NCBI GenBank assembly: GCA_038046605.1 | Contig: JBBSVW010000068.1 | Span: 1 to 25,224, forward strand | Direction of reading: 5' to 3' | DNA from: Candidatus Micrarchaeota archaeon | Lineage (GTDB): Archaea > Micrarchaeota > Micrarchaeia > Norongarragalinales > SBBD01 | DNA length: 25,224 nucleotides | In this document: piece after piece, positions 1-25,224 of the stretch | How the letters are laid out: each line of letters begins with the position of its first letter | Position numbering within the stretch: position 1 is the stretch's first letter | Translations under genes and position numbers: made by a program | The notes under the pieces: model-generated | What the model was told of the DNA's origin: nothing | Seen by the model: the letters and a program-made list of their open reading frames with translations, nothing else | Database searches by the model: none

Positions 1-45
1 TGCCCGGTCAAAAAATTTGACTAAAATGTTCCAATATTTTAACCT

Positions 46-1440
46 CTAACTATAGCTCTGCAAATATCTTTTTGGGAACTCTCTTGCGAATTCAAGCAGG
101 GAATTTAGCCCAAGCGCCGCAAGTATGATTAGGGGAATCTGGAGGTAGACCAGGAACCTATCCATGAACACCCTAAGCCCAATTGCATCGTTCTTGACGG
201 CAACAAAGCCGGCAAAGAAGAGGGCAAATAGGAAAAGGTAGGCGAGCTTGTCGAATTTTTGGTAGTTTTCCGACCTATCCAGCACCTTCATTAGCAAAAC
301 GCCGAAGAACGCCACCAGCAGGGAAATTGCCGCAATCTCCATGCCGGCTAACGGCCCGAGGAAAAACGGAAAAGAGATGGAAACGAGCGAGGCGTTGCGG
401 CTGATGGAAAAGTTGTTCAGCACGAAATAGCTCCCAAAGGATGCGAAGAGGAAAATGACAAATGACCGCAATCCGGGTTTTATTTCTGAGGGCAGGGAAT
501 CGATGTCATCAATTGCATATTTGGTGAAAATGGCAAGGCAAACAAACAGCCCCGCAAGGGAGAAATTCGCGATCAGGCTTCCGGTTTTCAGGATGTAGGA
601 ATCCATGCTAACGGTATTGCCCTCGTGGTTCTTGAACTGCGCAAGCTCGAAAACATTGATGTGACCGATAATGACGAATTGCCATAGGAGGTAAACCGCA
701 AGGGAAAACAGGATGCCGTAGAGTGATGTTTTCAAAAGAGCGGAGTGCTTGGCGCTATCAAAGCCCTTCCCAAGGATTACTTTCCAAAGGAGGTGAAGGA
801 TGATGAAGCCAAAATAGACCCCCAACCCCCCAACTAGGTAGGCAATTGCCTCCTGATGGATCAGGGTTATCGCAAAGGCGCAAAGCAGCGCCACCCTGAA
901 ATTTTTCGTGTAGAAGGCGTGGAATGCAATGGGAAGAAGGGCAAGGCCAAAAGCCTGGGGAAGGGGCCGTACGGTATAGATGAGAAGTTCGCCTGGTAGG
1001 ATGGATGCGAATGCAGCAATGGTTCCCACATTCTCGCCGAATAATTTTTTACCAAGTATGAAAAATCCAAGGGGGACCATTATGCCAAAAAGCAATACAA
1101 TAAGCCTGCTTGCAAAATCAAGCGATAGGCCGGTTAGCAAAACCAGCACGGCAACAAGTATCCGATAGCCTGGGACATAAAGGTTGGCGATCCCTCCCCC
1201 ATAGGAATAATCGATGAGCGGGTATTCGCCTTTTTCAATCACGTGCCGCGCGCTTGCGACATGGATCATGGTATTGCCATAAGTTGGCATGTGCCATTCG
1301 CGCATCACCATCCAGTGGGTGTGGACGGAGAGCAAAATTGCCATGAAAAGTAAAATTATTACTTTGTGCTTGTAGGCCTGCTTGATGGCGAATTTTGCCA
1401 ATTCAGATGAGCCTCCTTTTTGCATCGATAGATCAGCCAT
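46..1440 (-). CDS. Polytopic membrane protein, probable GT-C-fold glycosyltransferase-like
   Basis: 464-aa ORF with many hydrophobic segments. N-terminal TM is followed by a loop (YGNTMIHVASARHVIEKGEYP...LYVPGYRILVA), plus later 'RPLPQAFGL' and 'DRFLVY' motifs resembling archaeal GT-C-like proteins. Confidence 0.6.
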   Translation of the reverse strand: MADLSMQKGGSSELAKFAIKQAYKHKVIILLFMAILLSVHTHWMVMREWHMPTYGNTMIHVASARHVIEKGEYPLIDYSYGGGIANLYVPGYRILVAVLVLLTGLSLDFASRLIVLLFGIMVPLGFFILGKKLFGENVGTIAAFASILPGELLIYTVRPLPQAFGLALLPIAFHAFYTKNFRVALLCAFAITLIHQEAIAYLVGGLGVYFGFIILHLLWKVILGKGFDSAKHSALLKTSLYGILFSLAVYLLWQFVIIGHINVFELAQFKNHEGNTVSMDSYILKTGSLIANFSLAGLFVCLAIFTKYAIDDIDSLPSEIKPGLRSFVIFLFASFGSYFVLNNFSISRNASLVSISFPFFLGPLAGMEIAAISLLVAFFGVLLMKVLDRSENYQKFDKLAYLFLFALFFAGFVAVKNDAIGLRVFMDRFLVYLQIPLIILAALGLNSLLEFAREFPKRYLQSYS

Positions 1441-1486
1441 ATTGCTTACCGTTGAAATATTTTTTTTCAGTTTAGCCTTATTTTAA

Positions 1487-2023
1487 TTATTTTATTTTGT
1501 AATACTCAAAATCCCCATCCTTGTAGACGAGCTCGAAATACTGCGTGTTCTGGAGCTTGGTTTTTTCCGGCCAGAGCCACTCAAAGCCAGCAAATATCTG
1601 CCGGTTTGGGATCATGGCGTAATTTGCGTTGTAGCGCTTAGCAATTTCACTTGCCTTTTGGGCATCGGATGTTTTGTAGAACTCATTAACTTCACTCATG
1701 CGCGTTACCACATTTGGTATGATTGCCCAATCGCCCCCTTCGGTCCCTTCCCTTAGGGATTCTCCCATCATGTGCTCGCCGCCAAAAATGTCGGTAACGA
1801 ATGTTTCGCGCTCCTTGGTGTTCTCACGGACCCACTTCATGGACTTTTCCTCCTCCTGCGTGACAACGGGATTCATCCAGGCATCCGCCTGCCATTTGGC
1901 CTTGTTCATGTCTTCGTTGTAATAGTAGGCAACCCCGAGTGAGGAGACTAGAGCAATGAGGTATATGGCAATTGCTAGAACGCCCTTAAAACGTTGATTG
2001 GTCAAAATTGATAACGCTCCCAT
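1487..2023 (-). CDS. Membrane-anchored protein resembling the C-terminal soluble domain of STT3/GT-C-like proteins
   Basis: ATG at 2023 (track extends to TTG 2050). One TM, then 'SMKWVRENT...FVTD...EIAKRYNANYAMI...FELVYKDGDFEYYKI', the pattern at the C-terminus of AglB-like/GT-C proteins. No WWDYG motif. Confidence 0.55.
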   Translation of the reverse strand: MGALSILTNQRFKGVLAIAIYLIALVSSLGVAYYYNEDMNKAKWQADAWMNPVVTQEEEKSMKWVRENTKERETFVTDIFGGEHMMGESLREGTEGGDWAIIPNVVTRMSEVNEFYKTSDAQKASEIAKRYNANYAMIPNRQIFAGFEWLWPEKTKLQNTQYFELVYKDGDFEYYKIK

Positions 2024-2182
2024 TAATTTCCCTTGGAGTAAAACACTCAATCAAGCATTTTAAACCTATTTTGGATGTAAATTAAGCTTATGCTGTGGGC
2101 TATAGATTAATTTTGGATAAGAAATTGTGATATTTTAGTTAATAACAATCGTTTTTCAGATGTAAATTTGTTTGTGGTTTTT

Positions 2183-2722
2183 ATGAAACTTTTCTTTGCA
2201 ATTGAAATGCCGGAGGAAGTAAACTACAAATTGAGGGAGACCTTAATCGAATTGAAAAAGGCGGACTTGTCGGCATCGATTTCGAAATACCATCAGCTCC
2301 ACCTAACTTTAGTTTTTTTAGGAGAAAAGACGCAGGAGGAAGTTGAAAAAATTGTGGAGGAAGCAAGAGCTGTAAAAATGGGAAAATTCCCACTAAGCAT
2401 TGAATCTGCAGGATTTTTTCCAAGTGAAGAATACGTGCGCGTTTTCTGGGCTGGTGCAATAGATGAAAATGGCGAGTTGAAATTATTGCATTCGAAACTA
2501 TGCAAAGCACTTGGAGTTGCGCCTGAAAAGGAATTTATGGGCCACGTCACGCTTGCACGAATTAAGGCACGCAGAAACTTAAACAAATTGATTGAGATCA
2601 AGAAAAAAATTGAAAACGGCGGATTTGGCGAATTCGAAGTGGAAGAATTTGTGCTAATGAAAAGCGAGATCGGCACGAATGGAACCGAATACTCAAAAGT
2701 AGAATCATTCAAATTATCGTGA
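2183..2722 (+). CDS. thpR: RNA 2',3'-cyclic phosphodiesterase (2H phosphoesterase, LigT-like)
   Basis: Starts MKLFFAIE; two HxT motifs (HLTL, HVTL), 'GFFP...RVFWAG' and C-terminal 'LMKS...Y' pattern. ATG at 2183 preferred over TTG at 2168. Confidence 0.9.
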   Translation: MKLFFAIEMPEEVNYKLRETLIELKKADLSASISKYHQLHLTLVFLGEKTQEEVEKIVEEARAVKMGKFPLSIESAGFFPSEEYVRVFWAGAIDENGELKLLHSKLCKALGVAPEKEFMGHVTLARIKARRNLNKLIEIKKKIENGGFGEFEVEEFVLMKSEIGTNGTEYSKVESFKLS

Positions 2723-2783
2723 ATCGACGAATACAGCATAGTTTTTTAGGTTTGCCTTACAGTATGTATATTGGGGGGTTGTC

Positions 2784-5645
2784 GTGCGGCATTCGAAAAA
2801 ATTTTTTTCTCTATTTATACCCTTAACGGTATTTTTACTGTTTTCCTCTACCGGCAGCTACCTGCAGACTGAAGAAACCCTTTCCGCGCAGCTAAAGGCT
2901 TCAGCCGTCCTATCCCCCATCGCTGCTGATGAAGGAGAGTTTTTACAAGTCACAATTACCTGCGATTATATTCCACCTCAGCCCTCAAAACCGATTTGCC
3001 TATGGGCGGATTCTTTGCCCCCCGGCGCCGCATTTCCGACGGTGAGCGGAACGGGTTCTGTCAGTTCAGACTTTTCGTGGATGCCAAATTATTGCCAAGC
3101 GGGAGCTTATCACGTCGAGTTCCTGTGCGGAGAGAGCTGCGGCGCAACCCTCACAACGCTTCTTGTTGACTTCGAGATAAATAATATCAACCGTTTGCCC
3201 TCGTTAGTTGTCGCACCCTCGGGACCCCTTTCCGTGCAGGCGGGTACGTCGGTGCATATGGATTTAACTGCTACCGATCCCGACACATCCCTATGCTCCG
3301 ACCCTTTCAACAAGGACAATTTAACTTTAAGGGGAATTGACCTTCCAAATGGGAGTTTAATCATCAACTATGGCAATGAAACCGGCGAGTTCAGTTGGGC
3401 CACAACGCCATTCGACTTGGGCGTGCACTTTCCGACGCTGATTGTTGACGATGGGAAAAACGGCAGCGATAATCAGACAGTTGAGATAAACGTCATGAGA
3501 CCCAATCCCGTGCTTCTCGTGCATGGCATCTACGATAGTGATGCTATGTGGGAAGCGATCAAAACCGATCTGGAGGCGAAAGGCTTCCAAGTCTTCCTTG
3601 TCGGGAACGTTACGGGAAAGGCCGGGCTTGAACCGAACAATGGGGACATACGAGAATTGAGCGTACAACTGCAAGAAGCGATAAGCGAGGTGAAGCGGAG
3701 GACCGGAGCGGACAAGGTCGACGTAATTGCGCACAGCATGGGCGGCCTCGTCACCTCCTGGTACATCAAGAGCGGCAATTTTGCGAATGACATCGGAACC
3801 TTCGTGACCCTTTCCACTCCCTTCTATGGAACGCCCATTTCAAAATATCTTCCAGCGCCTCTCCTCGGGGCGATAAGTGGAACGGATCCCGCGGACACCG
3901 CGAGGCACCAAATGAACGAAATCGGTTTTTCCGAATTCCTTCGCGAACTTGATCCCGATAGCCTTTCCGAGGTTTTTAACCAGAAAGGAGTTACGCATAT
4001 CGCCGTAATCGGAACGGACAACGAATTCTTGAAAGGGGCGGGGGTATTTTTAGCTGGCGGCTTCATCGATGACATCGGAAAAATCATATCTCTTCAGGAA
4101 CCCTGGGCGACTTCCGACAGCGACAGTGTCGTCCCCACAAATTCCCAGTCCGTGCCGGGTTCATTGTGTTTCAAAGTGCATGCCACCCACAGCAAGCGCT
4201 TCGGCAATCCGATTGCCGAGCATCCGGATATCATTTCATCAAACCTATCGCTCCTTTTAACTCAAGGCACATCCAACCTGGAAATATGCCAAGACTTCGA
4301 GCCGAGGAGGCCGCCAGGCGCCATCAGAATGGTGGTTCAGGCACCGTTTATTGCAGGCCAGATATTGGTCGGAGAAACCCTTAATGGGGGTTATAAGGTC
4401 GGAAGATTTATTTTTACGAGGCCGGGATGGTTTTGGCGTACAATCACCTCCCACAGCGGCAGCACCCTCAGCACCCGGCTCATTGCTCCTTCCGGCGCCA
4501 TTTTCAATTCAACCACCAACCAAACCAACCCGAACGTGACCTACGTTAAAGGGCCTAATTTTGAGGTTTTTGGAATCAAGGGGGCAGAACTTGGGCAATG
4601 GCAGGCCAACATCACCGCTATTGACGTCCCGCCGCAGGGAGAGAATTTCACTTTCATTCCCTTTATCCTGACCGACGTAAACCTCTCCATCCTGAACAAT
4701 AGGACCGAATTCTTCCTCGGCGATACGGTCCTGCGGGTTGTGGAAATTTCCAATGGAAGCGGAAGCTTCCCCGGAGCCAACGTCACGGAAGAAATCCGGT
4801 TATCGACCGGGGGCACTGAAGCCTTTTCCCTTTACGACGATGGTCTCCACGATGATTTCGGTCCAACCGACGGGATTTACGGAGGCTATTTCAGGAACGT
4901 CTCAAGCGAGGGAAACTATGCCGAAACAATAACTGCGAGCATCGGCACCGAAGCCGGGCCCCTCAATTTCACCGCTGGGGGCAGTGGCTTTTTCGCGAAG
5001 GGGCTCTGCGGCGACTTGAACAAGGATGGCGTGCGCAATGTATTGGATGTTGTAGGCGTGGTCAACATAGCCTTCAGGGGAGGTTCGCTTCCTGATCCTA
5101 CTTGGATCGCGGACATCAATGGCGACGGGATAAAAAGCGATGTGCTGGATGTTGTGGGGTTGATTAATCACGCCTTCAGGGGCGGGCCAGTGCCTACATG
5201 CACAGGCGGCACCGTTGCGACTTCCTCGAATACGGCGACGGTGAGTTTGGGAACGGCCACGAAGAATTCGGATGGGACTTTTACGATTCCGGTCAATTTA
5301 AATAATCCAGTGAATGCGCAAGCGGCGGGGGTGGAAATTTACTACGATGCCGCTAAATTGCAAATGCTATCGCCCGCCTTAACATCAAGAACTTTAAATT
5401 TGGATAAATATTACTCAACTAAAAATAATGCGTTAAAGGTAGGGATTTTGAAAAGCGATGGAAGCGCATACATCAACGCAGGGAATGGCCCGGTAATTAA
5501 TGTCCTTGTGAAGCCACTTACTGCTGCAATTGATTTCAGCAGTTTGAAAGTGCAGAACGCCAAATTTGTCGAGGCGAATGGTGCGCAGATGGTTGCAAAA
5601 ATCACCGCTTCAACCCCAAAAACGGCTGGAACGACTCTAAACTGA
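2784..5645 (+). CDS. Secreted multidomain alpha/beta-hydrolase (lipase/esterase) with Ig-like repeats, choice-of-anchor-X-like segment, dockerin and cohesin-like domain
   Basis: Signal-peptide-like N-terminus; two Ig/cadherin-like units; oxyanion motif PVLLVHGI; nucleophile AHSMGG; candidate Asp (SDSVVP) and His (ATHS); 'LYDDGLHDD...DGIYGG'; duplicated Ca-loop 'GDLNKDGVRNVLDVV' / 'ADINGDGIKSDVLDVV'; C-terminal beta-rich 'FTIPVNLNN...VEIYYDAAKL'. Confidence 0.75.
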   Translation: MRHSKKFFSLFIPLTVFLLFSSTGSYLQTEETLSAQLKASAVLSPIAADEGEFLQVTITCDYIPPQPSKPICLWADSLPPGAAFPTVSGTGSVSSDFSWMPNYCQAGAYHVEFLCGESCGATLTTLLVDFEINNINRLPSLVVAPSGPLSVQAGTSVHMDLTATDPDTSLCSDPFNKDNLTLRGIDLPNGSLIINYGNETGEFSWATTPFDLGVHFPTLIVDDGKNGSDNQTVEINVMRPNPVLLVHGIYDSDAMWEAIKTDLEAKGFQVFLVGNVTGKAGLEPNNGDIRELSVQLQEAISEVKRRTGADKVDVIAHSMGGLVTSWYIKSGNFANDIGTFVTLSTPFYGTPISKYLPAPLLGAISGTDPADTARHQMNEIGFSEFLRELDPDSLSEVFNQKGVTHIAVIGTDNEFLKGAGVFLAGGFIDDIGKIISLQEPWATSDSDSVVPTNSQSVPGSLCFKVHATHSKRFGNPIAEHPDIISSNLSLLLTQGTSNLEICQDFEPRRPPGAIRMVVQAPFIAGQILVGETLNGGYKVGRFIFTRPGWFWRTITSHSGSTLSTRLIAPSGAIFNSTTNQTNPNVTYVKGPNFEVFGIKGAELGQWQANITAIDVPPQGENFTFIPFILTDVNLSILNNRTEFFLGDTVLRVVEISNGSGSFPGANVTEEIRLSTGGTEAFSLYDDGLHDDFGPTDGIYGGYFRNVSSEGNYAETITASIGTEAGPLNFTAGGSGFFAKGLCGDLNKDGVRNVLDVVGVVNIAFRGGSLPDPTWIADINGDGIKSDVLDVVGLINHAFRGGPVPTCTGGTVATSSNTATVSLGTATKNSDGTFTIPVNLNNPVNAQAAGVEIYYDAAKLQMLSPALTSRTLNLDKYYSTKNNALKVGILKSDGSAYINAGNGPVINVLVKPLTAAIDFSSLKVQNAKFVEANGAQMVAKITASTPKTAGTTLN

Positions 5646-5650
5646 CACCG

Positions 5651-5662
5651 CAAACTTATTAA
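5651..5662 (+). promoter_or_regulatory. Candidate archaeal BRE/TATA promoter upstream of the tRNA locus
   Basis: CAAAC-TTATTAA; the clearest TATA-like element between the hydrolase stop codon and the tRNA. Confidence 0.4.
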
Positions 5663-5683
5663 CTTTCGTAGAAGATATCCATA

Positions 5684-5836
5684 ATATAGCGGTTAAGTAA
5701 AATAACGGAACATTCAAATAAAACCGCTATATGAGATTACGCAGGCGCTCGAAGCGCCTGCTAATGCTAAGAAGCCTCGAGGCTTCTGACGCAATAAGGC
5801 AGGGAAAAGTTCCAATAATTGCCTTATTCGCTATAT
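5684..5836. repeat. Cluster of four consecutive inverted repeats
   Basis: ATATAGCGGTT 5684-5694 / AACCGCTATAT 5722-5732; GCAGGCGCT 5741-5749 / AGCGCCTGC 5753-5761; perfect palindrome AGAAGCCTCGAGGCTTCT 5770-5787; AATAAGGCA 5793-5801 / TGCCTTATT 5820-5828. Confidence 0.85.
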
Positions 5837-5851
5837 GCTGGGGTGGCGGAA

Positions 5852-5896
5852 ACCTTTTTGGGCTGGCAGGAATATGCCAAACCGAAAAGAACGCAA
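5852..5896 (+). other. tRNA intron 1 (D-loop, about position 15/16, 45 nt)
   Basis: Hairpin CTTTTTGG/CCGAAAAG plus TGGCA/TGCCA. Relaxed bulge-helix-bulge: central GCG/CGC, bulges AAA and AAT. Exact junction ambiguous by a few nt. Confidence 0.75.
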
Positions 5897-5950
5897 TCCG
5901 GTAACGCGCTAGACTCGAGATCTAGTTGGCCGCAAGGTCAGTATGGGTTC

Positions 5951-6013
5951 AAGCCTCTTTTTCTTTTGGAAGAAAAAGACCCTTGGGAGAAAAAGAAACT
6001 CTTGGCTGCTCAA
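5951..6013 (+). other. tRNA intron 2 (T-loop, about position 56/57, 63 nt)
   Basis: Central helix GGGT(5945-5948)/GCTC(6008-6011), bulges TCA and AAA, intron helix AGCC/GGCT. Cutting after the second nt of each bulge restores a 7-nt T-loop exactly. Confidence 0.8.
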
Positions 6014-6216
6014 AAATCCCATCCCCAGCGCTTTTCATTTAGTTGCGTTTTTTTGGCGGCGGAGCCCTCGCCACCTTTTTGGTTAAAAAGGGGGCAAGGC
6101 GTGCAAATCCCATCCCCAGCGCTCCTAATTTTTCGATTATTTTTTTTGGCGGCGGGTCTGTTGCCACCTTTTTGGTTAAAAAGGGAGAACGGTGTTCAAA
6201 TACCATCTCCGGCGCC
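6014..6216 (+). repeat. Tandem ~92-bp repeat carrying copies of the tRNA 3' end
   Basis: AAATCCCATCCCCAGCGCT at 6014 and 6105, AAATACCATCTCCGGCGCC at 6198 (periods 91 and 93). Shared block TTTTTTTGGCGGCGG...GCCACCTTTTTGGTTAAAAAGGG in both units. Confidence 0.9.
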
Positions 6217-6415
6217 CTTTGCAAATAAGCTGGAAAAAATAGGTGGTTATAACGGCAATAAACAAGTCTTGGCACCTGAATAACAAAATACCTAAAAAAC
6301 CCAATATTAAGCAAAAAAATGAATGGCACATTGCACATCAGAAAAACTGCCAATGCTCACCCATGCCAAAGGAATTGGCTGATGAAATAAAAAAAAGAAG
6401 CAAGTGATCAGCGGA

Positions 6416-6439
6416 TTCAAATCCAATCCCAAACGCTTT
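6416..6439 (+). repeat. Further degenerate copy of the spliced tRNA-Ser 3' end
   Basis: TTCAAATCCAATCCCAAACGCTTT versus spliced tRNA plus flank TTCAAATCCCATCCCCAGCGCTTT: 3 mismatches in 24 nt. Confidence 0.7.
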
Positions 6440-6616
6440 ATTTTGTATACTTATTTTATTTTTCGAAAAGACGGCATATATTTCCTACTCTGATCGCGAT
6501 TTCGTGCTTATCGTAGCCAGGTTAATTTTATCGTCAATACGCGAATACCCTTAAATTTATATATTTCATACCGCATTTCAGTATAACGGGAAAGGGGCTT
6601 TAGGGGGGAAGGGGAT

Positions 6617-6910
6617 ATGATTGAAGGTTTAACTCCTATTTACGAATTTGTCATAGTTACCGCAGGCATCTGGCTATTTGTGCACCTAACCTTTGGTTTT
6701 GGAACATTCAAGGAGGCAGCTATGATAACCTTAATTGGGACCGCATTGGTGGCACTGCTTTCTGGCGCCACAATCGAGGTTTTTGGGGCGCTTATGCTTG
6801 CCGGAGGGATGCTTTCGATGTCGATTTACAAGATCAGGTTTGCACAGGCAAGCGCGATGGTTATAACATTCATATTCCTCGGGTTTTTCCTCTTCAGGTT
6901 CAGTGGGTAA
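6617..6910 (+). CDS. Small ~4-TM membrane protein, paralog 1
   Basis: 97-aa hydrophobic ORF after a purine-rich RBS-like run; shares the T-x-x-I/L-W ... F ... GG ... Y/F-K pattern with the next two ORFs. Confidence 0.7.
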   Translation: MIEGLTPIYEFVIVTAGIWLFVHLTFGFGTFKEAAMITLIGTALVALLSGATIEVFGALMLAGGMLSMSIYKIRFAQASAMVITFIFLGFFLFRFSG

Positions 6911-7004
6911 AATTTGTGAAATGGCGAAATTGGCAAGGCTAGGAACAGCGATATTTCGGGTAATTTGATTTAATTTGGGGAAAAAAAGTATTGGGCGATA
7001 AAAA

Positions 7005-7325
7005 ATGCAGATAACATACCTTTCGGACATGCTCTACAGCACGGATTTCATTTACGCAATAATTTTCCTCACATTCGTGATTTGGCTTGTAATGAAATTC
7101 CTGTTCAATTATGATGATTTCAGCAAATCGCTGATATTTGCAATCATTGCAATTGTATTCCTGCCTTTTGTTGTTGCGGCAACGCAGGCGGGCAGCGCAT
7201 TTGTAATTGCGCTCCTTTTGGGGGGGCTTGCGGTTTCCACCGCATACAAATGGCCCCTTTCCACGAGCATACTTGTCGTGCTTATTGCATTTATTGCCGG
7301 ATTGATGGTGCTGCCGGCGCTTTAA
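7005..7325 (+). CDS. Small ~4-TM membrane protein, paralog 2
   Basis: 106 aa; aligns by eye with 7342-7665 (YL, FI, LT..W..M, F, IxFLP, GS, LGGL, KWxLxTSI, LP). Confidence 0.75.
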   Translation: MQITYLSDMLYSTDFIYAIIFLTFVIWLVMKFLFNYDDFSKSLIFAIIAIVFLPFVVAATQAGSAFVIALLLGGLAVSTAYKWPLSTSILVVLIAFIAGLMVLPAL

Positions 7326-7341
7326 AGGGGGAAAACATTTT

Positions 7342-7665
7342 ATGGTTGAATTCGGGTATCTTGGAAACACCGTCCTGAATAGCGAATTTATTTTTGCACT
7401 AGCATTGCTAACCGGCATTCTTTGGGCAATAATGCGCGAGTGGCTTGGGAATGACAGTTTTTGGAGCGCCCTTGGGCTTTCATTCCTTGCAATAATTTTC
7501 CTTCCGGTGATGCTTTCTGCAATGGCATCGGGTTCGCTTTTCTTTCTCCTCCTAATTCTTGGGGGGCTCATGCTCTGCGATATTTTCAAATGGTCGCTAA
7601 CCACAAGCATAATTGTTGCCGTGCTCGCGTTGGTTTCGGCAACGATGATTCTGCCGCAATTTTAG
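7342..7665 (+). CDS. Small ~4-TM membrane protein, paralog 3
   Basis: 107 aa; clear paralog of 7005-7325. Confidence 0.75.
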   Translation: MVEFGYLGNTVLNSEFIFALALLTGILWAIMREWLGNDSFWSALGLSFLAIIFLPVMLSAMASGSLFFLLLILGGLMLCDIFKWSLTTSIIVAVLALVSATMILPQF

Positions 7666-7850
7666 TTTAAGTGGGAATAATTCGATGGGTAAAAAAAATT
7701 GGAAAAATTAATTGGATTTAAATATGTATGAGCGAATATACACCAATTTCGCCTCAAATCAACAAATTAAGGTAGATTTGTGCTTTAATTTTAAATTGGG
7801 GTTGTTTTCATGCTTTAATCCAAAGGAAAGGAAGGAGCAGATGTCACCGT

Positions 7851-7862
7851 TAGGTTTATAAG
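7851..7862 (+). promoter_or_regulatory. Candidate TATA box upstream of rpoP
   Basis: AGG-TTTATAA (TTTATAA at 7855-7861), about 60 nt before the rpoP start. Confidence 0.4.
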
Positions 7863-7918
7863 ATATGGTTACGATAAAAGTAGACCTTTGTAATTAGGGA
7901 TAGGTAGGTTTGAGGATT

Positions 7919-8044
7919 ATGTACAAATGCGGACGGTGTGGAAAGGAATTTGCAGAGCTAGAGTTCATCAGGTGCCCCGCGTGCGACAATAAAATCCTAT
8001 ATAAGACTACACCGCCGATTGTTCACAAAGTGAAATCGGAATAA
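7919..8044 (+). CDS. rpoP: DNA-directed RNA polymerase subunit P (Rpo12)
   Basis: Manual translation MYKCGRCGKEFAELEFIRCPACDNKILYKTTPPIVHKVKSE*; two CxxC pairs and RCPxC...ILYK motif; GAGG upstream. Below the ORF-track size cutoff. Confidence 0.92.
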   Translation: MYKCGRCGKEFAELEFIRCPACDNKILYKTTPPIVHKVKSE

Positions 8045-8244
8045 ATTGCAAGGAATACGAATTTCCTTAAGTAAAAATATAATGCCGGGAATTTCGTTTT
8101 AGGAAGAAAAAAGGATATTTTCTTCTTTGGTAGGAAAAAATTTTACTCTAGAGATTTTTGTCGATGTTGGAATTTTTGAATTTATGGAAATAAAGGATAT
8201 CCAGGATTCATTTTTTTTAAGCAAAATATTGTTTACGTGATGAT

Positions 8245-9216
8245 ATGGGCAAGCATGGACCAAGGCGCGGATCAGTAGCTTACTGGCATCGAAGCCGGGC
8301 GGCAAGGCTGGTTCCCCGCGTGAAATCCTGGAGCAATACGGGCAAGGGGCTTCAGGGATTCCTTGCATACAAGGCAGGGATGGGACAAGTGCTCATGATT
8401 GAGGATTCCGAATCACCCTTCAAGAATCAGGAGGTAACCAAGGCGGTTACAGTGCTCGAGGTGCCTCCGCTTTATGTTTACGCGGTTACCGCATACGAAT
8501 CAACTGATTACGGAAACAGGAAGGTTGCGGAAATTCCAGCACTTAATGCCCCAAAGGAGTTAAAGCGCTCTTTAACAGTTGCAAAGAAGGCTAAAGTCAA
8601 TTTCGAGAGCCTTCATGCCATGAAACTTTCCGATGTCCGCGTAATCGTTTCATCCCAGCCTTGGAAAGCAGGATTCAAAAAAACCCCCGAAATGGCCGAA
8701 ATCGCCCTATCCGGCAAGGACGCACTTGAAAAGCTCACATTTGCCAAGGAAATCCTGGGCAAGGAAGTGAAGGTTTCCGATGTTTTTTCAGATGGGGATT
8801 GGATTGATACTATTGCAGTTACAAAAGGCAAAGGCTGGCAGGGAATTGTCAAGAGGTTTGGAGTGGCACTTGGGCCACATAAGGCAACCCAGAGAAGGAG
8901 GCGAGGAGGCTCAATTGGGCCGGAAACGCAGGGGAAAGTCATGTACACAATTCCTAGGGCTGGGCAGATGGGATTCCATCGCAGAACTGAGAGCAACAAG
9001 CGAATCCTGAAGGTTGGCGAGGCTTCCAAATCAAAGGAAGTGACGCCCGCAAGCGGCTTTGTTGATTTTGGGATCCTCAAGGCGGATTATCTGGTAATTG
9101 AGGGTAGTTTGCAAGGACCGGAAAAGCGGGTCATTTTCCTTAGGAGGAATTACGAGAAGAAGGTGCAAAAGAAGGCGGATATCCGCAAAATGCTCTTCAA
9201 TCAAAAAGCGGCATGA
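8245..9216 (+). CDS. rpl3: 50S ribosomal protein uL3
   Basis: GPRRGS, GFLAYKAGM, TKGKGWQGIVKRFG and RAGQMGFHRRTE motifs. Confidence 0.97.
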   Translation: MGKHGPRRGSVAYWHRSRAARLVPRVKSWSNTGKGLQGFLAYKAGMGQVLMIEDSESPFKNQEVTKAVTVLEVPPLYVYAVTAYESTDYGNRKVAEIPALNAPKELKRSLTVAKKAKVNFESLHAMKLSDVRVIVSSQPWKAGFKKTPEMAEIALSGKDALEKLTFAKEILGKEVKVSDVFSDGDWIDTIAVTKGKGWQGIVKRFGVALGPHKATQRRRRGGSIGPETQGKVMYTIPRAGQMGFHRRTESNKRILKVGEASKSKEVTPASGFVDFGILKADYLVIEGSLQGPEKRVIFLRRNYEKKVQKKADIRKMLFNQKAA

Positions 9217-9333
9217 ATAGGATATTATTCGGAGTGAAATTGAAAGGATGCATATAGCGAAAATTAAAGTGGATAGGCGGATAAGCATTTGGCATATTCC
9301 GCTTCAATACGAAATAATTATTTTGTGATAAGG

Positions 9334-10137
9334 ATGAACGCAAAGGTTTTAGGGTTGGATGGGAAGGGCGAGAGGCAAATCGAGCTTCCGCCCCAGTTCC
9401 AAGCCGAGCTTCGGGGGGATGTTGTCAGGAGGGCATTCCTCTCTGAACGCAGCATGTTATTGCAGCCAAAGGGTTCTTTCCCAATGGCCGGGCTTCAAAC
9501 TACTGCCGAGTACTACGGAAGAAGGCACGCTTGGAGGCAAACAATCAACACAGGCAGGAGCAGGCTTCCGCGGGAAAAGATACCCAAGGGCAGAAGTGGA
9601 AGAGTGCTTCGAGTTCCCCATGCTGCTAAAGGAAGAAGGGCGCATCCGCCAAAGGCTGCAAAAATAATTATTGAACGGATCAACCTAAAGGAAAAGTTCC
9701 TGGCCCTTAGGAGCGCAATCACGGCAACAGCCAATATCACCCTTGTAAAGGAGCACGGCCACGCATTTGATGGAATTACCCTTCCAATAATCATTGACAA
9801 TGCCTTTGAGAGCATCAAAAAGGCAAAGGAGGCAAAGGGCATCCTTGAAAAAATCGGCACCGGCATGGATTTGGAGCGCGCAGCCTACAGGCGCCGCATG
9901 AGGTCGGGCAGGGCAAGGCTTAGGAAGGGAGGATACCTAACACCAAAGAGCGTTTTGATAGTTGTTGGGAGTGATAACGGCATCTGGAAGGCTGCTAGGA
10001 ACATTGCCGGAGTTGATGTTTGCAAGGTGGAAGAATTGAGCGCCGAACTCCTGGCGCCGGGCGGGGAGATGGGAAGGCTCACGGTTTGGACGGAAAACGC
10101 AATTGCAAAACTATCAAAGGAAAATCTTTTCATGTGA
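9334..10137 (+). CDS. rpl4: 50S ribosomal protein uL4
   Basis: KGRRAHPPK, ARNIAGVDV, LLAPGGEMGRLTVWTE; ATG at 9334 preferred over upstream TTG. Confidence 0.96.
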   Translation: MNAKVLGLDGKGERQIELPPQFQAELRGDVVRRAFLSERSMLLQPKGSFPMAGLQTTAEYYGRRHAWRQTINTGRSRLPREKIPKGRSGRVLRVPHAAKGRRAHPPKAAKIIIERINLKEKFLALRSAITATANITLVKEHGHAFDGITLPIIIDNAFESIKKAKEAKGILEKIGTGMDLERAAYRRRMRSGRARLRKGGYLTPKSVLIVVGSDNGIWKAARNIAGVDVCKVEELSAELLAPGGEMGRLTVWTENAIAKLSKENLFM

Positions 10138-10142
10138 TTCAT

Positions 10143-10391
10143 ATGGCAATACTTTACGCATTGACAACCGAAAAATCAGCCGCCATGATCGAACGCGACA
10201 ACAAGATGGTGTTCATAGTGGAGGCCAATGCAACAAAAACAATTGTTGCGCAGGAAGTCCTAAAGACATGGGGCGAAAAGGTCAGCCAGGTACGCACAAT
10301 CAATGGCGCAAATGGGAAGAAAAAAGCAATTGTGAAATTTGTCCGAAAAGGCGCCGCTGCGGATGTCGCGGCAAAGCTAAAGCTCATTTAA
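10143..10391 (+). CDS. rpl23: 50S ribosomal protein uL23
   Basis: TTEKS...ERDNKMVFIV...ATK...GKKKAIVK; ATG at 10143; conserved position between rpl4 and rpl2. Confidence 0.95.
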   Translation: MAILYALTTEKSAAMIERDNKMVFIVEANATKTIVAQEVLKTWGEKVSQVRTINGANGKKKAIVKFVRKGAAADVAAKLKLI

Positions 10392-10401
10392 GTGAAAATA
10401 T

Positions 10402-11148
10402 ATGGGTACAGTATTGATATCGCAAAAGAGGGGCAAGGGAGGGCCAATTTACCTGACCCCCAAGCACAGGTTTACCTCGAATGCGAAATATACCGCTTTC
10501 CCAACTGAAAAAACGCGCGGCGAAGTTTTGGAATTCATTCTTGACCCGTCAAAGGATGTCCCCCTTGCAAGAATCCTCCTTGAAAATAAGAAGGAACTTT
10601 ACCTGCTTGCAGCAGAAGGGATGCGAAAGGGCCAAATATTGCAGTTTGGAAAGGATGCGGATTTGGCTATTGGATCCGTCACCACCCTGGATAAAATCCC
10701 GGATTCGTCAGCGGTTTTCAATGTGGAGCTCCAGCCAAATGATGGGGGGAAATTCGCACGCACTTCGGGCGCATTTGCCACAATTGTTTCGCACGATGAG
10801 GATACCGGCGTTGTCGATATAAAATTATCATCCAAGAGGGTCATGTCCCTTGGAAAGGATTGCAGGGCAACCCTTGGAATAGCAGCAGGAGGCGGAAGGA
10901 CAGAAAAACCACTCAAAAAGGCAGGGACTGCGCATTACAAGTGGCACTCCAGGAACAAGCACTGGCCAATTGTTCGGGGAGGGGCAATGTCGGCTTACGA
11001 TCACCCACATGGAGGAAAGAGCTTTGGAAAATCATCCATGAGGAAGAGGGGAACCCCGCCAGGGCATTACGTTGGCCACAGGGCAGCTAGCAGGGTGGGC
11101 CGGAAGCAGGGCAAGTCAGTTGTGCAAAAAACGGAGAAGAAAAAGTAA
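10402..11148 (+). CDS. rpl2: 50S ribosomal protein uL2
   Basis: QKRGKG, NVELQPNDGGKFARTSG, AGGGRTEKPLKKAG, WPIVRGGAMSAYDHPHGG. Confidence 0.97.
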   Translation: MGTVLISQKRGKGGPIYLTPKHRFTSNAKYTAFPTEKTRGEVLEFILDPSKDVPLARILLENKKELYLLAAEGMRKGQILQFGKDADLAIGSVTTLDKIPDSSAVFNVELQPNDGGKFARTSGAFATIVSHDEDTGVVDIKLSSKRVMSLGKDCRATLGIAAGGGRTEKPLKKAGTAHYKWHSRNKHWPIVRGGAMSAYDHPHGGKSFGKSSMRKRGTPPGHYVGHRAASRVGRKQGKSVVQKTEKKK

Positions 11149-11251
11149 AGCAACAATCAATATGGGATACACAATAAAAGGGATGGAAAAATAAATGTTG
11201 GTGGCAAACAAAGTTCACATGCCTCCAATTGTTTTTTAGGTGCGATAAAAA

Positions 11252-11635
11252 ATGGCAAAGAAATTCACATATAAGGGTTTGGAAGCAGAGGAGCTAAGGA
11301 GGATGCCCCTGGATAAGTTCATGATCCTAATCCCAAGCAAAATTCGGCGAAGCATGAAGCATATGGCCTCAAAAATGAGGAAGTTCATCGAAAAGCTGCG
11401 CAAGACCGATCCAAAAAAACCCATGAGGACGCACCTTAGGGAAATGGTCATTATTCCCGAGATGATGGACAGGAGATTCCAGGTGTACAACGGCAAGGAC
11501 TGGATCGACATGTCGGTTACCATCCAGATGCTTGGAAGGCGGCTTGGGGAATTTTCCATCCCAATCAAGATGGTCAAGCATTCCGGGCCAGGTATCGGGG
11601 CAACTAGGGGTTCGAAGTCGGTTGAATTGAAGTAG
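11252..11635 (+). CDS. rps19: 30S ribosomal protein uS19
   Basis: FTYKG, RTHLREMVIIPEM, VYNGK, LGEFS, HSGPGIGATRGS. Confidence 0.97.
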   Translation: MAKKFTYKGLEAEELRRMPLDKFMILIPSKIRRSMKHMASKMRKFIEKLRKTDPKKPMRTHLREMVIIPEMMDRRFQVYNGKDWIDMSVTIQMLGRRLGEFSIPIKMVKHSGPGIGATRGSKSVELK

Positions 11636-11740
11636 AAAAAAAATATGCAATAAATGGAATATGCAGCATGGAGGCTGGTTTGAATGGCGTATTTTCGCCC
11701 AATCAGCCAACAATATGAAAAAAAATAACGTGGAAAGAAT

Positions 11741-12295
11741 ATGGCATTGTATGAGTTTTCATTCAAGGTTCAAGATGAGCGGGAAGTAGCGCGCTCGCAG
11801 GCCTACGATCTGGATGCAAGCTACAAGGACTTGACAAACGTGATGGCGGAAATGAAGGGCAAGACCATCAAGGAGGCAAGGGCCATGCTTGAGGAATGCA
11901 TTTCAATGAAAAAGCCAATCCGCTACCGCAAGTTTGCAACCAGGCTAGGGCACAGGTCGCAGCTTGGGGGAAGGAAGGGAAGGTTCCCAAAAAAGGAGGC
12001 GAAAATTGCCCTGACTCTTCTTCGCAATGCGGAGGGGAATGCGAATTTCAAGGGGCTTCCGATGGAAAAACTAGTTGTTCGGCAGGGCGCGGCGTACAAG
12101 CAAAATACGATGAGGAGGTATAGGCAGCATTTTGGTTCTTCAATTACACTGGGATATGGGAAGCAGGCGCTTTGGGCAAGCTACGAAACATGCAGGGCAG
12201 AATTAGTGCTTGCCGTTGAAAGCGAAAAATACCTGCTAAAAAAGGTAAAGCGGGCAAAGAAGGATGAAAAGAGGGCTGAAAAGGCAAAGAAATGA
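11741..12295 (+). CDS. rpl22: 50S ribosomal protein uL22
   Basis: SYK, GHR...GRFPKK, LLRNAEGNANFKGL; conserved position after rps19. Confidence 0.94.
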   Translation: MALYEFSFKVQDEREVARSQAYDLDASYKDLTNVMAEMKGKTIKEARAMLEECISMKKPIRYRKFATRLGHRSQLGGRKGRFPKKEAKIALTLLRNAEGNANFKGLPMEKLVVRQGAAYKQNTMRRYRQHFGSSITLGYGKQALWASYETCRAELVLAVESEKYLLKKVKRAKKDEKRAEKAKK

Positions 12296-12443
12296 ATGGA
12301 TGGAGAAATAAGGAATGATGGACAACAATAAAGATTGGAAAATGAAAAAACTGGAATAAATAATAATTTGAAAATCGGTCAAAAGGAAAAACTGGAATAT
12401 AAAAATTAAATTGGAAAAAAATATTTTATTGGTGATTTTGTAA

Positions 12444-13319
12444 GTGGCAACTGAAAAGAAATTCCTGGCAAAGGCTCTTCACGATTACATGATCAAGGCA
12501 TATTTGGAAGGGGAGCTTAGGAATGCGGGAGTTTCCACAATCCAGATCCAAAAAACGCCCTTGGCCACAAGGATTGCCATCCGTGTCAAGAGGCCTTCGA
12601 TGGTCATTGGAAAGAAGGGGGCAACCGTTAAGGCAATTACTGAAAAACTTGAGAAGGATTTTGGAGTGGATAACCCGCAGCTGGATATCATTGAAGTTGA
12701 AAACCCCAACCTGGATGCGAAACTGGTGGCGGAAAAAATTGCGCGCCAAATCGAAATTGAGGGCAACATGAAGCAGATCATGCGGATAAACCTTCGCGAT
12801 GTTGTGGAATCGGGCGCCATTGGAGTGGAGATTATAGTTTCCGGAAAGGTCGTTGGGAAGGGCGGGAAGGCCAAGGCGCTTCGCATGAGGAAGGGTTTCC
12901 TGAAAAAATCAGGTGAGCTAAAGAAGTTAATTGACACGGCAAAATCAACGGCCTATTTGAAGGCAGGTGCAATTGGAGTGACAGTTAAGATCGTGCACCC
13001 CGGAACGATATTCCCGGATGCAATCAACATTGATTATGATAAAATCAGGGCAATGTCTGCGCAGGGCGATACGCCTTTAGCAGTGGATGTGCCAGTTCAG
13101 GATGAGGCCGCAAGGTTTGCAGAGCTTAGGATGAAGGAAATTGAGAAAGCCAAGGCGGAAGCCAAGGCCAAGGCGGAGCGGAGGAGGAAGTTCGTAAAGC
13201 CGGTCAAGAAAAAGCCGGCATACGAGGCGGAAAACCTGATCAAGAGCGCGGAAATCATAACCGGCGAAAAGCCAAAGAACATGCCTGAGGCGAAGCAGGA
13301 AGGAAAGCCAACAGCGTAA
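12444..13319 (+). CDS. rps3: 30S ribosomal protein uS3 with long charged C-terminal tail
   Basis: GTG start; KH domain (KTPLATRI...RPSMVIGKKG), NPNLDAKLVA, GAIGVEIIVSGK, GAIGVTVKI. Confidence 0.96.
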   Translation: MATEKKFLAKALHDYMIKAYLEGELRNAGVSTIQIQKTPLATRIAIRVKRPSMVIGKKGATVKAITEKLEKDFGVDNPQLDIIEVENPNLDAKLVAEKIARQIEIEGNMKQIMRINLRDVVESGAIGVEIIVSGKVVGKGGKAKALRMRKGFLKKSGELKKLIDTAKSTAYLKAGAIGVTVKIVHPGTIFPDAINIDYDKIRAMSAQGDTPLAVDVPVQDEAARFAELRMKEIEKAKAEAKAKAERRRKFVKPVKKKPAYEAENLIKSAEIITGEKPKNMPEAKQEGKPTA

Positions 13320-13426
13320 TTCAATAAAATAGAATTTGGGGAAAACAAGGATGGGAATGCAAAATTGGCAAAAATCCAAAACTTTAAAATCTCAAAAATA
13401 TCATTTCAACAAGGTTTGAAAACAAT

Positions 13427-13630
13427 ATGGCAATCATCAAGAAGAAGGACTTGAAGGCACTTGGAGTCGATGAGCTCAAAGTTAAGCTCACCGAAACGGA
13501 AAGCTCCTTAAGGGAGGAAACTGCAAACATCAAATCAGGCAGGAGGCAAAAGGTAATCAAGTACAAGCCTCTTCGGAAACTCCGAGCCCGCATTAAAACA
13601 CTGCTTAAGCAAAAAGGAGTAGTCACCTAA
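13427..13630 (+). CDS. rpl29: 50S ribosomal protein uL29
   Basis: 67-aa basic helical protein ending LRKLRARIKT; conserved position after rps3. Confidence 0.92.
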   Translation: MAIIKKKDLKALGVDELKVKLTETESSLREETANIKSGRRQKVIKYKPLRKLRARIKTLLKQKGVVT

Positions 13631-13737
13631 TAGCATATAAGTAGAACGAGTAAAGGATAAATTTATCGCATATACCTAAAATTACCATATTATTGATGCA
13701 TTTTCGCATTTTTACAATATTTTTGCCTTCCATTAAC

Positions 13738-13752
13738 AAAATATATTTAAAC
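13738..13752 (+). promoter_or_regulatory. Candidate BRE/TATA promoter for SUI1
   Basis: AAAATATATTTAAA about 45 nt upstream of the SUI1 ATG. Confidence 0.4.
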
Positions 13753-13795
13753 CCCGGCGGGTATATTCATCCATTCATTAAAGAGGAAACACCTG

Positions 13796-14101
13796 ATGTC
13801 TGAGATTTGTCCAAAGTGCGGCCTTCCTATTGATATCCATGCCTGCGATGAGCTGGCAAAGGCATCCGTTGCACAAATCCGCGTCTATACGACCAAATCA
13901 AGATACCAGAAGCTAGTTACTATTGTGGAAGGGCTAAAAGGCGAGGAATTGGAGAGCACTACAAAAGAACTCAAGCATAAGCTTGCCTGCGGCGGCACCC
14001 ATAAGGATGGGATGATCGTGCTCCAGGGCGACCATAAGATGAGGACTGCTGAACATTTGGTTAAGCTTGGGTATTCGAAGGATGTGATTAAGCTGAATTA
14101 G
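13796..14101 (+). CDS. Translation initiation factor SUI1/aIF1
   Basis: ICPKCGLP...C zinc knuckle, KLVTIVEG, LKHKLACGGT, IVLQGDH; canonical position after rpl29. Confidence 0.95.
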   Translation: MSEICPKCGLPIDIHACDELAKASVAQIRVYTTKSRYQKLVTIVEGLKGEELESTTKELKHKLACGGTHKDGMIVLQGDHKMRTAEHLVKLGYSKDVIKLN

Positions 14102-14739
14102 GCTATACCTGGCTTTTCTATTTTATAATGGTCTTCGCCCCAGAATACTTCCTTCTTTTTCTCAAATTTCCAGCCGTTTTTTACGCAAATCCTAACCAAT
14201 TCCCTGGCTAATCTTTTTTCTTTAATAGGGTCAGGCTCTAATGGCACATATCTATTTTGCCTCCTAGAATCATAAAAGACTGGTTTTAACCAAACCGGAA
14301 GACTATGGAAAAAACCTAAATTAACGGCTGCAGTGATTGCCCTTGCTCTGGCGCCAGCATATTTTGTATGAAGTGCTCTTGGAAGTCGCTCGCCAGTAAA
14401 CTCTTTATCCATCGTAGTGATATAGTGGTGTTGAGGTGGTTCAACAATCAAATTTCCACGGGTTATCCTGTATGTTAAAGTCAACACTGCACCCCTGTTG
14501 TTAAAAGCAGGACCCCAAGATTGGACTCCGTAAGAAGCATTTACGAAGGAACCCATATGCTCAGTCCTTGGGAAAACAACGATTGAGCCGATAAAATTTG
14601 GATGTTGGGTATGTTGTGGCTTTTCGACAAGCGTTACCATTTTATTGTCCTTTAGGACGATCCATCCTCCAAAATCGGTCCCATCCTTCCAATTCTTCTG
14701 CCACGCCATTTTTGCTACTTCGATTGGCTGCAATATCAT
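14098..14739 (-). CDS. Hypothetical protein (start may be ATG 14709)
   Basis: 213-aa open frame filling the gap and overlapping the SUI1 stop by 4 nt; no recognised motif. Confidence 0.6.
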   Translation of the reverse strand: MILQPIEVAKMAWQKNWKDGTDFGGWIVLKDNKMVTLVEKPQHTQHPNFIGSIVVFPRTEHMGSFVNASYGVQSWGPAFNNRGAVLTLTYRITRGNLIVEPPQHHYITTMDKEFTGERLPRALHTKYAGARARAITAAVNLGFFHSLPVWLKPVFYDSRRQNRYVPLEPDPIKEKRLARELVRICVKNGWKFEKKKEVFWGEDHYKIEKPGIA

Positions 14740-14828
14740 ATGATGATAAAGACAATCTAAAGTTTCTTAATAACATCTTTGGTAAAAGTATCACTTTTTC
14801 ATTGAAGCATCTCATCCATTTTCACCTA

Positions 14829-14899
14829 TTTCCACCAAAAACCTTAAAAATAACCATTTTCATATAAATATGGTGGAATTATGTACGAAATGGTGGAAA
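14829..14899 (+). promoter_or_regulatory. Promoter and candidate autoregulatory operator of the TA operon
   Basis: BRE/TATA-like CAAAAACCTTAAAAA; TTCCACCA 14830-14837 inverted against ATGGTGGAA at 14870-14878 and 14890-14898. Confidence 0.55.
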
Positions 14900-15132
14900 A
14901 GGAAGTGGATAAGCAAAACCGCTTATTGCTGCCTAGGGAGTGGGTCCGCGAACTTTTCGGAAAAAGCAGGAAGGCATTTATCATCAAAACCAAGGACTCT
15001 GTGAAAATCATTCCAAGAAGCACACACAAGCTTTCGGATTTCTTTGATGAAGCTAAAGTAGACCATGAACTTGACCCGTTCAAGGATTATCATGGAGCAT
15101 TAGCAAAGGCGTCCCTTAGGGTGAAATGGTAG
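14881..15132 (+). CDS. AbrB/SpoVT/MazE-fold antitoxin (VapB-like)
   Basis: N-terminal 'KEVDKQNRLLLPREW' swapped-hairpin motif; directly upstream of a PIN toxin. Confidence 0.8.
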   Translation: MYEMVEKEVDKQNRLLLPREWVRELFGKSRKAFIIKTKDSVKIIPRSTHKLSDFFDEAKVDHELDPFKDYHGALAKASLRVKW

Positions 15133-15133
15133 G

Positions 15134-15550
15134 ATGAGATTTGTGGATGCGAACGTATTAATCTTAGCATATCATTTGAAGCCTCGATACACTTCTGACC
15201 AGGTTGAAATGAAGAAGCGGGCAAAGAACATCGCAATCAGGATAGACGAAGGAGAGGAAGTGGCGACTTCAGTAATTCAACTCTCCGAAGCTGCTAACGT
15301 GCTATCCCATGCATTTGAACCCCAAAAATTGAGCGTGCTATTAAAAGCGATGGCTACGAAGGAAAATCTCAAGATATTTGATTGCTCAAGGGAAGAGTAT
15401 TTGGCTGCAATTGAACAGTCGGAAGAAACGGGAGTTGGCGTAAACGACTGCCTGGCACACGTGCTGATGCTGGCAAATGGAATCACGGAAATATACTCGT
15501 TCGACAAGGATTTTGACAAGTTTTCGGATATTAAGAGGCTTGAGAAATAA
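15134..15550 (+). CDS. vapC: PIN-domain ribonuclease toxin
   Basis: FVDANV, SE, ND(CL) and IYSFDKDFD acidic PIN residues; 138 aa. Confidence 0.9.
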   Translation: MRFVDANVLILAYHLKPRYTSDQVEMKKRAKNIAIRIDEGEEVATSVIQLSEAANVLSHAFEPQKLSVLLKAMATKENLKIFDCSREEYLAAIEQSEETGVGVNDCLAHVLMLANGITEIYSFDKDFDKFSDIKRLEK

Positions 15551-15671
15551 CAAGAACCAAGAAAAGAAGCCCCTCGAATGTTTTATTACAAATTGTGGAA
15601 GAAATGCCCCATATCTTTTTTACAGCTTGAAAACCATATTTTTCCCGCATCATTTACCATTACTTCCTAAA

Positions 15672-17213
15672 TTACAATTTGCGAACTATTCCTTTGGTGG
15701 CATCCACTTCCACCTTATCGCCGTCCTTTAGCCATTTGGTTGCAACTTTTGTCCCAATGACACAGGGGATTTTGAGCTCACGGGAAACAATTGCGGCGTG
15801 GCAGGTGACGCCGCCCTCATCCGTTACTATTGCAGCTGCCTTTTTCATCGCCGGCACCACATTTGGGTTTGTGGCAGGCGAAACCAGGATATCGCCCTTG
15901 TTCATCTTTGCCATATCCTCCGCCTTTCGGATGATCCTGACAATCCCCCTTGCATAGCCGGGGTAGGCAGGGGTTCCTGTAAGCCGCCTGATTTTCTTGT
16001 CCACTTTTTCCTCAACAATGAGTTTTGACCATTTTTCAGCCTCTTTTCCTGCCAGAATGCGGGGACCTTTTTCGTCGGCTACCATCACATAAAGTGAAAT
16101 CCGCGAATTTAACAGATCGGCATCTACTTTGCCGGTTTTGAGTGATTCCCTAATTTCCTTAGGCATCATGTGCCTAACCTGCTTTGGAGAAAGGTTTAGC
16201 CTCCTTGCAATCTCTCGGATCAGTGGATCCGAATTCCTGCTGGCAATAAAGACGGAATCCTTGCGAAGGCCTTTCAGATACGAAAAGGTCCGGGCAACCT
16301 TGCACCAGTAAATTTCATCCTTGGTTAAACGAAGTGATTTAGCCATCAATTGCTGCCCTTCGAGCACCTCCTTTTCGTGCCTAACGAGGGCATTCATTTT
16401 GGATTTCCCATCAATTCCCTGTTTCAATTCACTCCTCAAAAGGTCGGCAAAATAATCAACCTGCAAAATTGTGGGCCCATCATAGTGGAATTGGAGCCAG
16501 TCGTATTTTTCAGCGTGGGCAATGAGCGGTAGGGATATCTTAGGGATATGCACAAGCGAAGGGATGATGCTTCCAATTTCCATCGAAAATATTCCCTTTG
16601 CACGCCTGTCAGATTGGATTTTTGCCAAAATGCCATACAGCTCAAATTCCTCCTGCTGCATGAATGAGCGCTCGGTTGGGGTCCCCAGGATTCCAAATGC
16701 CTCACCTGCGGAAATATCGGAGTTTGAGCGATCCACTGCTTCTTCCAGAAAGGCCAAAATCTTGTTTGTAAGCATAAAATGGCCAAAATCCGAAAGGTTG
16801 ACAATATCGCCCCAAACATTCATTGCCCTCCAATATGAAAGCAGCTCATCGTAACGGTCGGAAAGCGCCACATTTGGCTTATTTGCCAAAGATGCATATT
16901 TTAGTTTAATGGAATTGGTGACCAAATTCAAGCAGGCCTTTTTCTCCTCTGAATATACCTTTACCAAAAACCCCTGCTCCCCAAGGCGCTCAAGCACAAG
17001 TTTGCCCAGTTCATCCCATTCGGATATTTCGCCACGTTGCCTGCAGCAATACCTCCACTGCGCATTCCTTGAATCCATGCAGATCGTATAATTATTCCTG
17101 CCAAGTATCGGCTTAAGTAGGGTACTGCAAGCCGTCATATAGCTTGCCGCATGCGGATAGGGCGATGCGTGATCCTCTGCAAATGCCTTGTAGTGGATTT
17201 TCATACCATTCAC
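15672..17213 (-). CDS. PEP-utilising-enzyme mobile (phospho-His swivel) domain fused to a large N-terminal helical domain
   Basis: C-terminal 'LTGTPAYPGYARG...GDILV...T...AAAIVTDEGGVTCHAAIVSRELKIPCVIG...GDKVEVDATKG'. No ATP-grasp and no PEP-binding TIM barrel. Start GTG 17213 or ATG 17204. Confidence 0.88.
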   Translation of the reverse strand: MNGMKIHYKAFAEDHASPYPHAASYMTACSTLLKPILGRNNYTICMDSRNAQWRYCCRQRGEISEWDELGKLVLERLGEQGFLVKVYSEEKKACLNLVTNSIKLKYASLANKPNVALSDRYDELLSYWRAMNVWGDIVNLSDFGHFMLTNKILAFLEEAVDRSNSDISAGEAFGILGTPTERSFMQQEEFELYGILAKIQSDRRAKGIFSMEIGSIIPSLVHIPKISLPLIAHAEKYDWLQFHYDGPTILQVDYFADLLRSELKQGIDGKSKMNALVRHEKEVLEGQQLMAKSLRLTKDEIYWCKVARTFSYLKGLRKDSVFIASRNSDPLIREIARRLNLSPKQVRHMMPKEIRESLKTGKVDADLLNSRISLYVMVADEKGPRILAGKEAEKWSKLIVEEKVDKKIRRLTGTPAYPGYARGIVRIIRKAEDMAKMNKGDILVSPATNPNVVPAMKKAAAIVTDEGGVTCHAAIVSRELKIPCVIGTKVATKWLKDGDKVEVDATKGIVRKL

Positions 17214-17230
17214 ATAGCAGTGATATTGTA

Positions 17231-17324
17231 ATGTTCAGTGATAATCTGGAATATATAGCCAGATATGAACATCCAGATGAAGATTCCAATTATATCCATG
17301 CAACATATCTGAAAACCTAGATAT
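17231..17324. promoter_or_regulatory. Candidate operator array around a TATA-like box
   Basis: Nested inverted repeats ATGTTCA 17231-17237 / TGAACAT 17266-17272 and ATCTGG 17244-17249 / CCAGAT 17259-17264 flank ATATATA; extra CCAGAT 17273-17278; ATATCT 17305-17310 / AGATAT 17319-17324. Confidence 0.55.
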
Positions 17325-17339
17325 TAACACCTTTAGCCG

Positions 17340-18005
17340 TCATATGCCGGAAAATATGGCAGTTTCAGACAAAAGGGAGGCCATTAGCTTTGATTCTGCC
17401 TTCTTCAAATGCTCCTGGAAGGTAGACCTTGGTACATGGAGCCTTTTGGAAATATCCTCAGCTGAGGATTTCCTCGGGTATTCATAATACCCGAATTTGG
17501 AAGCTGCTCTTATTGCCTCAAGCTGCTTTTTTGTCAGGGATGTGAAAACGGAAGGGAGCAATATGTTTATTGGCATTTGCCTAAGGCTTTGCAAATAAAT
17601 TTCTGTTTTAAGGCCAATGGACTTTACCTTCTTGAAAATCTCAAGAAGGTGCCTTTTCTGAAGGCTTCCAAGCGTCCAGTATTCCCAGCCGCCGTAGGCA
17701 AGTACCGGCCGGAGAAAAAATACCGTGCCCCCAAGGATAAGGTGATGGAACGCGGTATCGACCCGTATTCTGTAAAAAATCTGGTCATTTTCGATCTTTA
17801 TTATCTCCGCCCTCTTCTCCTCCGTAAGGCCTTTTATAAATTCTGCCTTGCGCTTGCCGGAAACAACGCATACCTTGTAGAGGTATTCCTTGCCCTTGTC
17901 CTCGTAGGCATTCAGGTATTGCGTGGTAATCGTGACTCCGGTCCTAAGGCCCACATCCAGCATCCCGGAGCCCTCGTGCCGAAGCTTGAATTTTGCGACC
18001 CACAT
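17340..18005 (-). CDS. Bacterio-opsin-activator-type (HTH_10) transcriptional regulator
   Basis: C-terminal LTKKQLEAIRAASKFGYYEYPRKSSAEDISKRLHVPRSTFQEHLKKAESKL is the HTH_10 signature; N-terminal putative sensor domain. Confidence 0.9.
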   Translation of the reverse strand: MWVAKFKLRHEGSGMLDVGLRTGVTITTQYLNAYEDKGKEYLYKVCVVSGKRKAEFIKGLTEEKRAEIIKIENDQIFYRIRVDTAFHHLILGGTVFFLRPVLAYGGWEYWTLGSLQKRHLLEIFKKVKSIGLKTEIYLQSLRQMPINILLPSVFTSLTKKQLEAIRAASKFGYYEYPRKSSAEDISKRLHVPRSTFQEHLKKAESKLMASLLSETAIFSGI

Positions 18006-18111
18006 AGGTTATCAATTTTTACTATTTTTATTTTCAAAGGGCATTTGGGGCGGCATTTTACCAAGCATTGCAAACAAGTAAGAACCTTCCCCGCCAATAT
18101 TGCTTTTCCCT

Positions 18112-19071
18112 TTACATAGTTGTTATCGGACGGCTCTGCACGATGTAGATTTTGCCCTTTTCGATGGCGAATTCCATGTCCTGGGGGAAATTGTAGTGCT
18201 TTTCAATTCCGATGCAGATTTTTGCCAGCTGGATGATAGTTTTGCCGTCCATTTTCTGCTTGGAGCGCAAATTCGGTGGAACGGGAACAGATACGGTTTG
18301 CACTTTGTTTCCGGTGATTTTCTTTGTTATCATTTTTTCCTGCTCATTAACCGCAACATCCACAAGGGAAAGGTCGCGCTTATCCACGACGTAATTATCC
18401 GGGGAAACAAGGCCGGCAACAACCGATTCGCCTAAGCCATATGCCGCCTCAATTACCATCTGATTTTTGTCCTTTGTTACCGGGTGGACAGTGAATACCA
18501 CGCCGGCAACCTCGGATTGGACCATCTTTTGGACTACGACGGCAACGGAAACATTTTGCAAGTGCATTTTTTTCTCGATGCGGTAAAAAATGGCGCGGGG
18601 GGTAAAGAGTGATGACCAGCACAGTTTGACCGTTCTCATCAAACCCTCCCTTTGTATGTTCATGTATGATTCGAGCTCGCCCGCCCAGCTCGCATTCGCG
18701 CCATCCTCGGCTGTTGCGGAGGAGCGGACTGCTACAAGGGATGCGCCAAGGGAATCGAATTGGGATAGCGCCTCATGATCCACTTCCTTTGGGATTTTTC
18801 CCTTGGAAATCAGAAGTCGGATATCCCTTGATGCCTTGTCAACAGTTGCGGTCTTTTTCACATCCACTTTTTTTAGGATGGAATCGATTTTGCCATTTAG
18901 TTTATTCGCTTTGAGGAATGCATCAAATGAGGGGGTTATGACAACAAACCCGGGAGGCACCGGAATTCCCGAATTGAACATCTCCCCAAGCTGCGCGCCC
19001 TTGCCGCCGGCAATTGAAACTGATTTCCTGCCTAGTTTTTTGAATGGAACCGCATAAATCCCCATTGGCAT
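18112..19071 (-). CDS. Stand-alone PEP/pyruvate-binding ATP-grasp domain (PPDK_N-like)
   Basis: GGKGAQLGEM, VPPGFVIT, VAVRSSATAED, VVVQKMV, GLGESVV, QDMEFAI; ends at IVQSRPITTM*, the usual end of this domain. Confidence 0.92.
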   Translation of the reverse strand: MPMGIYAVPFKKLGRKSVSIAGGKGAQLGEMFNSGIPVPPGFVVITPSFDAFLKANKLNGKIDSILKKVDVKKTATVDKASRDIRLLISKGKIPKEVDHEALSQFDSLGASLVAVRSSATAEDGANASWAGELESYMNIQREGLMRTVKLCWSSLFTPRAIFYRIEKKMHLQNVSVAVVVQKMVQSEVAGVVFTVHPVTKDKNQMVIEAAYGLGESVVAGLVSPDNYVVDKRDLSLVDVAVNEQEKMITKKITGNKVQTVSVPVPPNLRSKQKMDGKTIIQLAKICIGIEKHYNFPQDMEFAIEKGKIYIVQSRPITTM

Positions 19072-19113
19072 TCACCCACAGGATATGGTAAATGTGCGCC
19101 CATTTTTAAAGAG

Positions 19114-19884
19114 TTATTTTGTTAGGCGAAAAATGAAAAAAGCGGCAAATAGGGAAATCAAATATGCAAATAGTGTCCCTGCAACTAATCCAAAGGCCGG
19201 CACACCGTAATAGAATACGATCACGAATGGAATCACATTGAGGATGCCAAAGGTCATTGCCTTGCCGGTGGAGGCGGCAAATTCAATGCCATGCCTTTTG
19301 GTGAGGAAGTAAAAGGAGGTTGAAAATGCTGCGGGGAAGGATGCAAACATTCCGCCCCAAAGTGGCCCTAGGAATTTGGAGAGGATAACCGCAATGGAAA
19401 CTATAAGGCCGGAAAAAAGCCACCTTATCGCATACTCCCTTTTCCTAATTTTAATTTGGGGGATTTTTTTGCTTTCATATCCCCTCAAAATGAACATTGA
19501 AAAAGCGAAGATTGGCGCGGAAACCAGCAGCGAAAGTAAAAGATTGTCGATTTTGATTGCAATGAAAGGCAAAATCACAAGGGCCCAAATAATCAAGGAG
19601 AGGGGAATGGAATAATTGCCAAGCCGTTTGAAGAAATGCACATATGAAACTATGAAAACGGTGCTTGCGGATAGGACGATTGGCATGATTGCGCTTGCTT
19701 CAATTGCAGCGTGGTTGCTATTTGTCCAGGCGATGAATAGGAGGCTTACAAGGCTTGTTGAAGGAAGGCTAAGGAAGATCCCACCGGCCTTTGAACCGAG
19801 CTTTTCGGCAATCCGGATGCTTAGTGCAATTAAGCCCCCGCCGACAATAAAGGATAGGAGAAGTTTGACATAAAAAATATCCAT
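19114..19884 (-). CDS. DUF3147-like polytopic membrane protein with internal duplication
   Basis: About 8 TM segments; two homologous halves with 'AEKLGSKAGGIFLSLP' and 'SKFLGPLWGGMFASFP'. Confidence 0.7.
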   Translation of the reverse strand: MDIFYVKLLLSFIVGGGLIALSIRIAEKLGSKAGGIFLSLPSTSLVSLLFIAWTNSNHAAIEASAIMPIVLSASTVFIVSYVHFFKRLGNYSIPLSLIIWALVILPFIAIKIDNLLLSLLVSAPIFAFSMFILRGYESKKIPQIKIRKREYAIRWLFSGLIVSIAVILSKFLGPLWGGMFASFPAAFSTSFYFLTKRHGIEFAASTGKAMTFGILNVIPFVIVFYYGVPAFGLVAGTLFAYLISLFAAFFIFRLTK

Positions 19885-19962
19885 GTAAATTCAGCTGTTT
19901 TGTTATTTTGGGGAAATAGTTGAAAAGGCGCATTTCAGGTTATATAATTGGATTTTCCGGGT

Positions 19963-20988
19963 TTATTCGGAAGGGGTATTGATTTCCAAGGATTCATTTT
20001 CAGCATCATTTGTCGGCGTTGGGTCCGGTAATTCCAAAACAACATTTGCCCCCCCAACGGTGGCTTTTAGTCCCAGTTGACCCATTATTGCTTTTTCAAT
20101 ATCCTTATCCGCCGCCTTTTGGCGTTTTAGCTCCCTTGCGATTTTAAGCACTTTTTCAATGAGCTCGAAATTGCCATACACGAAATTGCCCGCATTCTGG
20201 TATTCCTCCAATTCCCCTTCAAACTTTTTAAGGGCGGATATTTGCTGCTTCAAGATGAATTCGATTTTTCTGGAGGGAGCATTTGTTTCATCCTTTAAGG
20301 CATCCTTTTGGGAATTGCCAATTGGATCATCTGCGGCATTGCCCACCCGCCCCAAAACCGCCGCGCCATAGTATTCATCGGCCATTTCGCATACGGAAAG
20401 GTACGCCTTTTTTTCCGAATTTGGGAACTTTTCCGTAGGGGTTGAGGAAAATCCCACGATTTTTCCCTCTATTAGATGGAGTGCGGGTTCCTTTTTTGGC
20501 AACTCCCCCAGCCGATTTTTATTTGGAAGTGGCACGTAAATTTCCGAATTTTTAATGGTGCGCGTCTTTGAAACCTCCGCCTTATAGGCGCCGATTATTT
20601 TGCCTTCGAGGTTGGTCAAAACAAGGTTGCCTTTTGCAAACATCTCAAAAATCAGGTGGAATTCCTCCTTCTTTTTCAATGTGATTGCAAATACCCTATC
20701 GTCATTTTCCTGTGATATTCCCACGATCTGCGCATTATCCAGGTATTTGCGAAGGAGCATGGCAAAATTGGAGGGGGATTGCGGGGATTCGACTATGAAT
20801 TTGGAAAGATGCGCCCTAAGGCCCAATTCGGCAATGAAGTTATATTCCTTATCCGCCCTCACCTTGAATCGGAACACGTTTTGGGAAAGCTCGTAGATCT
20901 TGCCCAGATGGCCCCCAACCATTGGCTGGAGCTCTGATACCAGGAAATGATAGTCAAGATTGGTCATCTTCTGCGGCTGGATTTGCAT
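19963..20988 (-). CDS. Rqc2/NEMF (NFACT family) homolog, shortened
   Basis: 'MTNLDY...ELQ', 'PSNFAMLLRKYL', 'QENDDRV', 'LIFEMFAKGNLVL', then a coiled coil (QQISALKKFE...AGNFVYGNF). Start ATG 20988 or 20967, about 341 aa. Confidence 0.85.
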   Translation of the reverse strand: MQIQPQKMTNLDYHFLVSELQPMVGGHLGKIYELSQNVFRFKVRADKEYNFIAELGLRAHLSKFIVESPQSPSNFAMLLRKYLDNAQIVGISQENDDRVFAITLKKKEEFHLIFEMFAKGNLVLTNLEGKIIGAYKAEVSKTRTIKNSEIYVPLPNKNRLGELPKKEPALHLIEGKIVGFSSTPTEKFPNSEKKAYLSVCEMADEYYGAAVLGRVGNAADDPIGNSQKDALKDETNAPSRKIEFILKQQISALKKFEGELEEYQNAGNFVYGNFELIEKVLKIARELKRQKAADKDIEKAIMGQLGLKATVGGANVVLELPDPTPTNDAENESLEINTPSE

Positions 20989-21121
20989 TGGAATCAACAA
21001 ATAAATAGGGATAAGGGATAATAAGATGGTTGGGATGGGTTGCGGAAACGAACGGCAAATAATTCGGGAAAACCGCAAATCTCCTAATTTTCAATTATTT
21101 CAAGGAAATGGCTATAGGCAA

Positions 21122-21261
21122 ATCAACGGTTGTGTCTCAAGAGCGAAAGCGAAGGGTGAACCCTGCGAGGGGGAGGCTGGACTGGCAACTTCGGGTGCTG
21201 CAGAGGGAAAAACCGTCTCCAGCTTCAGAGGTATTCCAGACGTGAGACAACGCCGGTTGGT
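21122..21261 (+). ncRNA. Candidate structured non-coding RNA of unknown family
   Basis: GC-rich island in an AT-rich spacer. Closing helix 21122-21139 / 21243-21261 (includes TGTCTCA/TGAGACA); 9-bp helix GAGGCTGGA/TCCAGCTTC; hairpins capped by GAAA, GCGA and cUUCGg on the + strand. Confidence 0.65.
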
Positions 21262-21296
21262 CAAGTAAAATTATATATGGGAAATTCAATGCGAAA

Positions 21297-22187
21297 TCAG
21301 ACCAAAATCTTTGCACCCTCCTTCTCCACAATCAGGGTGGTTTCAGCTTGGGAAACAAAGCAGTCCTTTTTGGCTTCCTTTAAAACCGGATAGGAATGCA
21401 AAATGCCTTGTTTTTCAAGATCCGCAAGTGAGAGGCGCAGCATGGGAATGTCCTTGAACCACCTGGCAGCAAACGGCATGGTTAAGTGCTCTTCTGCAAC
21501 ACGTGCAAGCAATTCCCGGCTCTTTGGAAGCCTAACAGCCATATTGGCATGCGGCTCAAGGCTCCAAATCTGGCAATAATCGCCCTCATTCACATATCCC
21601 TTTCCTGTCGAGGCGAAGGGCTCAATTGCAAAAACATCCCCTTCCTTTAATATATAGCCGCCGCGCGCAACATTAGGTATTTCCACGCCGGCATGCAAAT
21701 TGTACTGCTCAAGCGAATGCCCGCATAGGTTTTCAACAGGCACAAAGCCATATTCCATTATGGTCCTCTCGATTTCCGTCCCTATGGCCTTGACATTTAC
21801 GCCGGCTTTTACGACACTTAACGCATTTTGGAGGGCCATTTCCGCCGCCTCAATTAGTTTGGCATGCTCATTTGATGGATTATAGGAAAAAGCGGTATCT
21901 ATTGCAAATCCTTCAATCATGACACCAAAATCCACCTTGGCAAGGTCCTTTTCGGCAATTTGGCGTGTATCGGATGCCTCCGGTGAATCATGGGCGGCAT
22001 TGCCATTTACGGAAATGTTTACAGGGAAAGCGGGTTTGCCCCCTTCCTTAATTATCTGATTTTCAATGGACTCGGCAATTTTAAGAAAGCCTTTTTCCGC
22101 CTTAACCAATTCCCTGCCAAATTTCATTATCTTCCTGGCTATAGCGCTTGCCTCCAAATAGTGTTCCAAATCGTGATCCTCCAGCAT
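21297..22187 (-). CDS. map: Methionine aminopeptidase type II
   Basis: PAFPVNISVN..AAH, KVDFGV, IDTAF, NLCGHS..YNLHAG, FAIEPF, SQAETT, with the type II helical insert; ATG at 22187. Confidence 0.96.
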   Translation of the reverse strand: MLEDHDLEHYLEASAIARKIMKFGRELVKAEKGFLKIAESIENQIIKEGGKPAFPVNISVNGNAAHDSPEASDTRQIAEKDLAKVDFGVMIEGFAIDTAFSYNPSNEHAKLIEAAEMALQNALSVVKAGVNVKAIGTEIERTIMEYGFVPVENLCGHSLEQYNLHAGVEIPNVARGGYILKEGDVFAIEPFASTGKGYVNEGDYCQIWSLEPHANMAVRLPKSRELLARVAEEHLTMPFAARWFKDIPMLRLSLADLEKQGILHSYPVLKEAKKDCFVSQAETTLIVEKEGAKILV

Positions 22188-22457
22188 AAAATCCCATTTA
22201 GTTGTAAATGAAGGCTTAAATAGCCACAACCTTGAATTGGAGAAAAAGCAATCGCATTAATCGGGCTGCAATCAATGGAAGACAGATTTTACCCTACAGC
22301 TACCCCAAAATGAAATTTTTGCAAAGCAATTAAGAAGGTTTTTAAGGGTTGGAAGAGTAGATGAGGAATCCATTGGTTTAATTTGGGAACGGATGCCTGC
22401 GGATGAACCGGGAATAATCCAAAAATATACCCGCCTGTGAACAAGGTTGGAATTACC

Positions 22458-23306
22458 ATGCCAAAAATCCAGAAAAGGGAGCAAACCAAAATGGGCTTTG
22501 TGAAAAAGCCAGCAAAGGTTAGCCCGCTGCAGGAAATTTTCGGAATCAAGACGGATTACCTCTTGGCGGCCCTTTTGGTTCTTGGTGTTGGGGCGTACAT
22601 CATCTTAAAGCGGCCCATCTTCGGGATCATTTCCTTGATTTTGCTTCTCGCGCTTTTCCTAAAAGACGCGCTACCTGCCTCATCTGATTCAAAGAGCGTA
22701 AAGAGGTCGGTTTACGAGCTTGGAATTGCCCTATTTGGCGCGCTTGCCGTATGGTATGGGCTGGGGTTCTTATTGCAAACCGCAACCCCAATTGATGTTG
22801 TCACCTCCTGCTCCATGCTTCCCGCCCTTGATAGGGGGGATATAATCATCCTGCAGGGGGGCGATATTTCTGCAAAGGAGGTTACGATAAACAAACAGGT
22901 GGAATTCAAGGATTTCATAAAAAGCGAATGCGCCATAAGGGAAATGGCTTCAGGCATTGAACGGAAGGAGGCATGCACAAGCGGGCTAATTGTGGATGGA
23001 AAAAGTTATGCGTTTGATACCACAGGGGATATTGTCGTGTATGAACCGAATAATGCGTATAAGGATCTAGGGTTGGTTGTGCATAGGGTGGCGCTAAAGA
23101 TCAATTTCAACGGAAACTTTAGTTACCTGATTAAAGGAGACAACAATCCATCTCCGGATGTGTTTGGAATATCCTCTGATTTTGCCAAAAGGGAGCAGAT
23201 GCATGGGAAGGTGATTTTGCGCATTCCCTACCTCGGATACCTAAAGCTGTTCCTTTCGATGCAGTTCGATGAGCCGGCGAATTGCAAGTATATTGTGGAG
23301 CAATAA
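22458..23306 (+). CDS. Signal peptidase I (S26, ER/Sec11-type Ser-His)
   Basis: VVTSCSMLPALDRGDII (Ser), VVHRV (His), KGDNN..PD, GKVILRIPYLGY; about three N-terminal TMs. Start ATG 22458 or GTG 22437. Confidence 0.9.
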   Translation: MPKIQKREQTKMGFVKKPAKVSPLQEIFGIKTDYLLAALLVLGVGAYIILKRPIFGIISLILLLALFLKDALPASSDSKSVKRSVYELGIALFGALAVWYGLGFLLQTATPIDVVTSCSMLPALDRGDIIILQGGDISAKEVTINKQVEFKDFIKSECAIREMASGIERKEACTSGLIVDGKSYAFDTTGDIVVYEPNNAYKDLGLVVHRVALKINFNGNFSYLIKGDNNPSPDVFGISSDFAKREQMHGKVILRIPYLGYLKLFLSMQFDEPANCKYIVEQ

Positions 23307-23465
23307 GGAAGGTTGCGGGAAATGGCTAAAAAAGCGGTTAGCCATATGGAAAAGAAATTGCACTTGACGCCCCAATGCCACAATTAATGCGCCTTGAACC
23401 CCACTTTAGCTGGCAATGAATGGGAATTTTAAGCCCAATTGCACATACTTATTCCGATAAGATAC

Positions 23466-24146
23466 ATGCATAAGACCCTAATTTTCCCATCCATCCTCTC
23501 CGCGGATTTCGCGAATTTCGAGCGGGATGTTGCTCTAGCAAAGGAAGCCGGGGCAGATGGCATCCAGCTCGATTCCATGGATAACCACTTCGTGCCAAAC
23601 CTCACCTTCGGCTGGAGCTTAATTGAAGCGCTGCGAAAAAAAACAGATATATTCTTGGATGCGCACCTGATGATTGAAAACCCGGCCAAATGGTCGGAAA
23701 AGTTCGCCAAGGCCGGAGCGGATAATGTGATTTTCCACATTGAAGCGGTAAAAAACGAGAGGGAAGCAAGGGCGGTCATCCGGAACATCCAAAAGGCGGG
23801 TTCGAAGGCAAGCATCGCTGTAAAACCCAATACCCCCATAAACAAAATCAAGCCTTTCTTGGATTCGGACCTGTTCTGCATACTGGTAATGACCGTGGAG
23901 CCCGGATTCGGCGGCCAGCAGTTCATGCAAAACATGATGCCTAAAGTGCGAAAAGCGCGGGAGTGGATAACTGAGGAAAAACTGAAAACACACATTCAGG
24001 TGGACGGGGGAATCAATTTGGAAACCGCCGAAATTGCAAAAAAGGCCGGCGCGGATATTCTAGTGGCTGGAAGCGCGCTTTATAAATATCGGACAGCAAA
24101 TGGGATGAAGGAAGCGATTAAAATTATGAGAAAATATAATATATGA
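23466..24146 (+). CDS. rpe: Ribulose-phosphate 3-epimerase
   Basis: PSILSADF, MDNHFVPNLTFG, DAHLMI, VMTVEPGFGGQ, IQVDGGIN, GADILVAGS; ATG at 23466. Confidence 0.95.
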   Translation: MHKTLIFPSILSADFANFERDVALAKEAGADGIQLDSMDNHFVPNLTFGWSLIEALRKKTDIFLDAHLMIENPAKWSEKFAKAGADNVIFHIEAVKNEREARAVIRNIQKAGSKASIAVKPNTPINKIKPFLDSDLFCILVMTVEPGFGGQQFMQNMMPKVRKAREWITEEKLKTHIQVDGGINLETAEIAKKAGADILVAGSALYKYRTANGMKEAIKIMRKYNI

Positions 24147-24514
24147 ATGAGGTGGTAAAAATGCCTAAGGTGTTATATCACTTGCAAGTGAAGAGAGCGA
24201 TGTCGCCATGGAGATGGAGCCAATTGACCGAAATGGTCAGACTGAGCATGGCGATTGAGCATGCCGGCAAGGATTATTTGAATGCTGCAACCTATCATCT
24301 AAGTAAGGTTCCCAGAAATCCCATGAGTTTGGTAAAATCGCATGATGAACTGGTGAAGCACGTTTCCCGTGCTATAGGTTATCATTGGGATATGGCAACG
24401 GAGACGTCGACCGGCCCGAATGTGGGAGCCAATAGAGGAGATCTGGAAACAGCCCTTAAATTGCTGGGGGGTTTACAGACGTTAAGAGAAATGAAATTTA
24501 TTCCCGAAAGATGA
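24143..24514 (+). CDS. Hypothetical protein
   Basis: 123-aa ORF coupled by ATGA overlaps to rpe and to pyrF. Confidence 0.65.
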   Translation: MNEVVKMPKVLYHLQVKRAMSPWRWSQLTEMVRLSMAIEHAGKDYLNAATYHLSKVPRNPMSLVKSHDELVKHVSRAIGYHWDMATETSTGPNVGANRGDLETALKLLGGLQTLREMKFIPER

Positions 24515-25224
24515 TCAAAGAGGCGATTGAACTGAACTTCCTTTCAAAATACAGAGATGTCAGGGGTCGAAAGAAGAGCACGCTTTGCATCGGGCTTGAT
24601 CCCGCAAGCATCTTTTTCAAGGAAACGGATGCCATACCGCGCAAATACTTCGAGAAGGGGAGCGAAACGGATGGGATGAAGCGCTTTTGCCTGGAGATAA
24701 TCAAGGATACGGCGCAGTACGCATGCGCCTATAAAATCAATTCACAGTTCGTGCTTCCTTTCTCGCTTAAGGATTTGCAGGAGATCAATGAGGCGATTTC
24801 CGATAAGGGATGCCTTTCTATTTTTGATTTGAAGCTCTCGGATATCGGGAGCAGCAACGAATCCTCAATTTACTGGATGAAAAAGGCGATGTTTGATGGG
24901 TTTACATTTTCACCATTTGCCGGAAACATTGAAGAAACAGTAAGGCAGGCACATGACTCGAAATTGGGGGTAATAACATTATCGTTAATGTCAAATCCAT
25001 CCGCAAAATACTTTATGAAGGATGGCCAAATTGAGGGCAAACGGGGCTATGAGTGGATTTCCTCCGAGGTCGCCAAATTCGGCGGCGATGGCGTTGTTGT
25101 TGGGGCAACCAACAATGAGAGGGAAATGCTTGAGATCCGCGAAATCATCGGCAATGATAAAATCATCCTGATACCCGGAATTGGAAAGCAGGGTGGCGAC
25201 ATGGAAACCGTTAAGGCCGCCGGA
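24511..25224 (+). CDS. pyrF: Orotidine-5'-phosphate decarboxylase, partial (runs off the window)
   Basis: Manual translation: LCIGLDP, AYKIN, catalytic DLKLSDIG (DxKxxD), MSNP, GVVVGAT, LIPGIGKQGG. Absent from the ORF track because no stop lies in the window. Confidence 0.93.
   Translation, partial: MIKEAIELNFLSKYRDVRGRKKSTLCIGLDPASIFFKETDAIPRKYFEKGSETDGMKRFCLEIIKDTAQYACAYKINSQFVLPFSLKDLQEINEAISDKGCLSIFDLKLSDIGSSNESSIYWMKKAMFDGFTFSPFAGNIEETVRQAHDSKLGVITLSLMSNPSAKYFMKDGQIEGKRGYEWISSEVAKFGGDGVVVGATNNEREMLEIREIIGNDKIILIPGIGKQGGDMETVKAAG

Follow-up and report, generated by a model that had tools for sequence, protein, structure and literature searches.

An array of tRNA-Ser 3' exon copies in a Micrarchaeota genome and its probable origin from small intron-related insertion elements

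The tRNA-Ser(CGA) gene and its array of 3' exon copies

The window (the whole stretch of 25,224 nucleotides analysed in this study) is core chromosome, with a ribosomal-protein operon and housekeeping genes, of a groundwater Micrarchaeota genome of 1.64 Mb (106 contigs, 46.8% G+C, 90.7% complete). Its ribosomal protein L3 is closest to sequences labelled Micrarchaeota or Norongarragalinales. This genome under study is designated G000, the relatives compared with it G001 to G008 and the sequencing runs X1 to X4; C numbers denote the contigs of G000. A tRNA-Ser(CGA) gene occupies positions 5837-6030 on the plus strand, with inserts in the D-loop and the T-loop (Table 1). It is missed by both ARAGORN and the Rfam gathering scan in the unspliced window, where a weak match to RF00005 lies at 5884-5967. 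Once 5852-5896 and the 63-nt T-loop insert are removed by script, ARAGORN calls tRNA-Ser(cga). The gene is real despite having been missed by the two programs.

The boundaries of the two introns are fixed by comparison with orthologues, because some relatives are without one or the other intron. The D-loop intron is absent from G003 and G002 and present in G005 and G001. The T-loop intron is absent from G001, in which the T-arm is contiguous; a homologous intron is found in G005 and longer forms in G003 and G002, such that it is present in four of the five orthologues (G000, G005, G003 and G002). The two-armed intron of the G003 orthologue has the canonical helix-bulge-helix-bulge-helix fold, with TTCA paired to TGAA and with AAC and AAT as the bulges. 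A canonical 3-4-3 bulge-helix-bulge was not obtained for the 63-nt intron of the window, either by hand or with RNAfold, and this intron is a short, non-canonical member of a hairpin-rich intron family. The T-loop introns of G000 and G005 seem to need a relaxed splice motif. By eye, 5953-5962 may pair with 6085-6095, with a spacing that misfits the 3-4-3 motif. The gene's own 3' exon is intact in all five genomes. The Ser anticodon arm was not found in G004, G006, G007 and G008 by a pattern search allowing up to three mismatches, and those genomes are uninformative at this site.

Downstream of the gene, the 17-nt 3' exon (AAATCCCATCCCCAGCG) recurs three times, at 6105, 6198 and 6419, as described in the initial annotation of the window. 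The direct repeat of a tRNA 3' part around inserted DNA that is characteristic of att sites is thereby present. The spacers between the exon copies are 74, 74 and 203 nt long and gene-free, and Tandem Repeats Finder (TRF) reports for 6014-6215 a period of 93 nt with 2.2 copies, 79% matches and a score of 241. The identity of copy 2 continues 2 nt beyond the discriminator (GCGCT), that is, into the trailer, with no CCA. In copies 3 and 4, the three changes each disrupt acceptor and T-stem pairing. When the whole 1.64-Mb genome was searched on both strands with an 18-mer at up to three mismatches, eight matches were found off-locus, two of which are tRNA-Leu 3' ends; about 0.001 matches are expected per 420 nt, and copies 3 and 4 are therefore not due to chance. 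Copy 4 is the oldest exon copy of the array. Within the last spacer, 6236-6394 aligns at 78% to the sequence directly 3' of the tRNA in G005.

Table 1. Features of the tRNA-Ser(CGA) gene and of the downstream array (window coordinates)
Feature	Position	Strand	Description	Basis or remark
Exon 1	5837..5851	+	acceptor 5' strand GCTGGGG and start of D-arm	sequence; G003 insert-free here; in-silico splicing
D-loop intron	5852..5896	+	45 nt	orthologue comparison; boundary ambiguous by 1-2 nt (repeated AA)
Exon 2	5897..5950	+	rest of D-arm, anticodon arm (CGA), long variable arm, T-stem 5' strand, TTC	
T-loop intron	5951..6013	+	63 nt	orthologue comparison; position ambiguous by up to 2 nt
Exon 3	6014..6030	+	T-loop AAAT, T-stem 3' strand, acceptor 3' strand, discriminator G6030	
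Module 1 spacer tail	6031..6047	+	possibly akin to the T-rich E2 tail	likeness seen by eye
E1 arm copy 1	6048..6104	+	T7 run, GC hairpin, T5/A5 hairpin, then GGGGGCAAGGCGTGC	
Exon copy 2	6105..6121	+	exact	identity of 19 nt, to 6123
Module 2 spacer tail	6122..6140	+		in phase with 6031-6047 of the 93-nt tandem repeat
E1 arm copy 2	6141..6197	+	ends in GGTGTTC	83% identity to arm copy 1 over 75 nt
Exon copy 3	6198..6214	+	3/17 changed	
Spacer	6215..6418	+	no recognisable element	no nhmmer E1 match
Exon copy 4	6419..6435	+	3/17 changed	no recognisable element before it

The array is real, and an assembly artefact, which had been raised as a possible explanation, is excluded, with contigs from two studies carrying the array. 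A Logan contig of run X2 spans 6007-6458 and one of run X1, which may be the source sample, spans 5971-6700, both with 0 differences. Run X4, from another study, yields contigs covering 5836-6107 and 6108-6449 with 5 and 11 differences, respectively, which meet at 6107/6108 and carry a variant of the array. The strain represented by X4 differs from G000 by three substitutions and a 2-nt deletion in the D-loop intron and by nine substitutions in 56 nt of the second module (6138-6193); there are 0 differences in the first module (copy 2 and its spacer) and in the T-loop intron. It should be mentioned that 6006-6243 is uncovered by the contigs of run X3, a kind of gap that proves nothing.

The copies are preceded by GTGC, GTTC and ATTC, respectively. 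For an evaluation of any resemblance further upstream, the 26 nt before each copy were aligned locally to the 26 nt before the intron and compared to 5000 shuffles. The score was 6 for copies 2, 3 and 4 and was reached by 1648, 1486 and 922 of the 5000 shuffles, respectively; upstream of AAAT, none of the three copies is more similar than expected by chance. By eye, copy 4 was suggestive of a relic extending into the variable arm of an intron-less gene, a candidate that was rejected with 922 of 5000 shuffles equalling its score.

Intron-family elements at tRNA ends and protein-gene ends

The sequence in front of copies 2 and 3 belongs to a repeat designated here as the E1 arm. It is about 57 nt long and consists of a T run, a GC-rich hairpin and a T5/A5 hairpin, followed by GGGGGCAAGG and a few variable bases. 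The E1 profile was built from four seeds (the two window copies and the copies on C89 and C90), for which the profile scores are circular; arm copy 1 of the window has an nhmmer E-value of 4.9e-19 but is itself a seed. Support independent of the seeds comes from blastn, in which the window arm matches C89 at 92% over 51 nt and C90 at 87% over 53 nt. Besides the seeds, the nhmmer search of G000 gave 14 matches with E <= 0.02. Seven forward copies form the 3' part of T-loop introns (C90, two on C27, C23, C75, C62 and C106), as called by a script from the presence of a matching T-stem 5' strand, TTC or TCC and an acceptor 5' strand 112-246 nt upstream, with no exon copy between. The copies in reverse orientation on C1, C73, C26 and C75 form the 5' arms of T-loop introns. 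The right junction, at which the end of the arm is followed by AAAT, is identical in introns and in the modules behind tRNA genes, and the left junction varies.

The terminal bases of the E1 arm vary within G000 (GCGTGC, GCGTTC, GCGTTA and GCATGA), and a GTTC-AAAT junction is also present at an ordinary T-loop intron on C27. Both window arms lie 3' of a complete exon and outside the gene, which is complete without them. Judging by these comparisons, copies 2 and 3 each follow the predicted splice-site end of an intron-family element. An RNAalifold analysis of 18 E1 arms gave a weak consensus (-4.7) with no clear compensatory changes, and an Rfam E-value scan of six loci returned tRNAs only and no family for E1 or E2.

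A second repeat, E2, is a hairpin starting with GACACC, followed by GCCTCTACCCC and a T-rich tail, with 38 matches in G000. The left end of E2 is fixed, and the tail extends 15-39 nt after CCTCTACCCC. Copies are found directly 3' of tRNA discriminators (C9, C26 and C106) and at the ends of protein genes, and on C55 a T-loop intron has E2 as its 5' part. An anchored flanking repeat with a score of at least 10 (20-40 nt) surrounds 12 of the 38 copies, compared to a 99th percentile of 9 at 300 random positions. Exact flanking repeats of at least 17 nt surround seven of them, and none of 1000 random positions reaches 12. At the other 26 matches a flanking repeat was not detected, so that either the duplication is not obligatory or it decays fast. 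Two sites on C55 could be followed in the relatives. At C55:21433/21526, the repeat corresponds to the last 36 nt of an ORF before the stop codon with E2 in between, and all five relatives searched have a single copy and no E2. At C55:24847/24934, the insertion and a diverged repeat are also present in G005, and the site is empty in G001 and G002. Small elements in this genus would thus appear to insert with long target duplications of variable length.

One composite element occurs both as an intron and as an insert. It forms the T-loop intron on C23 and the Lys module spacer on C57, which can be aligned over their full length (102 identical positions in 152 columns) and have in common the E3 hairpin, a TTGATTCGC-type centre and the E1 arm. 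On C23, nothing but the T-loop AAAT borders the element at either end; on C57, the 19-nt exon repeat does so. The elements are multi-copy and non-coding, vary in presence among relatives and are accompanied by target duplication. The E1 right end is fixed at AAAT and the left end varies, with duplications of 14-40 nt, as is seen in retroposition. Terminal inverted repeats are absent, the left end being an E2 or E3 hairpin or a T-rich tail and the right end the E1 arm. Since only one of its ends is conserved, the other being ragged, and such inverted repeats are lacking, the element does not resemble a classical transposase substrate.

The layout of the Ser locus recurs at other tRNA genes, the check proposed by the initial annotation. 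Exact direct repeats of at least 13 nt lying 20-450 nt apart form 129 pairs in G000, and duplicated tRNA ends are among the longest. Besides the 19-nt repeat of Ser(CGA) in the window, 3'-end repeats were found at Leu(TAG) on C26 (20 nt), Lys(CTT) on C57 (19 nt), Ile(GAT) on C9 (19 nt) and Val(GAC) on C89 (18 nt). The spacer consists of E2 only at Leu and ends in the E1 arm at the other four genes, including Ser. All five repeats begin at the T-loop (C)AAAT or CAAT and end at the discriminator (Val) or 1-2 nt beyond it (the other four). Thr(TGT) on C9 has a 24-nt repeat of its 5' end.

A close examination of the same sites in the relatives found both filled and empty states. At the Ser site, G005, the closest relative (93% over the gene), has no extra copy, and directly behind its exon comes the sequence found after copy 3 in G000; G002 has no extra copy either. 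G003 has one copy, consisting of an arm and a 14-nt repeat and lacking the T-loop and T-stem part, together with a full T-loop intron, and G001 has two copies. The Ser module is thus common to G000, G001 and G003, and in all three species it opens with a run of 7-8 T. The exon copy matches the acceptor of its own genome, being CCCCTGCG in G003 (T) and CCCCAGCG in G000 and G001 (A). Gene conversion, independent insertions or selection would have to be invoked for such a match in each genome, which lends some weight to a function of the spare exons. The comparison shows a Ser array that was apparently gained and lost among the relatives.

At the Ile site, four of five relatives (G003, G004, G005 and G006) are empty, with the exon followed by a T run, just as G000 has one behind its second copy. 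The module of G001 at this site is built differently (E3 hairpin and E1 arm, 18-nt repeat), which points to an independent event. An additional degenerate exon copy is located 751 nt downstream of the Ile site in G003. At the Lys site, the exon is present once in G002 and G004, and the flank next to it is the one that lies behind the second copy of G000. A T-loop intron is found at Ile or Lys in no relative seen, and the modules at these genes are therefore not leftovers of an older intron in the same gene.

Origin of the exon copies

We propose, with a probability of roughly 0.6, that the exon copies are scars of small intron-related, target-duplicating insertion elements that were then amplified in tandem. 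The proposal draws directly on the observed anatomy of the locus, the family membership of its spacers, the recurrence of the layout at other tRNA genes, the empty sites and the target duplications outside tRNA genes. Several observations speak against it: the 26 E2 matches at which no flanking repeat was detected, element ends unlike those of a classical transposase substrate, a 90.7%-complete genome with no match to RVT_1 or Phage_integrase and no fitting transposase, and a Ser module that three species share and whose exon copy agrees with the acceptor of each genome. The genus would carry small non-coding hairpin elements of 60-180 nt, assembled from the E1 arm, E2, E3 and the TTGATTCGC-type centre. 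An element landing at a tRNA end would come to lie between two copies of a stretch of 17-20 nt that starts at AAAT and stops 1-2 nt beyond the discriminator. The duplication itself would be made at insertion, by a staggered break or by target-primed copying, and a similar insertion that duplicates 4 nt rather than 19 would give rise to a T-loop intron. The gene would be left whole, with a spare 3' exon after the insert. On its right, the element would end in the E1 arm, which abuts the duplicated AAAT and corresponds to the 3' splice-site side of T-loop introns. At Ser, one module would be old, since it is also found in G001 and G003. In G000, the 93-nt unit of exon copy and element would have been doubled, either because the exon copies recombined unequally or because another element inserted, and the lack of copies in G005 would reflect loss if the module is ancestral, or else the units may never have been there. 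Selection would act on the gene's own exon only, leaving the distal copies to decay (3/17 changed), and the exon copies would require no function of their own.

The part of the initial annotation that read the array as a record of repeated insertion or duplication at a tRNA 3' end agrees with this proposal; the involvement of an integrase is not supported. As one option, the copies had been suggested to predate the intron. That order is not supported either: the intron is present in four of five orthologues and occurs together with a copy in G003.

A wider proposal, which we regard as possible though doubtful, is that E1, E2 and E3 belong to one new kind of mobile element and that this element is the source of the tRNA introns of the lineage. 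Insertion would start at a fixed point of the T-loop by the E1 arm, with the second break at a variable distance. A 4-nt duplication would place the element inside the T-loop, where the arm would be a ready splice site and the element could survive as an intron; if about 19 nt were duplicated instead, as at the Ser locus, the outcome would be a whole gene and a spare exon. Other outcomes would be lethal and are not seen. The copying may be target-primed and possibly of excised intron RNA, the 3' end of which would coincide with that of the arm. Target-primed copying is typically marked by a precise end opposite a ragged one and by duplications of variable length, here 14-40 nt.

Unlikely, though the best placed of the alternatives, is plain segmental duplication with no mobile element, in which an ancestral T-loop intron arm, the 3' exon and the trailer were duplicated in tandem by replication slippage, by template switching at the conserved AAATCC or by unequal crossing-over, with the scattered repeats merely promoting the process. 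The window array, a head-to-tail 93-nt repeat, has the form that such a process would give. G003 would resemble an intermediate, with its full T-loop intron, downstream arm and partial exon, and the left end of every tRNA repeat falls at the T-loop AAAT, where microhomology between genes is highest. However, the relatives that are module-free at Ile and Lys are also intron-free there and hence offer no arm to be duplicated, and the Ile and Lys spacers begin with E2 or E3 hairpins that are foreign to those genes. Moreover, the E2 copies at protein-gene ends and their empty sites show duplicative insertion at arbitrary sequences.

The spare 3' exons could instead be functional, serving as alternative 3' splice partners in read-through transcripts or, in the manner of split tRNA genes, as separately transcribed pieces joined in trans. 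We consider this quite improbable, even though each arm carries the 3' half of a splice motif beside an exon copy, the module is common to G000, G001 and G003 with a copy matching the acceptor of each genome, and copy 2 and its spacer are free of differences between G000 and strain X4. The pairing lost in copies 3 and 4 argues against it, as do the copy of G003, which has no T-loop and T-stem part, and the tRNA-Ser genes of G005 and G002, which manage without copies, the own exon being intact in five of five genomes. Archaeal RNA polymerase terminates at T runs of this sort, and the run of 7-8 T that opens the Ser modules in all three species makes read-through unlikely.

The initial annotation also considered integration by an integrase, and the copies would then be relics of viruses or plasmids with a tRNA 3' end as attP, of which only the att cores were left after deletion of the elements. 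It is true that tRNA 3' ends are classical archaeal att sites and that direct repeats result from such integration, according to the accounts in PMC3293823 and PMC3218864. Nevertheless, this origin has little probability. The spacers of 61-203 nt are made of genome-wide repeats with no gene remnants, the repeats of five different tRNAs share one starting position in the T-loop, and the same elements make duplications of 20-40 nt at protein-gene ends. No match to the integrase family PF00589 (Phage_integrase) was found in the 90.7%-complete genome, and the statement that the window holds no integrase was borne out for its 25 ORFs. The suggested search for a viral attP, carried out by exact matching within viral_contigs only, returned 0 matches for the tRNA-end 20-mer and 17-mer, and likewise 0 for an E1 22-mer and an E2 22-mer.

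Finally, it is hardly credible that the copies were reverse-transcribed from mature tRNA, in keeping with the earlier claim that they match the spliced tRNA and with the TTC-AAAT read in two of three copies, when TTC is part of the terminal bases of the element, which vary, the upstream similarity is at chance level, copy 2 runs past the discriminator into the genomic trailer with no CCA, which fits duplication at the DNA level and not a copy of mature tRNA, and no reverse transcriptase gene (RVT_1, PF00078) is matched in the 90.7%-complete genome.

Known systems and the arrival of tRNA introns

The insertion elements proposed here have been compared to several known systems. Transposition of tRNA introns and intron families common to several tRNA genes are known from the Thermoproteales (Fujishima et al. 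2010, as summarised in PMC10714607 and 10.64898/2026.10.13.758758). As in that order, related introns occur in many tRNA genes of one genome and at non-canonical positions, and by analogy with Micrarchaeum EndA, as described in abstracts, the lineage would be expected to have a broad-specificity splicing endonuclease. In contrast to the Thermoproteales, the Micrarchaeota element is also found outside the tRNA, behind the gene, with a duplicated 3' exon and with empty sites. The summaries of the Thermoproteales work describe no such DNA-level footprint, and Micrarchaeota belong to DPANN and not to the Crenarchaeota.

Integration-driven disruption of a tRNA gene has been reported for Caldiarchaeum, where a 1.8-kb insert carries a recombinase gene and recombination of attP with attB was proposed (Sugahara et al. 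2012, in the account of PMC3293823). The Micrarchaeota loci resemble that case, as far as it is described there, in the direct repeat of a tRNA end around the insert, in an insert that brings an intron and in the heterogeneity of close relatives. They differ in that the inserts are 61-203 nt long, non-coding and multi-copy and that no integrase was found in the genome.

MITEs are miniature non-autonomous insertion elements, and the IS1634 group makes long, variable target duplications. Like these, the present elements are short, non-coding and multi-copy (38 E2 and about 20 E1), vary in presence and absence and are associated with target duplications. Unlike these, they have no terminal inverted repeats and one ragged end, with duplications of 14-40 nt, and no matching transposase was found. 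Two IS5-like DDE_Tnp_1 genes are encoded in G000 (C4 and C43), with best family scores below the NCBIfam cut-offs; with the IS1634 model (cut-off 100) they give 32 bits or nothing. Three E1/E2 motifs were looked for at the two loci, and neither locus has any of them.

Split and tri-split tRNA genes are known in Nanoarchaeum and Caldivirga, as outlined in PMC10714607 and by Chan 2011 (PMC3218864). The free-standing 3' piece after an intron-related leader is a similarity to such genes. The differences are that the full gene is intact upstream and that the pieces, located in cis a few dozen nt away, are more decayed the more distal they are and do not occur in close relatives.

Intron families across tRNA genes and tRNA-end repeats around integrated elements were known already, and as far as found, the new aspect is an element that occurs both as intron and as insert. 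Our literature search, with subscription papers and supplements outside its range, found no description of exon-duplicating intron-family elements of this kind (60-180 nt, non-coding).

Following Randau and Söll, whose idea is cited by Chan 2011 (PMC3218864), introns have been viewed as a shield of tRNA genes against integration. In this Micrarchaeota genus, the inserting thing and the intron look like the same object. How archaeal tRNA introns enter genes is unsettled, and a 2026 preprint (10.64898/2026.10.13.758758) still treats the route of their arrival as open; the Ser site may show an entry route. The same elements are found in three states within one genus, as a T-loop intron, as an exon-flanked insert behind a tRNA gene and as an insert at the end of a protein gene, and the filled and empty sites among close relatives make the question of intron arrival testable. 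If true, the mobile-element reading would provide a direct, testable route by which introns arrive in archaeal tRNA genes.

Repeat element and strain variation at the tRNA-Ser(CGA) locus

A third repeat element lies immediately upstream of tRNA-Ser(CGA). A 137-nt copy of it, 99% identical, is located on another contig of the same genome, C9 (positions 5320-5456), and at least 13 further contigs hold copies of its two end pieces, which measure 40 and 43 nt. At window positions 5802-5835 the contig depth peaks at ~420, compared to ~7.6 in the neighbourhood. Since the closest relative, G005, has an ordinary AT-rich region at the same place instead of this element, the element may now supply the promoter of tRNA-Ser(CGA).

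Divergence between the window and a related strain, represented by sequencing run X4 of a different study, is very uneven along the length of the tRNA-Ser(CGA) locus. Nine substitutions fall inside 56 nt of the second repeat module (6138-6193). The first module (6031-6107) and the T-loop intron are free of substitutions. The D-loop intron carries three substitutions and a 2-nt deletion.

Table. Features of the window with their coordinates
Feature	Position	Strand	Remark
LigT-like 2H phosphoesterase / 2'-5' RNA ligase gene	2168-2722	+	PF02834, E 7.6e-21
Third repeat element	5700-5836		ends 1 nt ahead of the tRNA-Ser(CGA) start
PEP-utilizers domain ORF	15672-17213	-	
HTH_10 regulator ORF	17340-18005		between the PPDK_N and PEP-utilizers ORFs
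PPDK_N domain ORF	18112-19071	-	

Duplications elsewhere in the genome

At a protein gene, the counterpart of the tRNA array is found at 31350-31900 of contig C73, where the final ~50 nt of an ORF recur in an array of four or more diverged copies, each ending with a stop and followed by the hairpin element E2 in reverse orientation. Duplication at tRNA genes affects 5' ends as well: at C9:50830-51065 (- strand), a second copy of the initial 24 nt of tRNA-Thr(TGT) lies 163 nt upstream of the gene. The intervening spacer contains an E2-like hairpin and terminates in a TTTTAAAT box ~30 nt ahead of the intact gene, and therefore the element may have brought a promoter along. The Phage_integrase family (PF00589) gave no match in the whole assembly, which is 90.7% complete, in a search whose control was positive in 14 of 14 reference genomes; a Xer-type recombinase was likewise undetected within the assembled 90.7%.

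Other genes in the window

The PPDK_N and PEP-utilizers domains are encoded by different ORFs on one strand, which may represent a gene for phosphoenolpyruvate synthase or PPDK that has been split or interrupted. The LigT-like gene is located 3 kb upstream of tRNA-Ser(CGA); its predicted product belongs to the enzymes that heal RNA ends, and the genome is rich in tRNA introns.

tRNA gene complement

In the whole 90.7%-complete genome, ARAGORN identified 22 tRNA genes, and RF00005 yielded 24 matches, 15 of them above the cut-off. Many of the tRNA genes contain inserts of ~80 nt; thus the majority seem to be interrupted, frequently more than once. Standard annotation is expected to undercount the tRNA genes of this genome.

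Follow-up and report, generated by a model that had tools for sequence, protein, structure and literature searches.

The arrival and departure of archaeal tRNA introns are unsettled. Tandem accretion of integrative elements is known at bacterial and archaeal tRNA genes, and bacterial REP/REPIN elements are short hairpin modules, often in inverted pairs, with tens of copies and a single RAYT (Y1) transposase. Families of tRNA introns that cross isotypes, termed 'intron transposition', were described in Thermoproteales by Fujishima et al. in 2010 (as cited in PMC3239211, PMC4390854 and bioRxiv 10.64898/2026.10.13.758758). For tRNA-Thr of Caldiarchaeum, Sugahara et al. (2012) connected tRNA fragments and intron gain with the integration of mobile elements (PMC3293823). 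A 2026 census of Asgard tRNA genes states that the route "remains open" (bioRxiv 10.64898/2026.10.13.758758).

Here, a stretch of 25,224 nucleotides from a Candidatus Micrarchaeota archaeon (hereafter the window) was analyzed, in which a tRNA-Ser(CGA) gene is followed by two short units that may be a rare physical trace of intron turnover. The locus offers the same short insert inside and just behind tRNA genes, five different states of the orthologous gene in five congeners, and junctions kept to the base. With this combination, concrete models can be tested on genomes already at hand and in one clade of culturable size; the candidates are break repair, template switching, site-specific integration, and a duplication that then degenerates. 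All genomes compared below are metagenome bins, and the relatives form a sample rather than independent observations.

The tRNA-Ser(CGA) gene and the array behind it

ARAGORN reported zero tRNA genes over the whole window, and the sole Rfam tRNA match in a window scan was partial and sub-threshold (5884-5967, 19.5 bits). The gene and its two introns (Table 1) were delimited by eye against the intron-less orthologue of another genus (G010) and the orthologues of the congeners G003 and G001, with an ambiguity of 1-2 bases at A runs. For annotation, the locus is instructive in two ways: the tRNA was missed by ARAGORN, and units with perfect tRNA 3' ends could pass for split-tRNA halves.

Table 1. 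Positions in the window of the tRNA-Ser(CGA) gene, the two downstream units and a third 3'-end copy
Feature	Position	Strand	Basis
tRNA-Ser(CGA), two non-canonical introns	5837-6030	+	limits by eye against orthologues
Exon 1	5837-5851	+	comparison with orthologues
Intron 1, D-loop, 45 bases	~5852-5896	+	comparison with orthologues
Middle exon	~5897-5952	+	comparison with orthologues
Intron 2, T-loop, 63 bases	~5953-6015	+	comparison with orthologues
3' exon (G73 = 6030)	~6016-6030	+	comparison with orthologues
Unit 1 (U1)	6031-6123	+	Tandem Repeats Finder, profile, covariance model R1, alignment A1
U1 trailer copy	6031-6047	+	
U1 T7 run	6048-6054	+	
U1 family-A module	6048-6100	+	profile E 6.6e-12; covariance model R1 6050-6100, E 8.5e-22
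U1 junction GCAAGGCG; TGCA; AAT	6094-6101; 6102-6105; 6106-6108	+	alignment A1
U1 T-stem 3' strand CCCAT	6109-6113	+	
U1 acceptor 3' strand; G73 copy	6114-6120; 6121	+	
Unit 2 (U2), older, decayed	6124-6216	+	Tandem Repeats Finder, profile, covariance model, alignment A1
U2 trailer copy	6124-6139	+	
U2 T8 run	6140-6147	+	
U2 family-A module, end decayed to GAGAACGGTG	6140-6193	+	profile E 5.9e-06; covariance model E 9.2e-15
U2 TTCA-AAT; ACCAT; CTCCGGC; G73 copy	6195-6201; 6202-6206; 6207-6213; 6214	+	
Third, strongly decayed tRNA-Ser T-loop-to-3'-end copy (TCAAATCCAATCCCAAACGC)	6417-6436	+	read by eye

Intron 1 evolves fast, with four changes in a related strain and none in the adjoining 210 bases. 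The T-loop intron of the gene represents a second intron family (CCTCTTTTTCTTT..AAGAAAAAGACCC..GGGAGAAAAAG) that was also seen at C26:14264, C105:11163-11203 and C55:12665-12710, stands at other positions in other tRNAs, and is present in several families of the order; drawing by hand gave no strict bulge-helix-bulge for it. A 152-base MITE-like element (5684-5836) with inverted ends ATATAGCG..TAAG..GGAAC abuts the first base of the tRNA-Ser gene, so that it must carry or displace the promoter. This element has a 99% copy at C9:5320-5471, and short forms lacking 5736-5792 occur at no fewer than nine loci and are abundant in metagenome contigs. Just upstream, an ORF of 953 aa (2784-5645) combines an alpha/beta-hydrolase domain of lipase-like type with a cohesin domain at the C-terminus.

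Repeats of ~92 bp behind the intron-bearing gene had been noticed in the initial annotation, and Tandem Repeats Finder resolved them into two 93-bp units within a tandem array at 6014-6215 (period 93, 2.2 copies, 79% matches). Each unit consists, in order, of ~17 trailer-like bases, a T7-T8 run, a ~53-base two-hairpin module, and a duplicate of the tRNA segment that begins in the T-loop and ends just beyond the discriminator. The units carry the tRNA's own 3' end, as had been proposed: the 19 bases at 6014-6032 recur exactly in U1 at 6105-6123 (19/19), and the U2 copy at 6198-6216 shows three differences in its first 17 positions, with a broken T-stem copy. The two hairpins envisaged for each unit were confirmed in the case of CCTTTTT-GGTT-AAAAAGG, which both units possess, and in part for TGGCG/CGCCA, which is found in U1 and is weaker (TGGC/GCCA) in U2. 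Single units fold with no exceptional stability (z -1.2 to -1.6).

The array was bridged with 0 differences by contigs of two runs (X1, 5971-6600; X2, 6007-6458), which may be the source samples; all runs listed as containing sequence from 5700-6500 are DNA runs, either labelled groundwater metagenome or unlabelled. A strain from a second study also carries both units. These bridging contigs and this strain demonstrate that the array is not an assembly artefact. The trailers behind the gene, U1 and U2 copies resemble one another, and decay rises with distance: neither the gene copy nor U1 shows any, U2 is degraded, and most degraded of all is the third copy, which has no recognizable family-A module before it. 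A related strain has at least nine changes at 6138-6193 in U2, with U1, the exons and intron 2 unchanged. The sequence 3' of U2 continues like the flank of the unit-less orthologue in G005, to which the stretch 6236-6394 between U2 and the third copy shows a 78% match.

The initial annotation had interpreted the units as miniature collinear versions of the gene that share an origin with intron 1. Its motif positions were right, with TGGCGG at 5844, 6054 and 6147, ACCTTTTTGG at 5852, 6073 and 6166, and AGAACG at 5888-5893 at the end of intron 1 and again at 6186-6191 in unit 2; the collinear interpretation did not hold. TGGCGG, taken for tRNA nucleotides 8-13, is at chance level in the window (13 seen, 16.8 expected) and is part of the module next to tRNA-Gly and other tRNAs that have no TGGCGG at the 5' end, and these counts and neighbours rule out that the units copy tRNA bases 8-13. 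The motif also lies in the D-arm of the intron-less G010 orthologue. For ACCTTTTTGG, three occurrences were seen against 0.26 expected, a number reached by 2 of 100 shuffles, and two of the three sites are tandem copies. Local alignment of intron 1 with a unit returned this one 10-mer alone, with a score that 38-64 of 2000 shuffles and 33 of 5000 random 47-mers from the genome also attained (p ~0.01-0.03), which hints weakly at a kinship of the units with intron 1. Membership of intron 1 in the family found no support: the family profile has no match in it, and the sequences at the same site in G005 and G001 look unrelated. The true relative of the units is a T-loop intron family, seen intact in the tRNA-Ser gene of G003, rather than intron 1. 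Similar units do exist elsewhere, and chance or low complexity as the source of the units is ruled out, since they match a family with tens of copies.

A family of hairpin modules inside and behind tRNA genes

In the 1.64-Mb genome, a profile made from the units and the two first matches located 21 places (E<0.01), a profile of a 52-base core located 27 at the same threshold, and the covariance model R1 gave 28 matches, the kind of scan that the initial annotation had suggested for similar units. Both U1 and U2 are in the training alignment A2 of R1, and an earlier profile from other copies also matches both. By these matches U1 and U2 are assigned to one family, here called family A. At E<=0.001 the model hit 33 of 68 genomes of the order (f1 9/10, f11 14/26, f9 5/12, f7 3/6 and f3 1/1), with 0 matches in six other families among these 68 genomes and 12-36 copies per genome in the window's genus. 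The second hairpin, CC(T/C)n ... (A/G)nGG, is paired in 90.7% of cells, and three pairs change on both sides (20 cells); its covariation score was reached by 0 of 500 shuffles and was lower in slid controls. A perfect stem of 6-12 bp is present in 35 of 37 copies, with 16 distinct stems such as CCTTCTTT/AAAGAAGG, CCTTTCTTT/AAAGAAAGG and CCTTTTT/AAAAAGG. Smaller hairpin modules (GCAGACAAAGTCTGC; GGCCCCAAAGA..TCTTTGCGG) are nested in the loops of family-A arms as repeats within repeats (C106:10422-10522, C62:3420-3560, C57:10331-10432, C79:7839-7940).

In many tRNAs, family A supplies the inverted arms of introns that lie in the T-loop (59/60) or the anticodon loop. Reverse copies stand after the T-loop 5' half or the anticodon loop, so that the introns are bounded by inverted arms GCCTTGCC... 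/ ...GGCAAGGC. Among 17 forward copies surveyed in this genome, eight precede a single tRNA 3' exon and have the 5' part of the tRNA 190-370 bases upstream, and are on these grounds true T-loop introns; the 5' acceptor was found by script for seven of them, and that at C75:7249, which starts with A, was read by eye. Five others (U1, U2, C89, C9 and C57) precede a second 3'-end copy, with the first copy 87-197 bases upstream in an intact gene. An exact upstream duplicate supports four of these five, and U2 was counted through Tandem Repeats Finder, alignment A1 and GU-tolerant pairing with the 5' acceptor. The remaining four adjoin no tRNA end. The tie between the units and tRNA introns that had been suspected is borne out. 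The module forms T-loop intron arms, including those of the G003 orthologue, and units beside other tRNAs bear the ends of those tRNAs (C89, C9, C57 and C26 here, and five places in relatives).

Both settings share inserts. The composite insert that lies behind a whole tRNA at C57 is the same as the T-loop intron at C23:55966. Another module (CTCGACAC...GGGGGG...CCCCCC...) stands directly 3' of the discriminator in several tRNAs; in the case of tRNA-Leu(TAG) a second 3' end comes after it, and at C26:14770 it is a T-loop intron. Among 27 distinct copies at 23 loci in five congeners, five are in the downstream form, one of them (L027 in G005) at a tRNA whose orthologue here has none. The left junction of the downstream form varies from +1 to ~+28 bases past the discriminator, and the right junction is fixed. 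Two further observations concern tRNA genes. A conserved trailer module, (T/C)GACAC..GGGGGG-loop-CCCCCC..GTGTC GCCTCTACCCC, starts 1-5 bases from the discriminators of many tRNAs (C4:17743, C23:53636, C26:10949, C78:17825, C82:4707, C106:10849, C9:23155, C89:36880). In several tRNAs the T-loop reads TCCGA(A/T)T, so that C takes the place of the universal U55 (C90:2390, C61:9144, C70:12226, and L043 in G024), and the intron pairing block co-varies with it as TGGA or CGGA.

The dispersal of family A in many copies with inverted pairs, including copies between genes at C79 and G036 and modules in tandem at G058, recalls a non-autonomous DNA transposon of the MITE/REP type that duplicates tens of flanking bases, the units being insertions into T-rich trailers. 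We regard this explanation as improbable. One Y1 transposase gene is present in the genome, and direct repeats of ~30 non-tRNA bases flank the modules at C93 and G051, an insert-plus-flank duplication that is not tied to splicing and fits insertion equally well. However, the right-hand repeat always starts in the T-loop at the splice-site register, which insertion into a trailer leaves unexplained, and the flank repeats have no fixed length (7 to ~40 bases). At C93:9288-9475, a family-A module with a nested insert lies between two copies of a gene start (upstream region and MKQREFN codons); seven codons show synonymous differences between these copies, so that the distal one resembles the remnant of a homologous gene and no fresh target duplication is involved.

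The Y1 gene itself (IS200-like, 148 aa, C9:24297-24650) is GC-rich, has its own flanking hairpins, and lies ~1.2 kb from a family-A unit. The ends of this single gene are unlike family A, which speaks against it as a mover of the module. TnpB was not found in the 90.7%-complete assembly, which speaks against the transposon and led us to reject a guide-RNA scheme of the IS200/IS605 type, with the module as scaffold and the tRNA end as guide. Retro-copying was likewise rejected: no PF00078 reverse transcriptase was found in the same assembly, and no CCA stands behind any 3'-exon copy.

For splicing, the organism encodes a broad-specificity epsilon2 tRNA splicing endonuclease. A 388-aa ORF has two matches to the catalytic domain PF01974 and aligns end to end (residues 14-388, E 3.5e-126) with the ARMAN-2 epsilon2 endonuclease structure 4fz2_A, a protein of 387 aa (PMC3239211). 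The genome also contains 18 LAGLIDADG_3 matches, several of them in frames of 1100-1200 aa. Free-standing LAGLIDADG_3 ORFs lie beside tRNA genes at C9:23376-23666 (L049:472-1305, minus strand) and C13:17308-17586. One of them (277 aa) has its end within the D-arm of the tRNA at C9, which also has a downstream unit and for which a search for the 5' acceptor strand found none; another lies ~70 bases 3' of a tRNA-Met.

States of the orthologous gene and origin of the units

The tRNA-Ser gene differs in state between close relatives. In G003 there is no D-loop intron, and a family-A T-loop intron, ATGGG-TTCA-AAC-CGCCTTGC ... GCAAGGCG-TGAA-AAT-CCCAT, which reads as a perfect bulge-helix-bulge, is followed by one unit. 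The gene of G001 lacks a T-loop intron; behind it come one unit and, after a different insert, another copy of the 3' end. In G002 the family-A intron has a single arm, and a unit is lacking. In G005, the closest relative (gene 93% identical over 5887-6033), both intron sites are as here and there is no unit; its downstream flank resumes at window position 6236, so that ~188 bases, equal to two units, are missing. The G010 gene has neither intron nor unit, and a search of G004 and G006 (88% and 91% complete) for the tRNA-Ser(CGA) pattern gave no match. Three congeners retain a unit in this position.

In alignment A1, the G003 junction and the units U1, U2, G001 and G003 are collinear, which identifies the units as 3' halves of a working splice junction, 1-2 substitutions off. 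The four-base block that pairs with the T-loop is TGAA in the real intron, TGCA in U1, TTAA in G001 and TTCA in U2 (1-2 changes). The units hold the 3' half of the bulge-helix-bulge only (GCAAGGCG-TGCA-AAT-CCCAT), the 5' half as in G003 being absent from the gene. They lie 3' of G73 of a complete gene and not between exons, so they are not introns by placement. Nor are they 3' halves of a split tRNA, for the gene has its own contiguous 3' exon and there is no complementary trailer.

Based on the register of the junctions, the orthologue series and the inserts shared by both settings, together with the decay gradient, the strain variation in U2, the G005-like flank after U2, and the G at position 70 of U2, which is the outgroup state, we infer that the units are probably non-functional relics of T-loop intron turnover. 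The suggestion of the initial annotation that they might be by-products of intron gain fits best when widened to turnover. On the best reading, each unit would be a fossil of an earlier 3' end of the gene, comprising the 3' intron arm of family A, the old 3' exon (T60-G73) and ~17 trailer bases. At a 59/60 intron the family-A end GCAAGGCG would pair with CGCCTTGC at the opposite intron end and the next four family-A bases with the universal T-loop bases TTCA/TTCG, so that insertion at 59/60 in almost any tRNA would yield a bulge-helix-bulge cleavable by the epsilon2 enzyme. The ancestral tRNA-Ser gene would once have carried such an intron, and one or more events would have set a fresh 3' exon and trailer directly behind the 5' exon, thereby restoring or renewing the gene and moving the former intron arm, with the 3' exon joined to it, to a downstream position. 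Such displacement would have occurred at least twice at tRNA-Ser, or once with subsequent duplication, and the distal copies, no longer used, would decay and be lost by recombination between repeats. As the cause, repair of a break or a template switch during replication at the hairpin-rich intron seems likeliest, with T-loop-like bases at the intron's 3' junction as the presumed microhomology; it is favoured because searches of the 90.7%-complete assembly for reverse transcriptase, tyrosine integrase and TnpB were negative, no CCA stands behind any copy, and the left junction is variable and the right one fixed. Of this account, the build of the units, the family, the states of the orthologues and the gradient of decay are observed, and the direction, the mechanism and the absence of function are inferred.

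Several observations count against the relic reading. The 3'-exon copy in each unit bears the acceptor base of its own lineage (T70 in G003; A70 in G000 and G001), which would need gene conversion or independent origins. U1 is unchanged in the strain with four intron 1 changes, where ~2.4 changes would be expected in U1, although this is weak evidence. The ancestral family-A state in this lineage would be taken from the congeners, as the gene's own T-loop intron belongs to the other family. In addition, the orthologue series is unrooted and leaves the order of intron and downstream unit unpolarized.

The same data could tentatively be arranged, with distinctly lower probability, as a cycle that creates and removes T-loop introns, in which the units would be caught intermediates and family A a mobile cassette spliced by the host. 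A whole tRNA with insert and second 3' exon would interconvert with 5' exons, the same insert and a single 3' exon. With two 3' ends present, the tRNA would mature either way; loss of the proximal copy would turn the insert into an intron, a gain by duplication and degeneration, and re-creation of the proximal copy would shut the intron out. The ends of the cassette would pre-encode the bulge-helix-bulge against the universal T-loop, and the free-standing LAGLIDADG endonucleases beside tRNA genes might drive it.

It was also considered that the units are attachment-site scars, left by small or cut-down integrative elements carrying family A and a tRNA 3' end that recombine site-specifically and supply a new 3' end each time, a serious rival that we nevertheless consider unlikely. 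The direct repeat 6014-6032/6105-6123 bounds an insert as at an attachment site, and the repeats at C9 and C26 span the T-loop to 1-2 bases past the discriminator, like classical ones. At C9 a strong T7 terminator stands only behind the distal copy, inserts differ within the one array of G001, unit presence and absence differ between close relatives in both directions, and an integration model is published for Caldiarchaeum, by analogy with which introns could arrive likewise (PMC3293823). Against such scars, no PF00589 tyrosine integrase was found in the 90.7%-complete assembly (0 matches, all 14 of 14 control genomes being positive), the inserts are gene-less and 72-180 bases long, one module adjoins the ends of at least six different tRNAs, the junction keeps the splice-site register, and the repeat in the window takes in ~17 trailer bases.

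That the units have a function seems very improbable, be it as additional 3' exons, spare or alternative, that the splicing endonuclease would join to the 5' exons, or as small RNAs of their own resembling tRNAs. No support emerged for the RNase Z products that the initial annotation had entertained. The 3'-exon copy of U1 is intact with a junction one base from a working one, the two acceptor changes in U2 still permit G-U pairs with the 5' strand, and the position of the unit is kept among congeners. However, each module is preceded by a T7-T8 run, an archaeal termination signal, and the tRNA-Ser gene offers no CGCCTTGC partner for the GCAAGGCG of U1. The G003 unit lacks five bases of the T-loop/T-stem region, the T-stem copy of U2 is broken, G005 and G002 do without units, and the product would be the same as the normal tRNA.

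Comparison with known systems

As probable relics of T-loop intron turnover, the units touch on several described systems. Bacterial REP/REPIN sequences resemble family A as short hairpin modules with inverted pairs and tens of copies in a genome with one Y1 gene; family A differs in that it was not seen flanking the Y1 gene and in that it forms intron ends spliced by host enzymes. Like the 3' halves of split tRNAs in Nanoarchaeum and Caldivirga, as presented in PMC4390854, the units have an intron-like leader directly before a tRNA 3' part that could pair for a bulge-helix-bulge. In contrast, the 3' end of the present gene is contiguous with the rest of it, many tRNAs have the leader in common, and no complementary trailer stands behind the 5' part.

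The Caldiarchaeum locus, as the published account presents it, likewise shows a partial tRNA copy as a direct repeat beside a working gene, intron content that varies between close genomes, and a proposed link between gain and scattering. It has a 1.8-kb recombinase-encoding insert between the gene and a 5' fragment (PMC3293823), whereas here the inserts are gene-less and of 72-180 bases, the fragments are 3' ones, arrays occur, and no integrase was found.

The intron families of Thermoproteales, in the descriptions cited above, share with family A very similar introns in different tRNA types of one genome, mostly at non-canonical sites such as 59/60, and hosts with a broad-specificity endonuclease. 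A limited full-text literature search found no description of the downstream form, that is, an insert with a second 3' exon. Unlike those families, the present one is found in a lineage related to Micrarchaeum, whose enzyme is of the epsilon2 type; it is built as a modular element with inverted arms, occurs outside genes too, and stands downstream of complete tRNAs as well, joined to a second 3' exon.

Follow-up and report, generated by a model that had tools for sequence, protein, structure and literature searches.

What kind of enzyme is formed when an ATP-grasp domain of the PEP synthase type and a phosphohistidine swivel domain are encoded by separate genes, with no PEP/pyruvate barrel at hand? 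The question is raised by a 25,224-nucleotide stretch of Micrarchaeota DNA, referred to here as the window. The sequence-only reading had picked out four co-oriented genes and named their domains, and the ORF coordinates, the gene order and Pfam all bear this out; all four are encoded on the minus strand. The features are as follows:

19114-19884, minus strand: DUF3147 membrane protein gene, 256 aa (Pfam DUF3147, E 1.1e-11, in two stretches)
18112-19071, minus strand: stand-alone ATP-grasp (PPDK_N) gene, 319 aa (Pfam PPDK_N, E 5.3e-97)
17340-18005, minus strand: HTH_10 regulator gene, 221 aa (Pfam HTH_10, E 7.5e-19)
17244-17264, no strand: perfect inverted repeat ATCTGG-N9-CCAGAT, a candidate operator only, 31-51 bp upstream of the HisProt start
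15672-17213, minus strand: substrate/His subunit gene (HisProt), 513 aa (Pfam PEP-utilizers, E 3.8e-26)
15798-15800, minus strand: codon of His472, the predicted phosphocarrier His in T464-x-x-G-G-x-x-x-H472 (from the translation and the published motif)

The Pfam assignments of the cassette proteins are strong matches to curated models and not chance. The intergenic gaps across the four-gene set are 42, 106 and 126 bp, so that a single operon is no more than a possibility. From the ATP-grasp stop to the HisProt start there are 899 bp with one gene in between; this parting of the two enzyme genes by the regulator gene and gaps of 106-126 bp, with co-transcription at most possible, is a point against the two-subunit reading. 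Shorter database versions start a few codons later (HisProt, 510 aa, P0001; ATP-grasp, 317 aa, P0168), and the alignment of homologues to the two enzymes begins at approximately residue 4-8. Pfam finds no PEP-utilizers_C domain or TIM barrel among the 29 scanned window ORFs, just as the sequence-only reading had it, and tblastn with the cassette and all locus proteins as queries finds no second copy of either dikinase half in the window.

The 319-aa protein is the putative ATP-binding, His-charging half of a dikinase, a chemistry taken from characterised relatives. PPDK_N covers residues 19-318 and is the sole domain that Pfam finds, i.e. the type of ATP-grasp module that is characteristic of the RPH (rifampin phosphotransferase) superfamily. 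In the PDB the protein matches PEP synthase (8a8e, E 5.2e-62), RPH (5hv6, 2.7e-56; 5fbs, 1.9e-55) and a stand-alone 387-aa chain (9goj, 4.4e-43). There are at least 6609 stand-alone homologues (175-559 aa, E<=1e-30); among the matches listed, those named Patescibacteria are 55-60% identical to the archaeal protein. The stand-alone ATP-grasp is highly conserved.

HisProt ends in the swivel domain (residues ~402-513; the PEP-utilizers match of Pfam covers 438-508). The motif TDEGGVTCHAAIVSREL, read straight from positions 15774-15824, contains TDEGGVTCH and conforms to T/SxxGGxxxH as PMC12167813 defines it. This places His472 of 513 within ~50 residues of the C-terminus. The motif is carried by 56 of the 58 full-length family members, a set from which 8 of 66 ORFs were left out as fragments (<430 aa) and in which the window protein is the 58th row. 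Position -2 from the catalytic His is Thr470 in HisProt and Thr in 52/58 relatives.

Pfam assigns nothing to HisProt residues 1-~400. The AF2 model (pLDDT 91.3, pTM 0.90) is more telling: in the Foldseek check that the sequence-only reading had proposed, the best six matches are all RPH-Lm from Listeria (E 3.2e-14 to 1e-12, TMq 0.43-0.60, ~590 columns), and the next matches span the swivel domain alone (TMq<=0.19). RPH-Lm is the only solved structure to match the whole of HisProt, with a TMq of 0.60, which is moderate. Among the 30 Atlas structural neighbours, 25 belong to the set bearing Pfam Rph_4th. Sequence comparison yields no link of the N-domain to RPH or any solved structure: phmmer matches PDB chains only past residue ~341-349, and a HMMER profile built from 20 homologues reaches RPH only from position 341 on, not its substrate domain. 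Searched by itself, the N-domain has matches in 636 representative clusters at E<=1e-3. We conclude that it is, on the strength of the modelled structure rather than of sequence alignment, a helical RPH-like substrate-binding domain, as had been supposed; a helical domain of the RIF-binding type replaces the PEP/pyruvate barrel, and this is seen by structure only. Before the swivel, just six positions are conserved at >=85% in the 58 paralogs (L176, R317, E334, R338, E353 and R371), which fits shared phosphotransfer chemistry combined with divergent pockets. The phosphate-binding block of RPH is Arg666/Glu667/Lys670 (PMC4844700), and R317, E334 and R338 of HisProt are conserved candidates for its counterpart.

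Are the two proteins halves of one dikinase, as proposed from the letters alone? Fused relatives in both orders support the idea. P0068 (829 aa) has the RPH order of grasp, N-domain and His; it matches the window N-domain at E 3.2e-23 as well as the PRK06241.1-3 model (residues 7-522), and so bridges the families. P0074 (860 aa) is permuted, with N-domain and His followed by the grasp, and P0021 and P0153 are likewise fused. In the window the ATP-grasp and the substrate/His module are encoded by separate, neighbouring genes, and an ATP-grasp adjoins a HisProt-type gene in loci L002, L004, L010 and L022; in 20 of the 24 related loci no ATP-grasp lies inside the stored flanks, many of which are short. 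Complex prediction for ATP-grasp and HisProt gives an ipSAE of 0.73 versus 0.00 for the best of three controls. Of 157 solved complexes 116 attain this mark, as against 2 among 215 mismatched pairs; the pass may show mere likeness because RPH is the solved single-chain equivalent. The runs share >=97% of contacts, and the partner pLDDT is >=83. The identity of the domains, the fold, the conservation of the His motif, the existence of fused forms and the gene neighbourhoods together make it very probable that the ATP-grasp and HisProt constitute, as its two subunits, one small-molecule dikinase of the RPH/PpsAB/CreHI/HpeHI superfamily. The biochemistry, that is, all of the chemistry, the charging in trans, the substrate class and the regulation, is what we infer from this assignment.

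Two-component phenolic dikinases are reportedly the subject of Schmeling et al. 2004, a work cited in this field. HpeHI, CreHI and PpsAB (AcvAB) are such enzymes, acting on phenolic small molecules (PMC12167813; JBC 2025). The same paper states that the H581Q substitution abolishes activity, that HpeH alone transfers phosphate, that the complex is transient, and that the substrate subunits of PpsAB, CreHI and HpeHI are ~45% pairwise identical with Met at -2 from the catalytic His. By PMC12167813, the two-protein form is established and biochemically characterised in bacteria, so the split is not new. The window pair has in common with these systems a separate ATP-grasp protein of ~320-390 aa, a second protein in which a C-terminal T/SxxGGxxxH swivel domain comes after an RPH-like substrate domain, a predicted transient complex and no PEP/pyruvate barrel (PMC12167813). 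It differs in that HisProt, at 513 aa, is shorter than the 71-kDa HpeH, and in that Thr-Cys precedes the His, PEP-synthase-like, whereas the phenolic kinases and RPH have Met at -2 (same source). This comparison with HpeH, CreH and PpsA is by published description; the Thr at -2 implies that the window pair is not a close member of the characterised phenolic kinase or RPH clades. Further differences are the DPANN archaeal host with close CPR relatives, the regulator gene between the halves, the lack of catabolic partner genes nearby, and related loci in which diverged substrate/His genes stand in arrays of 2 to 6. RPH-Lm (PDB 5FBS/5FBT/5FBU/5HV1; PMC4844700) shares the domain order of substrate domain then swivel; however, RPH is one ~865-aa chain and the window pair is two, and HMMER does not align their substrate domains. 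Different here are the Micrarchaeota lineage, the PEP-synthase-like swivel motif, the lack of aromatic-catabolic neighbours, the tandem module arrays and the highly conserved stand-alone ATP-grasp.

What else could the pair be? Two-component architecture and His motif are those of the phenolic enzymes (PMC12167813), and the pair could be an orthologue of PpsAB/CreHI/HpeHI, a catabolic phenol-type kinase activating phenolics for degradation. Phenylphosphate synthase genes have been annotated in DPANN MAGs, where, according to PMC8091004, the carboxylase was undetected. We too find no carboxylase or aromatic-catabolic family, either in the 164 ORFs of the 24 loci (E<=1e-4) or in the 29 window ORFs (1e-3 to 1e-2). 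The PRK08296 models (~600-aa His proteins) align only to the C-terminal ~110-130 residues of HisProt (~384-512), with 80-101 bits against NCBIfam cut-offs of 578-730, and Thr rather than Met stands at -2; a role in phenol catabolism is very unlikely. The structural comparison, in which RPH-Lm is both the best and the sole full-length match, speaks for a split resistance enzyme, a phosphotransferase inactivating rifamycin or another antibiotic. Diverged substrate modules in arrays would be well suited to toxic small molecules of many kinds, and rph-like genes are counted in CPR resistome surveys (PMC8651080). The RPH paper concludes that distant RPH clades act on other substrates (PMC4844700). 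The equivalog models (NF041857, NF000283), which describe a single chain, score far too low, with 78.5 bits for HisProt and 247.6 for the ATP-grasp against a cut-off of 999 and with 49.2 and 166.9 bits against 1700, and the RIF-binding domain is not alignable by sequence. Moreover, the host is archaeal and not a plausible rifamycin target, and archaeal RNA polymerase is not known to be one. All in all, we consider an antibiotic-inactivating function very unlikely.

PEP synthase (TIGR01418/NF005057; PDB 8a8e, 9dae, 2ols) is the best sequence match for both the ATP-grasp, where NF005057 is the NCBIfam top match, and the swivel (8a8e, E 3.2e-29 for HisProt). HisProt shares with it GGxT(S/C)HAAIVSRE, whose Thr has a regulatory function in PEP synthase; the window's GGVTCH is PEP-synthase-like, and relatives are named 'pyruvate, water dikinase' or 'PEP-utilizing enzyme'. 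That the pair is a degenerate or split PEP synthase (pyruvate-water dikinase) of central carbon metabolism is nevertheless the least credible of the alternatives: 327.5 bits for the ATP-grasp and 135.5 bits for HisProt are both well below the curated cut-off of 598, neither the window nor any of the 24 loci has a PEP-utilizers_C barrel, and PEP synthase has a central swivel and a C-terminal PEP/pyruvate barrel, whereas HisProt carries its His domain C-terminal to an RPH-like helical domain that PEP synthase lacks. It is also highly improbable that we are dealing with a PigC/RedH/HapC-type ATP-dependent condensing enzyme (forming C-C or C-N bonds) or a phosphocarrier acting on a protein. The domain plan of PigC/RedH is that of RPH, and their models match at RPH-like levels (226-232 bits for the grasp, 62-63 for HisProt); these scores are far beneath the cut-offs of 1300-1350, there are no biosynthetic genes in the window or the loci, and such an enzyme would be implausible in a reduced DPANN genome.

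The sequence-only reading had also foreseen that the genes would be mis-annotated, and the sources do name both of them 'PEP synthase', 'pyruvate, water dikinase' or 'PEP-utilizing enzyme'. Under such names, DPANN and CPR genomes may be credited in error with gluconeogenesis, phenol degradation or rifamycin resistance, and naming the pair a two-component small-molecule dikinase removes the error.

For the small-molecule dikinase a mechanism can be drawn from characterised relatives. The ATP-grasp subunit would bind ATP, the HisProt swivel domain would dock onto it, and His472 would attack the beta-phosphate, with the gamma-phosphate departing as Pi and AMP being released. The phospho-His domain would then swing back to its own helical N-domain, where a small molecule is bound, and phosphorylate it on a hydroxyl (or similar nucleophile). 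Pyruvate is unlikely as the substrate because there is no barrel, and rifamycin because of the archaeal host and the diverged pocket; the gene families found in the window give no substrate hint. The most likely role would be the trapping or neutralising of a membrane-permeant small molecule from the host or the environment.

The window lineage is Micrarchaeota, and close relatives are found in Patescibacteria. In 17 of the 24 related loci, 2 to 6 deeply diverged substrate/His paralogs (quick IQ-TREE, SH-aLRT support, midpoint root) form tandem arrays. There are also single chains with 2 to 4 His units, among them P0052 (2309 aa), in which four His domains go with one grasp. Both observations support the notion of an exchangeable substrate/His subunit: in relatives, the same conserved ATP-grasp seems to work with whole sets of diverged partners. 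A wider proposition is tentative, and we would not bet on it: that in DPANN and CPR one highly conserved stand-alone ATP-grasp 'charger' serves as many as six substrate/His subunits of ancient divergence, or even more, in tandem arrays and sometimes in fused 1000-2300-aa chains, as a modular, combinatorial phosphorylation of many small molecules, exchanged between both ultra-small symbiont radiations and trapping or disarming metabolites obtained from hosts, with the window as the minimal version, one charger and one module under an HTH_10 regulator. Our literature search found no paper describing a one-charger, many-module dikinase system for DPANN or CPR. That very small genomes keep a highly conserved ATP-grasp and, in many loci, several deeply diverged modules suggests that a symbiotic way of life depends in some measure on phosphorylating a set of small molecules. 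Being small and soluble, the system is easily assayed in vitro, including for whether one charger serves many modules. A defence-system reading was dropped: PADLOC matches neither the cassette proteins nor the unassigned proteins embedded in the arrays.

The local regulator of the dikinase is probably the product of the HTH_10 gene between the halves. Its HTH_10 domain covers residues 157-209 (Pfam), and its AF2 model has a pLDDT of 80. Its Atlas structural neighbours at TM 0.73-0.88 are HTH_10 regulators, several with BAT, HVO_2525_N, HVO_A0563_N or DmsR_N domains. HTH_10 orthologues adjoin HisProt genes in 7 of the 24 loci, which lends moderate support to an HTH_10 protein with a BAT/HVO_2525_N-like N-terminal domain as the probable local regulator; the sensing role first given to it is weakly supported. 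The N-domain resembles generic BAT and HVO_2525_N types and gives no effector hint. The inverted repeat ATCTGG-N9-CCAGAT spans a TATA-like AT-rich box. It is not statistically distinctive (with 2 mismatches or fewer allowed, one or more matches turned up in 66 of 100 shuffles), and neither it nor any other conserved motif is visible upstream of 16 HisProt orthologues.

The membrane protein had been counted as a component that moves the small molecule, and here the related loci speak otherwise. None of the 24 holds a DUF3147 homologue (tblastn E<=1e-5; BLAST clustering), and the four-gene set never recurs as such among them. Even at E<=1, DUF3147 does not match the small hydrophobic ORFs that lie upstream of some arrays (L020, L005, L014/L021/L024). 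L002 and L004 are the closest syntenic relatives, and in both an NFACT gene directly abuts the ATP-grasp gene, with no DUF3147 gene between. The DUF3147 membrane protein is probably a co-oriented bystander outside the system. It has ~8 hydrophobic segments by a crude count, and its DUF3147 is duplicated.

The sequence-only reading had described a cassette of four co-oriented genes, and all four are present on the (-) strand of the window:

19114-19884, (-) strand: gene for a DUF3147 membrane protein (Pfam DUF3147 in two stretches, E 1.1e-11)
18112-19071, (-) strand: gene for a stand-alone ATP-grasp protein (Pfam PPDK_N alone, E 5.3e-97)
17340-18005, (-) strand: regulator gene (Pfam HTH_10, E 7.5e-19)
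15672-17213, (-) strand: HisProt, the substrate/His protein (Pfam PEP-utilizers at residues 438-508 of 513, E 3.8e-26; the first ~400 residues, the N-domain, are without a Pfam family)

The motif of the C-terminal phospho-His (swivel) domain of HisProt, TDEGGVTCHAAIVSREL, is read at 15774-15824. Each enzyme half is present as a single copy within the window, and the PEP/pyruvate barrel is indeed missing from the 29 window ORFs scanned. The window is a genome piece from a DPANN archaeon (Micrarchaeota-type), with an archaeal ribosomal-protein cluster (uL3, uL4, uL23, uL2, uS19, uL22, uS3, uL29) followed by SUI1; the nearest relatives of the cassette genes come from Micrarchaeota and Norongarragalinales MAGs.

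Sequence matches of HisProt to solved structures begin only at residue ~349, and a profile built from 20 homologues was no better at finding them than the single sequence. The AlphaFold2 model of HisProt, built on homologues, is confident (pLDDT 91.3, pTM 0.90). Searching the PDB with this model in Foldseek, a tool that the sequence-only reading had named for the N-domain, returned the Listeria rifampicin phosphotransferase (RPH-Lm) as all of the top six matches (E 3.2e-14 to 1.3e-12, TMq 0.43-0.60, ~575-590 columns); the matches that follow cover the swivel domain only (TMq <=0.19). In the ESM Atlas, 25 of 30 feature neighbours fall in a set with Pfam Rph_4th, a lead only, as this family is found on 21% of the members in the Atlas cluster shown. 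When residues 1-360 were searched exhaustively with HMMER, 636 representative clusters reached E<=1e-3; 241 of these also passed E<=1e-10, and 35 passed E<=1e-30. Most are proteins of ~500 aa with a HisProt-like plan. Fused relatives are also among the matches (P0068, P0074, P0153 and P0021): P0068 (829 aa) has the order of rifampicin phosphotransferase (RPH), that is, ATP-grasp, N-domain, His, while in P0074 (860 aa) the ATP-grasp comes last, after N-domain and His. Since P0068 aligns through residue 522 with the RPH-like NCBIfam model PRK06241.1-3 and also with the window N-domain (E 3.2e-23), it bridges the two. Foldseek, the Atlas and the fused relatives thus bear out the central guess that the N-domain is an RPH-like substrate domain.

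The ATP-grasp protein matches the solved structures of PEP synthase (8a8e, 5.2e-62), RPH (1.9e-55) and 9goj (4.4e-43), the last a 387-aa stand-alone chain that we take to be the structure of HpeI. For the ATP-grasp protein and HisProt, each with its alignment, complex prediction yielded an ipSAE of 0.73 in three runs, whereas the best of three controls scored 0.00. The pass may mirror only likeness to RPH, because RPH is a solved single-chain equivalent. Of 157 solved complexes, 116 reach this ipSAE mark, as do 2 of 215 mismatched pairs. The runs share 97% or more of their contacts, partner pLDDT is 83 or higher, and the predicted interface joins HisProt residues 333-345 and 365-370 to ATP-grasp residues 233-241 and 270-280. 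It is probable, in our view, that the pair works as a dikinase, the ATP-grasp protein charging His472 of HisProt and the phosphate passing from there to a small molecule in the N-domain.

A split into two proteins is already known from HpeHI and its homologues CreHI and PpsAB (PMC12167813). [quoted passage not shown] The RPH structure paper describes the family as widespread small-molecule dikinases of diverged substrates in bacteria and archaea (PMC4844700). By structure, the window pair falls within the RPH-type dikinase superfamily. However, the residue at -2 of the catalytic His, which is Met in HpeH, CreH, PpsA and RPH, is Thr in HisProt, as it is in PEP synthase, where this Thr is a regulatory site; alignment of the PRK08296 models (~600 aa) with HisProt is limited to the swivel region. 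The window system, an archaeal/CPR clade whose swivel is PEP-synthase-like and whose modules form arrays, departs from the characterised phenolic clade. Our search, which covered one open-access library, found no paper reporting such arrays, or the split form, from DPANN or CPR.

Roles of the pair in pyruvate metabolism, in rifamycin modification and in phenol catabolism are each disfavoured. PEP synthase provides the best-scoring models for both halves, yet these score far under their cut-offs; neither the 29 scanned window ORFs nor 164 neighbouring ORFs of 24 related loci include a carboxylase or another gene of aromatic catabolism, a further departure from the phenolic clade. The authors of the HpeHI study suggest that such kinases trap diffusible compounds inside the cell (PMC12167813). 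The reading that we favour, and infer, is that the window pair may trap or neutralise small molecules in a host-dependent organism. Overall, what the sequence-only reading observed is confirmed and what it made of these observations is partly supported.

One genome per species was scanned for related loci, and the 24 that were found (each with an L number here) yielded 66 substrate/His ORFs, classified by simple ORF calling and phmmer. The titles of the loci name 17 Micrarchaeota or Norongarragalinales, two plain 'archaeon', four Patescibacteria (L005, L006, L008 and L022), one Pirellulales bin and one Gammaproteobacteria bin. Both bins (L015 and L023) have arrays of the usual kind, with members that group with sequences of DPANN and CPR; this indicates either horizontal transfer or mis-binning. 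ATP-grasp orthologues adjoin substrate/His genes in four of the 24 loci (L002, L004, L010, L022), many of the others having very short flanks.

The most syntenic relatives (L004, partly L002) have the order NFACT, ATP-grasp, (HAD), (HTH_10), HisProt, SUI1, ribosomal cluster. The DUF3147 membrane protein, proposed as a component of the system, recurs in none of the 24 loci, and its absence from the most syntenic relatives makes the window gene a lineage-specific insertion between NFACT and ATP-grasp. The sequence-only reading had staked the cassette on its four genes occurring together elsewhere: in these loci the full set does not, but the enzyme pair does, and it is joined by the regulator in L004 and L010. 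HTH_10 recurs in seven loci (L004, L010, L012, L013, L018, L019, L020), and a TrmB-type regulator lies near HisProt genes in three others (L014, L021, L024). HAD-type hydrolases of two BLAST families, one in L004, L008, L010, L011 and L022 and the other in L013 and L017, are likewise found in 7/24 loci, at L004:4002-4598 and L010:4483-5076 standing between ATP-grasp and HTH_10; the window has none. These putative phosphatases and the dikinase are a possible kinase/phosphatase pairing.

In the window, an NFACT-N gene (19963-21078, (-) strand, 371 aa) encodes the N-terminal and middle domains only. It is the conserved left neighbour of ATP-grasp in L002 and L004, probably a synteny without functional meaning. 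HisProt is followed directly by SUI1 in L004 and L007; in the window, small genes lie between the two at 14881-15550 (+) and 14098-14739 (-). An 83-aa ORF with a weak MraZ/AbrB-like match (E 0.08) precedes a gene for a PIN-domain protein (138 aa, E 7.5e-11); the two look like a toxin-antitoxin pair, and a 213-aa ORF without a family shares the interval. No homologues of these three ORFs were found in the corresponding interval of L001, L003, L004 and L007.

Outside the window, the result of most interest is that substrate/His genes form arrays. Two to six such ORFs per locus are found in 17 of the 24 loci, nearly all co-oriented and commonly overlapping by a few bases; L022 has six and L007, L020 and L023 five each, counts that are lower bounds because several arrays run beyond the available sequence. 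We built a quick maximum-likelihood tree of 58 full-length members, leaving out eight fragments. Array members fall in deep, well-supported clades, in each of which Micrarchaeota stand together with Patescibacteria (L005_7622 groups with L013_5308 at support 100, for instance, L014_5404 with L022_1621 at 96, and L022_6406 with L023_5959 at 100), so that most are old paralog subfamilies and not recent local duplicates; the pairs in L006 and L020 are the exceptions. The window HisProt sits in a 23-member clade (support 100), the target of the loci search. Of the 58, 56 retain the His motif; one exception is cut by a contig end and the other carries an insertion. Before the swivel, conservation in 85% or more of the members is limited to L176, R317, E334, R338, E353 and R371.

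The substrate/His modules contrast with the stand-alone ATP-grasp, which is both abundant and very well conserved. At least 6609 homologues score E<=1e-30 among 8000 scored candidates, the 120 listed are 306-350 aa long with PPDK_N only, and among the matches listed those named as Patescibacteria are 55-60% identical to the archaeal protein. Single predicted polypeptides of 960-2309 aa (P0052, P0037, P0051 and others) hold two to four complete substrate/His units, although, known from protein predictions alone, they may be gene-calling artefacts; P0052 (2309 aa) combines four PEP-utilizers (His) domains with one PPDK_N, and P0145 has an intein-like segment too. Taken together, the arrays, the conserved ATP-grasp and the multi-unit chains fit, but do not prove, a model of one charger serving many substrate modules.

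Within HisProt arrays, or at their margins, three Micrarchaeota loci (L007:5119-5928, L017:1314-1964, L018:4333-5193) encode proteins of 216-286 aa; Pfam and PADLOC searches gave no match for this family, which may be a further component. In a Micrarchaeota MAG, a core-clade HisProt gene is split into two overlapping ORFs of 348 aa and 182 aa (L019:5992-7534), an apparent frameshift or sequencing error. At L021:1-1596, an intein carrying both a LAGLIDADG endonuclease and an HTH domain breaks up a dCTP-deaminase-like gene. Finally, the window encodes at 2784-5645 (+) a 953-aa protein in which an alpha/beta-hydrolase region (lipase/esterase-like, DUF676) lies at residues ~241-371 and a cohesin domain at the C-terminus. 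This may be a lipase displayed on the surface, a point of interest, if true, in an archaeon that depends on a host.
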